Assembly: GCA_044344255.1 (NCBI GenBank)
Contig: JBIJDH010000005.1
Location: 288,001 to 352,000 of the forward strand
DNA from: Myxococcota bacterium
Lineage (GTDB): Bacteria; Myxococcota_A; UBA796; UBA2385
DNA length: 64,000 nucleotides
Direction of reading: 5' to 3'
Shown: piece after piece, positions 1 to 64,000 of the stretch
Layout of the letters: the number at the start of each line of letters is the position of its first letter
Position numbering within the stretch: the stretch's first letter is position 1
Position numbers and translations under genes: made by a program
Notes under the pieces: model-generated
What the model saw: only the letters and a program-made list of their open reading frames with translations
Told to the model about the DNA's origin: nothing
Databases searched by the model: none

Positions 1-2
1 CG

Positions 3-272
3 GAGGGGCGGGTGATCCGCGGCGCGGCGCGGCTCAAGGACGACCTTGAGTGGCAGGTCCGTGTGCGCGCTCGGGCGGCCTTCATCCAGTGGTGGCGAGA
101 GACACACGCCGCCCGCCTCCCGGCAGCGATCGAGCGAAAGAGGGAGCGAGAGGGTGCGCTCATCGCCAAGAAAGACGAGCTCCGCGCGCTCCAGTCCGAG
201 CAGCGGGGGGTGTTCGAGTCTATCGACGCCCTCTCGGTGCTCCTCCGCCCGCGGGCGATCGACGGTGAATAG
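3..272 (+). CDS. 3' end of a hypothetical protein (coiled-coil-like C-terminus), probably truncated by the window edge
   Basis: The frame is open from the window start to TAG at 270-272, has GC-rich codon usage and lies co-directional just upstream of the next gene. Confidence 0.6.
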   Translation, partial: EGRVIRGAARLKDDLEWQVRVRARAAFIQWWRETHAARLPAAIERKREREGALIAKKDELRALQSEQRGVFESIDALSVLLRPRAIDGE

Positions 273-303
273 GGTGGCCCGGACAGACGGACAGGAGTGA
301 GCG

Positions 304-1233
304 ATGTCTACCTTCGCGGCGGCCCGCCTTCGAGCCCTCCCCGACGGTGAGCCGACCGCCGTGCTGCCCGGCGGCTTGATCGGCCGCCTGTCGAGCGCGG
401 CCCTTCGCCTGTCGGACAGCGGCGTGTCGGAGGCGCACGCGATGGTCAGCCTGCGCGGCGGCGCGCTCTGGCTCCTCGGCCTCCGCGGCGCCCTCTCGCT
501 GCGGCGGGCCGGTGGGGCGTCGCACCCTGAAGAGTGGCGGCGGGTCGCGGAGCTCGAGCTCGCGCCCGGGCAGCGGGTCCGCCTCGGTGAGCGCGCGATC
601 ATCGAGGTCCTGGAGGTGGCGCTCCCCACGGCAGAGCTCACGCTCTGTCTGCCAGGCGGCGAAGTGGTGCCGCTCTCTCCCGAGCTCGCCCTCGCCGCGA
701 GCCTGCTCGGGCCGCCCTTTGAGGTGACGCCGGGCTTTGTGCCAGGGGCGGTGCTCCGCCTCTTCAACCCGGGGGACGGGTGGTGCGCCGAGCACGCCGA
801 CGGCCGTCAGGAGGAGCTCATCCCTCACAGCCGCCTGGAGGTGGCGGGGGCTTCGGTCGTGATCGGAGAGCGCCCCTTCGGCGGCGGCGGAGCCCCGACC
901 CGCTCGGCGGCGCCCTCGCGGTCTTGCACCGTCGACTGGGAGGGCACTGTGCTGCGTGAGCGGGGCGGAGCGCGGCTGACCCTCCGGGGCAAGGCGAATG
1001 AGCTCGTCTGTGAGCTGTCGCTCGAACGACAGGCGTGGTCCGACAGCGACACCGTGGCCACCGCGATCTGGCCTGACGAGGCCGACCCAAAGAAGCTCAA
1101 CCAGCGATGGCACAAGACCCTGTGGACCCTGCGCCAGGCCCTCGTGAGCGCGGGCCTCCCGGATGACCTCGTGCTCACGGATTACCGACACGGCTATCGG
1201 CTCAATCGACAGGGCTGGATGATCTCACCCTGA
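304..1233 (+). CDS. FHA-domain protein with C-terminal winged-helix (OmpR/Trans_reg_C-like) DNA-binding domain
   Basis: FHA signature LIGR...VSEAHA; C-terminal 'VATAIWP...LWTLRQAL...HGYRL' wHTH pattern; AGGAG RBS upstream. Confidence 0.75.
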   Translation: MSTFAAARLRALPDGEPTAVLPGGLIGRLSSAALRLSDSGVSEAHAMVSLRGGALWLLGLRGALSLRRAGGASHPEEWRRVAELELAPGQRVRLGERAIIEVLEVALPTAELTLCLPGGEVVPLSPELALAASLLGPPFEVTPGFVPGAVLRLFNPGDGWCAEHADGRQEELIPHSRLEVAGASVVIGERPFGGGGAPTRSAAPSRSCTVDWEGTVLRERGGARLTLRGKANELVCELSLERQAWSDSDTVATAIWPDEADPKKLNQRWHKTLWTLRQALVSAGLPDDLVLTDYRHGYRLNRQGWMISP

Positions 1234-1271
1234 GCGCCCCGCGCTCCGACCGGCCTCGGCCACCCCCTCCC

Positions 1272-2348
1272 TCACTTCGGGCCCGGGCCCGCCCGGCGGC
1301 TCGCCTTCCCCGCTCCGCCGGCCTTGTCCGCTCCGCCCGGCGCCGCGGGGCGGCCGAGGCCCTCGATCTGGATGAGGTCCATCGTGGTCTCGAGGTCTTC
1401 GTTGCCGATCTGCTCGGCCTCGAGCACGCGGTCCTCGGCCTCCCGGCGCTCGGTCTCGATCTGGTCGGGCACGCCGCGGAAGAAGGCGTCGAAGACCATC
1501 TCATTGGCGTTGGCGCGCTCGGCGGCCTGCTCGAAGCGCGCGGCGACCTTGCGCATGCGGGCCGAGAAGCGGAGGAGGGTCTCGTTCTGAGACTTGCGGT
1601 CGGCCTGCGCGCCGCGGACCGAGCTCGGCAGGTGCATCGCGACGGGGTCGTCCTTGGGGTTCTCGGTGGCGAGGAGCTTCGCCTCGGTGTCGCCGCGGTC
1701 GGCGAGGGCGCGGAACGTGGTGGCGGCCTCGGTCATCCGGGCGGCGAGGTCGGGGCCGGTGCCGATCGCGCCGGGCTCGGCGACGGGGATGGCGCCGATG
1801 GGGGCAGGCACCGCCGAGGGGGTGATCGCAGGCGGGCTGTGGTCGCCGGGCGGCGGGAGCGCGGCGTCGGCGAACTCCGCGGCGGTCGCGGCGGCGGCGG
1901 CGGCGGCGGCGCGGGCCTGGGGGCCGGCCATCGGCAGGTCGCCGGAGGGGGGGACCCTGCGCTGCAGGATGACCATCGGCAGGTGGCCGCTGAGCACCAT
2001 CCGGCGCTGCCAGACGCGGTCGAGGTGGCGGCGGATGTCCTCGGTGCGACGGATGTTCTCGCTGCGCTCCAGGCGCCGCTCGAGCGTCTCTTGCGCGCTG
2101 TTCTTCTCCATCCGCAGCTCTTCGATCCGGGCGTCGAGCTTGGTTCGCCGCGCGGCCAGGGTCTTGCCGGCCACGAGGAGCTTCTGCTCGGCCTCGCGGT
2201 AGCGGCTGATCCAGCGGCGGATCTCGGTGCCGCCGTCGGCGTTCTCGCGGCCGAGGCGGGGGAGGACACCCCGGCGCAGGGCGACGCCGAGGCCGACGAC
2301 GGCCGCCAGGCCCGCTGCACCGATCAGGAGGAGGAGGGGGGTGTTCAC
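1272..2348 (-). CDS. Membrane-anchored coiled-coil hypothetical protein with Ala/Pro-rich linker
   Basis: N-terminal hydrophobic helix followed by a charged heptad region. The start overlaps the kinase stop (GTGA). Confidence 0.7.
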   Translation of the reverse strand: MNTPLLLLIGAAGLAAVVGLGVALRRGVLPRLGRENADGGTEIRRWISRYREAEQKLLVAGKTLAARRTKLDARIEELRMEKNSAQETLERRLERSENIRRTEDIRRHLDRVWQRRMVLSGHLPMVILQRRVPPSGDLPMAGPQARAAAAAAAATAAEFADAALPPPGDHSPPAITPSAVPAPIGAIPVAEPGAIGTGPDLAARMTEAATTFRALADRGDTEAKLLATENPKDDPVAMHLPSSVRGAQADRKSQNETLLRFSARMRKVAARFEQAAERANANEMVFDAFFRGVPDQIETERREAEDRVLEAEQIGNEDLETTMDLIQIEGLGRPAAPGGADKAGGAGKASRRAGPGPK

Positions 2349-4150
2349 GGGCCCTCGCCGAGGGGGAGCTCCAGGTGGAAGGTGCTCCCCTGGCCGGGCG
2401 AGCTCTCACAGGAGAGCGTCCCGCCGACGTCCTCGATCTCCTGCCGGCTTATCGCGAGGCCGAGCCCTGTGCCGTAGGCCTTGGTCGTGTAGAAGGGCTC
2501 GAAGGCGCGCCGGGCCTCGTCGGCCCCGAGGCCAGGGCCGTCGTCGTGGACATCGATGTAGACGCGGTCGGCCTCGCGGCGGTGATGAATGCGCAGGGAG
2601 GTGGCCCCGGCCTCCATCGCGTTGCGGATGAGGTTGTGGAGCGTGCGGCGGAGGGCCTCGGCGTCGATCTCCACCACGCCGACCCGGCCCTCGACCGCGG
2701 CGCGCACGCCGGCCCTGCGGAGGGCCTCCTCCTCGAGGCGGAGCAGCTCGCGGCTGATCTCGAGGGGATCGGCGAGGCCGAGCTCGGGGCGCCGCCCCCG
2801 GGAGAGCTCGAGGTAGCGGCCGGTCAGCGCCTCGAGGCGCCGGATCTGAGCGGTGATGATCGCGAGCATGTCGCGGTGCTCGCCCTCCTTCAGCTCCTCG
2901 GTGAGCAGCTCGGCGTGCAGGCTCATCGCGTTCAAGGGGTTTCGGACCTCGTGGGTGATCTGCGCCAGCATCTGCCCCACGACGGCGAGGCGCTCGCTGC
3001 GGGCCAGGCGGTCCTGGTCGCGGAGGCGCTCGGTGACGTCCTCGCCCACGATCAGGGCGCCGCGCTCGCCGAAGGGCACGACCTCGACGTCGAAGCGGCG
3101 GTCGCCGTCGGGCAAGGAGTCGGCCCGCCCGGGGCTCAGCGAGGCGAGCAGCGGCGGCAAGGGCGCCCCCTCCTTCACGCCCCAGAGGCGGGCCGCGGCG
3201 GGGTTCGACATCGCCGCCACGCCCTCCTCCACCACGACGAGGCCGGCGTGGATGGTGTCGAGCACGCGGCGGAGGCGGAGGGAGAGGTGGTCGAGCGCCC
3301 GGGCGCGCTCGGTGAGCCTGCGGTCACGCTCGGAGACCGCCTCGGCCATCGTGTTGAACTCGCGGGCCAGCAGGCTCAGCTCGCCCGTGCCGCCCACGTC
3401 GAGGCGACCGGCGGTCTGACCGGCGGCGAGGCGCTGCACCTGCGCGGTCAGGAGCCCGATCGGCCGCAGCGAGAACAGCGCCACCGCCGCCATCGCCCCC
3501 GAGAGCAGGGTGGCCAGCGCCGCCAGGGCGCCGCTCCCGGTGTAGGCCCGCCCCTGCGCGCGGGCGGTGGCGGCGGACACCGTCTGGATGCGCCCCTCGA
3601 CGAGGTCCGAGAGGTGACCGACCTGCAGGAGGAGCTCGGCACGACGGGTGTCGAGCGCGGCCTGGGCGCGCCGGTCTTCGGGGCGGTGCCCCTCGTCAGC
3701 GCTGTGGCTCGAGGCGTCGAGCCAGCGGCCGAAGGCCTCCTCGTAGGCGGCGCGGCGGGCGTCGATGTCGGAGAGCACGAGCGCCAGCGAGCTCAAGGCC
3801 TGCTGCTCGTCCGTGTCGGTGAGCTGGGCCTGCGCCCCCTCGAGGGTGAGGAGCCCCTGCTCGACCGCGTCGTGGACGGCCGCGCTGTAGAGGGCGGCGT
3901 TGCTGCGGTGGCCGGAGAGGGGGCGGGGCTCCTCGCGGGCGATGCGGTCGTGGTCGCGGTCCATCTGCCGCACCACCGCCTCGAGCTCGGCGGCGGTGCG
4001 GGCCAGCGGCAGGTAGCCGGTGTCGAGCGCGGCGAGGCCGTCGCCGATGTGCCGCAGCTGCACGAGGCCGTAGCCGAGCGAGCCCGCGAAGGCGGACAGC
4101 GAGAGGACGAAGGCCCCGAGGATGCGGGTGCGGATGGTGGGGGAGCTCAC
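2345..4150 (-). CDS. Sensor histidine kinase (2 TM, HAMP, PAS-like, HisKA, HATPase)
   Basis: H-box HEVRNPL, N-box NLIRNA, G1 DDGPG, F/G2 FEPFYTTK..GTGLGL, HAMP GELSLLAREFNTM. Confidence 0.92.
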   Translation of the reverse strand: MSSPTIRTRILGAFVLSLSAFAGSLGYGLVQLRHIGDGLAALDTGYLPLARTAAELEAVVRQMDRDHDRIAREEPRPLSGHRSNAALYSAAVHDAVEQGLLTLEGAQAQLTDTDEQQALSSLALVLSDIDARRAAYEEAFGRWLDASSHSADEGHRPEDRRAQAALDTRRAELLLQVGHLSDLVEGRIQTVSAATARAQGRAYTGSGALAALATLLSGAMAAVALFSLRPIGLLTAQVQRLAAGQTAGRLDVGGTGELSLLAREFNTMAEAVSERDRRLTERARALDHLSLRLRRVLDTIHAGLVVVEEGVAAMSNPAAARLWGVKEGAPLPPLLASLSPGRADSLPDGDRRFDVEVVPFGERGALIVGEDVTERLRDQDRLARSERLAVVGQMLAQITHEVRNPLNAMSLHAELLTEELKEGEHRDMLAIITAQIRRLEALTGRYLELSRGRRPELGLADPLEISRELLRLEEEALRRAGVRAAVEGRVGVVEIDAEALRRTLHNLIRNAMEAGATSLRIHHRREADRVYIDVHDDGPGLGADEARRAFEPFYTTKAYGTGLGLAISRQEIEDVGGTLSCESSPGQGSTFHLELPLGEGP

Positions 4151-4159
4151 GGGGCGAGC

Positions 4160-4783
4160 TTACTCCGCCACCCTCCAGGCGTTGGCCGTCCCGGTGGCCG
4201 TCGGCGCGCGCCCCTCGTTGAGCACGAGGGTGACCGAGTCGCCACCCGCCAGGGTGAGGGTGCCGCGGTTCCAGATGTTCTGGAGGTCGCCGCTGCGGAT
4301 CTCGACCGCGTGCGCACCCACGGGGACGCCGTCGAGGCGCACGGCGTAGGTGGGGCCCACGGCGAGGAGCCGCTTTCCATCGAGGAGGATCGCGAAGCGC
4401 TGCCCGGGGGTGGGCTTGAGCTCGACCACCGGCGCGGCCTCCTCGCCCTCGGCGGGGGCCGGCGGCACGAGGACGTCGGTGCTCAGCTTCTTGTCGGCGA
4501 CCAGCAGGCGCAGGTTCCCGGTGGAGGGGAGGTTGAAAGAGTGCTCCCGCTTGTCCTTCTTCTGGGTGACCTGGGCGACATGAGGCCCCGCGGAGAGGCC
4601 CTCGACTGCCACCATCATCGGCGCCCACAGCGTGAGCAGGGGCTCGTCGTCGAGACGGACCTCCGCCGGGCCGAGGGCGTCGACGATCAGGGTGCCCGCC
4701 TCGGCGGTGCCGACCGGCGCGGAGAGCGCCACAAGGAGGACGGTGAGGAGGGCACGGGAGAGAGGGGCAGGGGCGAGAAGCAT
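4160..4783 (-). CDS. Secreted protein with two PEGA-like beta-sandwich domains
   Basis: Signal peptide ending AEA; repeated pattern AEVRLDD...LSAGPHV / AILLDG...VPVGAHAVEI. Confidence 0.65.
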   Translation of the reverse strand: MLLAPAPLSRALLTVLLVALSAPVGTAEAGTLIVDALGPAEVRLDDEPLLTLWAPMMVAVEGLSAGPHVAQVTQKKDKREHSFNLPSTGNLRLLVADKKLSTDVLVPPAPAEGEEAAPVVELKPTPGQRFAILLDGKRLLAVGPTYAVRLDGVPVGAHAVEIRSGDLQNIWNRGTLTLAGGDSVTLVLNEGRAPTATGTANAWRVAE

Positions 4784-4919
4784 GGGCGCTCCGAGGGCGG
4801 GCCTCGTAATCCCTCCCCGTAATCCCTCCCGCCGCGCCGGCCACGGGCGCCCGCCCGCCCGCGCCTCGGGGTGCCTGGGTGAGCGAGCGGGATATCAGGC
4901 CCTACCTTTTGGGAGCCTC

Positions 4920-6197
4920 ATGGCCTCGTCCGCCCCGTCTGTCTCTTCCGGTTCTGTTCAGGCGCTCGTCGAGCATCGTCTCGGCAACGGGCTCCGCCTC
5001 GTCCTCCAGCCGGACAAGAGCGTGCCGATCGTCGGCCTCGCGCTCTACTACGACGTGGGCAGCCGCAACGAGGAGCCGGGCCGCACGGGTTTTGCTCACC
5101 TCTTCGAGCACATGATGTTCCAGGGGTCGGCGAACGTGCCCAAGAACGGGCACTTCCAGCACATCCTCGGCTGGGGCGGGCAGGTCAACGGCACGACGAG
5201 CCAGGACCGCACCAACTACTACTGCTCGCTGCCCTCGCACCAGCTCGGGCTCGGCCTCTGGTTGGAGGCCGACCGGATGCGCACCCTCGCCGTCACGCCG
5301 GAGAACGTCGAGAACCAGCGACAGACGGTGATGGAGGAGCGCCGCCAGCGCGTGGATGACGCCCCCTATGGGCAGGCCTCTGTTCGGATCGGCGAGCTCT
5401 CGTACCGCTGCTTCGCTTACGCCCACCCCGTCATCGGCTACTGGGATGACCTCCACGCCGCCACCCTCGACGACGTGGTCGCCTTCCACGCGCGCTGGTA
5501 CCGCCCCGACAACGCCGTGCTTGCGCTCACCGGAGATCTCGACCCCGACGAGGCGATCGCGCAGGTGGAGGCCCTCTTCGGCGACATCGCCCCCGGCGGT
5601 CCGCGCCCCAGCCCCGACCTCGGCGAGCCCCTGCGCACCAGCGCCGTGAAGGAGCGGATCACCGACCCCCTCGCGCGCCTCCCCGCCGTGATGGTCAACC
5701 ACCTCGCGCCGGACTTCGACCACCCCGACTTCTACACCTACGAGCTCATCGAGACGCTGCTCTTCCAGGGCACCTCGAGCCGGGTCCATCGGCGCATCGT
5801 GCTCGAAGAGGCGGCGGCCGTGCAGGTGAGCGGCGGCTACGACTGCCACCGCGGGCCGAGCTCCTTCGGCCTCTTCGCGGCGGTCGCGGCGGGCGGGGAT
5901 CTGGATCGGGTGGTCGCGCTCTACCAGGAGGAGCTCGACCGCATCGCCACCGAGCCCGTCCCCGACCGCGAGATCGAGAAGGCCCTGAACCAGCTCCGCT
6001 CGGGGCGGGTCTTCGGGCTGGAGAACGTGCTCGGTCGGGCGTTACAGCTCGGTCGTTCGGTGCTGTACCACCAGGACGCCGCCTGGGAGGAGCGCTACCT
6101 CGACCGCGTGGCGGCCGTCACCCGCGCCGACATCCTCCGCGTCGCCGCCCGCGACTTCTCCGCTCCCCGGGTGGAGCTCCAGGTGGTGCCCGCATGA
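4920..6197 (+). CDS. M16 (pitrilysin/insulinase) zinc peptidase, catalytic subunit
   Basis: Inverted zincin motif HLFEH, NGTT..DRTNYY and LWLEADRM. ATG at 4920 follows GGGAG. Confidence 0.93.
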   Translation: MASSAPSVSSGSVQALVEHRLGNGLRLVLQPDKSVPIVGLALYYDVGSRNEEPGRTGFAHLFEHMMFQGSANVPKNGHFQHILGWGGQVNGTTSQDRTNYYCSLPSHQLGLGLWLEADRMRTLAVTPENVENQRQTVMEERRQRVDDAPYGQASVRIGELSYRCFAYAHPVIGYWDDLHAATLDDVVAFHARWYRPDNAVLALTGDLDPDEAIAQVEALFGDIAPGGPRPSPDLGEPLRTSAVKERITDPLARLPAVMVNHLAPDFDHPDFYTYELIETLLFQGTSSRVHRRIVLEEAAAVQVSGGYDCHRGPSSFGLFAAVAAGGDLDRVVALYQEELDRIATEPVPDREIEKALNQLRSGRVFGLENVLGRALQLGRSVLYHQDAAWEERYLDRVAAVTRADILRVAARDFSAPRVELQVVPA

Positions 6198-7585
6198 GCC
6201 TGTCCTCCTCCGAAGCCCGCCCCGCCCCGCCCTTCCCGACCTCCCCGCCCGAGGGCGGCTCGCCGCGCCCCTGGTCCTTCCCTGCGCTCAGCCGCCGCAT
6301 CCTCGACAACGGGCTCGAGCTCTGCGCCGTGCGCATCCCCACCCTGCCGATGGTGCAGGTGCGGTGGACCTTCCGAGGGGGGCGCCTCCAGGAGCGCCCC
6401 TCGCCGCCGGGCACGGCGCGGCTGCTCGGGCAGCTCGCCCGTTACGGCACGCCGCGTTGGACGGCCCATGAGCTGGCCGATCACCTCGACTTCCTCGGCG
6501 TGCGGCTCCGCTGCTCGGTGACGACGGACAGCCTGTCCAACACGGTCACCGCCCTCTCGCACCAGTTGGAGGAGGCCCTCGACGTCCTCGACGAGGTGAC
6601 GCTCCGGCCCACCATCCCCGAGGGGGAGCTTCAGCGCGAGCGGGCCAAGGCCCTCGAGCTGCACCGCCACGACCTCTCCGAGCCCGATCACCTCGTCAAC
6701 CTGTGGCTCTCCCACCTCGTCTTCGGTGACCACGCCTACGGTCGCCCCAGCGCGACGGCGGCCGGCCTCGCCGCCGTGAGCCGGGAGGACATCCTCGGCT
6801 TGCTCGGGCGGGTGCTGCGCCCGGATCAGGGCATGCTGCTCGTCGTCGGAGACATCGATCCAGACGCCGTCATCGAGCGGCTCACCCTGCGCCACGCGGG
6901 CATGGCGCGCCCCACGACGCCGCTCCCGGTCCCCGGCGCCTGGCCGGCGGCGGGGCGCCGCGTGCTGGTGGTCGACCGCCCCGGCTCCGAGCAGGTGAGC
7001 ATCGGCTTCGGGAAGACCTCGATCTCCCGGTTACACCCCGACTACCTCGCGCTGCGCCTCGCCAACCAGGTGCTCGGCGGCGGCGCCTCCTCGCGGCTCT
7101 TCCTCGAGCTCCGGGAGCGCCGCTCGCTCACCTATGGTGTGTATTCGAGCTTTGAGCCCGGCCTCTACGGGGGTGAATTCACCGCCTCCTTGTCCACCGC
7201 CCCCCAGAAGGCCGCCCTCGCGGTGAGCAGCCTGATGGGCGAGCTCGAGCGCTTCGTCGCCGAGCCCATCCCGGCGGCGGAGATCGAGGAGGCCCGACGC
7301 ACGCTCATCGGGTCCTTCCCGCAGCGGGCCACCGGCGTGAGCGGCGTGGGCGGCCTCGTCGCGGGGGCCTGGCTGCACGGCCTGCCGGCGACGGTCTGGT
7401 CGACCTACCTCACCGAGATGGACGCCGAGCCCGTGGAGTCGGTGCAGGCGGCGGCCCGGGCCTGGCTCCGCCCCGATGACGGCTGCCTCGTGCTCGTCGG
7501 CCCCGGTGAGCTCTGTCGGGAGGCCGCGGCCCCCTACGGCGCGGTGGAGGAGCGGACGGCCGAAGAGCTCGGCTTCGAGGGCTGA
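6194..7585 (+). CDS. M16 peptidase non-catalytic partner subunit
   Basis: M16 fold without HxxEH; LGGGASSRLFLELRERRSLTY (R/Y substrate motif); ATGA overlap with the catalytic subunit. Confidence 0.88.
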   Translation: MSLSSSEARPAPPFPTSPPEGGSPRPWSFPALSRRILDNGLELCAVRIPTLPMVQVRWTFRGGRLQERPSPPGTARLLGQLARYGTPRWTAHELADHLDFLGVRLRCSVTTDSLSNTVTALSHQLEEALDVLDEVTLRPTIPEGELQRERAKALELHRHDLSEPDHLVNLWLSHLVFGDHAYGRPSATAAGLAAVSREDILGLLGRVLRPDQGMLLVVGDIDPDAVIERLTLRHAGMARPTTPLPVPGAWPAAGRRVLVVDRPGSEQVSIGFGKTSISRLHPDYLALRLANQVLGGGASSRLFLELRERRSLTYGVYSSFEPGLYGGEFTASLSTAPQKAALAVSSLMGELERFVAEPIPAAEIEEARRTLIGSFPQRATGVSGVGGLVAGAWLHGLPATVWSTYLTEMDAEPVESVQAAARAWLRPDDGCLVLVGPGELCREAAAPYGAVEERTAEELGFEG

Positions 7586-7595
7586 CCGCGCGGCC

Positions 7596-8723
7596 ATGCG
7601 CATCCTGCACCTCTACCGGCCGCGCCTCCCCGGACAGCGGGCGCAGGCCATCCAGGTGGTGCACGCCTGCGAGGCCTTCGCGCGCCGGGGCCACACGGTC
7701 ACCCTGCTCGCCGACCGCGGGGAGGGCGACCTCGCGGAGTGTGTCTTCGCGGAGGCGGCCACCCCCTTCGGGCTCACGCTGCCCGAGGGCTTTGAGCTGC
7801 AGATCGCGCCCACCGCCCACCCGGGCCTCGCCGGGCTCTGGTTCCGCGCCGGGGTGGCCCGCTGGTGGTGGGGGCCGCCCGGCGGGGTGGTCTACGCGCG
7901 GGACAAGCGGCGCCTGCGCGAGCTCCTCCGCTTCGCCGCCGCGACCGGCAGCCGCGGGCGCCACCGGGTCGTCCTCGAGGCCCATGAGCTCGACCAGGCC
8001 CTCGCGGCCGAGGGTGGGCGGCCCACCGCTGACATCGCGGCGCTGGAGCGCGACGTCCTCAGCGGCATCGACGCCCTCGTGACGAACTGTGGCGGCACGA
8101 TGCGGGCCTGGGAGGTGGCCTGGGGCCCGCGGCTGCCGGCTGCGCGGCGGGTGGTCCACAACGCCACGGCCCCCTCGCGCCGGCGGGAGGCGGTGGCCGA
8201 GCCAGAGCCGGTCGTGCGCTGCGTCGGCGGGCTCCGCCGCTACAAGGGCCCCGATCTGCTGCGGCTCGCCGCCGCCACGCTGCCCTTCCCGGTCGAGCTG
8301 GTGGGCGGGGATGAGGCCGAGCGGAGCGCGGTGGGGGAGGGGCCGGGCGGCCTGCGCCTGCGCCCGCCGGTGGCCTTCACGGCGGTCCCCGACCTGCTGG
8401 CCCGGAGCCGCGTCCTCGTGCTGCCGCTCAAGGACAACCTCTTCGGGCGAGAGCTCACGAGCCCGCTCAAGCTGTGGGACTACCTCGCGACGGCCGTGCC
8501 CATCGTCGCCCCCGACCTCCCCACCGTGCGCGAGATCGCGGCGCTCACCGGGGCCCAGCTGCACACCCACCGCCCGGGTGACCCCCTCGACCTCGCTCGG
8601 GCGATCATGCAGGCCTGGTCAGCGTCCCCGCGGAGCCCGACGCTGCGGAGCTGGGGTGAGCGGGCCACCGAGATCGAGGCCCTGCTGGGGATCGAGCCCC
8701 TGCTCGAGGGTGAGGCCCCGTGA
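7596..8723 (+). CDS. Glycosyltransferase family 4 (GT-B)
   Basis: MRILHLY start, RYKG, SPLKLWDYLATAVPIVAPD. Confidence 0.85.
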   Translation: MRILHLYRPRLPGQRAQAIQVVHACEAFARRGHTVTLLADRGEGDLAECVFAEAATPFGLTLPEGFELQIAPTAHPGLAGLWFRAGVARWWWGPPGGVVYARDKRRLRELLRFAAATGSRGRHRVVLEAHELDQALAAEGGRPTADIAALERDVLSGIDALVTNCGGTMRAWEVAWGPRLPAARRVVHNATAPSRRREAVAEPEPVVRCVGGLRRYKGPDLLRLAAATLPFPVELVGGDEAERSAVGEGPGGLRLRPPVAFTAVPDLLARSRVLVLPLKDNLFGRELTSPLKLWDYLATAVPIVAPDLPTVREIAALTGAQLHTHRPGDPLDLARAIMQAWSASPRSPTLRSWGERATEIEALLGIEPLLEGEAP

Positions 8724-9829
8724 AGGTCCTGTACCTGCTGCGGTACTACCCGACGCTCACGGAGACCTTCGTGAACGGCGAGCTGGCGCTGCTGCGGGAG
8801 CGCGGCCTTGACCTCACCGTGGCCAGCCTCGGCGCCCGCGCGGACGGGGCGCTGCAGGACGAGCTTCCGGACCTGCCGGTGTGGGCGGTGCCGCGGCGCA
8901 GCCTCCGGGGCTGGCTGTCCACCCCGAGCGCGGGGGCCCGCTGGCTGGCTGCCTGGCAGCGACCGAAAGATGTTCGACGTTACACCTGGCTGCTCTCGGA
9001 GGTCGCCCGCGACCGTCCGGACCGGGTGCATGTCCACTTCGCCGGGGAGGCCGCCGAGTGGGCCTTTGCCCTCTCCCTCGACCTCGGGCTCCCCTTCACG
9101 GTCACGGTCCACGCCGTCGACCTCTTCAAGCCGAGGCCCGCGCTCGGCGAGGTGCTGCGCGGGGCCGCTGCCGTGGTGACCGAGTCCGCCTTCCATGTGC
9201 GAGCGCTCGCGGTGCACGGCGTCTCCGCGGTGGTCGTGCGCTGCGGGCCCGATCTTGATCGCTTCGTGCCACGCCCCCTGCCCGACGGCCCCCTCCGCGC
9301 CCTCTTCGTCGGGCGGGACGTGCCCAAGAAGGGGCTCGACACGCTGCTCCAGGCCTGGCCCTCCGCGCCGCAGGGCTCGACGCTCTCGCTCATCACCGAC
9401 GCGCGCGCCGCGTTGCCGGCGGGGGTCGAGCGCCTCGGCCTGCTCCCCCCGGCCGGGGTGCGGGCCGCCCTGGCCGCGGCCAACCTCTTCGTGCTGCCCT
9501 GCCGGCGCGCCGCGGACGGCGACATGGATGGCGTGCCGCTCGCGCTCATGGAGGCGATGGCGATGGGGCGGCCGGTGATCAGCACGGCGCTGTCGGGCAT
9601 CCCCGAGCTGGTGGATGAGCGGGTGGGGTGGCTCTTGCCTGCCGACGACGCCCCCACCCTCGCCCAGGCCCTCGTCGGGGCGCTCGGCGCCGCCGCTGAC
9701 CCGGTTGAGCGGGCGCGGCGCGGCGCGGCCGGCCCGGCGAGGTTGGTCGAAGGTGGCTTCTCTCGCGAGGCGCAGGCGGAGGGTATGATCCGCGTCTGGC
9801 AAGGCAGAAGCCTGCGGCCCGTTGCCTAA
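8720..9829 (+). CDS. Glycosyltransferase family 4 (WcaL-like)
   Basis: YPTLTETFV, VHVHFA, KKG, DGVPLALMEAMAMGRPVIST..SGIPELV. Confidence 0.88.
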   Translation: MKVLYLLRYYPTLTETFVNGELALLRERGLDLTVASLGARADGALQDELPDLPVWAVPRRSLRGWLSTPSAGARWLAAWQRPKDVRRYTWLLSEVARDRPDRVHVHFAGEAAEWAFALSLDLGLPFTVTVHAVDLFKPRPALGEVLRGAAAVVTESAFHVRALAVHGVSAVVVRCGPDLDRFVPRPLPDGPLRALFVGRDVPKKGLDTLLQAWPSAPQGSTLSLITDARAALPAGVERLGLLPPAGVRAALAAANLFVLPCRRAADGDMDGVPLALMEAMAMGRPVISTALSGIPELVDERVGWLLPADDAPTLAQALVGALGAAADPVERARRGAAGPARLVEGGFSREAQAEGMIRVWQGRSLRPVA

Positions 9830-9939
9830 AGTTTACTTGCAGGACCGCGCCGATTCTGGGATACCTTGGGCCGTCGTCATGGCTCGCTACGGGCGCCTCT
9901 CGAGAGGCTTCGCTCCTCGCGTGCCGCTTAGGAGTCAGC

Positions 9940-10869
9940 ATGGGGCGTTCTTCCGGTCTTGTCATCGCGCTCTTCTTGGTGTCCTGCGGCACCGACTACA
10001 ACGTCGCTGGCGAGAAGCCCGAGGAGCACCCCGGGCGCGACGAGGACACCTCCAAGCCGGTGGTCGACACCGATGATCCGATCCCCGAAGAGACGGGCGA
10101 TCCCATCATCGACTCGGGCGGCACCACCGTTGACCCTGAGGCCCCCGTCGCCGTCTGCGCGGTGAACCCCACCTCGGTGCACCCCCCCTACGAGTCCGCC
10201 CAGTGGCTCGGCACGGGCTCCTATGACCCCATGGGCCAGGAGATCACCGGCTACACCTGGACGCTCGTGAGCCAGCCCTCTGGCTCCTCCGTCACCATGC
10301 CCTCCTGCAGCTCCTCGGTCTGCTCGGGCTTCAAGCCCGACCTCGCGGGCACTTACACGGGGCGCCTCGTGGTGAAGACCGCCGACGGTCGCACCTCCCC
10401 CCCCTGTGAGACCGATCTCGAGGCCGTGCCCACCGAGGACTTCTGGGTCGAGATGTACTGGACCCACGCCAACGACGACATGGACCTCCACCTCCTCGCG
10501 CCGGGCGGCACCTTTCAGGACATGTGGGGCACCGACTGCTACTACATCAACTGTACGCCCTCGATGGGCTCCGTGGACTGGGGCGTGATGGGGGACAGCA
10601 GCGATGACCCCACCCTCGACCTCGATGACATCCCGGGCGTCGGCCCCGAGAACATCAACATCCAAGACCCTGGAAACGGCGACTACACGGTCATCGTTCA
10701 CGACTACACGGGCAGCACCCCCGATTACACGGGCGGCAACAGCGTCACCGTCAACATCTACGTGGGCGGTTCGCTCGTGTGGACCGACACCCGCTCGATC
10801 AGCGGCGACGGCTCGGCCGAGTACTTCGCCAAGGTGAGCTGGCCCTCCGGCACCGTCACCTCCCTCTGA
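9940..10869 (+). CDS. Lipoprotein with acidic tether, PKD-like domain and YfaP/DUF2135-like domain
   Basis: Lipobox LFLVSC; GTGSYDP..ITGYTW (PKD-like); DMDLHL...LDLDDIPGVGPENI; GGAG RBS. Confidence 0.75.
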   Translation: MGRSSGLVIALFLVSCGTDYNVAGEKPEEHPGRDEDTSKPVVDTDDPIPEETGDPIIDSGGTTVDPEAPVAVCAVNPTSVHPPYESAQWLGTGSYDPMGQEITGYTWTLVSQPSGSSVTMPSCSSSVCSGFKPDLAGTYTGRLVVKTADGRTSPPCETDLEAVPTEDFWVEMYWTHANDDMDLHLLAPGGTFQDMWGTDCYYINCTPSMGSVDWGVMGDSSDDPTLDLDDIPGVGPENINIQDPGNGDYTVIVHDYTGSTPDYTGGNSVTVNIYVGGSLVWTDTRSISGDGSAEYFAKVSWPSGTVTSL

Positions 10870-10896
10870 GGGGGCCGCGGGAGGGGCGAGCTCGGG

Positions 10897-12405
10897 ATGG
10901 ATCCCCGCCCCCTCCGCGCCTGGCTCGAGGTCGCGGCGGCTACCGGTGACCGCGTGTTGGCCGCTGAGGCGGCAGCGCGCGCGGTTCGAGGAGACGGCTG
11001 GGACGTCGTGACCCGCGCCGGACCGCTCTCGCGGGCGTCCTTGGCGGTCGCCGACGTGGACCTGGGGCTCGACCACCGCCTGGAGGTCCGCCCGATCTCC
11101 ACGCCCTCGCTGATCGCGCAGGTGCCCGCCGGGGCGCCCTACCCGGTCTGGGACGCCGGCGACCGCAAGCGGCGCGGCGCCTGGGACACGCCGCCCGAGC
11201 TGGTCCGTCGGGTGGTCGACCTCGCGCTCGCGGCCACCGCCCGGCGCCTCTCGCGGGGCGTCGACCCCGCCTGCGGCACCGGGGGCTTCCTCGTCGCCCT
11301 CGCCGAGCGTGGGGTGGAGCAGGTCGCTGGCGTGGAGCTCGATGCGGCCGCCGCCGCGGTGGCCCGGGTGGCGGTGCCCAAGGCTCGGGTCGTGGTGGCC
11401 GACGGCCTCACGCTCGACTTCGAGGCCGATCTCGTCGTCGGCAACCCGCCCTTCGTCGCCCCCGAGCACCAGGACAAGGCCAGCCGGGCGGCGACCCGCG
11501 CGGCGGTCCCGGGGCTGGTGGGGCGCTTTGACCTCGCCGTGCCCTTCGCGACCCGCGGCGTGGAGCGGCTGCGGCCCGGTGGGGGCCTCGGGATGGTGCT
11601 GCCAGCCTCGATCTTCTGCGAGCCCTATGCCCAGGCGCTGCGATCGGCCTGGCTGCGGGAGGAGGCGATCACCGGGCTCGTCGGCCCGCTCGACTTCCCG
11701 GGGGCCCGGGGGCGCGTGATGCTGCTCGGGCTGCGGCGGGGCGGGCCGCCGGTGCCCCTGCCCTCGGGCGCGCTGCCGACCGAGCTGCTCTCCCTGCAAG
11801 GCGCGCCGCTCGATCCGATCATCCTCCCCGGAGACGCCGAGCTGGTGCGGCGGATCCACGGTCGCAGCCTGCCGCTCGGCGCGCTCTGTGAGGTGGACAC
11901 GGGGGTGGTCTCTCACGGCCCGCGAGGCGGGAAGGCCGCCCTCCTCGAGGCCGCGCCGGGGCCGGGCCTCGTGCCTTATGTGGACGCCGCCGACCTCGGG
12001 CGGGGGGCGGTCCGGGGCCTCCGCTACGAACCGGCGCAGATGCACCGCGCCAAGCGGCCTGGGCTCTTCTCGGCGCCCAAGCTGCTCGTCCAGCGCATCC
12101 GCGGCGGGGGCCCGCTCCGTGTCTGGCTCGATGAGGCCGGCCTATTCGCAGGCCACACCCTGCTCGTGGTCCTCCCCCGCCCCGGCGCTCCGCCTTTGGC
12201 TCGGCTCCAGGCCCTGCTCCAGAGCCCGCTCGTCCAGGGGTTGCTGCGGCTCGACTGGGGCGCCCGCCTCGACCTCTACCCGCGCGACCTCGCCGCGCTG
12301 CCCGTCCCCGTCACCTGGCTGGAGGCGCCCTCGGCCCCCCTCGAGGTCGCCTGGGAGCTCAAGCCCGACGAGGTCCGCCGGCTCGAGGCCGTCGCGGCGG
12401 GCTGA
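10897..12405 (+). CDS. N6-adenine DNA methyltransferase (Eco57I/TaqI-like, gamma order) with TaqI_C-like region
   Basis: Motif X WDTPPELV, motif I DPACGTGGFL, motif IV VGNPPF, and C-terminal PKLLVQRI. Confidence 0.8.
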   Translation: MDPRPLRAWLEVAAATGDRVLAAEAAARAVRGDGWDVVTRAGPLSRASLAVADVDLGLDHRLEVRPISTPSLIAQVPAGAPYPVWDAGDRKRRGAWDTPPELVRRVVDLALAATARRLSRGVDPACGTGGFLVALAERGVEQVAGVELDAAAAAVARVAVPKARVVVADGLTLDFEADLVVGNPPFVAPEHQDKASRAATRAAVPGLVGRFDLAVPFATRGVERLRPGGGLGMVLPASIFCEPYAQALRSAWLREEAITGLVGPLDFPGARGRVMLLGLRRGGPPVPLPSGALPTELLSLQGAPLDPIILPGDAELVRRIHGRSLPLGALCEVDTGVVSHGPRGGKAALLEAAPGPGLVPYVDAADLGRGAVRGLRYEPAQMHRAKRPGLFSAPKLLVQRIRGGGPLRVWLDEAGLFAGHTLLVVLPRPGAPPLARLQALLQSPLVQGLLRLDWGARLDLYPRDLAALPVPVTWLEAPSAPLEVAWELKPDEVRRLEAVAAG

Positions 12406-12408
12406 ATG

Positions 12409-13005
12409 TCACTTCTTGCTCTTGGCTCCGCCGCCCTTACCGCCACCCTTGCCGCCGCCTCCGCCTCCGCCGCTGCGGCCGCCGAAGCCGATGGACTGGA
12501 CGAGGAGCCCTGCGAAGGTCACCCCGCCGAGGATCCAGAGGTCGCCCTCGCGGCCGAGGGCCCAGGCCACGCAGAAGGCGCCGAGCACGCTCGTGATGGC
12601 GGGGAGGAGGCTCTGGTAGAGGTAGGGGAAGGTGAGCACGCCGACGGCCGCCCCCAGCGCCGGGATCCACCAGCGGTCCGGATTGCTGTGTAAGAACCAG
12701 GGCGCCAGCAGGCGCGCGGCCGCCCCGCCTACCGCCGCCCCCGTCCCGCGGATGGCGATGCGTTCGGCGAAGTGGAAGATCAGGGCCAGGGCGACCGCGA
12801 GGCCGACCATCAGCGCCAGCTCGACCAGGTCGCTCTGCCCGCGCCCGAGCGTGTGACCGGCCCAGCCGCCGATCGCCACGCCGGGCGCCACGACGGCGAG
12901 CCGGTAGACCCGGGAGCCTACGAGGGCGAGCACCGCGCCGGTGAGACCGACGAGGATGCGAGGGTCGAGGAGTCGTTCGAGGAGATCGTGGGCGTTCAGG
13001 CTCAT
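12409..13005 (-). CDS. Multi-pass membrane protein (DUF4203/TMEM198-like)
   Basis: About 6-7 Gly-rich hydrophobic helices with GSRVYRL, ITSVLGA and GLLVQ, then a Gly/Lys tail. Confidence 0.7.
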   Translation of the reverse strand: MSLNAHDLLERLLDPRILVGLTGAVLALVGSRVYRLAVVAPGVAIGGWAGHTLGRGQSDLVELALMVGLAVALALIFHFAERIAIRGTGAAVGGAAARLLAPWFLHSNPDRWWIPALGAAVGVLTFPYLYQSLLPAITSVLGAFCVAWALGREGDLWILGGVTFAGLLVQSIGFGGRSGGGGGGGKGGGKGGGAKSKK

Positions 13006-13063
13006 CGGGGCACCGGGGGAGAGTGCGGGATGATAAGCACGAGGCTTCACCGAAAGGGTCCCC

Positions 13064-13702
13064 ATGGAAGCCATTTCGACAAGTCAGATCGTTGCCATGG
13101 CCGGCGGCCTCGTCTGTTGCCTCGGTGTGGCCCTGTTGATCGTCATCGTCGCCGTGTTCCTGCTGCGTCGAAAGAAGGGGCCCGGAGACGACTCTGCCGC
13201 GCCGGTGAGCCCGGCTGCCGTCGGTTCGGGTGGCGGCGCGCCCTTTGCGGTGGCGGGGAAGGGTAAGGCGGTTGATGCCCCGGTCCCGGTCCCCGATGAC
13301 CTCCCGGGTGACATGGGCGAGGTCGCGCCCAGCCGGCCCTCGGCGGCCAGCCCCGCCGCGCGTCCGCCGGCCCCGCCGCCGGCGGCCAAGCCGCGCTCCT
13401 CGGCCCCCGCCTCCCCCGACTCCACCATGCTCCCGCCGCCGGACATGCCGATCCCCCCGGACAAGCCTGTTTATACGGACGAGCCCGGCGTAGCGCGCAC
13501 CCCGCCGCGGCCTGCGGGGCGGCCGGCGGCCAGCACGGCGCCTCCCGCCTCCTTCCAGTCTGTGAAGCTCGACTCCCCCTCTGGCCGGCAGCTCAAGCCG
13601 GGCGCCACCATCGTCCCGGATGATGACTGGGTCGACGAGCAGGTGCCCGAAGGCGACGCCACCGTGCTCTTCCCGCGCGGCAGTCCGAAGAAGACGGACT
13701 GA
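13064..13702 (+). CDS. Single-pass membrane protein with Pro/Ala-rich cytoplasmic tail
   Basis: TM helix followed by RRKK and a low-complexity tail; co-directional with ygfZ. Confidence 0.7.
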   Translation: MEAISTSQIVAMAGGLVCCLGVALLIVIVAVFLLRRKKGPGDDSAAPVSPAAVGSGGGAPFAVAGKGKAVDAPVPVPDDLPGDMGEVAPSRPSAASPAARPPAPPPAAKPRSSAPASPDSTMLPPPDMPIPPDKPVYTDEPGVARTPPRPAGRPAASTAPPASFQSVKLDSPSGRQLKPGATIVPDDDWVDEQVPEGDATVLFPRGSPKKTD

Positions 13703-13717
13703 ACGAACAGGACTCCG

Positions 13718-14839
13718 ATGAAGAAGACTCCGCTCTTCCTGCAGCACGTAAGCCGTGGGGCCGTCACCGAGGTGCACGGCGACTGGCTGCTCGCCGAGCG
13801 CTTCGCCGCTGTGGAGGCCGAGGTGGCGAGCGTGCGCGCGGGCGCCGGCCTCTTTGACCTCTGCGACACCGAGGTCTGGGAGCTCCACAGCCCCGACATC
13901 CGGCGCTGGGCCAACGGGATGTTCACGAACAACCTGAAGAAGCCCAAGGTGGGGGAGGGCAATCGTAACGCCCTCTGTGACGATCGAGGGAGGGTCCACG
14001 GCCTGATTGACCTCTACCTCCTCGCCGAAGACCGCCTGCTCGTGGTGGGCGACGGGGTCAGCCGCGCCGCCTTCGAGCAGCGCTACGAGATGTACCTCAC
14101 CCTCGACGACGTCGAGGTGGTGGACGTCGCAGGCGCGCCCTCCCTGCTCTCGCTGCAGGGGCCGGGCGCGGAGGCGGTGCTCGCCGCGGCGGGCCTCCCC
14201 ATCCCGTCGAAGGATCACGCCCACGGCTTTGTGGGGGGAGATCCGCTGGCGGCGGGGCTCCGGGTGATGCGACGCGACCGCCTGGGGCTCGGGGGCTTCG
14301 ATCTCCTCGTCCCGGCGAGCGCCCTCGGGGAGAGCTGGGAGGCCCTCCTCCGGCTCGGCGCGACCCCAGCCGGAGCGGCCAGCTTTGAGGTCCTCCGCGT
14401 GGTCGCCGGGCGCGCCCGCTGGCCCCAGGACGCCGTCGAGCGCTCGATGGTGCACGAGCTCCGCCTCGCCGCCGAGGTCTGTGCCTTCGACAAGGGTTGT
14501 TATGTGGGGCAGGAGGTCCTCAACCGCGTGGACATCAAGGGCTCGATCAACTGGAAGCTGATGGGCCTCGAGCTCGCGGAGGACGCGCTGCCGCCCGCAG
14601 GCGCCGCGGTGGTGGTGGCCGATGCGGACGGCGGGAGCGAGGAGGTGGGCAAGATCACGAGCGCCTGCCGCTTCGCCGGCCGGGTGTTGGCCCTCGGCGC
14701 GCTGAAGAAGATCGCCTGGACGCCCGGCGCCCCGGTGACCGTGGTCGCGGGAGATCGACGCGTCGCGGCGGTGGTCTGTGAGCTCCCCTTCCGTGGGGGC
14801 GTGGCGGAGCACCCTCAGGACGCCTCTGTCCTCGCCTGA
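13718..14839 (+). CDS. ygfZ: YgfZ/GcvT-family folate-binding protein
   Basis: YgfZ signature KGCYVGQE within a GcvT-like fold (GLFDL, LSLQGP, VGKITS). Confidence 0.85.
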   Translation: MKKTPLFLQHVSRGAVTEVHGDWLLAERFAAVEAEVASVRAGAGLFDLCDTEVWELHSPDIRRWANGMFTNNLKKPKVGEGNRNALCDDRGRVHGLIDLYLLAEDRLLVVGDGVSRAAFEQRYEMYLTLDDVEVVDVAGAPSLLSLQGPGAEAVLAAAGLPIPSKDHAHGFVGGDPLAAGLRVMRRDRLGLGGFDLLVPASALGESWEALLRLGATPAGAASFEVLRVVAGRARWPQDAVERSMVHELRLAAEVCAFDKGCYVGQEVLNRVDIKGSINWKLMGLELAEDALPPAGAAVVVADADGGSEEVGKITSACRFAGRVLALGALKKIAWTPGAPVTVVAGDRRVAAVVCELPFRGGVAEHPQDASVLA

Positions 14840-16226
14840 GTCGGCGTCGCTGTCGTCGCTGTCGTCGGCGCGGCCGGGCGGAGGGGAGGCCACGGTCTCT
14901 GCGGCCGTGCAGCTGCCGGGCACCGTGGTCGAGACCTTCCTGCGCCGGGCGGCGGCGCGGGGGGAGCGCTCCCTGGCCGGGATCCGGATCGGGATCTGCC
15001 TCATCGGCATCGCCAACTTCCTGATCGTGGCCCAGGGCTGGGAGCCCCTCCTCCGCGGGGAGCCGAAGCAGGTCATCATCGTGACGGTGATGTCGTCGGG
15101 GGTGCTCTTCTCGTTGGGGGTCCGTCGGCGCCTGCGCGACCACCCGGCGACGCCCTTCCTGCTCGACCTCTCGGTGCTCCAAGACGCGCTGCTCACCCTG
15201 GTCGTGATGACCTGCTCCGTCGTGTGGCCTGTCGAGCACTACTCCGGGATGATGGGGCTCCCCAACCAGACGATGCTGTCGCTGGCGCTCGTGGGCTCGG
15301 GTTTCCGCCTGTCTCCTCGCGCGGTGTGGGTGGGGGCGGCGGTGATCTGGAGCTGGACGGTGGTGCTGCTCGTCTACGACACCACCTACCAGCTCGTCCC
15401 CTCCACCACGCCCGATGACTTCGGTGTCTTCGGGCTGCTCATGGTCTCGGCGGGGCTGCTCGGCCTCGGCGTGGCCACCCGCACCCGCAGCCTCGTGAGC
15501 GAAGGCGCCCAGGCCGTGGTCCAGGCCGAACGGGCGCGACAGCGACTCGGGGTCTACGTCTCGGAGGCGGTGGCCGAAGAGGTGATGGCGAGCGAGGTGC
15601 TCTCCCGGGGCGGCAGCCGAAGGAGGGTGGCCGTGCTCTTCTCCGACCTCCGCGGCTTCACCCAGTACAGCGAGAAGCTCGATCCTGAGCAGCTCGTCCG
15701 CGAGCTGAACGCCTACCTCGAGGCGATGGGCACGGTCATCCGCGAGGAGGGTGGGGTGGTCGACAAGTACATCGGCGACGCCATCATGGTGGTCTTCGGC
15801 GTCCCGCTGACGCGGGGCGACGAGGCCGAGCGCGCCATCCGCACGGCGGGCCGGATGCAGGAGGCGCTGGAGGCTCACAACCGCGACCGGGCCGCCCGCG
15901 GGCTCGCAGGGCTCCAGCAGGGCGTCGGCGTGCATTGGGGTGAGGCCGTCGCCGGCAACATCGGCACCGAAGATCGGCTCCAGTACACGGTCATCGGCGA
16001 TGTCGTGAACCTCGCGAGCCGGCTCGAAGGGGCGACCAAGGAGCTCAAGCTCCCCGTCCTGCTGTCTGCAGACGTAGTGCAGGCCGCGCGGGCCAGCGGT
16101 GGCGCCATCCCCGCGCTCCACTCGGCTGGTCGGCTGTCGGTGCGAGGGCGGGAGGGGGCGCTCGAGGTCTTTGGCCTCTCCGGGCAGGGCGGCGTCCCCT
16201 CGCCGCCGCCGACCCCGATGGGCTGA
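14778..16226 (+). CDS. Membrane-bound class III adenylate cyclase (start uncertain, possibly 14907)
   Basis: About 6 TM helices, then LFSDLRGFT, DKYIGDAIM, GNIG...YTVIGDVVNLASRLE. Confidence 0.9.
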   Translation: MSSPSVGAWRSTLRTPLSSPESASLSSLSSARPGGGEATVSAAVQLPGTVVETFLRRAAARGERSLAGIRIGICLIGIANFLIVAQGWEPLLRGEPKQVIIVTVMSSGVLFSLGVRRRLRDHPATPFLLDLSVLQDALLTLVVMTCSVVWPVEHYSGMMGLPNQTMLSLALVGSGFRLSPRAVWVGAAVIWSWTVVLLVYDTTYQLVPSTTPDDFGVFGLLMVSAGLLGLGVATRTRSLVSEGAQAVVQAERARQRLGVYVSEAVAEEVMASEVLSRGGSRRRVAVLFSDLRGFTQYSEKLDPEQLVRELNAYLEAMGTVIREEGGVVDKYIGDAIMVVFGVPLTRGDEAERAIRTAGRMQEALEAHNRDRAARGLAGLQQGVGVHWGEAVAGNIGTEDRLQYTVIGDVVNLASRLEGATKELKLPVLLSADVVQAARASGGAIPALHSAGRLSVRGREGALEVFGLSGQGGVPSPPPTPMG

Positions 16227-16259
16227 AGGCGCTAGGCGGACGGCGGCGCGCGGCGGCGA

Positions 16260-16826
16260 TCAGCGGCTCGTGTTCATCTCGGCGCTCAAGTAGGCCCAGT
16301 CGAAGTCCTGTTCGATCGAGATCAGCGACGTGCCGCCTTCGACGCCGCCCTCGAAGGGGACGTCCATCGAGTCCCAGCCGAAGTCGATCGTCCAGGAGCC
16401 GCTGATCGAGCCGAATTCCGCCTTGCCGCTGAGGTCGCCCTCGAAGCCGCGGCCCCAGTCGGGGTCGATGCAGGCCGCGTAGCCGGAGAGCGAGCCGTCT
16501 TCTTGGATGGTGAAGGAGACCTCCCCGTTACAGGAGCCGGTCCCGCCCTCCCAGCCGCCGCCGCCCGAATACTCGATGGTCCCGAGCATCTCCCCGTTGT
16601 ACTCGCCGGCGTCCGAGGGCGGGTCAGCGTCGCTGTCGGCGTCGCTGTCGGAGTCGGCGTCACTGTCGGAGTCGCTGTCGGAGTCGGCGTCGCTGTCGGA
16701 GTCGGCGTCGCTGTCGGCGTCCGACTCGTTAGCGCCGTCGGCGCCGTCCTGGTTCACGGACCCGGTGTCGCCGCCGAGGACGACCTTGCCTGCGCCACAG
16801 GCGATGAAGAGTAGGGTGAGCAGCAT
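16260..16826 (-). CDS. Lipoprotein with Ser/Ala-Asp repeat stalk
   Basis: MLLTLLFIAC lipobox with GGAGG RBS; (DA/DS)n repeat; beta-rich C-terminal domain. Confidence 0.8.
   Translation of the reverse strand: MLLTLLFIACGAGKVVLGGDTGSVNQDGADGANESDADSDADSDSDADSDSDSDSDADSDSDADSDADPPSDAGEYNGEMLGTIEYSGGGGWEGGTGSCNGEVSFTIQEDGSLSGYAACIDPDWGRGFEGDLSGKAEFGSISGSWTIDFGWDSMDVPFEGGVEGGTSLISIEQDFDWAYLSAEMNTSR
16623..16727 (-). repeat. 6-bp coding tandem repeat encoding DADSDADSDS...
   Basis: Repeated GTCGCT/GTCGGA/GTCGGC units. Confidence 0.9.
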
Positions 16827-16943
16827 CGAGCCTCCAAGTGGGGCGATGCCCGTCGACCCACCAGACCGATCGCGGCGGCGCCACGATCCCTCTGGCTCCG
16901 TACTCAGCCCCGTCCACAGCCGCCGGGCTACCTTCCGGCCCCC

Positions 16944-18638
16944 GTGGTGGAGCTCCCGCTGTCCCGTTGGTTGTTCCGACTCGCGCCCCTCGTCCTGCCC
17001 GCGATCTGGCTCGCACAGGCGCGCGGCCTCGCCCTCGGCCGGCGCACCGGCGACCTCGTGAGCCACGTCTGGGCGGTCTGGAACGGCCTCCAGGGGGACC
17101 CCACCCGCAGCGCGCTCGTCGGCTTCCCGGCGGGGGTCGATCTCCTCACCATCTATGGCGGCTGGCTGCACACCTTCGTCGGGGTGCTCCTGGCCCGGGC
17201 CGGCCTCTCGCCGGTGCTCGCTTACTCTGCGGCGCTCGCGCTGATGCTCGCCGGGACGGGGCTCGGGGCCTATGTCCTCGCCCGGTCGGTGGGCCTCGGG
17301 CGCCCGGCCGCGGCCCTCGCGGCCCTCCTGCTCGAGCTCGACGGCTGGGTGCTCTACAACGCGATGGACGGGCGACCGGAGCACGCGGGCTTCGGCCCCC
17401 TCTGCCTCGCGCTGGCCGGGGCGGTGGTCACCGCGCGCGGAGACGGCCCGCGCTGGGCGCCTGTCGCCACCGGGCTCGCCGGGGCCCTCGTCTTCGTGGT
17501 GGGCTGGGAGCAGGCCCTCTGGCTCTTCCTCGCCATGCTGTGGTTGCTCCCGGCCCTCGTGGGGGGCGCCCCCGATCGGCGAGGGGCCGTTCGGCGCCTC
17601 GGCCTCGCGGCGGGCGTGGCCCTCCTCGCCGCCGCTCCCTGGGTGGGCCTGTTCTTCTCGCGCGCGCTCGGCGCCCGACACCTCTCTGAAGGCGCGGCGA
17701 TGCTCGGGTACGCGCGCGACCAGAGCCTCGTCCTCGAGCAGTGGGCGGTCGGCTTCGGGCGGCAGCCCGCTCGCGCCGGCCTGCTCCTGCTGCTGGCCTC
17801 ACCCATCCTCGTCCCCCGCGGGGAGCGGGGCCGCGCCCTCTGGCTGCTCGTCGGCCTCGGCCTCTCTCTCGTGCTGGCGCTCGGCCCCGCGCCCGGGCTC
17901 CGCCGCGTGGGCGACCTCGGCCTCACGGGCCCCTACGCCTGGATGCAGGTCACGCCGGTCCTCGGCTGGTTCCACTCTCCGGCCCGCCTCGCCATGGGGC
18001 TCTCCTTCGCCTCCACCCTCGCCGCCGCCTTCGCGGTCGAGCGCCTCGCGGGCTGGCTCCGCGCTCGAGGGGCCCCGCGCACGGCCGGGATCGCGGGCGC
18101 CCTCGTCGGGCTCGGCCTGCTCGGGGCGTCTGGCTGGGAGCTCGCTCAGGCGCGAGACTGGCCCCGCGGCGGCTTCAGCCTGCCCGAGCGTCCGGAGGTG
18201 ACGGCCGTGGGGGAGCGCCCCGGGGCCGGCGTGGTGGTCGACCTGCCGGTGTCTCGCCAGGGGGTGCACGCGCAGGACAACCAGCTCAATCAGCTCCTGC
18301 ACCAGCGGCCGATCCCCGGCCACGCCTGGCTCCCCTGGCTGGCCTCCGATCGCACGGCCGACGCCTTGGCCTTGGCGCCCCTGCTGCGCTGGGCCTCCGA
18401 CAGCACCACGCTCGAGGCCCCCCCCTTCTCGGAGGCCGATCGACAGGCCCTCCTCGCCGCGGGCTACCGCTTCATCGGCCTCACCCCTCGGTACCTCGGC
18501 CGCGATCGGGCGGCGGCGGTGAGCGAGGCGATGCAGGAGGCGCTGGGGCCGCCGATGACGGGCCGCTCGGCGCGCTGGCTCTGTTGGGATCTGGAGGGCG
18601 TGCGGCTGCGGCCGGCGGATCAGGGCGCGGCGCAGTAG
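16944..18638 (+). CDS. Polytopic membrane protein, GT-C/YfhO-like glycosyltransferase candidate
   Basis: More than 10 TM helices; HVWAVW...GFPAGVDL; LALGP...PYAW...FHSPARL; extracytoplasmic C-domain VVDLP...HQRPI. Confidence 0.6.
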   Translation: MVELPLSRWLFRLAPLVLPAIWLAQARGLALGRRTGDLVSHVWAVWNGLQGDPTRSALVGFPAGVDLLTIYGGWLHTFVGVLLARAGLSPVLAYSAALALMLAGTGLGAYVLARSVGLGRPAAALAALLLELDGWVLYNAMDGRPEHAGFGPLCLALAGAVVTARGDGPRWAPVATGLAGALVFVVGWEQALWLFLAMLWLLPALVGGAPDRRGAVRRLGLAAGVALLAAAPWVGLFFSRALGARHLSEGAAMLGYARDQSLVLEQWAVGFGRQPARAGLLLLLASPILVPRGERGRALWLLVGLGLSLVLALGPAPGLRRVGDLGLTGPYAWMQVTPVLGWFHSPARLAMGLSFASTLAAAFAVERLAGWLRARGAPRTAGIAGALVGLGLLGASGWELAQARDWPRGGFSLPERPEVTAVGERPGAGVVVDLPVSRQGVHAQDNQLNQLLHQRPIPGHAWLPWLASDRTADALALAPLLRWASDSTTLEAPPFSEADRQALLAAGYRFIGLTPRYLGRDRAAAVSEAMQEALGPPMTGRSARWLCWDLEGVRLRPADQGAAQ

Positions 18639-19321
18639 TCCTGCGTCTTGCTGACCGAGGCGACCCGGACGGTGGCCCCCTTCCGAATGACGAGCTCGCT
18701 CGCCCCCACCTCCGACCGCGGGTTGCCCCAGTCGTAGGTGTATCCGAGGCGGGTCCAAGGGTAGCCCTTGGCGCTGTAGCTCTGCGCCTGGAGCGCCTGC
18801 ATCCAGGCGCGGTGCTCGGGCGGGGTGTCGTCGGGGAAGGTGAGGGAGCAGCGCGGGTCGGTGATCTCGGCGTCGGGGCAAGGGCGGAAGAGATCGACCG
18901 GGGCGGCCTCAAGGACCACGAAGCGGTCCTTCTGGTCCTCCGGCGGCAGGCCGAGGAGCTGCTCCAGCCGCGTGTTGAGGGCCTCGCCGGTGAGGCCCCA
19001 CTTCTTGCATCGATCGTGGGTCTCGGGCACGACCGTCACCCAGACCTCTCGCGAGAGGGTGGTCTCCGCGCCGACCTGGCTGTCGTAACCATCCCAGTCT
19101 GTCCAGGTGACGAGCCGCACCCTCCCCGACTCGCCGACCCACTGCACGCGAGCGTCGTCGTGGGTGATCGCGACCAGCTCACCCGAGACCTCCCCGGGCT
19201 CGGCCACGGCGGCGTCGGCGATGGCCATCGCGTAGAAGGCCCGAGGTTCGGGGCGGCTCTTGCGGAGAGAGGGCTCTGGGTGTGCGCAGGCGAGGAGGAG
19301 GATCAGCATGGGCGGGAGCAT
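18620..19321 (-). CDS. Conserved hypothetical lipoprotein
   Basis: LILLLAC lipobox; RLEQLLGLPP, LFRPC.D.EI and YPWTRLGYTYDW..SE motifs. Confidence 0.75.
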   Translation of the reverse strand: MLPPMLILLLACAHPEPSLRKSRPEPRAFYAMAIADAAVAEPGEVSGELVAITHDDARVQWVGESGRVRLVTWTDWDGYDSQVGAETTLSREVWVTVVPETHDRCKKWGLTGEALNTRLEQLLGLPPEDQKDRFVVLEAAPVDLFRPCPDAEITDPRCSLTFPDDTPPEHRAWMQALQAQSYSAKGYPWTRLGYTYDWGNPRSEVGASELVIRKGATVRVASVSKTQDYCAAP

Positions 19322-19371
19322 ATCCCGCCGCCGCCCGCCGCCGCCCGCCGCCCCTCTCCGGCTGGAGCCCC

Positions 19372-20523
19372 TCAGGGGCGGAGCCGCTCGACGACGGCGG
19401 CGAGGGCGTCCACGGCGGACTCCCCGCATCGGGAGCAGCGCTCCGGTGACCACCCCTGCTCGGGGTCCGGGGCGTCGGCGTTGTCCTTGAACGGCATCTC
19501 GAGGGTGAAGGCGAGGGCGTCGAAGCGCTGGCTCACCTGGCTCGTGCACATCGTGAGGTTGGCCTGTCCGGGGGCGTCCGGCGGGTAGCCGTGGGCCCGC
19601 TGGACGTCGGGGCAGGCCCGCTCGTAGGCGTCGCGGAAGGCGAGGTCGAGGGCGGCGAGGCGGGGGCTCCAGCCCGGAGTGCCCTCTGCGCCGGCGAGGA
19701 ACACGTAGGGCAGCTCTTCATCGCCGTGGATGTCGAGGCAGAGGTCGAGCCCGGCCGCGTCCATCGCGTCGCGGACGTGCAGCACCTCGGGGCTCCGCGA
19801 CAGGGTGGGGGTCTCCCACTCGCGGTTGAGGTTGGCGCCCGCCGCGTTGCAGCGGAGGTGGCCGAGATAGCTGCCGTCGGGGTTCATGTGGGGGACCACA
19901 TGGAGCACCGCGCGGGTGAGGAGCCAGCGGGACAGGCTGTCGGTCGGGTCGAGCAGGCGGGAGAGGAAGCCCTCCATCCACCAGGAGGCCATGCTCTCGC
20001 CGGGGTGTTGGCGCCCGATGACCCAGATGACCCGCTTCCCCGCGCCGGGCTCGCCGATCACCACCCGGTCGAGGTCGCGGCCCTGCACCGTCGCGCCGAG
20101 GCGATCGACCCGGGCGCGGTCCGAGCGCTGGACCTGCCCGAGGAGCTCGGTGCAGCGGTCGAGGGAATAGGGGGCGAAGTAGCTGTACCAGACGACGTCG
20201 GCGGTGGGGGTGTCGCTGAAGATGAGCTCACCGCCCACGTACTCGGTGTCGACGCGGGTCCAGGTCTCGCGGTCGTCGGTCACACAGGCCCGATAGCCGG
20301 CCCAGGCGGGGGGATAGGAGCAGGCCGCCGCGTTCGTGAGGCGAAAGACGCAGGGGCGGCCTCGGGCCCCGGACACGCGGAAGTGGAACCACTGGCGGTG
20401 CTCCTCCCCGGCGTCCCAGCGGATGGCGAGGCGAAGCTCGGCGGGGGCGGTGCCCTCCGCGGGGAGGGGCTCGAGGACGTCGATGTTGCCGCTGTCGAAG
20501 GCGGTGGAGATGTGGAGGGCCAA
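19372..20523 (-). CDS. M14 cytosolic carboxypeptidase
   Basis: ISTAFDSGNI, QWFHF, RQHPGE, NPDG, NLNREW, LDIHGDE, TLEMPF. TTG start with GGAG upstream. Confidence 0.92.
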   Translation of the reverse strand: MALHISTAFDSGNIDVLEPLPAEGTAPAELRLAIRWDAGEEHRQWFHFRVSGARGRPCVFRLTNAAACSYPPAWAGYRACVTDDRETWTRVDTEYVGGELIFSDTPTADVVWYSYFAPYSLDRCTELLGQVQRSDRARVDRLGATVQGRDLDRVVIGEPGAGKRVIWVIGRQHPGESMASWWMEGFLSRLLDPTDSLSRWLLTRAVLHVVPHMNPDGSYLGHLRCNAAGANLNREWETPTLSRSPEVLHVRDAMDAAGLDLCLDIHGDEELPYVFLAGAEGTPGWSPRLAALDLAFRDAYERACPDVQRAHGYPPDAPGQANLTMCTSQVSQRFDALAFTLEMPFKDNADAPDPEQGWSPERCSRCGESAVDALAAVVERLRP

Positions 20524-20692
20524 GAGGGCTCCAGGGCGGGAGGAGGAGACCAGGGGGGAGGCGCGGCGAGGGTGGAGGGTACACCCCGCCCCGCGGTTCC
20601 GGCAAGGGAGCCGACGGTGGCGAGCTCGTTCCAGTCGGGTAGAGCGAGCGCCAGTCTCGTGTCCCACGCCTGCTGCTCCGCTGGATGTCCCG

Positions 20693-21502
20693 ATGCCGCT
20701 GCTCCTCCCGCTGCTCCTCCCGCTGCTCCTCTCCCTGGTCACCGAGAGCCTCGCGGCCCCGGCCGCCCCGGCCGTCCCTGCAGCTCCCCCGGCGACCGCC
20801 GCGCCTGCCCTCTCCTCGGAGCCTGTCCGCCTCGCCGGTGCGACGGGCCCTATCGTGGTCACTGTCGTCTATCACGGCACCGTGCGCATCGAGGCCGGGG
20901 GGAAGGTCCTGTGGATCGACCCTTGGATCAAGGGCAATCTCGAGGGCCCCAAGGCCGACCTGCTGCTCATCACCGACATCCACGGTGATCACCTCGACAT
21001 GGACGCCATCGCGAAGGTGCGCAAGCCCGAGACCCTCGTGGTCGCCCCCGCCGCGGTGGCCGCCGCCCAGCCTCCGCTGAAGGTGGACCGTCCGTTGGCC
21101 AACGGCGAGTCCGCGGACCTCCTGGGCGTTCACATCGAGGCCGTGCCGATGTACAACCTCACGCGCGGGCCCTCGGCGGGGGCGCTCTTCCACGACAAGG
21201 GCCGCGGGGACGGCTATCTCCTCACGATCGACGGCAAGAAGATCTACATCGCAGGCGACTCCGAGTGTACGCCCGAGATGAAGGCCCTCCGGGGGGTCGA
21301 TCTCGCGCTCATCCCCATGAACCTGCCCTATACGATGCCCCCCGAGGAGGCGGCGGCCTGCGTGGCGGCCTTCAAGCCGCGTCAGGTGGTGCCCTATCAT
21401 TATTCAGGGAGTGACCTCAGCCTCTTCACCAAGGGCCTCGCGGGGGTCTCCGGGGTGGAGGTGGTGCTCCGAGAGGCCTATCTGGGCGGCCTGCCCTGGT
21501 GA
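20693..21502 (+). CDS. Secreted MBL-fold metallo-hydrolase
   Basis: Signal peptide; HGTVRI, IDP, TDIHGDH, FH.KG, YIAGD, PYHY. Confidence 0.88.
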   Translation: MPLLLPLLLPLLLSLVTESLAAPAAPAVPAAPPATAAPALSSEPVRLAGATGPIVVTVVYHGTVRIEAGGKVLWIDPWIKGNLEGPKADLLLITDIHGDHLDMDAIAKVRKPETLVVAPAAVAAAQPPLKVDRPLANGESADLLGVHIEAVPMYNLTRGPSAGALFHDKGRGDGYLLTIDGKKIYIAGDSECTPEMKALRGVDLALIPMNLPYTMPPEEAAACVAAFKPRQVVPYHYSGSDLSLFTKGLAGVSGVEVVLREAYLGGLPW

Positions 21503-21567
21503 TGGCGCGCCCGGGTGACGGCGCAGGGGTCCGGCCCGTCGCGCGGCGGCCGGGTTAGCCTCGGCCG

Positions 21568-22242
21568 ATGAACGAGCTCATGCAGGCCATTGGCCCCTCG
21601 ACCTTCCTCTGGCCCGTGGCGGCCCTCGGCTTCCTCTCGGTGGCCATCGCGGTCGAGCGCTTCTTGTACCTGATCTTTCGGGCGTCGCTCTCCGCCAACG
21701 CCTTCATGGCCTCTGTGCAGAAGCTGGTGATGGCGGGCCAGATCGACCAGGCGATGGTGCTCTGCTTGAACGCCCCCGAGGCTCCCGTGGCCAACGTGGT
21801 GCGCGCGGCTTTGCTGCACGCCGACGGCTCTCGGGAAGACCTCCACCTCGCCGTCGATCAGGCCGCCGCGGAGGCCGTCCCCGCCGTTCAGCTCCGCCTC
21901 GGTTGGCTCACGACCTTCGCCAACGTGGCCACCCTCTTCGGCCTCCTGGGCACCATCGTGGGCCTCATGCAGTCCTTCGAGGCCGTCTCCCACGCCGAGG
22001 CCTCCCAGCGCCAGGAGCTCCTCGCGGGCGGCATCTCGCTGGCCATGCAGACCACCGCCAGCGGCATCGCGGTCGCCATCCCGGCGCTCCTCGCCTACTC
22101 CTTCCTCGCGCAGCGGGCGAACGGGGTGCTCGATGACGTGGAGCGCTGCGGGCTCAAGATGGAGATGCTGCTCCTCAGCCGGCAGCAGACCCTGCGCGAG
22201 GGCCGATCCGCCTCGCCGCCCGCGGCCGCCGAGGCGGAGTGA
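21568..22242 (+). CDS. MotA/TolQ/ExbB proton-channel protein (AglR-like)
   Basis: VAIAVERF, ATLFGLLGTIVGLMQSF, GIS.AM.TTA.GIAVAIPA. Confidence 0.9.
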   Translation: MNELMQAIGPSTFLWPVAALGFLSVAIAVERFLYLIFRASLSANAFMASVQKLVMAGQIDQAMVLCLNAPEAPVANVVRAALLHADGSREDLHLAVDQAAAEAVPAVQLRLGWLTTFANVATLFGLLGTIVGLMQSFEAVSHAEASQRQELLAGGISLAMQTTASGIAVAIPALLAYSFLAQRANGVLDDVERCGLKMEMLLLSRQQTLREGRSASPPAAAEAE

Positions 22243-22712
22243 TGTCGGGCCGCTCCCGACTCAACGTCGCGCCCGCCGAGCTCATCCTCGTGCCGCTGCT
22301 GGACATGATCTCCCTGCTCGTGCAGGTGCTGCTGCTCAACATCCAGTTCGGGGTCTTCGCCGAGCTCCCGGCCCGACAGGCCGGTGCGGGCGGCGCCGAG
22401 GGCGAGGCCGACCTGGCGCTCACCATCGACATCGAGGCCCGCGGCTTCGCGCTGCGCTGGAATGAGGCGGGGGGCGCGCGCGCCGAGCTCCTGCCCTGTG
22501 TCGATCCCTGTCGGGCGGTCGAGCACTTCCCCTACGCCCGCCTGGGGGAGGTCCTCTCGGCGATCAAGGAGCAGCACCCCGCCGAGCAGCGTGTGCTGGT
22601 GCGGCCCCTCGTCGATCTGCCCTTTGAGGTCATCGCCCGCACGATGGACGAGGCGCGCGGCGGCGGCGGCCAGGGGCGCTTCACCGACGTTGGGCTGGGG
22701 GGCCGGCCGTGA
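22239..22712 (+). CDS. ExbD/TolR-family protein (AglQ-like)
   Basis: TM with conserved Asp (ELILVPLLDMI); C-terminal VLVRP..DLPFEVIARTMD. Confidence 0.85.
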   Translation: MMSGRSRLNVAPAELILVPLLDMISLLVQVLLLNIQFGVFAELPARQAGAGGAEGEADLALTIDIEARGFALRWNEAGGARAELLPCVDPCRAVEHFPYARLGEVLSAIKEQHPAEQRVLVRPLVDLPFEVIARTMDEARGGGGQGRFTDVGLGGRP

Positions 22713-23203
22713 GCGCGCTGCGGAGCCGGCGGTCGGGGCGGCGCGGCCGCCGGATGGAGACCGACTCCGAGCTCCTGCTGGCCGCGATGGTCGACATGAT
22801 GGTCAACGTGCTTCTCTTCCTCCTCACGCTCTATGGCACATCGCCGGGCTCGGAGGCCGGTGAGCTGGAGCTGCCGGGGGCGCGGTCGGAGGCGCCCCTC
22901 GTGGCCACCGTGCACCTCACGGTCACGCCGCAGGTGGTCGCCGTCGACGGCAAGACGGCGCTCGCGCTCCGGGCCTCGCCGGAGGGCCCGCGCCTGCCCG
23001 AGCGGGTGGAGCTCGACACGCTGCTCAACCTGCTCGCCACGCGGCGCGGAGCGGGAGAGAGCCCGCCGCCCCTCGCCGTCGAGGTGGACCGCCGCGTGCC
23101 CTGGACCACGCTCGAGCCCCTGCTCGATGTGGCCGGACAGGCCGGCTTCTCGGACCTCCGCTTCGTCACCACCAGCCTGAGCGTGGTCGGCGCGCCCGGC
23201 TGA
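22709..23203 (+). CDS. ExbD/TolR-family protein (AglS-like)
   Basis: AAMVDMMVNVLLFLL, ELPGA, VEVDRRVPW...AGQAGF. Confidence 0.85.
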   Translation: MSALRSRRSGRRGRRMETDSELLLAAMVDMMVNVLLFLLTLYGTSPGSEAGELELPGARSEAPLVATVHLTVTPQVVAVDGKTALALRASPEGPRLPERVELDTLLNLLATRRGAGESPPPLAVEVDRRVPWTTLEPLLDVAGQAGFSDLRFVTTSLSVVGAPG

Positions 23204-23232
23204 GCGGCGGCCGGCCCTGTCCGGCGCCTCGG

Positions 23233-24588
23233 TTATTCGGCGGCGACCCAGGCTCGGATCTCATCGGGCCGCTGGGCCACCCACTCCCGCACGCAGTTGA
23301 CGTGTCGGTCATAGTCGCTGAGGCTGTAATATTTGTGGCTGTCGCTCTCGACCTCGGCGCGGAGCAGGTCATTGAGGAAGTCTACCTGCCCCACAGGGTC
23401 GGCCGCCTCCCAGACCTCGTTGAGACGGCTGAGCTCGGCGACGAAGTCGGCGCGGCAGGTGGCGCTGGCGAGGCACTTCTTGGCGAGCACCCCCTCGGTG
23501 TAGGTGCCGGGATCGACGCCGTGGCGGCCGCACTCGTCGTAGCTCCAGGGCCGCCAGCCGTAGTCGAGGTCCATCGACTGGGGGAGGAAGGTCCATCGGT
23601 CGGCGGTGGGGTCGTGATAGATGTGGTAATTGGAGCGGTCATAGGCGTATCCGTCCCAATGGGCGATGAGGGCGTCCATCGCCATGCTGCGGATGAACAG
23701 CTCCCAGTCGAGCTGCTCCTGCATCGCCGCCTCCCAGTCGGCCCCGCTGAGCTCGGAGGCGGCGACGAGGGCGTCAAAGGCGTCGTCGTGGCCCTCATCG
23801 TACTCCTCGGTCTCGAAGCAGCGGCTGTTGGTGAAGTCGCAGTCTTCGCCCCCGTTCTCGTAGAGGTTGCCGTTGGGATCTGCGAACCAGGCCTCGAGCA
23901 GGTCGTCGTTGATGGCCTCGACGGCGGTGTAGAGGCCGTAATCTTCGCCGTTGAGGGTGAGGCGGACGTAGCCGGCCCGGGAGGCGGGGAGGCCGGCCTC
24001 GCGGAGGGTGCGATAGGAGCGCACCTCGGACATCATGCTGGGGTCGATGAGCTGGTTGTGCAGGTTGAATTTCTTGTGCCCCATGAATTCCTGGCCGGGC
24101 ACATAGAGGTTGACGTCGACCTTGAGGGAGGGCTTGTCGTCGATGCTGGACGAGGTGCTCGAGCCCTTGATGTGAATGGCCACGCTCCAGCGCTGATCGC
24201 CGTAGAGGAGCTCGGCGGGCACGTAGCTGTCGGGGTCGTGGCGGAGGTCGGACCAGGCGTCACCGTCGAGCTCGAAGGCGAGGGGGGTGATGGTGTCTTC
24301 GGAGAAGAGCACGTCGGGGACGTCGTCGGTGGCCACGAAGGGGGACTCGGGCAGGGCCTCGAGGGGGGAGTCGGTGGCGACCGCGCTCCCGTCGCTGCCG
24401 TCCGTCCCGTCGGCGCCGTCGCCGGTGCCGCCGTCTGTGCCGCCGTCTGTGGCGCCGTCTGTGCCGCCATCCGTCCCGGCGTCCCCTCCCGCCTTCGAGC
24501 CGCCCAGCGACAGGTGGCCGCTGGAGCAGGCGGAGAGGGCGAGCGCCGCGCTGAGGAGGGGGATCAGGGGGACGGTGCGGAGGAACAT
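23233..24588 (-). CDS. CotH kinase-family lipoprotein
   Basis: Lipobox LSAC; IHIKGSST...KPSLKV, LNGEDYGLY..VE, GNLYE, HWDGY..NY.IY. Confidence 0.85.
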   Translation of the reverse strand: MFLRTVPLIPLLSAALALSACSSGHLSLGGSKAGGDAGTDGGTDGATDGGTDGGTGDGADGTDGSDGSAVATDSPLEALPESPFVATDDVPDVLFSEDTITPLAFELDGDAWSDLRHDPDSYVPAELLYGDQRWSVAIHIKGSSTSSSIDDKPSLKVDVNLYVPGQEFMGHKKFNLHNQLIDPSMMSEVRSYRTLREAGLPASRAGYVRLTLNGEDYGLYTAVEAINDDLLEAWFADPNGNLYENGGEDCDFTNSRCFETEEYDEGHDDAFDALVAASELSGADWEAAMQEQLDWELFIRSMAMDALIAHWDGYAYDRSNYHIYHDPTADRWTFLPQSMDLDYGWRPWSYDECGRHGVDPGTYTEGVLAKKCLASATCRADFVAELSRLNEVWEAADPVGQVDFLNDLLRAEVESDSHKYYSLSDYDRHVNCVREWVAQRPDEIRAWVAAE

Positions 24589-24668
24589 CGGGGCTCCGGG
24601 CGCGTTCGGCGCCGAGCGCACACTCTACCGCTCTCGGGCGCGCCTGCGGGGCCCGCGGGCGGGCGGGG

Positions 24669-25145
24669 TCAGGAGGGGCCGCCCTCGCGGTAGATCGGCA
24701 GCCCGCGCCGGCTGTGGTGCTCGAAGATGATCGCCGTCTCGATGTGGCCGACCTCGGGGCGGGAGGCGATTCGGTCCCAGGAGAGGTCGCGGAGGTGGGC
24801 CACGTCGCGGACGGCGACGTGGACGAGGAAGTCGTCGGCCCCCGACACGTTGTAGAAGGCCACCACCTCCTCTTGCAGCACGAGGAAGTCGCGGAGGGAG
24901 CGCGCGGCGCTCTGGCCGTGGTCGCGCATCCGCAGGGAGATCATGGCCTGGATCCCCACGCCGATGGCCGCAGGGTCGAGCAGGGCGTGGACGCCGCGCA
25001 GGACCCCGGCCTCGCGCAGGCGCCGCACCCGCGTCAGGCAGCTCGACGCGGCCAGGCCGACATCCGCGGCGAGCTCCTTGTTGGACAGCCGACCATCCTT
25101 CTGTAGAGCGTCGAGGATGGCGAAGTCGATTCGGTCCAGGTCCAT
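24669..25145 (-). CDS. Lrp/AsnC transcriptional regulator
   Basis: LDRIDFAILDALQKDGRLSNKELA..VGL...RVRRLREAGV; VSGADDFLVHV. Confidence 0.93.
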   Translation of the reverse strand: MDLDRIDFAILDALQKDGRLSNKELAADVGLAASSCLTRVRRLREAGVLRGVHALLDPAAIGVGIQAMISLRMRDHGQSAARSLRDFLVLQEEVVAFYNVSGADDFLVHVAVRDVAHLRDLSWDRIASRPEVGHIETAIIFEHHSRRGLPIYREGGPS

Positions 25146-25211
25146 CGTGGGGGGCTCCTTCCGCAATCAATTCGGTTGCCGGCGGGTGGCTGGGAATCCT
25201 ATGGATATAGC

Positions 25212-26468
25212 ATGGCAAAGTACCCGAACATCCTGCTGATGGAAGACCGGTCGAAGGCCGAGGCCCTGCTCGTCGAGCTCGGCCGCGCCCTGCACGCGGC
25301 GGGGGCCTCTTCGGGGCGGGTGGAGGCGGCGGTGACCGAGGTGGCGGCCGGCTGGGGCCTCCCCGTCGACGCGCTCGCCACGCCCACCTCGCTCCAGCTC
25401 GCCTTCGGGGCGCCCGGGCCGCAGCGGCTCAACCTCTCTCGGCTCCAGCCGGGGGGGATCGCCCTCGGTCGGCTCGTCACCCTGGAGGCGCTGGTGCGGC
25501 GGGCGGCGCAGGGAGAGGGGCCCCAGGCGCTCCGTGCCACGCTGGACCGCCTCCACGCCCAGCCCGCGCAGTGGGGAGCCCTCGCCTCCCTCCTCGCCGC
25601 CACGGTGCTCGGCGGCGCGGCGGCGGCCTCCTTCGGGGCCAGCCTGCCGGGGGTGGAGCTCGGCGCCGGGGTGAGCCTCGCCGTGGCCGCGCTCGAGCGC
25701 CTCGCCCAGCGTCGGCCCGCGGCCGCCCGCCTCACCCCCCTCGCGGGCGCCGCGCTGGCCACGCTGCTCTCCGTGCTCGGGGCCCGCGCCCTCGGTCTGC
25801 CCACAGCCTGGCCCTCGCTGCTCGGCGGCCTCATTCAGCTCGCGCCGGGCTACACCTTCACGGTGGCGGCCACGGAGCTCGCCGAGTCTGAGCTCGTCGC
25901 CGGCACGGCCCGCCTCGGCGCCGCCCTCTCCACCTTTCTCCAGCTCAGCGTCGGCCTCGCGGCCACCGCCTCGGCCTTGGAGGCCTGGCCGCTGCTCTCG
26001 CCGGCCGGCCCGGCGGCGGCGGGCGTGGCTTGGGGGGCGGCGGCGGCCGTGGGCCTCGCCTATGGGGTGCTCCTTCAGGCGGCGCCGCGGGACACGCGCC
26101 TCGTCTTCCTTGGGGCCTTGGGCGGGCAGGCCGCCTCAGAGCTCGGTGACTGGATCGGCTCGGGCGCCTGGGCCCCCTTCGTGGCGGCGGCCGGCCTCTC
26201 CCTCGGCAGCGAGCTCGCCGGGCGGCTCACCCGTCGGCCGAGCGCCCTCTTCCTCGTCCCCTCGCTCCTCGCGCTCGTCCCAGGCGGCGCGGGCATCGGC
26301 GGCCTGTCGCGGGTGCTGCACGCCGAGCCGGGCGGGGGCGCCGCCGCGATCGGCGCGGTGGTGGCCGCGATCTCCCTCTCGACGGGGGTGCTCCTCGGGC
26401 AGCTCCTCGCGGGTGGGCTGCGGGGTGGCGCGCGGCCGCCGCTTGACCTCTCGGGGGAGCGTGTCTAA
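25212..26468 (+). CDS. Threonine/serine exporter (ThrE family)
   Basis: LGRALHAAGAS..RVE, PG.TFTVA..EL...G..RL, LVPGG; about 10 TMs; divergent from the Lrp gene. Confidence 0.8.
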   Translation: MAKYPNILLMEDRSKAEALLVELGRALHAAGASSGRVEAAVTEVAAGWGLPVDALATPTSLQLAFGAPGPQRLNLSRLQPGGIALGRLVTLEALVRRAAQGEGPQALRATLDRLHAQPAQWGALASLLAATVLGGAAAASFGASLPGVELGAGVSLAVAALERLAQRRPAAARLTPLAGAALATLLSVLGARALGLPTAWPSLLGGLIQLAPGYTFTVAATELAESELVAGTARLGAALSTFLQLSVGLAATASALEAWPLLSPAGPAAAGVAWGAAAAVGLAYGVLLQAAPRDTRLVFLGALGGQAASELGDWIGSGAWAPFVAAAGLSLGSELAGRLTRRPSALFLVPSLLALVPGGAGIGGLSRVLHAEPGGGAAAIGAVVAAISLSTGVLLGQLLAGGLRGGARPPLDLSGERV

Positions 26469-26551
26469 GCCTTGAAGGTCCCTGCCTGTGTCTGTCCGGG
26501 CAAGGAGTCGGTCTTCAACAGGCCCGGGGAATAGCCCGGAAAGGACGCGCC

Positions 26552-28951
<2,400 letters not shown>

Positions 28952-28959
28952 GGCGTTGG

Positions 28960-28992
28960 GCGCAGGGGACGGGCGGCGCCCATTCCCTGCGC
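28960..28992 (+). terminator. Long GC hairpin just after the lon stop (terminator or stabiliser; no U-tail)
   Basis: GCGCAGGGGA..GGGC/GCCC..TTCCCTGCGC. Confidence 0.45.
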
Positions 28993-29215
28993 GTCGTCAT
29001 GCGAAAGGGGGGCTCCTCCGCATGTTCTGGTTGGACCGGCCCACCGGTCTGGGCTAATCGGTTGGCCGGATCGGAGGTAGACGGAGAGGGAGACCTCGCC
29101 CGTTGCCTCGAGGTCACCCTGTGCCGCGGAACGTCTCCCCTGTCGCTGGTCCCTGTCGGACGGCTCAGCGCCCCCTCTCGGGGCGACCGTCCTCGTGTGC
29201 TCGGATCGGAGACAG

Positions 29216-30520
29216 ATGCGATCATTCGGGCTCGGCTCCCTCTTGCTGTCCTGCCTGCTGGGGGCCGGCCCCGCCCGGGCCGAGGCCCCCCTCGAGGTTC
29301 GGCGCTCTCCCGCGCGGCTCAACGTGCGGGCCACCGCGGCCCTCGACGGCGCGCTCATCGGTCAGATCGAGCTCGGCGTGCCCTTCAGCGTCTTCGCGCG
29401 CGTGGCGGGAGAGGGCTGCGGGGGCGACGGCTGGGGGCGCGTCGAGGCCGGCGGCTTCGCCTGTCTGGACGGCGCGGGCTTCGCGCTCGACGCCCCGGCT
29501 GACCTCCCGGCGCTGATCGACTTCAACGCGCCCTCCCCCTCGGAGATCGAGGCCTATGAGGAGACGGGTCAATACTCTGGGCGCACCCGCTCACCGATGT
29601 TGCCCTACATCTACGGCAAGCGCGCGGGCCGCTGGGGCGGCGCGGTGTGGGCGAGCGAGGCGGACTGGCTGACCGGGGCGCCGTCGGTCGATCGGCTCGA
29701 CGCTCGGCACGCCTACAGCTTCGTCTCGGTCATCGAGACGGTGAAGGGGCGGGCCTTCCTGCGGGCGAACGGGAGCCTCGTCCCCGAGGCGGAGCTCTAT
29801 CTCTTCCCCCTCACCGAATTTCACGGGCGTGACCTCGCCGCGCGCCCCATTCGGGAGGGCACGGTGGCCGCCTGGGTGGTGGCCGAGAGCGGGGCCCGCC
29901 TGCGGGACAAGCCCTCGGTCATGGGCGAGGAGATCGGGCGGCTGCCTTATCAGAGCGAGCTCGAGCTGGAGGCGCGGCCGGTGGGCGAAGGCCGGTGGTG
30001 GGAGATCGCCGAGGCCCTCGGCCCGGGTCGCTCCGGCTACGTGAGCGGGATCGGCCTCGCGCGGATCCACGCCGCCCCGCGGCCGGCCGAGGTTGGCCCG
30101 GAGGAGCGCTGGGTCGACATCAACCTCGATCAGCAGACGATGGCGCTGATGCGCGGCGAGGTCCCCCTCTTCGTGACCCTCATCTCCTCGGGGGTCACCG
30201 CCCATGACACGCCGCGGGGCACCTTTCGGGTGACCGACAAGCAGGTCACGAATGACATGAGCAGCCTGAGCGGGTCGCGAGAGCGGTACATGGTGGAGGA
30301 TGTGCCGTGGGTCGTCCACTTCAAGCCCCGGTACGCCATCCACACCGCCTTCTGGCACTGGGATCTGGGCCACAAGACCAGCCATGGCTGCGTGAACCTG
30401 TCCCCAAAGGACGCCCGCACCGTGTTCAACTGGGTCGAGCCGGTCTTACCGCCCGGCTTTCACAGCGTCCAGGCCTCACCGGACTCGCCGGGGATGGTGG
30501 TGCGGATCCGAGCCCGGTGA
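29216..30520 (+). CDS. L,D-transpeptidase (YkuD) with SH3-like N-terminal domains
   Basis: Signal peptide; WVDINLDQQ, ISSG, TPRG.F, YAIH.AFWH..GHKTSHGCVNL. Confidence 0.9.
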   Translation: MRSFGLGSLLLSCLLGAGPARAEAPLEVRRSPARLNVRATAALDGALIGQIELGVPFSVFARVAGEGCGGDGWGRVEAGGFACLDGAGFALDAPADLPALIDFNAPSPSEIEAYEETGQYSGRTRSPMLPYIYGKRAGRWGGAVWASEADWLTGAPSVDRLDARHAYSFVSVIETVKGRAFLRANGSLVPEAELYLFPLTEFHGRDLAARPIREGTVAAWVVAESGARLRDKPSVMGEEIGRLPYQSELELEARPVGEGRWWEIAEALGPGRSGYVSGIGLARIHAAPRPAEVGPEERWVDINLDQQTMALMRGEVPLFVTLISSGVTAHDTPRGTFRVTDKQVTNDMSSLSGSRERYMVEDVPWVVHFKPRYAIHTAFWHWDLGHKTSHGCVNLSPKDARTVFNWVEPVLPPGFHSVQASPDSPGMVVRIRAR

Positions 30521-32053
30521 GCCGCGTCGGCGGCGCAGGGCGAGGAGGCCGACCAGCGCGGCGGCGGGCAGGGCCGCCCCGGGAGCGGGGCTGGCTGAGC
30601 ACGCGCAGGCCTTGAAGGGAACATCCTCGTTGGCGGGGGTGAAGCCGGTGTCCTGCCCCGTCTCGCCGCCCCCGTCGCCGCCCGCCCCGGAGCAGTCCTC
30701 GGCCACCGCGGGGTCGGTGTCGTCACAGTCTGCGTCGAGCGGGGTGCCGTCGCCGTCCTGGTCGTCGTCGTTGCCGTCGCAGTCCTGATCGATGCCGTCG
30801 TACCAGACCTCCTCTGCGGTGCTGGCGACAGCGGGGTCGAGGTCGTCGCAGTCCCCACCCCCGTGCTCGGCGGCGGGGTCGCCGTCGCCGTCCTGATCGT
30901 CGTCGTCGTCGCCCGCGCAGTCCGAGTCCACCCCGTCGTACCAGGCGTCGGCGGCTCCGGGGAAGACCGCGGCGTCGGTGTCGTCGCAGTCGTCTCCGCC
31001 CGCCTCGACGGCGGCGTAGCCGTCGCCGTCCTGATCGTCGTCGTTGCCGTCGCAGTCCTGATCGACGCCGTCGTACCAGACCTCGGTCGCGCCGGGGTAA
31101 ACCCCGGGCTCGGCGTCGTCGCAGTCGTCTCCGCCGCAGGTGGCGCCGCCGTGGCCGTCTCCGTCTTCATCGCAGGTCCCGCATTGGTCCTGCCCACCGG
31201 TGTAGAGGTCTTCTGCGCCGACCTCCGTCTCGCTCGCGAGGATGAGGAAGCTCGTGCCCAGGCTGCCGAGGGCGGGGAGGCTGTCGGGGCTCGTCCAGCG
31301 GAGGGCCATCGCGTCGTCGGTGGTGGCGGCGGCCTCGTCGGTCAGGGTCGTGTCGGCGTCGGTGTCGGAGTTCGACCACCCGGCGTAGTGGCCGAGGGCG
31401 GAGTTGTCTTCGTCACAGGCCCCGAAGGAGAGGGTCACCCCGGAGGAGGCGCCCACGCTCTCTGCGTAGTCGGAGGCCGTGCCGCCCCCCGTGTTCTGGA
31501 CGTTGTTCTTGGTGGTGTAGATCCCGTAGCTGGCGGAGTCCTGATCGGGGTCGACCGCGTAGAGCAGGCGGAGGTTCGTGATCTCCTGGTCGGTCTTGTT
31601 GGTGACCCCGAAGCTCACCACCACAAGGCTCTCGTCGAGCGCCCAGCGCTCCACCTTGGTGATGATGACCTGGTCGTCTTCGAAGACGTGCGTGGCGATG
31701 GCGTGAGTGAGGGTGGAGTCGTCCCGCTCGTCGGTGAGGAGGAGGTTAGTGCCGCTGCCGGAGCCCGACCAGGCCTCGTACGACTCGTCGCCGATCTGGT
31801 ATTCGACGGCGAAGCGCTGCCAAGGGTAGCCCCAATAGGAAAATTCGACCCAGGCGCCCACGATGAAGGCCTGGAAGCCAGCCGCGGCGCCCGTGTCATT
31901 CCAGGTGCCATCGTCGTTGTAGTAGATCTGCACGAGGTCGCCGGCCACGAGCTCAGCCCCGACCGCGGGGCGCGCGCCGAGGAGCGCGAGCAGGGGGACG
32001 AGCAGGGGGACGAGCAGGGGCTGGCCTGCGGTGCGGTGGCGACCGTGGGACAT
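30476..32053 (-). CDS. Secreted protein with MopE-related (DCDD) repeats and MYXO-CTERM-like tail
   Basis: Signal peptide; three full DCDD..V.P.A.E.WYDG.D.DC repeats plus one partial; KACACSAS + hydrophobic helix + RRRR. Confidence 0.85.
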   Translation of the reverse strand: MSHGRHRTAGQPLLVPLLVPLLALLGARPAVGAELVAGDLVQIYYNDDGTWNDTGAAAGFQAFIVGAWVEFSYWGYPWQRFAVEYQIGDESYEAWSGSGSGTNLLLTDERDDSTLTHAIATHVFEDDQVIITKVERWALDESLVVVSFGVTNKTDQEITNLRLLYAVDPDQDSASYGIYTTKNNVQNTGGGTASDYAESVGASSGVTLSFGACDEDNSALGHYAGWSNSDTDADTTLTDEAAATTDDAMALRWTSPDSLPALGSLGTSFLILASETEVGAEDLYTGGQDQCGTCDEDGDGHGGATCGGDDCDDAEPGVYPGATEVWYDGVDQDCDGNDDDQDGDGYAAVEAGGDDCDDTDAAVFPGAADAWYDGVDSDCAGDDDDDQDGDGDPAAEHGGGDCDDLDPAVASTAEEVWYDGIDQDCDGNDDDQDGDGTPLDADCDDTDPAVAEDCSGAGGDGGGETGQDTGFTPANEDVPFKACACSASPAPGAALPAAALVGLLALRRRRGSPGSDPHHHPRRVR

Positions 32054-32130
32054 AAGGGTCTCCTGAGATGCGACCCCGACGGTATAGGTCGAGAACGTGC
32101 CCAGGGGCAAGCGCTCGCTGCGAACGGGGG

Positions 32131-32160
32131 CGCGACGGGGCGCGACGGGGCGCGACGGGG
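32131..32160. repeat. Intergenic 10-bp tandem repeat (CGCGACGGGG)x3
   Basis: Three perfect copies plus a degenerate flanking unit. Confidence 0.9.
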
Positions 32161-32169
32161 GCCAGGGGC

Positions 32170-32730
32170 CTAAATCGACAGGTCGACCGGAGCCTCGGTG
32201 ACGAGGGCCCGCAGCAGGTCGCTGCGGGTGATGATGCCCACGAGGGTGGTCTCCTCGACGATGGGCATACAGCCGATGCGGTGGAGCAAGAGCAGGCGTG
32301 CGATCTCGCGGAGGAGCGTGTCCGGCGCCGCGGTCAGCACGTGGGTGGCCATGAGGTCGGCGACCCGCAGGTTCTCCCGATCTTCAGCGCGGCTGGCGGG
32401 GAGGAGGTCGCGGTCGGACAGGACGCCGATGATCCGGCGCCGCTCGTCGAGCACCGGGACATGGCGGAAGCGTCGCTCCTCGAAGAGGGCCGCGGCCTCG
32501 TCGAGGGTGGCCTCGGGGTCGAGCGTGATCACGGGCTCCGACATCAGCTCGCTGGCGTAGACCCGGCGGCGGCGGAGCGGGGACAGGGAGGCGGGGCGCA
32601 ACCAAGGGTTCGAGCGGCTCGCCTCCCGCGGTGGGAGGTGGGTCGAGACCGGCTCGGCCGCTCGGACCGCCTCCACTGCGACCACTGGCCCGATCACCCG
32701 CCTCCCGCTGCTGTCCCACACGCTGAACAT
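32170..32730 (-). CDS. CBS-domain pair protein
   Basis: ASELMSEPVITL, FRHVPV, GVLSDRDL, IGCMPIV, GIITRSDLL; GGGAGG RBS. Confidence 0.9.
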   Translation of the reverse strand: MFSVWDSSGRRVIGPVVAVEAVRAAEPVSTHLPPREASRSNPWLRPASLSPLRRRRVYASELMSEPVITLDPEATLDEAAALFEERRFRHVPVLDERRRIIGVLSDRDLLPASRAEDRENLRVADLMATHVLTAAPDTLLREIARLLLLHRIGCMPIVEETTLVGIITRSDLLRALVTEAPVDLSI

Positions 32731-32860
32731 CGACGTCCTCCCTTCGCGCGCGAGGGATGGGCCCCGCGCTGCCTGTGCGGCTGCAGCCTTGGATCTGCCA
32801 CAACTCGGCCTGGAGGTCCAGCGGCGTGTGCAGCGCGCCGAAAGGGGATACCGGCGGTGC

Positions 32861-33814
32861 ATGGTCCAGGCCCCTCCGAGCATCCTCCCACAGACCTATG
32901 CAGGTAGCGCCAGCTTCTCCGGCCGCGGCCCGCGGGCGGTGCTGACGATCGGCAACTTTGACGGGGTCCACCTCGGGCATCGGCACCTCATCGGCGCCGC
33001 CCAGGCGCGCGCAGAGGCGGAGGGGGTCCCGGTCTGTGTCTACACCTTTGAGCCCGCGCCGCGGGTCGTGCTCGCGCCGAGCCAGCGCCCGCCGCGGATC
33101 ACCGACTGGCTGGAGCGGATCGACCTCCTCGGCGGGGCGGGGGTCGGACATGTGGTGCTCGAGCGTTTCGGGCGGGCCTTCGCACAGCACCCGCCCGAGT
33201 GGTTCGTCGACGAGGTCATCGGCCGGCGCATCCAGCCCGCCGCCGTGGTGGTCGGCTACGACTTCCGCTTCGGGCGTGCCCGCGCTGGAGATGTCGGGCT
33301 GCTCCGTGCGCGCCTGCCCGGGGTCGACGTCCTGCAGGTGAGCGCCTTTGAGGTGGACGGCCTCGCGGTGAGCTCGAGCCGGATCCGCACCCTGCTGCTG
33401 GAGGGGGCGGTGTCGGCGGCAGCGGCGCTGCTCGGCCGGCCCTTCAGCCTGCGGGGCACGGTCGTGCCCGGCGATCAGCGGGGGCGCACCATCGGCTTCC
33501 CCACAGCGAACCTGGAGAGCGACGCCGAGCTCCTCCCGCCGAGCGGGGTCTACGCCGTGCGGGCGCGGGTGGACGGGCGGGGGCCCTGGTGCCCGGCGGT
33601 GGCCAACCTGGGCACCCGCCCCACCTTCGACGGCAGCCGCTTCCTCCATGAGGTCCACCTGCTCGACACGAGCATCGACCTCTATGGCCGCGAGCTCGAG
33701 GTCGCCTTCATCGAGCGCCTCCGAGCCGAGCAGCGCTTCTCCGGTCCGGACGCGCTCGTGGTGCAGATCCGGGCGGACGTGCTCCAGGCCCGCGAGCGGC
33801 TGGCCGCGCCTTGA
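32861..33814 (+). CDS. ribF: Bifunctional riboflavin kinase/FAD synthetase
   Basis: GNFDGVHLGH, GYDFRFG, VSSSRIR, GRTIGFPTAN, EVHLLD. Confidence 0.96.
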   Translation: MVQAPPSILPQTYAGSASFSGRGPRAVLTIGNFDGVHLGHRHLIGAAQARAEAEGVPVCVYTFEPAPRVVLAPSQRPPRITDWLERIDLLGGAGVGHVVLERFGRAFAQHPPEWFVDEVIGRRIQPAAVVVGYDFRFGRARAGDVGLLRARLPGVDVLQVSAFEVDGLAVSSSRIRTLLLEGAVSAAAALLGRPFSLRGTVVPGDQRGRTIGFPTANLESDAELLPPSGVYAVRARVDGRGPWCPAVANLGTRPTFDGSRFLHEVHLLDTSIDLYGRELEVAFIERLRAEQRFSGPDALVVQIRADVLQARERLAAP

Positions 33815-33833
33815 GCCCGGCGCGGGGCTCGCG

Positions 33834-34676
33834 GTGATCAGCGCTCGGACGCGGGTGCTGGGGCTGGTGGGGCACCCGGTGCGCCACTCCCTGTCCCCGG
33901 CCATGTACAACGAGCTCTTTCGCCGGAGCCGGATCGACGCCGTGTATGTGGCCTTCGACGTCCACCCCGAGCGGGCGGGCGACGTGGCGGGGGCGATCCG
34001 CACCCTCGACCTCGTGGGCGTCAACCTCACCGTGCCCTTCAAGGAGCGGGTGATGGCCGACCTCGATCACCTCACCGTCGCCGCCGAGGAGGCGGGCGCG
34101 GTCAATGTGGTCATCCAGGTGGAGGGCAAGCTCACCGGCTACAACACCGACGGAGAGGGCCTGGTGCGCAGCCTCGAAGAGCAGGGCTGGAGCACCCGCG
34201 GGCGGGTGGCGGTGGTGCTCGGGGCAGGTGGCACGGCGCGGGCGGTGGCTTCGGCGCTGGTCGATCGCGGGGCCGGTCGGGTCTGCCTGCTCAACCGCAC
34301 CGAGGCCCGCGCTGTCGCCGCCGTCGATCTCCTCGGCCGCCGCTTCCCGGGTGACCGCCTCGAGGCCGGGCCGCTCACCCCCGCCGCCTTCGCTCGTCTC
34401 GCCGCGGGGGCCGATCTGGTCGTCAACTGCCTCAGCGGCGGAGCCGAGCAGCAGGTCAGCGCGCTCTCGCCCGAGGTCCTCGCCCCCGGCGGTTGGTGGG
34501 TGGACGTCAACTACTGGATGCCGAGCCCGCCGCTCCGGGCCGCCGCCTTGGCCCGCGGGCTGCGCTTCGAGACGGGGCACGCCATGCTCATGCACCAGGG
34601 CGCGCTCGCCTTCGAGCTCTTCACCGGCCACCCCGTCGAGGTCCGGGAGATCCGAGAGATCCTGGACACCCGGTGA
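33834..34676 (+). CDS. aroE: Shikimate dehydrogenase
   Basis: GHPVRHSLSP, NLTVPFK, GAVN, NTDG, GAGGTAR, NRT. Confidence 0.95.
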   Translation: MISARTRVLGLVGHPVRHSLSPAMYNELFRRSRIDAVYVAFDVHPERAGDVAGAIRTLDLVGVNLTVPFKERVMADLDHLTVAAEEAGAVNVVIQVEGKLTGYNTDGEGLVRSLEEQGWSTRGRVAVVLGAGGTARAVASALVDRGAGRVCLLNRTEARAVAAVDLLGRRFPGDRLEAGPLTPAAFARLAAGADLVVNCLSGGAEQQVSALSPEVLAPGGWWVDVNYWMPSPPLRAAALARGLRFETGHAMLMHQGALAFELFTGHPVEVREIREILDTR

Positions 34677-34706
34677 TGGGCCCCTCGACGTCCGTGACGC
34701 TCGAAC

Positions 34707-34720
34707 GTAACACAGGTTAC
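34707..34720. promoter_or_regulatory. Palindromic operator-like site GTAAC-N4-GTTAC
   Basis: Perfect AT-rich inverted repeat ending 5 nt before ATG 34726. Confidence 0.4.
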
Positions 34721-34725
34721 ACCAT

Positions 34726-35172
34726 ATGAAGTCAACAAAACCGGTGGTGATCGTCCGAGATCCCGATCCCACGAGGCGGCTCGCCTGGGTGAGCGCGCTC
34801 AGCGCCCGCTACGAGGTCTCGGCCCCGGGCGACGAGGAGCCGCTGCGCCTGATCCGCCGTGTCCGCCCGGCGCTCGTGCTGCTCACCGTGGCGGAGGGCC
34901 GGCCTGGGGAGGCGAGCGCCCTCTGCCGGGCCATCAAGACGGAGGCAGGCGCTCCCCCACGCGTCGGCCTGCTCGACCCGGGCGGCCGCCTGACCGAGCC
35001 CGCCGCCGCGGCCCAGGCTTGCCTCGCCGACGGGCTGCTCGGGGGCACGCCGCCTGACCTCGACGCCCGCCTCCGCTTCGTCGCCGACACCCTGGCGGGC
35101 GTAAAGCCGGTCACCTTGCACCCGGTGGAAGGCGGGTTGTTACGCCGGCTCCGCGGGCTCTGGACCGGGTGA
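34726..35172 (+). CDS. Degenerate receiver-like (REC) protein
   Basis: REC-like topology (VVIV.D, RVRPALVLL, LCRAIK, ADG) but the phospho-acceptor Asp is missing. Confidence 0.55.
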   Translation: MKSTKPVVIVRDPDPTRRLAWVSALSARYEVSAPGDEEPLRLIRRVRPALVLLTVAEGRPGEASALCRAIKTEAGAPPRVGLLDPGGRLTEPAAAAQACLADGLLGGTPPDLDARLRFVADTLAGVKPVTLHPVEGGLLRRLRGLWTG

Positions 35173-35271
35173 GCGGCGCCACCCGACGCGGGCGGTGGTG
35201 GCGAGGCGTCTGTGGATGAGGCAGCATGGGCTTCGGCATGGACCTCTGCACAGGGGCCGGAGGAGACTCAG

Positions 35272-35943
35272 ATGGACCGACACGCACACACCTCGCACCC
35301 CCTTCGCTCCACGGGGCGCCTCGCGGGCTTCTGCGTCGCGCTCGGTGTGTGCGGGGTCACCGGCTGCGCGGCGGAGGTCGCCCCCAAGGGGGGCAGCGAC
35401 GGCAGCGACGGCAGCGACGGCGGTGACGGAGGCGATGGTGGAGGGGACTCCGGCGGCGCAGATGACACCGGTGGCGGGGGCGGCGGCGGCCTCTCGGGCG
35501 ACGTCGCGGCCCTGCTCACCACCGGCTCCGGCTGCGGAGACCTCATCCTCACCGTCCACGACGACCCCGACCGCCTGCTGCTCGCCTTCCAGGTGAGCGG
35601 CCCGGTGGCGGCGGCCTTCACCGCCGGCGCCCCGACCACCACGACCTACACCCTCCCCGACGCCGCGGTCACGCTGCTGGTTCAAGGCGGCGAGCGCCTC
35701 GGCGCAGGCTGGTGTAACGACGTGGTCGATGACCGCACCCAGGTCCGCACCACCTGGACCGCCACCGCTGGCGCCGCCTCGCTGCTCGTCACCCCCTCCG
35801 GGGAGGCGACCGAATTCGAGCAGCCGGCCGAGGGCTGCCTCACGTTAGACGGCGCCACCTTCGTCGTCAGCGAGGGCTCGGGTAACCCCATCGAGGTCAG
35901 CCACCTCGAGGCCTGCGGGCGGGTGGGCTGGCTCCCAGGCTGA
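35272..35943 (+). CDS. Hypothetical lipoprotein with Gly/Asp tether
   Basis: AGGAG RBS; VTGC lipobox; (GSD/GGD)n; Cys-containing beta domain. Confidence 0.75.
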   Translation: MDRHAHTSHPLRSTGRLAGFCVALGVCGVTGCAAEVAPKGGSDGSDGSDGGDGGDGGGDSGGADDTGGGGGGGLSGDVAALLTTGSGCGDLILTVHDDPDRLLLAFQVSGPVAAAFTAGAPTTTTYTLPDAAVTLLVQGGERLGAGWCNDVVDDRTQVRTTWTATAGAASLLVTPSGEATEFEQPAEGCLTLDGATFVVSEGSGNPIEVSHLEACGRVGWLPG

Positions 35944-35968
35944 GCCTCCGTGTTGACGCTCCAACCCG

Positions 35969-36439
35969 TTATTTGTGGACAGGTCGCCCCAACGCGGCGC
36001 GGCCGGCCGGGCGCAGCAGGGCGAAGAGCCCGAAGGCCCCCATCAGGGTGCCGACCGGCGGCGCGGCCAGCGACAGCAGCGACAGGCCGATCGCGGGGAA
36101 GTAGGCCCAGGGCCGCAGCCGCCTCAGCCCCGCCCCGGTGACGAGGCTGAGCGCCAGCAGCCCCACCTGGGCGGCGGTCAGGGCATACGCAGCGCCGCTG
36201 CTGACGCCCTCGTCTCCATCGACCAGCGGATCGAGCACGCTCCGCACCATCAGGCCGCCAAACCCCACCACCGCGCCGCCGAGCAGGTAGAACAGGCCGA
36301 GGGCCCGGAGGAGGGTCTCTGGCTGAAAGACCGCGTTACGCCAGTGTGACGCGGGGGCGCCATCGGGGCCTCCATCGGGGGTTGGAGGCGACACCGGGGC
36401 AGCGGTGGGCGGGCGGGCGCTTGGCCTCGGCGTGGACAT
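35969..36439 (-). CDS. Small membrane protein (3-4 TM)
   Basis: Hydrophobic helices with GLRRLRPWA and PVGTL motifs. Confidence 0.65.
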   Translation of the reverse strand: MSTPRPSARPPTAAPVSPPTPDGGPDGAPASHWRNAVFQPETLLRALGLFYLLGGAVVGFGGLMVRSVLDPLVDGDEGVSSGAAYALTAAQVGLLALSLVTGAGLRRLRPWAYFPAIGLSLLSLAAPPVGTLMGAFGLFALLRPAGRAALGRPVHK

Positions 36440-36486
36440 TGACAGATCTTACCCGGCGGGGCGCCCGATCCGGTTAGCCTCGCCGG

Positions 36487-37521
36487 ATGATCCTCGTCTA
36501 CGGCGCTTATGGTTACACCGGTCAGCTCATCGTCCGCGAGGCGGTCGCGGCGGGCATCCCCCTCATCCTCGCCGGCCGCGACCGGCAGCGCACCGAGGCC
36601 CTCGCGCGCGAGCACGGGCTCCCCTGTCGCGTCTTCGGGCTCGAAGCTCCCGATCTGAGCGGGGTGCGCGCCGTGCTGCACTGCGCGGGGCCCTTCTCCC
36701 GCACCGCGGCCCCGATGGTAGACGCCTGCCTGCGCGCAGGGGTCCACTACCTCGACATCACGGGGGAGATCAGCGTCTTCGAGGCCTTGGCCGCGCGGGA
36801 CGCCGAGGCGAAGCACGCAGGCGTCCTCCTCCTGCCGGGCGCGGGCTTTGACGTCGTGCCCTCGGACTGCCTCGCCGCGCATGTCGCCCGCCGCCTGCCC
36901 ACGGCCCGCAGCCTCCGCCTCGCCTTGTGGACGCGGGGCGTGATCTCCCACGGCACCGCCACCACCCTCGTCGAGAACCTGGGCGGCCCCGGCGCCGTCC
37001 GGCGAGAGGGCCGGATCGTCCCCGTCCCCGCTGGCCACGACCGCCGCACCTTCGCCTTCGGGGCGGAGCGCCGGGAGGCGGCCACCATCCCCTGGGGAGA
37101 CGTCTCGACCGCCTTCTACACCACGGGCATCCCCAACATCGCCGTCTACACCGTCCTGCCTGCGGCCGTGATGGTGGGCATGCGCTGGAGCGGCCTCTTC
37201 GGGCCCCTCCTTCGTTCGGCGCCGGTGCAGCGTCAACTCCAGCGGTACATCGACGGTCGCCCGGCCGGCCCCACGGACGCCGAGCGCGAGGCCGGTTCTT
37301 GCCGCATCGTGGCGGAGGCCGAGGACGACGCGGGCAAGGTGGTGCAGAGCCTGCTCACCGCGCCCGAGGGCTACACCCTGACCGCCCGCACCGCCCTCGA
37401 GCTCGCCCGCCGCGCCGCCGCCGGCGACGCCCCGATCGGCTTCCAGACCCCGGCGCGGGCCTACGGCGCCGACTTCATCCTCGGCTTCGCGGGGGTCACC
37501 CGCACCGACCTCGGGACGTGA
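36487..37521 (+). CDS. Saccharopine dehydrogenase-like NAD(P)-binding oxidoreductase
   Basis: YGAYGYTG, LAGR, HCAGPF, HYLDITGE, GFDVVPSD. Confidence 0.9.
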   Translation: MILVYGAYGYTGQLIVREAVAAGIPLILAGRDRQRTEALAREHGLPCRVFGLEAPDLSGVRAVLHCAGPFSRTAAPMVDACLRAGVHYLDITGEISVFEALAARDAEAKHAGVLLLPGAGFDVVPSDCLAAHVARRLPTARSLRLALWTRGVISHGTATTLVENLGGPGAVRREGRIVPVPAGHDRRTFAFGAERREAATIPWGDVSTAFYTTGIPNIAVYTVLPAAVMVGMRWSGLFGPLLRSAPVQRQLQRYIDGRPAGPTDAEREAGSCRIVAEAEDDAGKVVQSLLTAPEGYTLTARTALELARRAAAGDAPIGFQTPARAYGADFILGFAGVTRTDLGT

Positions 37522-37527
37522 CGCCGC

Positions 37528-38472
37528 ATGGCGCCGCCCCGCTCACCCGCTGCCCGGCCTGAGCCCGGGGCCCACCTCCAGTGTCCCGGCTGCGGCGCCC
37601 CGGTGCCGATCACGGGGGTAGACAAGAGCCGCTGCCTCTTCTGCCTGCGGGAGACGGACGTCCCGGACCACCTCGCCCGGCCGGTAGAGGAGGCCGATGA
37701 GATCGAGGAGCGGGTCGAGGAGGCCGCCCGCGAGCTCCAGGCGGCGCGCCACGGCGCCAGCTCGGGCCGCTTCGCCCGCCTGCGGGTGGTGGGCATCCTG
37801 ATGGGCACGGGGGCCTTCGCCCTCGGCACCACGGGGGTCTCGCTCTTCGCCTCCGGCGGCCTGAAGGGCCTCCAGAAGAACCCGATGGCGCTGCTCGGCC
37901 CGGTGCTGATCGTCTCGATCTACGGCGGCATGGGGGCCTCGATGGTGCTGGGCGTGCTCGGCTCCGCGGTCGCCGAGCGCCTGCGCCTGCGCTCCGTTCC
38001 CTTCGCGGTGGTGCGCACGGCCAAGGGCATCGAGGCCCGCTGCCCCAACTGTGCGGCCGGCCTCGTGCCCCTCGGCAAGCTCACCGCCACCTGCGGCGGC
38101 TGCGGCACGGAGGCGCTGCTCCCGGCCCCCCTCGTCTCCGCCGAGCTCCAGGCCCGGCATCACAAGCTGGCGATGGCCCACAAGCACACGAGCGGCTTCC
38201 ACCGTGGTCAACAGCGGGCCGCGGCGGTGGCTCAGCTCGGTATGGGCTGCGTGATGGGGGGCGTGGGCCTCGTGGCGATGGTGGCCATTCCGGTGATCAT
38301 GTTCTTCGCCTCCAAGCACATGAAGATGTCGCCGGCCGTGATGATCGGGAGCGCGGCCCTGCCGGTGGTGATCCTCGGCGGCACCTTCGGCATGAACGCG
38401 CTCACCCAATTCTGGACGGCCGTGAAGATGTGGCGGGCGGCGGGGAAGATTGGACCTGAGGGTTCGGCCTGA
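37528..38472 (+). CDS. Membrane protein with two Zn-ribbons
   Basis: CPGC/CLFC, two TMs, CPNC/CGGC, two TMs. Confidence 0.75.
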   Translation: MAPPRSPAARPEPGAHLQCPGCGAPVPITGVDKSRCLFCLRETDVPDHLARPVEEADEIEERVEEAARELQAARHGASSGRFARLRVVGILMGTGAFALGTTGVSLFASGGLKGLQKNPMALLGPVLIVSIYGGMGASMVLGVLGSAVAERLRLRSVPFAVVRTAKGIEARCPNCAAGLVPLGKLTATCGGCGTEALLPAPLVSAELQARHHKLAMAHKHTSGFHRGQQRAAAVAQLGMGCVMGGVGLVAMVAIPVIMFFASKHMKMSPAVMIGSAALPVVILGGTFGMNALTQFWTAVKMWRAAGKIGPEGSA

Positions 38473-38475
38473 AGA

Positions 38476-39288
38476 TCAGGAGCTCGCGGTCCAACAGGGC
38501 CGACAGAGCGGCTTGGCCATTGTTGTCTTCTTCTCCGCTCCGCAGGAATGACAGTGGACCTCGTCGTACTCAGGGTTCTGGAATCGTGCCCAGGACGCAT
38601 AGCAGGCCGCACAGTACGGGCGAGCCGGATTGAGGGGAACAGCAGCGTTGCAGCGGATGCAGTGGCCTGAACTACCTGTGGAGCGGGACGCAGCCGCGGG
38701 TGGTTTAGCGCCCGGTCTCGCTGGGGGTCGCTTCAGGACTTCAGAAGGGCGAGTAATTGCGATTGCGGGGCTCGCTTTCGGCAACGGAAGACTGCCAACC
38801 ATTGCAGAAAAAGCAGCAGAGAACGCTGCGATACCGGTCGGCGCGTTCAGCTTTCGGTCGTCCACCGCCCGCTGGTGCAGTTTCCTCACCTCATCCTTGA
38901 CCTTCGCATAGTCTGCGAAGTCGGTGTCTTGGTGGAACCGAATCGCGATCTCCCACGAATTTAGAGCGGACGTCTCGAGCAGATTCATCGAGGTCACGAT
39001 CGCCGTTGTCTTGCTGAGATAAATCTTGGCATGAAGATGAGGCAGGTACTCGATCTCCACTCCGGCAGCCTTGACCGTAGACGTCAACGCTTCCTGTTTT
39101 TCTCGGTCACTGCCACCCCGAACGACCAAACGTACCTTCGCGCCCGGCCGGGACGCCGCGTGTCGAATCGCGTCCGTCAGGCGGACCCATGGTTTGAAAT
39201 AGGGCGTGATGAGAACGAGCTGGCCTTCCGACGATTCGATGAGCTTGAGGACCTCGCCGGAGATGTCGGTTCCACCTATGATGTCCAT
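38476..39288 (-). CDS. Phospholipase D-family (single HKD, nuclease-like) protein with C-terminal 8-Cys Zn-binding domain
   Basis: LITPY, HAKIY...TSMNL...SWE; CIRC, CAAC, CHSC, CRPC; lower GC than the flanks. Start inferred at ATG 39288. Confidence 0.8.
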   Translation of the reverse strand: MDIIGGTDISGEVLKLIESSEGQLVLITPYFKPWVRLTDAIRHAASRPGAKVRLVVRGGSDREKQEALTSTVKAAGVEIEYLPHLHAKIYLSKTTAIVTSMNLLETSALNSWEIAIRFHQDTDFADYAKVKDEVRKLHQRAVDDRKLNAPTGIAAFSAAFSAMVGSLPLPKASPAIAITRPSEVLKRPPARPGAKPPAAASRSTGSSGHCIRCNAAVPLNPARPYCAACYASWARFQNPEYDEVHCHSCGAEKKTTMAKPLCRPCWTASS

Positions 39289-39574
39289 GCGAGTATTGGT
39301 CCGATTTGTAGTGGGTAGACTTGTGGCGTTGGCTGGGTCAAAGCTGGGACAGAGAAGGACCTGTGGGAGCGCCGAGGCACCGTCGGAAACCGCTAAAACG
39401 CTGGTAACGCACTCCAACTGGTCGTTCAATGCGGTGGTGAGCGGCTCGTGGGTCCCTGGGCGGGGAGGTGACGGAGGCGGGGTACCGACGGGCGTCACCG
39501 CAGCCCATATTGGTGCAGAGGCTCGCACGATGTTCGTAGTCGTGGGACGTGTTTTAGCTGGTTGGACGCGACGC

Positions 39575-39922
39575 CTGCAGCGCTCATTGGAAGTAGACCG
39601 GGGTGTGCTCACCAGGGGTAGTCCACCTGCGTGCTGGTCCTTGCAAGGGCTCGGTGGTTCAGTTATCTCTTTGGTCGGTCGACACCTCGGTGGTTCATGA
39701 GGTTGTTCGGCCAGCCGAACACCGAAAAGCTGGCGTTCGAGCGCCCCCGGTTCGCACTTCCGCTCCCATGGATGCCCCCTGAGGACTCCCTGGAAGCTCA
39801 TCGAAGGGCCTCCGTGCGGGGCCCCCGCCCCCCGCCGCCAGCGTAGCTGACCGGTGGCAACTCCAACCGGGGTGGACTACTTCCGGTGAGCAGAAGTGGT
39901 CTACTTCTGGTGAGCGCTCAAG
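39575..39922. mobile_element. Non-autonomous IS21-like element (MITE or internally deleted IS), 348 bp
   Basis: Imperfect ~50-bp terminal inverted repeats, each built from two ~24-bp-period subrepeats; flanked by 5-bp direct repeat GACGC (39570-39574, 39923-39927); no transposase ORF. Confidence 0.8.
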
Positions 39923-39964
39923 GACGCGGGTATTCGTGATTGGGGACCTACGGCTCACTGCTCT

Positions 39965-40256
39965 CCTGCGGGTGGTGGGCATCCTGATGGGCACGGGGGC
40001 CTTCGCCCTCGGCACCACGGGGGTCTCGCTCTTCGGCTCCGGGGGCCTGAAGGGCCTCAAAGCCAACCCGATGGCGCTCCTCGGCCCGGTGCTGATCGTC
40101 TCGATCTACGGCGGCATGGGCGCCTCGTGCCCCTCGGCAAGCTCACCGCCACCTGCGGCGTCTGCGGCACCGAGGCCCTGTTCCCGGCCCCCCTTGTCTC
40201 CGCCGAGCCCCACTCCCGCCACCACGAGCTCGCGATGGCCCACAAGCACAAGAGCG
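39965..40256 (+). pseudogene. Truncated, frameshifted copy of the Zn-ribbon membrane gene at 37528
   Basis: Near-identical to 37779-~38195, with a 124-bp internal deletion at a GCCTCG microhomology. Confidence 0.85.
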
Positions 40257-40290
40257 TTTTTCTCTCTGGAGAACCGGGACTTCAGCCCGC

Positions 40291-43200
40291 CTACCCGAGC
40301 GCCCGTCGTCGACGCCCGGCGACGAGGCCGAGGACGCCGAGGAGCGAGGCGGCGGCGCCCGCGGGGCCGCCTTGGGTTGTGCAGCCGCAGCCGGCCTTGC
40401 CCACGTCGCCGTCGGCCGCGCCATCTCCGCCCTCGCCACTGCCATCTCCCCCGCCGTCGCCGCTGTCGGCCTCGTCCGAGGCGCAGGTGCCGTCGGGGTC
40501 GACCGCTCCGTCACAGTCATTGTCGAGCTCATCGCAGAGCTCGGTGGCCTCGGGGCTGATCTCGTCGTCCTCGTCGTCACAGTCGAGCCCGTTGTCGACG
40601 AAGCCCTCCGGCTGGTCGCAGGCGACGACCCCGAGCTCGCTGCCGTAGCCGTCGCGGTCGGCGTCGGGGTACCAGGTGGGGGCGTCGACCGCCGCGGCGT
40701 CCACCCCGCCGTCGCAGTCGTCGTCGACCTCGTTACAGCGCTCTTCGGCGCCGGGGTTGACGGTGGGATCGGCGTCGTCGCAGTCGCCGTCCAGGAGCGC
40801 GTAGAGCGGACCCGGATCGCAGGCAGACACGCTCTCTGCCGCCTCCCCGTAGCCGTCGGCGTCGGCGTCCAGCCAGGCCGTGAACTGCCCCTCGGCGCTG
40901 TCGTCCTCGTCGTCGGAGAGGCCGTCGCAGTCCTCGTCCTGGTTGATCTCGTCGCAGATCTCCTGGGCGGCCGGGTTGACGCGCGGATCGCTGTCCAGGC
41001 AGTCTTCACCCTGGCTCTGGACCGCGGCGTTCGCGAGCCCCTCGGTGGTGCAGCTCAGGTCGATGCTCTCGACGGTGTCCGAGGTGGCCCACCCGTCCGT
41101 GTCGGCGTCCGTATAACAGAGCTCCGTCCCGCTGCAGTCTTCGTCCAGCCCGTCTCCCGGGATCTCGGCGGCGAGGGGATAGACCCGCGCGTCGCCGTCG
41201 TCGCAGTCGCCGCCGATGGTCGCGCTGCCGGAGGGCAAGTCGCAGGCCGCGCTGAGCCAGGCGTCGTCTCCGTATCCGTCCCCGTCGGCGTCGAGCGGCC
41301 AGGTGCTCATGCCGGAGGGGTCGGCGGAGGGATCGGCGTCGTCGGAGAGCCCGTCGCAGTCTTCGTCGACGTCGGCGGCGTCACAGAGCTCGGTGGCCGA
41401 GGGGCTGATGGCCGCGTCACCGTCGTCACAGTCTGTGCCGAGCTCGGTGAGGAGGCCCTCGGTCGGGTCGTCACAGTCGCTGTCGGCGGAGGTGGCGGTT
41501 GCAGGGCTCGAGGAGAGGTAGCCGTCGTCGTCTGCGTCGACATAGCACTCCTCCGATCCGTCGCAGTCCTCGTCGATGCCATCGGCCACGACCTCGGTGG
41601 CGCCGGGGCGGATGGAGGCCGCGCTGTCGTCGCAGTCGGTGGTGGGGTCTGTGCTCCGCCCCTCGGTGGCGTCTGTACAATCGGAGTCTGTGGAGGACAG
41701 GGTCGCGCCGCTGGTGTCGAGGTAGCCGTCGTCGTCGGCGTCCAGGTAGCAGAGCTCGGCGCCGTCGCAGTCTTCGTCTACCGCGTTCGCGACGATCTCG
41801 GGGGCACCCGGGTAGCGGGAGGCGTCGCTGTCCGCGCAGTCGGTGGTGAGATCGGCGCTGGTGCCCTCCCGGGCGTCCTGACAGTCGGTGTCCGCGGAGC
41901 TGCGCGTGTCTCGCGCGGTGTCGAGATAGCCGTCATCGTCATCATCGTCGTAGCAGGACTCCCCCCCGTCGCAATTCTGGTCGATCTCGTCGCCCGTGAC
42001 CTCGGTGGCTCCGGGGCGGATGGCGGAGGAGGTGTCGTCGCAGTCTTTCTGCCCCGAGGTGGAGGTGCTCTCGTAGGCGTCGTTGCAGTCGGAGTCGACC
42101 GAGGTGACGGTGGTGGCCGCGGTGATGATGTAGCCGTCATCATCGGCGTCGAGGTAACAGACCTCTCCGCCGTCGCAGTCCTCGTCGTCGCCGTTCCCCA
42201 CCGTCTCGGTGGCGCCGGGGTGGTCGCCGGCGTCGGTGTCGTCACAGTCGGTGGTGGGATCGGCGGCCTCTCCCTCCTTGGCGTCTCTGCAGTCGAGGTC
42301 TGTGGAGCTGCGCTTGTCGGCGGTGAGATCCAGGTAGCCGTCGTCGTCGTCGTCGTCCCAGCAGCTCTCCGAACCGTCACAGTTGTTGTCGATGCCATCA
42401 TCTACGGTGTCGGTGACCCCTGGGTTGATCAATGCGTCATCGTCGTCGCAGTCGCGCAGGGAGGCCGACACCCCGGAGCCGCGGAAGTAGCCGTCCCCGT
42501 CGGTGTCGGCGGAGCCGTAATAGACGGCGGCGTAGCCGTTGCCGCTGGTCGCGCAGTAGGCGCCGGCGAGGATGTCGTCGAGACCATCTCCGTTCACGTC
42601 ACCGCCACCGGAGACTGAGTAGCCGAGGCAGGAGGTAGAGGACCCGGAGACGGTGCCGAGGTAGTCCGTGGACAGCCCGACCGCGGAGCCCGCGTAGGTG
42701 CGGACGAGGCCGAAGCTCGCCGAGTACAGGTAGCCGCCGACGACGACATCGTCGTAGCCGTCGTCGTTCATGTCGCCCGCGGCGCCGACGGAGAAGCCGA
42801 AGTCGGAGGTGCCGGGCCCGCTCACGGTGATGGCGGCGGTGGCCCCGAGGCCGGAGGCTGAACCGTGAAAGACCTGGGCCTGTCCGGTGTAGGCGCTGGT
42901 GCCCCACGCGCCGATGATCACGTCGTCATAGCCGTCTCCGTCCACGTCGCCGGCCCCGGCGACCGAGGCCCCGTAACGCTGGAGGGCGGCGGTGCCGGAG
43001 AGCTGGAGGGCGGCGGTGGCCGAGAGGCCAGAGGCGGAGCCGTGATAGACCTCGACGTAGCCGGTGGTGCTGCCATAGGTGGGCGCGCCGACGATGAGGT
43101 CGTCGTAGCCGTCCTGGTTCACGTCTCCGGCCGCGGCCACATCGGCGCCGAAGGAGGCGCCGCTCCCCGCGCCGCCGAGGATGCGGGCGGCGGTGGTGGA

Positions 43201-44484
43201 GAGGCCGGTGTAGGCGCCGTGATAGACGTAAGCCGCGCCCACGTTGTTGGGGCTGTCTGCGGCGAGCGCGCCGACGACGACGTCGCTGAACCCATCCCCG
43301 TTGACGTCGCCCGCGGAGGAGACGGCGGCGCCGAATTGCCCCGCGGCGGACACACCGGTGAGGGTGGCCGCGGCGAGGCTGCTGAGGCCGGTGGAGGAGC
43401 CATGGTAGAGGTACGCCGCCCCGGTGCTGCTGCTCACCCCGTCGGCGCCGACGATGAGGTCATCGAAGCCGTCCCCGTTCACGTCGCCCGCTCCGGCGAC
43501 GGAGCGCCCGAAATAGAGCTGGGTGCTCGCGCCCGTGAGGGTGAGGGCCGCCGAGGTGGACAGACCGGCGATAGCGCCGTGGTAGATGTAGACCCGCCCG
43601 GTGTTGGTGCTGTAGGCGGGCGCGCTCACCGCGACGTCGTCGAAGCCGTCGAAATTGAGGTCACCGACCATCGAGACCGAGGTGCCGTAGTTGCTGGCCC
43701 CGCTGCCGGACTGGCTCCAGCCGGTGGTGTAGGTGATGGGGTCGACATGGATGGGCCAGCGAGCGCCGGTGTCATCGATCCGGACCTGGAGGCCCCCTTC
43801 GTTCGCCTCCATCCAGGCGGGGAGCGTGACGCCGTCGTCGTCCCAGGCGACGAGCCCCTCGAGGACGAATTCGTGGTCGGGGGCGACGAGCGACATCGCG
43901 CCCGGAGCGGCCCCGGGGGTGACCTCGGCGCCCTCGACCTCCAGCAGGATGGAGAGGGGGCCGCCGCCCGGGGGTGAGCGGGTGAGCTCCCACCCCACCT
44001 GCACTCGACCCGGCGTGCTCGACCACCACTCGGTGATCCCGTCTCCCGCTCGTTCCGCGCGGCGAACACAGGCGCCCTCCGCGTCCAAGGCCCCGCTGGG
44101 CTCGCAGGCCCCCCAGCGAGCGGGCATCGGCGCCCGGCGGGGGACGGGGGAGCCCCGGCTGAGGCCGCGGCTGTGGAGCCCGACCCGATCCTCCCCCGCG
44201 CTGAGCCAGACCCCGCCGCCCTGGACCTCAACGCCCATCCCCATCAGGGGCTGCTGGGCCACGAAGCCCTCCCCCGCGGCCTGGAAGGCCACCGCCTCCG
44301 CCTCGAGCCGCCGCCCCACCTCGGCGGACCATGCACCGCCGGCCGTGTCTCCGCCGACGGTGTTCCCGCCGCTGGTGTCCCCGCCGACGGTGTCTCCGTC
44401 GACGGCGTCGAGCGGACCGCCGCAGGCGGCCAGCAAGAGGAGAGAGGTGGGGAGGAGGGAGGTGTTACGGTCGCGACGAGTCAT
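40291..44484 (-). CDS. Large surface protein: lipobox, N-terminal beta domain, 7 FG-GAP (integrin-alpha) repeats, ~10 MopE-related repeats, MYXO-CTERM-like tail
   Basis: LLLLAAC; WPIHVDP; seven GDxNxDG.DD..VGA units; DCDD..I.PGA.E..D..D.DC repeats; KAGCGC + TM + RRRR. Confidence 0.9.
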   Translation of the reverse strand: MTRRDRNTSLLPTSLLLLAACGGPLDAVDGDTVGGDTSGGNTVGGDTAGGAWSAEVGRRLEAEAVAFQAAGEGFVAQQPLMGMGVEVQGGGVWLSAGEDRVGLHSRGLSRGSPVPRRAPMPARWGACEPSGALDAEGACVRRAERAGDGITEWWSSTPGRVQVGWELTRSPPGGGPLSILLEVEGAEVTPGAAPGAMSLVAPDHEFVLEGLVAWDDDGVTLPAWMEANEGGLQVRIDDTGARWPIHVDPITYTTGWSQSGSGASNYGTSVSMVGDLNFDGFDDVAVSAPAYSTNTGRVYIYHGAIAGLSTSAALTLTGASTQLYFGRSVAGAGDVNGDGFDDLIVGADGVSSSTGAAYLYHGSSTGLSSLAAATLTGVSAAGQFGAAVSSAGDVNGDGFSDVVVGALAADSPNNVGAAYVYHGAYTGLSTTAARILGGAGSGASFGADVAAAGDVNQDGYDDLIVGAPTYGSTTGYVEVYHGSASGLSATAALQLSGTAALQRYGASVAGAGDVDGDGYDDVIIGAWGTSAYTGQAQVFHGSASGLGATAAITVSGPGTSDFGFSVGAAGDMNDDGYDDVVVGGYLYSASFGLVRTYAGSAVGLSTDYLGTVSGSSTSCLGYSVSGGGDVNGDGLDDILAGAYCATSGNGYAAVYYGSADTDGDGYFRGSGVSASLRDCDDDDALINPGVTDTVDDGIDNNCDGSESCWDDDDDDGYLDLTADKRSSTDLDCRDAKEGEAADPTTDCDDTDAGDHPGATETVGNGDDEDCDGGEVCYLDADDDGYIITAATTVTSVDSDCNDAYESTSTSGQKDCDDTSSAIRPGATEVTGDEIDQNCDGGESCYDDDDDDGYLDTARDTRSSADTDCQDAREGTSADLTTDCADSDASRYPGAPEIVANAVDEDCDGAELCYLDADDDGYLDTSGATLSSTDSDCTDATEGRSTDPTTDCDDSAASIRPGATEVVADGIDEDCDGSEECYVDADDDGYLSSSPATATSADSDCDDPTEGLLTELGTDCDDGDAAISPSATELCDAADVDEDCDGLSDDADPSADPSGMSTWPLDADGDGYGDDAWLSAACDLPSGSATIGGDCDDGDARVYPLAAEIPGDGLDEDCSGTELCYTDADTDGWATSDTVESIDLSCTTEGLANAAVQSQGEDCLDSDPRVNPAAQEICDEINQDEDCDGLSDDEDDSAEGQFTAWLDADADGYGEAAESVSACDPGPLYALLDGDCDDADPTVNPGAEERCNEVDDDCDGGVDAAAVDAPTWYPDADRDGYGSELGVVACDQPEGFVDNGLDCDDEDDEISPEATELCDELDNDCDGAVDPDGTCASDEADSGDGGGDGSGEGGDGAADGDVGKAGCGCTTQGGPAGAAASLLGVLGLVAGRRRRALG

Positions 44485-44498
44485 TTCGCGAGCATAGC

Positions 44499-44543
44499 AG
44501 AGCGCGGAGACCGTGTGGGATGCGCCCCGATGTTCCGCGCTCT
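44499..44543. promoter_or_regulatory. Perfect 10-bp inverted repeat upstream of the large adhesin gene
   Basis: AGAGCGCGGA (44499-44508) / TCCGCGCTCT (44534-44543), followed by ATTTTCT. Confidence 0.45.
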
Positions 44544-44616
44544 ATTTTCTGTGTTGTACGTGCTGTTTCCCGCGTTGTGGACAGGCCGCAGACCGACTGA
44601 CGCCGAGCGGTGGGCC

Positions 44617-45561
44617 TCAGGGAACGCGACACCAATCGGGGAAGTCACTCGGGAGGCCGCTCGTGTAGGCCTCGGTGACGCCCATCGGGTGGTCCTCGAA
44701 GAAGCGCCAGGCATAAGCGCCCGCTCCGGGCGGGATGGTGTGCCCGTTGTCGTGCTCACACTCGACGACGAAGCTGCCATCGGCTTGGAGCTCTGTGGAG
44801 AAGTAGGTGCTGGAGTCGTCGAAGGAGAAGCCCGAGTAGGTGTCGGAGGGGCCGCCCCAGGTCACGAGGACCGGCAGGGGCCAGGCCGGTGACTCATAGG
44901 CCCCCGCTTGGGTGCCGCCGGAGAAGGGCGCGGTCGCGGCCAGCCACTCGGCCTCGTACATCGTGAGGTACGTGGTCCAGAGGCCACCGGCGCTCATGCC
45001 AATCGCGTAGACCCGGTCGGTGTCGATGGCGTATTGCTGCCCCACACAGGCGAGGAGGTCTTCGAAGAGCAGGAGGTCGGGGTTGCCTGCCGGGGCGTCG
45101 AGGAAGTGCCACTCGTAAGCGTAGCCGTCAGACTGGGGGGCGATGACGATGGCGCCGTGTTCGTCGGCGTAAGCCTCGAGGTCGAGGTAGCGGATCGCCT
45201 GCTTGGCGTTCCCGCCGAGCCAGTGCCAGCCGAAGACGACAGGGGCGCCCACGGGGTCAGCGGGGAGGACGACCTCGAAGCTCCGCGTCGTGTCCCCCGT
45301 GGGGAAGTCGGAGTTGGTGCCGTCCACGATCGCGGGGCAGGTGCCCGCCGAGTAGGGGGGGAGGACGAGGTCACCGCCGTCGCCGCCGTCGCCGCCGTCG
45401 CCGCCGTCGCCGCCGGTGTCGCCTTCCGCGCCGTCGGCGCCGTCGCCAGAGCCACCGTCTGCGCCGTCGTCGCTGGACTTGCCACCCTCGGCGCCGCAGG
45501 CCGCGAGCAGACCGAGGGCGAGCAGGGTGACGGGGATCAAGGGATGCGCGGGGCGGTGCAT
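44617..45561 (-). CDS. Lipoprotein alpha/beta hydrolase (PHB depolymerase/esterase-like)
   Basis: LLAAC lipobox; PVVFGWHWLG, nucleophile elbow GMSAGG, WGG.SD, GH. Confidence 0.85.
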   Translation of the reverse strand: MHRPAHPLIPVTLLALGLLAACGAEGGKSSDDGADGGSGDGADGAEGDTGGDGGDGGDGGDGGDLVLPPYSAGTCPAIVDGTNSDFPTGDTTRSFEVVLPADPVGAPVVFGWHWLGGNAKQAIRYLDLEAYADEHGAIVIAPQSDGYAYEWHFLDAPAGNPDLLLFEDLLACVGQQYAIDTDRVYAIGMSAGGLWTTYLTMYEAEWLAATAPFSGGTQAGAYESPAWPLPVLVTWGGPSDTYSGFSFDDSSTYFSTELQADGSFVVECEHDNGHTIPPGAGAYAWRFFEDHPMGVTEAYTSGLPSDFPDWCRVP

Positions 45562-45611
45562 GGGGAGGCTCCGGAAGGTGAAGGGGTCTACCGCGGTCTG
45601 TGGCCGGCGGC

Positions 45612-46235
45612 TCACCGCCGGAGACCGAGGAGGCGCGACAGCCAGCCGAACAGCGCGGTGACGAGGCGAACGAGGAGGCCGCGGGGCGCGCGGGGGGTGC
45701 GGGTCGCGCGGGTCGGGCGGGTCGGGCGGGGGGCCTTGGTCTCCTGGCGGGGGGCCTTGGTCTCCTCGCGGAGGGCGAGCGCCAGCGCGTCGTGGAGGTC
45801 GCGCCGGAGGATGAGGCCCATCGCCGGCTCGGGGCGGGCCTCGGTCTCTCCGCTGGTGCCGACCAGGATGAGCTCGGGGTGGCGCTCGAGGAACTCGAAG
45901 AAGATCTCGCGCAGCACGCCCTGTCCCTTGCCGAACCAGACCACCGACAGGGGCTCGGTGCACGTCAACAGGGCCTGCTTGGCCTCTCGGGCCCGCATCC
46001 CGTGGAGGTCGAGGAGCTGCACCTCGACCGCCGTGGCGCCGGCCCGCGCGAGCGCCGCGGTGAGGACAGGGCCGGCGTGCCCGAGGAGGTCGCGGACCTG
46101 CAGCACCCGATCCTCCTGACGCTCCACCTCGAGCGCATACGCGAGGTGCTCGAGCAGCGGCTCGCAGGCGTGGGTGACCGCTCGGTTGGCGACCGGGCGC
46201 GCCCCAGCGCGGGAGGGGGGACGCCGCGGGGCCAC
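45612..46235 (-). CDS. Smr-domain protein with C-terminal amphipathic helix
   Basis: LDLHGMRAREA and GKGQGVLR...FLERHP; GTG start 3 nt after the helicase stop. Confidence 0.7.
   Translation of the reverse strand: MAPRRPPSRAGARPVANRAVTHACEPLLEHLAYALEVERQEDRVLQVRDLLGHAGPVLTAALARAGATAVEVQLLDLHGMRAREAKQALLTCTEPLSVVWFGKGQGVLREIFFEFLERHPELILVGTSGETEARPEPAMGLILRRDLHDALALALREETKAPRQETKAPRPTRPTRATRTPRAPRGLLVRLVTALFGWLSRLLGLRR
45726..45767. repeat. 21-bp in-frame tandem duplication (ETKAPR x2) in the Smr gene
   Basis: GCGGGGGGCCTTGGTCTCCT occurs twice in tandem. Confidence 0.85.
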
Positions 46236-46238
46236 CGA

Positions 46239-48830
46239 TCAGTCCCCGATGCGGGTGAGCTCGACGAGCGGGCCGTCGGGGTTGGTGTTCTCCCGAAGGT
46301 CTATCCGCCCCTCGATCGACCAGGCGCAGACCTCCTCGTCGTGCCCGCGCTCATCGCCCTCCTCCCAATTGGCGGTCTCCCAGTCGGCGGCCGCCTGCTG
46401 CCGGGGGGTGAGGACCTGAATGACCGTCCACTGGTGGGGGCCGGCGGGCTGAAGGACGGTCTTCCCAGCGAGGCGGGCCCGGTGGTCAAAGGCGAGCTCC
46501 CCGTGCTCCTCGAAGAAGGGCTGCAGCGCCGCCTCGAGCTCGTCGGGACCCCAGGGGCCCTCCTCATCGCGGCGGAGGCTCGCGGCGGCCTCGGCCCAGT
46601 CCTGGCGGGACAGGGCCCGGAGCAGGGCGTGGAGCTCGGCGCGGACCCGGGCGGCGAAGGCCCGCGGGTTGGCGGAGATGTCGAGGGGCGGCGCCACGGC
46701 GGTGGCCTTGGCGTCCTGTCCGGAGAGCAGCGTCTCCCATTCGGTGAGCAGACTCGAGTCGACCACCCCGACCGTGGCCCGAAGATAGGCGATGGCCTCC
46801 TCCATGGCGTCGGTCTTGGCCTCGGCGGGCACGTTCTGGACGAGGGCCTTGTAGGCGTCGGTGAGGTAGCGGAGGAGCACCCCCTCGGAGCGCTCCAATC
46901 GGAGGTCCTTCACGTACTCGGCGAAGGAGATGTGCGTCTCTACCATCTCGCGGACCACGGACTTCGGGCGGATGGCCTCGCCGCTGATCCAGGGGTGCTT
47001 CTCGGCGTAAGCGTTGAAGAAGGCGTAGATCTCCTCGGCGTTGGGCTTCGGCCAGCTCACGTCTTCGAGGGCGGCCTGTCGGTCCTCATAGGGCACGCCC
47101 TCGGCCTTGAGCGCGTTGATGATGGCGAAGCGCTCCCGGTTGGCCTGCTGATAGAGCACCGGCCGCGGGTGCTCGAGGATGGCCTCCACCCAGGTGATGG
47201 CGTCCAAGGGGTAGGTGGGCGAGGTGCGGTCGAGGGTGGACAGGGCGCCGAGCAGGAACAGCGACAGGGAGTGATGCAGCGAGAAGTCGCGCTGGAGGTT
47301 CGGGTCGAGCAGGATCCGCTCTTCGGAGCGGATGGCCACGCCAGCCACCAGCAGGCCGTCGAGCATCCGCTGGGCGGTGACCTTGAGGTCGGTCTTCTCT
47401 TTTGCCGTGGCGTGGGAGCGATCGATGAGCTCAATCAGGGCCGCGTAGCCCGGCGTGGCGTCGCCGGACTGGTCTTGGGCGTGCTGGAGCAGCGAGAGGA
47501 GGCGCCCGTGGTCTACGGTGAAGCGGGCCTCCAGGGCCTCGGGCGGCTTGTCGACGAGGCCCTTGAAGGTCTCTTCGTCCCAGTGTTTGTAGCCCTTCTG
47601 CGGGGGCTTCGCGCGGACGATCTTGCGGCGCTTCTTGGGATCGGTGACCTTCTCATCGATCCGCGCGTTCTCGATGATGTGCTCGGGGGCTTGCGCGACG
47701 ACGTAGCCGACCTTGTCGTAGCCAGCGCGGCCGGCTCTCCCGGCGATCTGCTTGAAGTCGCGGATCCGGAGGATGTCGACCTTCTCACCGTCAAACTTGC
47801 AGAGCTGCGTGAACAGAACGGTGCGGATGGGGACGTTGATGCCGACCCCGAGGGTGTCTGTACCGCAGATGATCTTCAACAGTCCTTGCTGGGCCAACCG
47901 CTCACAGAGGAGGCGGTACCGCGGGAGCAGCCCCGCGTGGTGCAGGCCGATGCCGTGCGTGAGGTACCGCCGCATCGTCGCGCCGAAGGGGCTGTGGAAG
48001 CGGAAGCCGTGGATGGCGTCGATGATGGCGCGCTTCTCCTCCTTCGAGCAGTAGTCGACGCTGGTCAGGGCCTGGGCCTGCTCGGTCGCGTCCTGCTGGG
48101 TGAAGTGGACGACATAGACCGGGGCCTGGGCGGAGCGGACGAGCTCGGCCAGCGCCTCGTGAATGGGGCGCATCGAGTAGGAGAATTCGAGCGGCACAGG
48201 ACGCTTCGCCCCGCGGACCTCCACCACCTTACGCCCGGTGCGGAGCTCGAGGTCCTCGCGGATGTGGCTCGTGTCGCCGAGGGTGGCCGACATGAGGAGG
48301 AAGCTGGCCCGCGGCAGGGTGAGCAGCGGGATCTGCCAGGCCATCCCGCGGTCGCGATCGGCGTAGTAGTGGAATTCGTCCATCACCACGCTGCCGACCG
48401 GCGCGCCCTCGCCCTCTCGCAGCGCGAGGTTGGCCAGGATCTCCGCCGTGCAGCAGATGATCGGGGCGTCTCGGTTCACAGAGCCGTCGCCGGTCATCAT
48501 GCCGACGTGCTCGGCGCCGAAGATGGCACACAGGGCGAAGAACTTCTCGCTCACCAGCGCCTTGATGGGGGCGGTGTACCAGCTCCGGCTCAGGTCGACG
48601 AAGGTCTTGAAGTGCTGGGCGATGGCGACGAGGGACTTCCCGGAGCCCGTGGGCGCGTCGAGCACCACGTGATTCCCGGCGAAGATCTCGAGGATCGCCT
48701 CTTCCTGGTGCGAATAGAGCTGCAGCCCCGACTCGGCGACCCAGCCGAGGAAGACCTCGAGGGCGTCGTCGGGGTGCTTGAAGCCCCGCTCGGGGATGCG
48801 GGTGTCGAGGCGGAGGGGGGCCGTCGCCAT
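46239..48830 (-). CDS. Ski2-like DExH helicase with DUF3516
   Basis: APTGSGKS, APIKAL, DEFH, MSAT, HHAGL, TDTLGVGIN, QIAGRAGR; C-terminal RSEGVLLRYL..Y, DSSLL.EWE. Confidence 0.92.
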   Translation of the reverse strand: MATAPLRLDTRIPERGFKHPDDALEVFLGWVAESGLQLYSHQEEAILEIFAGNHVVLDAPTGSGKSLVAIAQHFKTFVDLSRSWYTAPIKALVSEKFFALCAIFGAEHVGMMTGDGSVNRDAPIICCTAEILANLALREGEGAPVGSVVMDEFHYYADRDRGMAWQIPLLTLPRASFLLMSATLGDTSHIREDLELRTGRKVVEVRGAKRPVPLEFSYSMRPIHEALAELVRSAQAPVYVVHFTQQDATEQAQALTSVDYCSKEEKRAIIDAIHGFRFHSPFGATMRRYLTHGIGLHHAGLLPRYRLLCERLAQQGLLKIICGTDTLGVGINVPIRTVLFTQLCKFDGEKVDILRIRDFKQIAGRAGRAGYDKVGYVVAQAPEHIIENARIDEKVTDPKKRRKIVRAKPPQKGYKHWDEETFKGLVDKPPEALEARFTVDHGRLLSLLQHAQDQSGDATPGYAALIELIDRSHATAKEKTDLKVTAQRMLDGLLVAGVAIRSEERILLDPNLQRDFSLHHSLSLFLLGALSTLDRTSPTYPLDAITWVEAILEHPRPVLYQQANRERFAIINALKAEGVPYEDRQAALEDVSWPKPNAEEIYAFFNAYAEKHPWISGEAIRPKSVVREMVETHISFAEYVKDLRLERSEGVLLRYLTDAYKALVQNVPAEAKTDAMEEAIAYLRATVGVVDSSLLTEWETLLSGQDAKATAVAPPLDISANPRAFAARVRAELHALLRALSRQDWAEAAASLRRDEEGPWGPDELEAALQPFFEEHGELAFDHRARLAGKTVLQPAGPHQWTVIQVLTPRQQAAADWETANWEEGDERGHDEEVCAWSIEGRIDLRENTNPDGPLVELTRIGD

Positions 48831-48890
48831 GAGGGGCCTCTGGACCCTGGGGCGGTCCGGGGTGTGCGCTCGCTGCGCCGTCCGACCGGT

Positions 48891-51473
48891 CTAGAAGCCG
48901 GGGCCGCCGCGGAACAAGAAGGAGACGCCCATGTCCGTGGCGCTGCCGTCCGAGGTCCAGGCGCCGACGAGCACGTCATCAAAGCCGTCGTCGTCGACGT
49001 CGCCGGCCCCGGCCACCGCGTGACCGAAGTCGTCGCCGGTGTGCCAGCCGTTGATCAAGGAGGGCAGTGTGGTGTTGGTGTAGGTGCCCGACCAGGGGCC
49101 GACCATCACCGCCACGAAGCCGGCGCTGTTGGTGGTGGCCCCGATGATGACGTCGGCGTACCCGTTGGCGTCGACGTCGCCTGCGGCGGCCACCGAGTAG
49201 CCCACCTGGTCGCGGTAACGGCCGCCGAGCACGGAGCCCGCGGCGTCGGCCTCCGTGCGGCTCCCCTCGAGGGGGCCCATGAAGAGCCAGGCGACGCCGA
49301 CGTCGCTGGCGCTGTCGTCATGGCCGGGCGCGCCGACCACGAGGTCGCCGTAGCCGTCGTCGTCGGAGTCGCCGATGCCGGCCAGCGAGCGGCCGAGCTG
49401 GTCGCCGCTGCTGCTGCTCTGGATGTAGAGATCGGCGGCGCTGAGGGTGGCGGTGCCGGAGACCGGCCCGAAGAAGACGCTGGCGACGCCGCCCGTACCG
49501 GCGAGGTAGGAGCCGACCGCGAGGTCGTCTACACCGTCGCCGTTGAGGTCGGGGACCATGGAGAGCGCCGCGCCGGCCTTGTCGCCCGCTGCGTCTCCAT
49601 AGAGCAGCGCGTCAGCCTCGCCCGCGGGCGTGGCGCCGGACCAGCCGTCGTTGAAGAGGTAGGCGGCGCCATCGGCGGAGTTCACGACGTCGGTGGAGGG
49701 GGCGCCCACGACGATGTCTCGGGTGCCGTCGCCGGTGACATCGAGCCCGCCTGCGATCGCGTAGGCCGCGAGGTCGTTGTTGGCGGTCCCGAACATGTAG
49801 TCGGGCTCGTCTTCGAGGATGATGTCTCCCTCGAGGGGCCCAAGGAGGATCCAGGCCGCGCCCGCCTGGTTGACGCCGTCATCCCAGGAGCGGGCGCCGA
49901 CGGCGAGGTCGTCGTAGCCGTCGCGGTTGATGTCGCCGAGGCGGGAGAGGCTGCAGCCGGCGTGGGCGCTGCTGGTGCTGCTCATGATCGTGGCCACGCC
50001 GTCTTCGATGAGCGAGCGCCCAGCCACGGGGGACAGGAGGTAGGCGGCGCCGCCATTGGAGGCGCCGGCGTTGCCGTTCTCGGCGCCGATCAGGATGTCA
50101 TCGACCCCGTCGCCGGTCACGTCGCCGACCCCGGCCACCGCCGAGCCCGACTTGTCGGCGGAGAGCTCCCCGAAGAGGGAGGCCCAGGCGTCGGTGCTGG
50201 CGTCGAGGTCTCCGAGGAGGCCGCAGCCCTCGGCGTCGGTGCTGCAGTCGTTGTCGAGCCCGTCGCCGCAGACCTCGACCGCGAGCGGGTTGACGAGGCT
50301 GTTGGTGTCGAGGCAGTCGCGATCGTCGGTCACGTAGTCGGCGGTGGGCGCGAAGCAGGAGGCGGTGGAGGTGGTGGCGTCGCCGTAGCCGTCAGAGTCA
50401 CCGTCGTAGTACCAGTCCCGCGGGTAGAGCACGGCGTCGTGATCGTCACAGTCGGCCCCGCCCCAGGCGGTGGCGTCGTAGCCGTCCTCGTCTGCGTCGT
50501 AGTCGGAGAGCCCGTCGCAGTTCTGGTCGGCGCCGTCGTAGTAGATCTCCTCGGCGTCGGGGTGGACGAGGCGGTCTTCGTCGTCGCAGTCGTCGCCGAG
50601 GGCGGGATCGGCGTAGCCGTTGGGCTCGTCACAGGACTTGAGCGTGCTGTCGCTCGTGCCGTAGCCGTCGCGATCGGTGTCGGCGAACCAGAGGGGGGCG
50701 TCGCGGGCGTCTTCGTCGACGCTGCCGTCGCAGTCCTCGTCGACGTCGTTGCAGACCTCGGTGGTGCCGGGCTTGATGCGGGACTGGAGGTCGTCGCAGT
50801 CTTCGCCGCCGTAGGCCTGGGCGTCGTAGCTGTCGCGGTCTTGGTCGTAGTCGCTCTTGCCGTCGCAGTCCTGGTCGACGCCGTCGTACCAGGTCTCATC
50901 GACGCCGGGGTTGACCGTCTCGTCGGTCTCGTCGCAGTCTCCGGCGCGGTTGGTGTAGCCGGCGGGGGCCTCACAGGCCTCGACGGGCAGCTCGCCGTCG
51001 CCGTAGCCGTCATCGTCGGCGTCGAAGAAGAAGGTCGAGCCGTCGGTGGTGTTGTCGTCGATCACGCCGTTGCAGTCGTCGTCGACCCCGTCACAGCGCT
51101 CCTCGGCGCCGGGAAAGTCGCGCGAGGACTTGTCGTTACAGTCGAGGCTGTTGTCGACGTAGCCGACCGGCGCCTCACAGCTCAGGCGGGCGTACTCGGG
51201 CGAGCCGTAGTCGTCGCCGTCAGCGTCGGCGTACCAGGTGGGCACGTCGAGGGCGCTGTCGTCGTCGGTGAGGCCGTCGCAGTTGTTGTCGATGCCGTCG
51301 CAGAGCTCGGATGCGCCGGGGTTGATCTCCCCGTTGAGCTCATCGCAGTCTACGGCCCAGCCGTAGCCGTCCTGATCGAGGTCCATCGGGCCGTCTTCCT
51401 TGCTCGGACCGCCCGCGCAAGCGGTGAGGGTACAGGCGAGGGCGGCGATCAAGAACAGGGCAGGGCGGAGCAT
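48891..51473 (-). CDS. Lipoprotein with ~7 MopE-related repeats followed by 7 FG-GAP repeats
   Basis: LTAC lipobox; DCD..NPGA.E.CDG.D..C repeats; GDVTGDG...GDVDDDG units. Confidence 0.9.
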   Translation of the reverse strand: MLRPALFLIAALACTLTACAGGPSKEDGPMDLDQDGYGWAVDCDELNGEINPGASELCDGIDNNCDGLTDDDSALDVPTWYADADGDDYGSPEYARLSCEAPVGYVDNSLDCNDKSSRDFPGAEERCDGVDDDCNGVIDDNTTDGSTFFFDADDDGYGDGELPVEACEAPAGYTNRAGDCDETDETVNPGVDETWYDGVDQDCDGKSDYDQDRDSYDAQAYGGEDCDDLQSRIKPGTTEVCNDVDEDCDGSVDEDARDAPLWFADTDRDGYGTSDSTLKSCDEPNGYADPALGDDCDDEDRLVHPDAEEIYYDGADQNCDGLSDYDADEDGYDATAWGGADCDDHDAVLYPRDWYYDGDSDGYGDATTSTASCFAPTADYVTDDRDCLDTNSLVNPLAVEVCGDGLDNDCSTDAEGCGLLGDLDASTDAWASLFGELSADKSGSAVAGVGDVTGDGVDDILIGAENGNAGASNGGAAYLLSPVAGRSLIEDGVATIMSSTSSAHAGCSLSRLGDINRDGYDDLAVGARSWDDGVNQAGAAWILLGPLEGDIILEDEPDYMFGTANNDLAAYAIAGGLDVTGDGTRDIVVGAPSTDVVNSADGAAYLFNDGWSGATPAGEADALLYGDAAGDKAGAALSMVPDLNGDGVDDLAVGSYLAGTGGVASVFFGPVSGTATLSAADLYIQSSSSGDQLGRSLAGIGDSDDDGYGDLVVGAPGHDDSASDVGVAWLFMGPLEGSRTEADAAGSVLGGRYRDQVGYSVAAAGDVDANGYADVIIGATTNSAGFVAVMVGPWSGTYTNTTLPSLINGWHTGDDFGHAVAGAGDVDDDGFDDVLVGAWTSDGSATDMGVSFLFRGGPGF

Positions 51474-51581
51474 GGACAGCAGTCCTCCGGACGCTGGCGG
51501 GAAGATAGCCGACCGGCGCGCCGTCGGCCCCCGCTAGTTCATCCGATCCTGAGGCGCGGTCTGCTCGGCGCCGCGCCGGGA

Positions 51582-52388
51582 TCAGGGGACCGCTTGCCCG
51601 GTCAGCGTGAGGGTGCGGCTGGGCGTGCGGGCGTCATCGCTCTCGATAGTGAGGACCGCGGTGGACGGCCCCCCCGCGGTGGGCGTGAAGCGCATCAGGA
51701 CGAGGCCGCCCTCCGAGCGGGCGGGGATCACCGTCCCCTCGGCGTTGACGACGATCGACCAGTCTCCGGGGGTGTCGTCGATCAAGGTGACGGCGTCGAT
51801 GTGGAGGTCATCGGTGCCGTCATTGGCGATGCGCAGCTCGGCCTCACCCTGGTTGCCGATCGTCACCGTCCCCACGTCGAGGGTGGACTCGGGGTCGAGG
51901 CGGATCGAGGGCTCACCCACGGCGGTGGCGTTGAGGCGGAGCGTGAGCTCGGGGCTCTCGGGGTCATCGCTCTGGATCTGGAGCCGCACGGTGGGATCGT
52001 CGAGGGAGATGGGGTGGGCCACCACGGTGACCAGGGCGGCGGTGCCTGGCGTGAGCTCTCCGGAGAGGCCCCCGGAGAGCGACCAGCTCGGGCGCTTGCT
52101 GTCGTCTTCGAAGCCGATGTCGAAGAGCTGGAGCGGACCCTGGCCGAGGTTGGTGATCGTGAAGGTCTGGGTGGCCTGCTCGCCGAGGCGGAGCGTGCCG
52201 AAGTCGAGCGAGGTGGGCGCCACCTCGACGTCACCGGGGACCACCACCTCGACCTCGGCGCCGCTGTCGGTGGCTTCGCCCTCTCCTTTGTCGCCACAGG
52301 CGACGAGCAGGCCGAGACCGAGACCGAGGCCGAGGCCAAAGCGGAGGCGGGCGCTGGAGCGGACGGCGGAGGCTCGAGGCGTGGACAT
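51582..52388 (-). CDS. Lipoprotein with two Ig-like (choice-of-anchor D/ASH-like) domains
   Basis: LVAC lipobox; LDFG...FTITN.G..PL and LDVG...IAN.G..DL; I.SDD motifs. Confidence 0.8.
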   Translation of the reverse strand: MSTPRASAVRSSARLRFGLGLGLGLGLLVACGDKGEGEATDSGAEVEVVVPGDVEVAPTSLDFGTLRLGEQATQTFTITNLGQGPLQLFDIGFEDDSKRPSWSLSGGLSGELTPGTAALVTVVAHPISLDDPTVRLQIQSDDPESPELTLRLNATAVGEPSIRLDPESTLDVGTVTIGNQGEAELRIANDGTDDLHIDAVTLIDDTPGDWSIVVNAEGTVIPARSEGGLVLMRFTPTAGGPSTAVLTIESDDARTPSRTLTLTGQAVP

Positions 52389-52506
52389 GGGCAGCCCGGC
52401 GTGCGGAGGGGATGGCGAGCGGAGGGCCCGGAGGAGCGGGGCGCTGAATGTACACCACCGGCGGGACAGGGTGTTATCGGCGCTCGGCCTTTGCCTGGGA
52501 GTGCCT

Positions 52507-53418
52507 ATGCGGCCCTTGATTCCCTACTGGGAAAACGACTTCAGCATCCCGCTCCCCTTCAAGATCCCGTTGGTGGGGGCCGACGCCATCCACCTCTTCG
52601 GCATCCTGGTCGCGGTGGGCTTCATGGTCGGCGCCCACATCTCGATGAACAAGGCGCGGCGGGACGGTCAGGACCCTGAGCTCATCAACAAGCTCGTCGG
52701 CTGGATCGTCGTTGGCGTCTTCGTGGGCGGGCACTGGGGCCACCTCCTCTTCTACTACCCCTCCGAGATCATGAAGGACCCGATGGTCCTCTTCCGCTTC
52801 ACGAGCGGGCTCTCGAGCATGGGTGGCTTCTTGTTCAGCACGATCCTCTGCACCATCTTCTACCGGCGGGAGATCAAGAAGGTGGAGCGGGCGAACGTGA
52901 AGCGGGCCAAGAAAGGCGAGCCGCTGATCACGCCGATCAGCTTCTGGGGGCAGGTGGACTGCTTCTGTTACGGTTTCACCATCGCCTGGATGTTCGGTCG
53001 GCTCGGCTGCTTCTCGGCCCACGACCACCCGGGGACGCCGACGAACTTCTGGCTCGGTGTGCCCGGGATGAACCCCGCGGTGGGCTGTACCAAGGAGGTG
53101 GCATGCCACGACCTCGGTCTGTATGAGGCGATCTGGTCGCTGCTGATGTACTTCGTCTTCCGCCCCCTCGACAAGAAGCCGAGGTTTCCCGGTTTCTTTG
53201 CAGGAGTTTGGCTCATCTCCTACGGCATGACCCGCGTGGTGCTCGACGTGTTCCGGAACCCCGGCATTGATACACGCTACTTTGGGCTGACCCCGGCCCA
53301 GTATGGGTCGATGATCATGTTTGGGATGGGCGTATGGATCCTCTGGAGCCAGCGGAACCAGACCCCGCTGCGGGAGCTCCCGCCGGTGAACCCCGAGGCG
53401 GCCGCGCCCGCGGCCTGA
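52507..53418 (+). CDS. lgt: Prolipoprotein diacylglyceryl transferase family protein (divergent)
   Basis: IHLFG, GLSSMGG, FGRLGCF, HDLGLYE, YG..R..LD.FR, GLT.AQ. Confidence 0.8.
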   Translation: MRPLIPYWENDFSIPLPFKIPLVGADAIHLFGILVAVGFMVGAHISMNKARRDGQDPELINKLVGWIVVGVFVGGHWGHLLFYYPSEIMKDPMVLFRFTSGLSSMGGFLFSTILCTIFYRREIKKVERANVKRAKKGEPLITPISFWGQVDCFCYGFTIAWMFGRLGCFSAHDHPGTPTNFWLGVPGMNPAVGCTKEVACHDLGLYEAIWSLLMYFVFRPLDKKPRFPGFFAGVWLISYGMTRVVLDVFRNPGIDTRYFGLTPAQYGSMIMFGMGVWILWSQRNQTPLRELPPVNPEAAAPAA

Positions 53419-53434
53419 TCGGGGTCCCTCGACC

Positions 53435-55387
53435 TCAGGCCGTGTAGAGCCGCTGGAGGTACTCCCGCACCATGCGGTGCGTGTTGAAGACGGGCACGCA
53501 GGTGCGCATCGCGCGCGCCATCTTCCGGGCCCAGCTCGCAGGGTCGGAGAAGGCGGGCAGGACCTCCTCCTCGAGGGTCTGGTAGAGCTGCAGGGCGTCG
53601 AGGTGGTCTTCGGACCCATCATCGGGGCGGTCTTCCCCCTCGCCGATGGCCCAGCCGTTGGTGCCGTCCCAGGCCTCGGGCCACCAGCCGTCGAGGATGG
53701 AGAGGTTGAGGTTGCCGTTGAGGGCCGCCTTCTGACCGCTGGTGCCGCTGGCCTCGTGGGGGCGGCGGGGCGTGTTGAGCCAGATGTCGCAGCAGCCCGT
53801 GAGCAGCCGACCGATCGCCATGTCGTAGTCGGGCACGAAGACGATCTGGTCGCGGAAGCGGGGGCTCCGCGCCCAGCGCACCACGGCGGCCGCGATGTCC
53901 TGCCCAGCGACGTCGGCGGGGTGGGCCTTCCCGGCGAAGACCACCTGGAGGCCGCGGTCGAGCAGGGCCTCGAGGCGGACGGGGTCGGAGAAGAGCAGGT
54001 CGCCTCGTTTGTAGGGCGCGAAGCGTCGGGCGAAGCCGATCGTGAGGCGCCGAGGGTCGAGCACGTCGCGGCCGAGGCGAGCTCGGAGATCGGAGACGAG
54101 GCGGGCCCTTCGAGCCTCTTGCATGTCGAGCAGGGCCTCGGCGGGGATGTCCTCCGCGGCGGCCCAGAACGCGGGGTCTTCGAAGCGGTCCATCCAACCG
54201 GGGAGGTGGCGGTCCCAGAGGGCGGCGGTCTCGGGGGCCAGCCACGCGGTGGGGTGGACGCCGTTGGTGATGCTGGTGACCGCGACGCGCAGCGAGGACC
54301 ACATCTTCTTCGTGACCTCGCCGTGGAGCTCGCTCACCGCGTTGGTGGCGCGGCTGCCGCGCATGCCGAGGACGGTCATGCAGAGGGGCTCGTCGACGTC
54401 GCCCGGGCGCACTCGCCCGCGGTCCATGAAGGAGCCGATGGGCAGGCCGGTCTGGTGGCGCCAGGCGCCGAGGACGGGATCGAAGATGTGCCAGTCGAAG
54501 CGGTCGTGCCCCGCGTCTACCGGCGTGTGTGTGGTGAAGACGCAGCGCCTCCGGACATCCACCCACGCCGCCTCGAAGGAGAGGCCGCGGCGGATGGCCG
54601 CCGCCCAGAGCTCGAGGGTGAGGAAGGCGGAGTGGCCCTCGTTCATGTGGTAGACGTCGCGCTCGACGCCGAGGGCGGTGAGCAGCCGGACGCCGCCGAT
54701 GCCCAGCACCACCTCCTGGCGGATTCGATCGTGGGAGCGGCCACCGTAGAGGCGCTTGGAGAGGGCGCGGTCTTCGGCGAGCGCGCCCTCGATGTCGGTG
54801 TCGAGCAGGTAGAGGATCGCGCGGCCCACCCTCACCTTCCAGGCTTGGACCTGGATGTTTCGGGTGCCACAGGGCACCTCGACGAGGAGGCGGGCGCCGT
54901 CTGCCCGGTGCACGGGCTCGACCGGGAGGCGGCTCGCTTGATTGTGGGCGTAGGCGGCCACCTGGCGCCCGTCGTGGAGGATCTGCCGGAAGTAGCCCTC
55001 CCCCCAGAAGAGACCGACCGCGACGAAGTCAAGGCCGAGGTCGCCCGCGCTGCGGACGTGGTCGCCGGCCAGCATCCCGAGCCCGCCCGAGAAGATGGGC
55101 AGGGACTCGTGGATGCCGAACTCCATGCAGAAGTAGGCCACCCGCGGCCCCCCGGAGACGCCGGGGCCGGAGAGCGCGGCCTCCCGTTCTTCAGCGAGGG
55201 TCCTCATGCTCAGGAGCCAGCTCGGCGGGGCGAGGGAGAGGTCGGCCTCGGCCAGGAGGGCCACTGGGTTGTGCTGCACGGCCTCCCAGAGGAAGGGATC
55301 CAGCTCCCGCCAGAGGTCATGGGCGCGGGGGACGCCGGTCCACCACAGGTCTCGGGCGAGGTCGTACAGAAAGGTCGGGGTGCTCAT
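53435..55387 (-). CDS. glgP: Alpha-glucan phosphorylase
   Basis: YFCMEFG, SGGLG.LAGDH, HMNEGH, FTTHTPV, ITNGVH, FARRFAPYKR, PLP site EASGTSGQK. Confidence 0.95.
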   Translation of the reverse strand: MSTPTFLYDLARDLWWTGVPRAHDLWRELDPFLWEAVQHNPVALLAEADLSLAPPSWLLSMRTLAEEREAALSGPGVSGGPRVAYFCMEFGIHESLPIFSGGLGMLAGDHVRSAGDLGLDFVAVGLFWGEGYFRQILHDGRQVAAYAHNQASRLPVEPVHRADGARLLVEVPCGTRNIQVQAWKVRVGRAILYLLDTDIEGALAEDRALSKRLYGGRSHDRIRQEVVLGIGGVRLLTALGVERDVYHMNEGHSAFLTLELWAAAIRRGLSFEAAWVDVRRRCVFTTHTPVDAGHDRFDWHIFDPVLGAWRHQTGLPIGSFMDRGRVRPGDVDEPLCMTVLGMRGSRATNAVSELHGEVTKKMWSSLRVAVTSITNGVHPTAWLAPETAALWDRHLPGWMDRFEDPAFWAAAEDIPAEALLDMQEARRARLVSDLRARLGRDVLDPRRLTIGFARRFAPYKRGDLLFSDPVRLEALLDRGLQVVFAGKAHPADVAGQDIAAAVVRWARSPRFRDQIVFVPDYDMAIGRLLTGCCDIWLNTPRRPHEASGTSGQKAALNGNLNLSILDGWWPEAWDGTNGWAIGEGEDRPDDGSEDHLDALQLYQTLEEEVLPAFSDPASWARKMARAMRTCVPVFNTHRMVREYLQRLYTA

Positions 55388-55427
55388 GGGGCTCCCGTCT
55401 ACCCCGTCCCCCGGGCGGGCGCGATCC

Positions 55428-56438
55428 TTAGGCGCGCCGAAGTGCGCCCCGCCTCGCTGCGATCTGGCGGGCGAGGGTGAGCGCGGAGATCATGCTGGCG
55501 GGGTCGGCCTGCCCCGCGCCGACGAGGTGGTCGGCGGTGCCGTGGTCGACGCTGAGCCGCAGCAGAGGGAGCCCGAGGGTCCAGTTCACCGACCGCCCGA
55601 AGTCGACCGCCTTCAAGGGGGCGAGGCCCTGGTCGTGGTACATCGCGACGATGAGGTCAAAGCGCCCCTCCCGCGCGCCGAGGAAGGCGGTCTCGGCGGA
55701 GACGGGGCCGGTCACGTTCAGCCCGCCCGCGCGGGCGTCCTCGCAGGCGGGGCCGATGATGAGGCGCTCCTCGTCGCCGAGCAGCCCCTCCTCGCCTGCG
55801 TGAGGGTTGAGTCCGCAGACCGCGATCCGGGGCGCCTCGAGGCCGAGGTCTGCCACCAGGGCCTGGGCCGCGGTCTCGATGACGGTGCGGATGTCGGCGC
55901 GGTCGAGGGCGGCGGGCACCGCCTTGAGCGGGATGTGGGTGGTCACGAGCGCGAGGCGGAGCTCGCCGCCGACGAAGGCCATCACCTCCCGTAGGGGCGG
56001 CGTCGTCGGGGGGCAGAGCGAGGCGAGGAAGTCGGTGTGGCCGTGAAAGGCGAAGCCGCGCTCGCTCAGGCGCTTCTTGTGGATGGGCCCGGTGACGAGC
56101 GCCGCGGCCTCCCCGCGGAGGCAGGCGAGGGCGGCCGCGCGGATGGCCGCGACCTCGGCGGGCTCGACCGCGTCACCCGGGTCGAAGACCGGCACGCCGT
56201 CCGCCTGGGCGCTCCAGGAGGCTGGGTGGCTCAAGGTCCGCTCCAGCGCTTCGGGGCCCGAGAGCCGGCGAAGGGGGAGGCCGAAGGCTCGGTTGGCCTC
56301 TTCGAGCGCCGACCAGCGGCCGAGGAGGATGAGGCCCTCGACGCCGACACGTCTCAACGCGGCGAGGCCGACCTCGGCGCCGATGCCCATCCCCGGGGTG
56401 AGGAGCAGCGGGAGGGGAGGGCCCTGGGCGCGCGTCAC
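55428..56438 (-). CDS. pdxA: 4-hydroxythreonine-4-phosphate dehydrogenase
   Basis: GIGAEV, TGPIHK, GHT, TTHIPL, GLNPHAGE, AMYHDQG, DHGTA. Confidence 0.95.
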   Translation of the reverse strand: MTRAQGPPLPLLLTPGMGIGAEVGLAALRRVGVEGLILLGRWSALEEANRAFGLPLRRLSGPEALERTLSHPASWSAQADGVPVFDPGDAVEPAEVAAIRAAALACLRGEAAALVTGPIHKKRLSERGFAFHGHTDFLASLCPPTTPPLREVMAFVGGELRLALVTTHIPLKAVPAALDRADIRTVIETAAQALVADLGLEAPRIAVCGLNPHAGEEGLLGDEERLIIGPACEDARAGGLNVTGPVSAETAFLGAREGRFDLIVAMYHDQGLAPLKAVDFGRSVNWTLGLPLLRLSVDHGTADHLVGAGQADPASMISALTLARQIAARRGALRRA

Positions 56439-56448
56439 GGACCCGGGC

Positions 56449-57489
56449 TCAGGGAGCGCCGATCGTGGAGGCGCCGTCCGACGGGATCACCCCGGGGGGC
56501 TTCGCCTCGAGCTTGATCAGGACCGAGGCCTGGCGGCGGGCCTGCTCGGTCCACTCTTCGGTCTCTTCGACCATGCGCTGCTGGTAGACGGCCTCCTCGA
56601 GCTCGGGGCGGAGCTGCTCGAAGGGGACCGGGGCCACCGCTTGGCGCGACAGGGGAGAGATGATGAAGACACCGAGCGGCGCGAGCACGATGGGCTCGCT
56701 GACCCCGCCCACCGGGAGGTGGAAGGCGGCCTGGTTCATCTCGGGGCCGAGCATGCCCTCCCCGAACTTGCCCCAGCGTCCGCCGTCCTTGCCCTGGAAG
56801 AGCTCGTCGAGCTCGAGGGCGACGGTGGCCCAGCTCTCCCCGGCGAGCACGCGCGCCCGGGCGACCTCCGCCTTGGACTTGGCGGCCGCGAGCTGGGCGG
56901 GGTCTTCGAGGTCTCCCACCTTGATCGCGATGGCGCCGAGCTCTACCTCCTGCGGCAGGTCGCTCGCGCTCACCTTCTTACGCCAGAGCGCCTTGAGCTC
57001 GTCTTCGGTGATGGTGACCCGATTGCGGAGCACGGCGTCCGTGAACTTCATCTGCCCGACCTGCTCGCGGAGCTCGGTCTGGTAGATGTCCCAGGGGATG
57101 CCCTCCTCTTCGATGCGCTCCTGGAGCTGATCGCGGGTCATCCCGTTGGTGGCGGCGATGGACGCGATGGCTCGGTCGAGGTCGTCGGTGGTGACGCCCT
57201 GGCCGAGCTTGTCGAGCTCCTGGTTCACCAGACGGCGCTGAATGAGCTGGTCGAGGACCTTGAGCTCGGCGTCGCGGCGGCAGGTAGCCTCGGCGCCGCA
57301 GCGCTCCATCGCCGCGTCGATGAACTCGCCGCCGAGCTCATAGACCTCCGAGAGGGCGACCACGTCGTCGTTGACCACCGCCGCGACCCGATCGAGGAGC
57401 TTACGCTCGGCGCACCAAGCCTCGCTGCCGCCCGCCTGGAGGGCGAGGGCAGAGAGGAGGAGGATCAGGCCGCGGCGGAGCGGGCTCAC
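56449..57489 (-). CDS. surA: SurA-like chaperone/parvulin PPIase
   Basis: LDRVAAVVNDDVV SurA N-domain and a parvulin domain; lies directly upstream of pdxA, a conserved synteny. Confidence 0.8.
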   Translation of the reverse strand: MSPLRRGLILLLSALALQAGGSEAWCAERKLLDRVAAVVNDDVVALSEVYELGGEFIDAAMERCGAEATCRRDAELKVLDQLIQRRLVNQELDKLGQGVTTDDLDRAIASIAATNGMTRDQLQERIEEEGIPWDIYQTELREQVGQMKFTDAVLRNRVTITEDELKALWRKKVSASDLPQEVELGAIAIKVGDLEDPAQLAAAKSKAEVARARVLAGESWATVALELDELFQGKDGGRWGKFGEGMLGPEMNQAAFHLPVGGVSEPIVLAPLGVFIISPLSRQAVAPVPFEQLRPELEEAVYQQRMVEETEEWTEQARRQASVLIKLEAKPPGVIPSDGASTIGAP

Positions 57490-58559
57490 TTGTGCTCGGG
57501 CTCCGCGGGGGCCGTCGGGGCCGCGGGGCCGCCCTCGGCCGCGCCGGGCATCGGCATCTCGGGGGCCTCCATCTCTTCGTCGATGCCCTCGCCGCCCGGG
57601 CCGCCCTCGATGTTGAGACCGGAGGCAGCTCCGGCCTTGCGGGTGGGCTTGACCTCGATCGCGGCGAGCTTGTCGGCCTTCACCTCGATCTTGGCGGTGG
57701 CGCGGAGGTTGGCCACGTAGCCGTCGTAGAGGGCCTTGAGCTTGTCGTTCTTGACCTTGCGGAGCACAGAGCCCTTCATCTGCTGGAAGGTGCGCTCGAC
57801 GCGCTCGCGACGGTTGGCCACCTGGACGATGTTCCAGCCCTCCGCGCTCTTGAAGGGGGCGGAGATCTCGTTGACCTTCATGGTGAAGGCCTTCTCGACG
57901 ACGGCGGGGTCGAGGCCGGGCTTGCCGGTCTGGGCCACGAAGCCGACGTCACCGCCGCGGCGGCGGTAGGGGTCTTCGGAGAACTTGGAGGCGAGGTCCT
58001 TGAAGGAGTCCGGGGCCTTGTTGAGCTCGCCGGCGATGCGCTTGGCCTCCGCCTCGGCGGCCGCCTCGGGGCGCTGGTCGCTGACCTTGATGAGGATGCG
58101 CTTGACCTGCACCTTCTCGGGGACGATGAACTCGTCCTTGTGCTCCTCGTAGTACTTCTGGAGGTCTTCGTCCTTGAAGTCCGAGTTGCGGACGCTGCCG
58201 TAGACGTCCTGGCGGAGCAGGGTGTTGACCATGACCTTCTGGACCTTGGGGTCCTGGTCGAGGCCCTTCTTCACGGCTTCGAGGTAGAGGAGCTTCTCGT
58301 CGACGAGGCGGTCGAGGACCTCCTTCTTGTCGGCGTCGGTGAGCTTGTCACCCTCGGTGGGCTGCTTGCGCGCGGCGCTCTGCTCGAACTCGATCGAGCC
58401 GACCTCGAGGCCGTCGACCGTGGCGAGGACGACGCCGATGTCTTGCTTGACCGCCGCGCCCGCCGCCGGCTTGGCGCCCTTTTCGGTGCCTCCGCCCTGG
58501 CAGGCGGGGAGAGAGAGGGACAGCACGACCGCAATGACTGCAGAGTTGAGAAACCGCAT
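57486..58559 (-). CDS. PpiC/parvulin-type PPIase lipoprotein (PrsA-like)
   Basis: LPAC lipobox; LATVDG; RILIK, FKDLASKFSED..RGGDVG, GWNIV. Confidence 0.88.
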   Translation of the reverse strand: MRFLNSAVIAVVLSLSLPACQGGGTEKGAKPAAGAAVKQDIGVVLATVDGLEVGSIEFEQSAARKQPTEGDKLTDADKKEVLDRLVDEKLLYLEAVKKGLDQDPKVQKVMVNTLLRQDVYGSVRNSDFKDEDLQKYYEEHKDEFIVPEKVQVKRILIKVSDQRPEAAAEAEAKRIAGELNKAPDSFKDLASKFSEDPYRRRGGDVGFVAQTGKPGLDPAVVEKAFTMKVNEISAPFKSAEGWNIVQVANRRERVERTFQQMKGSVLRKVKNDKLKALYDGYVANLRATAKIEVKADKLAAIEVKPTRKAGAASGLNIEGGPGGEGIDEEMEAPEMPMPGAAEGGPAAPTAPAEPEHK

Positions 58560-58770
58560 GCCTGTTCAGAGCCTCGATGGGATCACTCCCCGGGAGGGGG
58601 GAGATGGGAGTCGGGTACGACCCCGCCGGTGCCAGGGTTCTTCCCTCGACCCGAGCGGAGATCCGCGGGGGTCAAGGGAGTCCTGTCGGCAGGCGAGCGG
58701 CGTTGCTTAGCACGAGGCGCCGGTCCACTGCAAGAAAGCGGACAGAGCGGCGCTCCCGTCGGAGTGGGCC

Positions 58771-59460
58771 TCAGCCTGGGTGGAGGCGGAGCAGGCGGGT
58801 CATCCGCGAGGGGGTGTCCTCGAGCTCGAGCAGGGTAGGGACCTCCCAAGTGCCCATCACTACGACGTCATCGGGGGGATAGGCCCGGCTCGGATCGCCG
58901 AGCAGCACAGGGATCCCCGATCGGGCGCAGCGGCGGAGGAAGGGCAGGACCCGCTCGACCATCGGCCGGCTGTAGCAGATGTCACCGGCGACGATCAGAT
59001 CGACCTCGGGCAGATCTCCATCGACGATGTCCTCGACCTTCACCTCGAGGGAGAGATCGTTGAGCCGGGCGTTGAGGCGGATCGCGGCGCCGGCGAGGGG
59101 ATCGATCTCGACCGCGGTGACCTGTGCGCCGAGGCGGGCGGCGGCGATCCCGCTCAGGCCCGAGCCTGCGGCGAAGTCGAGCACCCGACGCCCCGCCACC
59201 CAGGCCGGCTCTTCGAAGAAGCGTCGCGCGAGGAGGAGGGAGCCCGGCCAGGCGAAGGCCCAGTACGGGGGCTCGGCGCCGAAGCGCGGGAAGGCCGCCT
59301 CGGCGGCGATCCACAGCGGGGTGAGGGTGCCGGAGAGGTGGAGGCGGAGCTCGGGCAGGTACGGGTGGGCCTGGATGACGGTGTGGGCGACGACGAAGGC
59401 CTCCGCGACCGAGGGATCGGGGTGAGCGGCCGAGGCAGGGCCGCCGGCGAGCGGGCTCAT
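58771..59460 (-). CDS. Class I SAM-dependent protein methyltransferase (METTL20/Methyltransf_16-like)
   Basis: PPYWAFAW, VLDFAAGSG, AGDICY, GDP.R. Confidence 0.85.
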   Translation of the reverse strand: MSPLAGGPASAAHPDPSVAEAFVVAHTVIQAHPYLPELRLHLSGTLTPLWIAAEAAFPRFGAEPPYWAFAWPGSLLLARRFFEEPAWVAGRRVLDFAAGSGLSGIAAARLGAQVTAVEIDPLAGAAIRLNARLNDLSLEVKVEDIVDGDLPEVDLIVAGDICYSRPMVERVLPFLRRCARSGIPVLLGDPSRAYPPDDVVVMGTWEVPTLLELEDTPSRMTRLLRLHPG

Positions 59461-60269
59461 CGGGCGTCGAGCACCTTTCGGATCAAGGTCCGCGTGAAGC
59501 TCTCGCCGCTCAAGAAGGCGAGGCGGACCTCGTCGTCGGCGGGGCCGATGTGGGCTCGCACGATGGGCCCGAGGTCAACCCCGTCGGCCACCGCGCGCAC
59601 GGGGCGCCGCTCGGGGCTCTGGACCTCGATCTCGACGCGGGCGTCCGGCGGGAGGATGAGCGGCGAGAGCCGCGGCGAGTGGGGGCAGACGGGGGTGAGG
59701 AGCACCGCCCGCACCCGGGCGTGGCAGGGGGCGCCCCCCGCCGAGTAGCTGTAGGCGGTAGAGCCGAGCGCGGTGGCCACGAGGAGCCCGTCGCAGACGA
59801 GGCGGTTGACCACCGGCAGCCCATCGACGAGCACGCGGAGGTGGGCGGTCTGGCCGCTGCGCCGCTCGACGTAGAGGTCATTCATCGCCACGGCGGTGAA
59901 GCGCTGCCCGTCCACGCCCTCGGCCTCGAGGCGCAGGCGGGGGAAGCTGTGCGCGCTCCAGTCGCGGTCCCGGAGGGCGCGGGCGACGTCGGCGAGGTCG
60001 TCGGGGTCGTTGAGCAGGAAGCCGAGGTGCCCCGTGTTCAGCCCGAGGAAGACATAGCTGGGACCCAGCTCGCGGATGCAGGACAACATCCAGCCGTCCC
60101 CGCCCACCACGAGGCAGAGCTCCGGTGGCAGGGCGTCGAGGTCGGTGAGCTCACCCAGCCGCCGATGGAGGGCGCCGGCGCGCGGGTTGTTCGGATCGAC
60201 GCGCTGCATGGAGGGGAGGGGTCCTGAGGGGGAGAGCCGCTCGCCGGGGAGCGGAGGGGTGGCGGGCAA
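59457..60269 (-). CDS. nadK: NAD kinase
   Basis: GGDG, GHLGFL, ND, DGLLVAT.LGSTAYSYSAGG, PVCPH. Confidence 0.92.
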   Translation of the reverse strand: MPATPPLPGERLSPSGPLPSMQRVDPNNPRAGALHRRLGELTDLDALPPELCLVVGGDGWMLSCIRELGPSYVFLGLNTGHLGFLLNDPDDLADVARALRDRDWSAHSFPRLRLEAEGVDGQRFTAVAMNDLYVERRSGQTAHLRVLVDGLPVVNRLVCDGLLVATALGSTAYSYSAGGAPCHARVRAVLLTPVCPHSPRLSPLILPPDARVEIEVQSPERRPVRAVADGVDLGPIVRAHIGPADDEVRLAFLSGESFTRTLIRKVLDAR

Positions 60270-60429
60270 GCTACCTCGTTTTCACGGAGCTCGTCTGCGC
60301 GGACCTCGACTGGACGGGCCTCCTGCCTGTCCGCCGTCAGGCCAATGTGTTTCGGCGCAGGGCCTCCCCGGGCCCCATCCCGTTAGACTCCGGGGGCCGC
60401 CCCGCCGCGCCCCGCACCCGGGAGAGTTG

Positions 60430-61206
60430 ATGCTCCGCCACTTCCTCAATCCCCCGAATTGGTTCACCTCGGCCAGCCTCTTCTGCGGGCTCTACTCGGT
60501 CGTGCTCGCGACGGGGGTCCAGGGAGAGCCGAACTACTATCGGGCCGCCCTGATGATCCTCTTCGCGGCGGTCTTTGACACGATGGACGGAGCGGTGGCC
60601 CGGCTGACGCGCACGGGCAGCGACTTCGGCATCCAGCTCGACTCCCTGGTCGACGTCGTCTCCTTCGGCATCGCGCCTGCGATGCTGCTCTACACCTGGG
60701 GCGTACACTCCCTCGGCAACATCGGCCTCGCGGGGGCCTTCTTCTTCGCGCTCTGCGGCACCTTCCGCCTCGCCCGCTTCAACACCAAGGCGGACGGGAC
60801 GAAGTCGGCCTACACCGAGGGGCTGACCATCACGATGGCCGGCGCCACCGTGGCCAGCGCGGTGATGGCCCACGCGGCGAGCGGGCGTACGAACGTCGAG
60901 CACCCGCTCCACGTGCTGGTCCTCGCGGTGTCGCTCGCCCTGCTGATGGTGAGCTCGGTGCCCTACCGGAGCCACAAGTCGATTCGGCGGCGGAGCTACC
61001 TCGTCGTCTTCGTGATGCTCTTCCTCGGCACGCTGCTCACCATCGCCGTCCGCTACAACCTGAGCACGGCCTTCGTGAGCGTGCTGCTGGCCTACGGGGT
61101 CTCGGGGCCGCTGGAGGCGCTGCTGTTCCGCCGTCGGCGGCGGGAGCGGGGCCGCGATCCGGAGGCGGCTGTCGAGGAGCACAAGGCCGATGGTCCGGTG
61201 GGCTAA
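60430..61206 (+). CDS. pssA: CDP-diacylglycerol--serine O-phosphatidyltransferase
   Basis: PNWFT, DTMDGAVAR...SDFG.QLDSL.DVVSFG.AP, RLARFN. Confidence 0.92.
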   Translation: MLRHFLNPPNWFTSASLFCGLYSVVLATGVQGEPNYYRAALMILFAAVFDTMDGAVARLTRTGSDFGIQLDSLVDVVSFGIAPAMLLYTWGVHSLGNIGLAGAFFFALCGTFRLARFNTKADGTKSAYTEGLTITMAGATVASAVMAHAASGRTNVEHPLHVLVLAVSLALLMVSSVPYRSHKSIRRRSYLVVFVMLFLGTLLTIAVRYNLSTAFVSVLLAYGVSGPLEALLFRRRRRERGRDPEAAVEEHKADGPVG

Positions 61207-61256
61207 GGGGGCGACGCGGCGAGGCGGGGCTGCTGCCTCCGCCGCTGGAGACGGGT

Positions 61257-61721
61257 ATGTTCGCCGCTCGGGATGTCCTCTCGCTGTTCGCCACCTTCGC
61301 CGGGGTCTATGAGGGGGCCGGCCTCAACCCGGAGGGGCAGCCCTTCTCCGGGCGCCTCCACCTGCGCCCTCGCCTGGATGGTCGAGTCTACGAGCTCGAG
61401 TACGAGGCGATCGGCGCCGAGGGGGCCCGGATGCACCACGAGCTCGGCCTCGTCTCCGCGGGCCCCGACGGGCGGCTCGGCCTCTGGCTCATCCACACCG
61501 GCGGCACGAGCCTGATGTCTCACCCGCTCGAGGCCATCGAGCCCACGGAAGAGGGGGGATACGCCCTGGTCTTCGGGGGAGGAGACGCCCACGAGGGCTC
61601 GCGCTTTCGCATGCAGCTCACCCTCGGGCTCCACCCCGGCGGCGATCTCTCCTGGGGCCATGCCTGGGGCCTCCCGGGCGGGGAGCTCAGCGCGCGCTCG
61701 GCCTGTCGCATGAGCCGCTGA
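61257..61721 (+). CDS. Hypothetical beta-barrel-like protein
   Basis: GGAGA RBS; FAGVYEG.G start typical of lipocalin/DUF1579-like barrels. Confidence 0.6.
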   Translation: MFAARDVLSLFATFAGVYEGAGLNPEGQPFSGRLHLRPRLDGRVYELEYEAIGAEGARMHHELGLVSAGPDGRLGLWLIHTGGTSLMSHPLEAIEPTEEGGYALVFGGGDAHEGSRFRMQLTLGLHPGGDLSWGHAWGLPGGELSARSACRMSR

Positions 61722-61749
61722 TCGCCCCCGTGCTACAAGGGGGGTCGAT

Positions 61750-62154
61750 GTGCCATTGAAGCCTGATCTGTTCGCTCGACCCTCCCTCTCCCGCCCCTCC
61801 GCCTTCGCCTCCGACTATGGCGAGGTGGGTGGTTCGGGTGCGTCGAACCCCCTCGCGGTGGCCTCGCTCGTGCTCGGGATCTTGAGCTTCCTCGCCTGGG
61901 GCTGCTGCTGCCTCGGCTCGATCATCCCCTTCGTCAGCTTCCTCGTGATGGTCGTCGACTTCTTCCTCGCGGTGGGCGCCGTGGTCACGGGCGCCCTCGG
62001 GGTGAAGAGCTCGGGTGAGACGGGCACGGGCAAGGGCATGGCCATCGCCGGCATCGTGCTCGGCGCCCTCTCGCTCCTCATCCTGGCCGCCTGGGCGGTC
62101 TTCATGGTCTTCTTCGGCGGGCTCGCCGCCATCTCGGCGATCGCGAACCAGTAG
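61750..62154 (+). CDS. DUF4190-like membrane protein
   Basis: LAVASLVLGILS...GKGMAIAGIVLG. Confidence 0.75.
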   Translation: MPLKPDLFARPSLSRPSAFASDYGEVGGSGASNPLAVASLVLGILSFLAWGCCCLGSIIPFVSFLVMVVDFFLAVGAVVTGALGVKSSGETGTGKGMAIAGIVLGALSLLILAAWAVFMVFFGGLAAISAIANQ

Positions 62155-62175
62155 GGGCGGCACCGAGGGCCGCCC
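62155..62175. terminator. Hairpin between convergent genes
   Basis: GGGCGGC-N7-GCCGCCC. Confidence 0.4.
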
Positions 62176-62189
62176 ACCTTCGCCGCCTC

Positions 62190-62471
62190 TCAGCGGCGGA
62201 CCTCTGGGGGGGGGGCGCGGTCGTCCTCCTCCCAGTGGGCGCCGCCGCGGGCCTTCTTCATCAGAGGGGCGAGCCCGCGGTCCGTCAGGCGGGCCGCCAG
62301 CTCTCCCATCCGGGCGGGGTCGATGACGAGCTCGGTCTCGGAGACCCGCGCCAGCACGAAGTCTTCGAGGGAGATCGCCGCGGCCAGCTCGTCGATGGCG
62401 CGACGGTCGCGCACCACGAGCAGGGCCACGTTGCGGTGCGCGATCGTCCCCGGCGGCCCGCTTGTGCTCAT
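62190..62471 (-). CDS. Small XPB-coupled protein (p8/Tfb5-like pattern)
   Basis: ATGA overlap with the XPB stop; alternating beta/alpha pattern; native codon usage. Confidence 0.7.
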   Translation of the reverse strand: MSTSGPPGTIAHRNVALLVVRDRRAIDELAAAISLEDFVLARVSETELVIDPARMGELAARLTDRGLAPLMKKARGGAHWEEDDRAPPPEVRR

Positions 62472-64000
62472 GCGACGACCTCGATCTCGTAGGCGTAGCC
62501 CTGCTCCGTGAGGAATAGCTGCCGCTTCTCGGCGAATTCCTGCTCGGTGGTGTCGCGGCTCACGATGCTGTAGAACCAGGCGACGTTGCCGTCGCTCTTC
62601 GGGCGGAGCACGCGACCGAGGCGTTGGGCCTCCTCCTGGCGGCTGCCCCAGGTGCCCGAGATCTGGATGGCGACGTTGGCGTCTGGGAGGTCAACGCTGA
62701 AGTTCCCGACCCGAGAGATGACCATGACCGGCACCTCGCCCGTGCGGAACTTCCCGTAGAGCTCGTCTCGCGCCTTCTGGCGGGTGTCACCGGTGATGAG
62801 GGGGACGCCGATGCGGTCGGACATCTCGTGGAGCTGATCGAGGTACATGCCGAGGATCAGCACGCGGGCGCCCGGGTGGCGCGCGAGCAGGCTCTCGACG
62901 ACGTCCATCTTGCGGGGGTTCGTCGCGGCGAGGCGGAACTTCTCCTTGTCGTCGGCGATGGAGTAGATGAATCGGTCCTTCTCGGGGAGCTCCACCCGGA
63001 TCTCGGAGCAGCGGGCGGTGGCGATCCAGCCCTGGTGCTCGAGGTCGCGCCAGGGCACGTCGAAGCGCTTGGGGCCGATGAGCGCGAAGACGTCGCCCTC
63101 GTGGCCGTCCTCGCGCACGAGCGTCGCGGTCAGGCCGAGGCGACGGCGGGCCTGGAGCTGGGCCACCGAGCGGAAGACCGGCGCCGGGAGCAGGTGCACC
63201 TCGTCATAGACGATGAGGCCCCACTTCTCGAGGTCAAACAGCGCCATGTTCTGGAAGGTGTCCTGCTTGGACTTCCGCCAGGTGAGCATCTGGTAGGTGG
63301 TGAGCGTGATGGGCTTCACCTCCTTCCGTTCGCCCGAGTATTCGCCGACCTCGTCCTCGGTGAGGGTGGTCTTGTCGAGGATCTCATCCCGCCATTGGCG
63401 GAGCGCCGTCACGTTGGTGCAGAGGATGAGCGTGCGCATGCCGAGGCGCACGATGGCCGAGATGCCCACGATGGTCTTGCCGGCGCCGCAGGGCAGCACG
63501 ACCACGCCGGAGCCCCCCTCTCCGCCGGTGTCGGGGCCGGCGAGGAAGGCGGCCGAGGCCTGCTCCTGGTAGGTGCGCATGCTCCAGGCGGGGCCGGCCT
63601 TGCGCATGGGGCGGATCTGGATGGCGAGGGCGGCGCCGTCGGTGAAGCCCGCGAGGTCTTGGACGGGGTGGCCGACCTTGACGAGGGCCTGCTTGAGGAG
63701 GCCGCGGTTGCCTGGGCTCACCATGCTGCGGCGCTCGTCGACCTTGGCGTCGAGCAGGTCTCCGACGCCCTTCTGGCTGCGGACCTCCGCCATCAGCAGC
63801 GCGGTGTCGGCCTCGAGCACGAGCTCCTTGCCCTTGGCGAGCAGCCGGAGGCGCCCATACCGGGCCATCGTGTGCTGCACCCAGATCGGCACGTTGGGCG
63901 GGACGTCGTACTTCGACCAGGCGGTGAGGACCCCCACCACGTCTTCGGTCTTGGCGCCGGCCGCGGCGGCGTTCCAGAGCGAGAGGGGGGTGATCTTCCA
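62468..64000 (-). CDS. xpb: XPB/Ssl2/Rad25-like DNA repair helicase (5' end outside window)
   Basis: PLSLWNA at the window edge, R.YQ, LPCGAGKT, DEVH, LGLTATLVRED (RED motif), SRQEEAQRLGRVLR. Confidence 0.93.
   Translation of the reverse strand, partial: WKITPLSLWNAAAAGAKTEDVVGVLTAWSKYDVPPNVPIWVQHTMARYGRLRLLAKGKELVLEADTALLMAEVRSQKGVGDLLDAKVDERRSMVSPGNRGLLKQALVKVGHPVQDLAGFTDGAALAIQIRPMRKAGPAWSMRTYQEQASAAFLAGPDTGGEGGSGVVVLPCGAGKTIVGISAIVRLGMRTLILCTNVTALRQWRDEILDKTTLTEDEVGEYSGERKEVKPITLTTYQMLTWRKSKQDTFQNMALFDLEKWGLIVYDEVHLLPAPVFRSVAQLQARRRLGLTATLVREDGHEGDVFALIGPKRFDVPWRDLEHQGWIATARCSEIRVELPEKDRFIYSIADDKEKFRLAATNPRKMDVVESLLARHPGARVLILGMYLDQLHEMSDRIGVPLITGDTRQKARDELYGKFRTGEVPVMVISRVGNFSVDLPDANVAIQISGTWGSRQEEAQRLGRVLRPKSDGNVAWFYSIVSRDTTEQEFAEKRQLFLTEQGYAYEIEVVA

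Follow-up and report, generated by a model that had tools for sequence, protein, structure and literature searches.

A small protein encoded directly behind a bacterial XPB gene, a probable p8/Tfb5-like subunit of an XPB motor module

The p8 protein, also named Tfb5 or TTDA (GTF2H5; Pfam PF06331; PDB 3DOM, 6TRS, 2JNJ), is a subunit of TFIIH, whose seven-subunit core also includes XPD, p62, p44 and p34. According to the passages cited here, the p52 clutch and the N-terminal domain of XPB form a pseudo-symmetric dimer in TFIIH and the p52 C-terminus binds p8 (PMC6422496); p52 and p8 activate the ATPase of XPB in steps and set a ceiling on the rate reached with DNA, p8 touches helicase domain 2 of XPB, and in fungal TFIIH the XPB subunit translocates only inside the complete core (PMC7708078). 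In the parts of the literature on which we draw, p52 and p8 are called exclusively eukaryotic in a 2025 review (PMC11855273), bacterial XPB is said to have an elusive function (PMC13024598), and mycobacterial XPB shows weak activity when purified alone (PMC3353954). No description of a bacterial p8 was found in the full-text literature searched, the scope of which leaves out most subscription papers. Bacterial Helicase_C_3 proteins are already present in the databases, under generic names.

The window, meaning the whole stretch of 64,000 nt analysed, comes from a genome of 8.18 Mb (95% complete, 71% G+C) and ends inside an XPB gene that is followed directly by a small gene (Table 1). The Atlas clusters closest to proteins of this genome are mostly from Myxococcota, judged from few records. 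We put the probability at roughly 0.7 that the 93-aa product of this gene, which forms a conserved two-gene unit with XPB and has a predicted p8/Tfb5 fold, serves a bacterial XPB-p52-p8 motor module as its third, p8-like subunit. This bacterium is likely to build its own three-component counterpart of the XPB motor module of TFIIH.

Table 1. Positions of the features discussed; plain numbers refer to the window, prefixed ones to genome, contig or locus.
Feature	Position	Strand	Basis
p8/Tfb5-fold small protein, stand-alone, 93 aa	62190..62471	-	ORF, conservation, AlphaFold, fold searches
XPB helicase/translocase, 558 aa	62468..64000; start at 64144, 144 bases past the window end	-	NCBIfam, motifs
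ATGA start/stop overlap (XPB TGA, small-gene ATG)	62468..62471	-	sequence
N-terminal strand, residues 10-19, with invariant His12, predicted to pair with the 593-aa protein	62415..62444	-	complex model, conservation
XPB residues 108-159, post-clutch (DRD-like) domain	63668..63823	-	hhalign against small protein
593-aa p52-like protein	G000:C83:109253-111034 (L063:5253-7034)	+	fused-form profile; unannotated
Fused-layout loci (third XPB clade)	L121-L135, L027, L044, L047, L048, L050, L061		
Second XPB, then 780-aa p52-like protein	G000:C24:45452-49532 (L064)		
Shorter XPB-like helicase, 453 aa, with the overlapping 421-aa gene	G000:C2:62776-65389	-	
DUF4190-like membrane protein	61750-62154	+	

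The XPB gene and the small gene behind it

The XPB protein scores 821.7 bits for the NCBIfam model repair_heli_XPB (NF045503), with a cut-off of 610, and the Walker A, DEVH, RED and VI motifs are all present. The initial annotation had the small gene start in an overlap with the XPB stop codon, and this ATGA overlap was confirmed; judged from the junction, it suggests translational coupling of the two genes. The 93-aa frame given there is also real and shows conservation of the coding type in relatives. Across 23 ungapped cores of 57 codons the identity at the three codon positions is 0.58, 0.73 and 0.48, and in-frame stops are found in 0/23 cores, with the two shifted frames interrupted in 18/23 and 12/23; the antisense frame in register with the gene is nearly open as well, with a stop in 1/23. 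The codon-position conservation thus fits the small ORF as a protein gene. Only residues from about 8 to 72 are conserved, and the tail is variable.

The DUF4190-like membrane protein gene is convergent to the small gene, ends 36 bases from its stop, and is not kept beside the pair in relatives. A 249-nt contig in one of four RNA runs maps to the small gene, from which it differs at 2 positions, with a depth of 4.4, though contigs of this kind cannot show transcription and the shares were small.

A homologue search over 61 related genomes matched 26 of them at E up to 0.01. All 23 matches with E<1e-9, own genome included, lie directly after an XPB, as was expected of homologues tied to this gene, and in every one of these loci the small protein (69-112 aa) is read in a frame separate from that of XPB. 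The junctions are tight, with a -4 overlap in 18 loci, a -1 overlap in 2 and a gap of 2-4 nt in 3. Five weaker matches comprise one fused form, two C-terminal domains of a p52-like protein and two chance hits; those at L025 and L026 are not true members, and those at L028 and L029 belong to the 780-aa p52-like protein and not to a small gene. Beyond the pair, the neighbouring genes differ among the 20 loci examined. The gene upstream of XPB in this genome is of the HlyIII family, so that the Helicase_C_3 gene which the initial annotation had envisaged past position 64000 is absent, and no p52-like gene was found adjoining this XPB.

In 10 of the 21 loci compared upstream of XPB (L001:7145-7170, L136-L155), a TA(G/T) motif resembling a -10 element precedes the start codon of XPB by 12-18 bases, against a mean of 1.7 and a maximum of 8 in shuffled sequences for a pattern that was picked after inspection; it hints at a promoter of its own for XPB and a nearly leaderless message. 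A LexA-box-like pattern is found upstream of XPB in 0/21 loci. The genome also encodes a shorter XPB-like helicase, of 453 aa, in which no N-terminal clutch was seen; the 421-aa gene overlapping it may, we presume, be of the DUF790/Bax1-like kind.

Fold and homology of the small protein

Pfam and NCBIfam scans place the 93-aa protein in no family, and it has no match to Tfb5 at the gathering cut-off of 23.5 bits. Weak matches to Pfam Tfb5, below the cut-off, are found in 5 of 24 close members (best E 0.0088) and in 7 of 81 homologues. A sequence search of the PDB with the 24-member profile returned three rows up to E 10, with p8 in none, and a homologue search with the protein as a single query gave 2 matches only; a profile word search gave 13, none annotated as eukaryotic. 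Scanning genome contigs with the single protein produced two loci, both chance matches of which one is off-frame and the other falls within an unrelated enzyme, the alignments being too divergent for that tool. The Atlas cluster label 'UDP-glucose 4-epimerase family protein' was rejected as an automatic name lacking Pfam support.

The AlphaFold model, built on an 81-row alignment, has a mean pLDDT of 83 with a core above 90, and shows the order strand-helix-strand-strand-helix. In Foldseek, ranks 1, 2, 3, 5, 7 and 8 are Tfb5/p8 (best E 0.015, no row reaching 0.001), and an unrelated acyltransferase takes ranks 4 and 6. The first six rows of the VIA search are all TFIIH chains, their subunit identity being taken from titles, chain labels and lengths: human XPB 171-294 (Z 6.6, rmsd 2.4 over 61 residues), Tfb5 (Z 5.6, rmsd 2.6 over 57 residues), p8 (4.5), the Tfb2 C-terminus (4.3, twice) and p8 (4.3), with the first unrelated row at Z 4.1; these scores are modest, and a Z below 8 on a 60-residue alpha/beta domain may mean a common arrangement. 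The p8-fold reading gains its weight because three methods converge on the same complex, and the p8/Tfb5 topology first recognized by eye is in this way supported by Foldseek, VIA and the weak Tfb5 matches.

An alignment by eye had further related the protein to a segment of the XPB N-terminal region, and this holds: hhalign pairs it with XPB residues 108-159 over 52 columns with a probability of 90% and E 1.5e-6, and with 95% on trimmed profiles. The best structural match of the small protein, by VIA, is the DRD-like domain of XPB and not p8, and since the fold is equally common to the XPB post-clutch domain, the term p8 counterpart stands for role and fold, with orthology not proven. The protein might then be a detached duplicate of this XPB domain that acts on XPB or DNA directly, its likeness to p8 reflecting shared fold ancestry only. 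The position of the gene right behind XPB, the human XPB chain at the top of the VIA rows and a profile similarity to XPB 108-159 that is the highest among the non-fused domains all agree with such an origin. We consider it very unlikely, however, as the N-terminal strand with its invariant histidine lies outside the XPB alignment, other families have the small gene beside a p52-like gene or fused to it, and the small gene co-occurs with an unlinked p52-like gene (see below).

A profile search over 1.84 billion proteins gave 129 matches, of which 69 were scanned with Pfam. Many are stand-alone proteins of 65-110 aa; others are the domain that immediately follows the Helicase_C_3 clutch of long bacterial proteins, or the N-terminal domains of proteins of about 490 aa, and a few are unrelated by Pfam. 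The p8 protein, the C-terminal domain of p52, the DRD-like domain of XPB and the small protein seem to belong to a single domain family. Being homologous to the small protein, the XPB post-clutch domain is likely homologous also to p8 and the p52 C-terminus; the cited TFIIH passages do not state a homology of the XPB 'damage-recognition' domain with a p8-type protein. Some p52-like bacterial proteins of about 770 aa carry an N-terminal SWIM zinc finger together with a clutch and a p8-fold end (P0039, P0094, P0096, P0099, P0105, P0114).

An unlinked p52-like protein and its predicted complex

Pfam Helicase_C_3 is found in three places in this genome, namely the XPB described here, a second XPB, and the 780-aa protein adjoining the latter, which has a p8-fold domain and a WYL-like tail. 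A fourth clutch protein, of 593 aa, was found with a profile built from fused forms and is encoded just upstream of a parA-parB pair. With its model as query the top 18 Foldseek rows are p52/Tfb2 chains (E 7e-7 to 7e-4, whole-chain TM low). Residues 308-399 have the clutch fold (Z 12-13, rmsd about 2 over about 91 residues), residues 531-586 form a C-terminal domain of the p8 fold (Z 6.6 to Tfb5), and winged-helix-like domains are also present; a second clutch before the last domain is probable, with weak profile support (12-38%). Against Pfam the protein reaches 17.1 bits for Helicase_C_3, with a cut-off of 34.2, and has no Tfb2 match. A partner of this kind is easy to miss because it falls below the Pfam cut-offs, and the locus adds the detail that the p52-like partner of an XPB can be unlinked to it.

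The complex was modelled from three chains: residues 300-593 of the 593-aa protein, XPB 1-170 and residues 5-80 of the small protein. The small protein and the 593-aa protein obtain an ipSAE of 0.75 (0.75, 0.75 and 0.76 in three runs), with 0.00 for the best of 3 controls; among reference pairs, 116 of 157 solved and 2 of 215 mismatched ones attain the score mark, a calibration that is only rough for a three-chain job. Agreement between runs is 87% of contacts or more, and the partner pLDDT is at least 80. Residues 396-411 and 425-432 of the 593-aa protein face residues 6-21 and others of the small protein, and residues 400-409 run antiparallel against 19-10. The interface includes the invariant positions R398, G404, E409, R427 and Y431 of the p52-like chain and H12 of the small protein, a histidine that is invariant in 45/45 close members. 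When the 593-aa protein is modelled alone, residues 398-403 are its only internal stretch with pLDDT below 50. The bound segment is not a full p8-fold domain (hhalign below 1%), and the p8-fold domain at 531-586 does not occur in the listed interface with the small protein, in contrast to TFIIH, where two domains of like fold form the heterodimer. The model may owe its score to likeness to solved p52-p8 complexes.

No contact of the small protein to XPB residues 1-170 is listed in this interface, and the control with the small protein and XPB 1-170, in which the p52-like chain was replaced, scored 0.00, which is no evidence against direct binding. The initial annotation had offered XPB or a p52-like protein as the dimer partner; the model favours the latter (0.75) and lends nothing to the former as far as XPB residues 1-170 go, and the p52-like protein, expected next door, is encoded elsewhere in the genome.

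Counting the 593-aa type at E<1e-50, both it and the small gene are present in 21 of 60 relatives, the small gene alone in 1, the partner alone in 2 and neither in 36. The relative with the small gene alone, G006, has a genome 68% complete, and those with the partner alone are G010 and G054; in G054 a contig end interrupts the XPB gene. In the own family alone, the corresponding numbers are 6 with both, 1 and 1 with a single component, and 13 with neither. These relatives are kin and not independent, and the co-occurrence is therefore overstated by such counts. The small gene and this type of XPB mark the same 22 of the 60 relatives.

The 780-aa protein beside the second XPB has a C-terminal p8-fold domain homologous to the small protein (hhalign 89%) and would give a dimer of two like folds as in TFIIH. 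It could for this reason be the real partner, unless the small protein forms a homodimer. The 780-aa protein is present in 59/61 genomes, however, most of them without a detected stand-alone small gene, and is therefore not tied to it, whereas the 593-aa protein tracks the small gene; we hold either form of this proposal to be highly improbable.

Gene layouts, proposed role and comparison with known systems

Throughout the phylum, 32 of 251 genomes matched in a search for the small gene. In distant families it is located directly upstream of a clutch-protein gene in all 12 complete loci (2 more are cut by contig ends), frequently with a -4 overlap; the downstream gene matches Helicase_C_3 in all 12, in 8 above the cut-off. 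No XPB is present within the fetched flanks of these pairs, and XPB is found elsewhere in 11 of 13 genomes. The other two, G205 (L160) and G228 (L168), are 96-97% complete and have the small and clutch genes, with no XPB found by three queries. In a sister clade, XPB is followed directly by a fusion protein of about 490 aa in 14/15 loci, one of them cut short by a contig end, and in the fifteenth the fusion gene lies about 1.8 kb from XPB. The fusion protein has the small-protein domain at its N-terminus (hhalign 99% against the small protein) and a clutch plus one strand at its C-terminus. A tree of 62 XPB sequences contains three clades matching these layouts, with 21 stand-alone, 20 WYL-partner and 21 fused sequences; the sequences were chosen by layout, rooting was by midpoint, the support labels are 0.87, 1.0 and 0.20, and the tree is not read as giving a direction of change. 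All three XPB types occur together in some genomes.

The distant operons, together with the two genomes that gave no XPB match, the winged-helix-like domains of the 593-aa protein and an interface lying wholly with the p52-like chain, would suit a small protein that is a folding partner, completing or stabilising the p52-like protein, with the pair having a DNA-binding or other role free of XPB. Against this, XPB is present elsewhere in most of the same genomes, the small gene is coupled to XPB and not to the p52-like gene in 23/23 loci, and the clutch fold of the partner binds the N-terminal domain of XPB in TFIIH, by the passage cited (PMC6422496). We regard such a role as unlikely and prefer the p8-like third subunit.

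For a subunit of this kind the model and the analogy to TFIIH suggest the following arrangement. Residues 10-19 of the small protein would pair antiparallel with a strand behind the first clutch of the 593-aa protein, and this pairing may order the segment that is modelled with low confidence in the lone chain. The clutch, by analogy to TFIIH, should dock on the XPB N-terminal domain, which would put the small protein beside the second RecA lobe of XPB. Having completed the element after the first clutch, the small protein and its partner might together brace XPB and set its ATPase and DNA-translocation rate. Our guess at the cellular task is that the motor opens DNA locally, during repair or where transcription complexes stall, beside UvrABC and not replacing it. 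UvrB is present in the genome, and ordinary excision repair is thus not obviously dependent on the module.

On balance we lean towards a wider proposal, in which bacteria possess a functional XPB-p52-p8 translocase module with the regulatory trio of TFIIH, older than or parallel to the eukaryotic complex, in which p8, the p52 C-terminal domain and the damage-recognition domain of XPB are three uses of a single homologous domain, and in which the p8 subunit has moved between XPB-coupled, p52-coupled and p52-fused forms. If the partners are real, bacterial XPB has so far been assayed without its regulators, its function can be tested directly by reconstituting the three proteins, and there is a prokaryotic model for how the TFIIH translocase module arose.

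Among the described systems, mycobacterial XPB belongs to the same bacterial XPB family and, in the passage cited, also has an N-terminal domain (PMC3353954). Archaeal XPB-Bax1 is likewise an XPB with a dedicated protein partner tuning its ATPase, as far as the cited part describes it (PMC13024598); Bax1 is a nuclease, whereas neither the small protein nor the 593-aa protein gave a match to a nuclease family. The small protein resembles p8/Tfb5 of TFIIH in being stand-alone, with a core of about 65 residues and the same order of strands and helices, and in its predicted binding to a p52-like protein through the N-terminal strand. It differs from p8/Tfb5 in being bacterial and below the Pfam cut-off, with about 20% identity in structural alignments, in having its gene coupled to XPB, and in its predicted position on a strand-only element after the clutch instead of a full domain of the same fold. 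By comparison with the XPB-p52-p8 (Ssl2-Tfb2-Tfb5) assembly as presented in the cited passages (PDB 6NMI; PMC6422496, PMC7708078), three bacterial components have matching folds: the XPB has a clutch-fold domain at its N-terminus, the p52-like protein combines a clutch with a p8-fold domain, and the small protein is p8-like. Unlike the eukaryotic assembly, the bacterial one has a p52-like protein with a probable second clutch, genes split over two loci, and three paralogous XPB clades with differing partner layouts.
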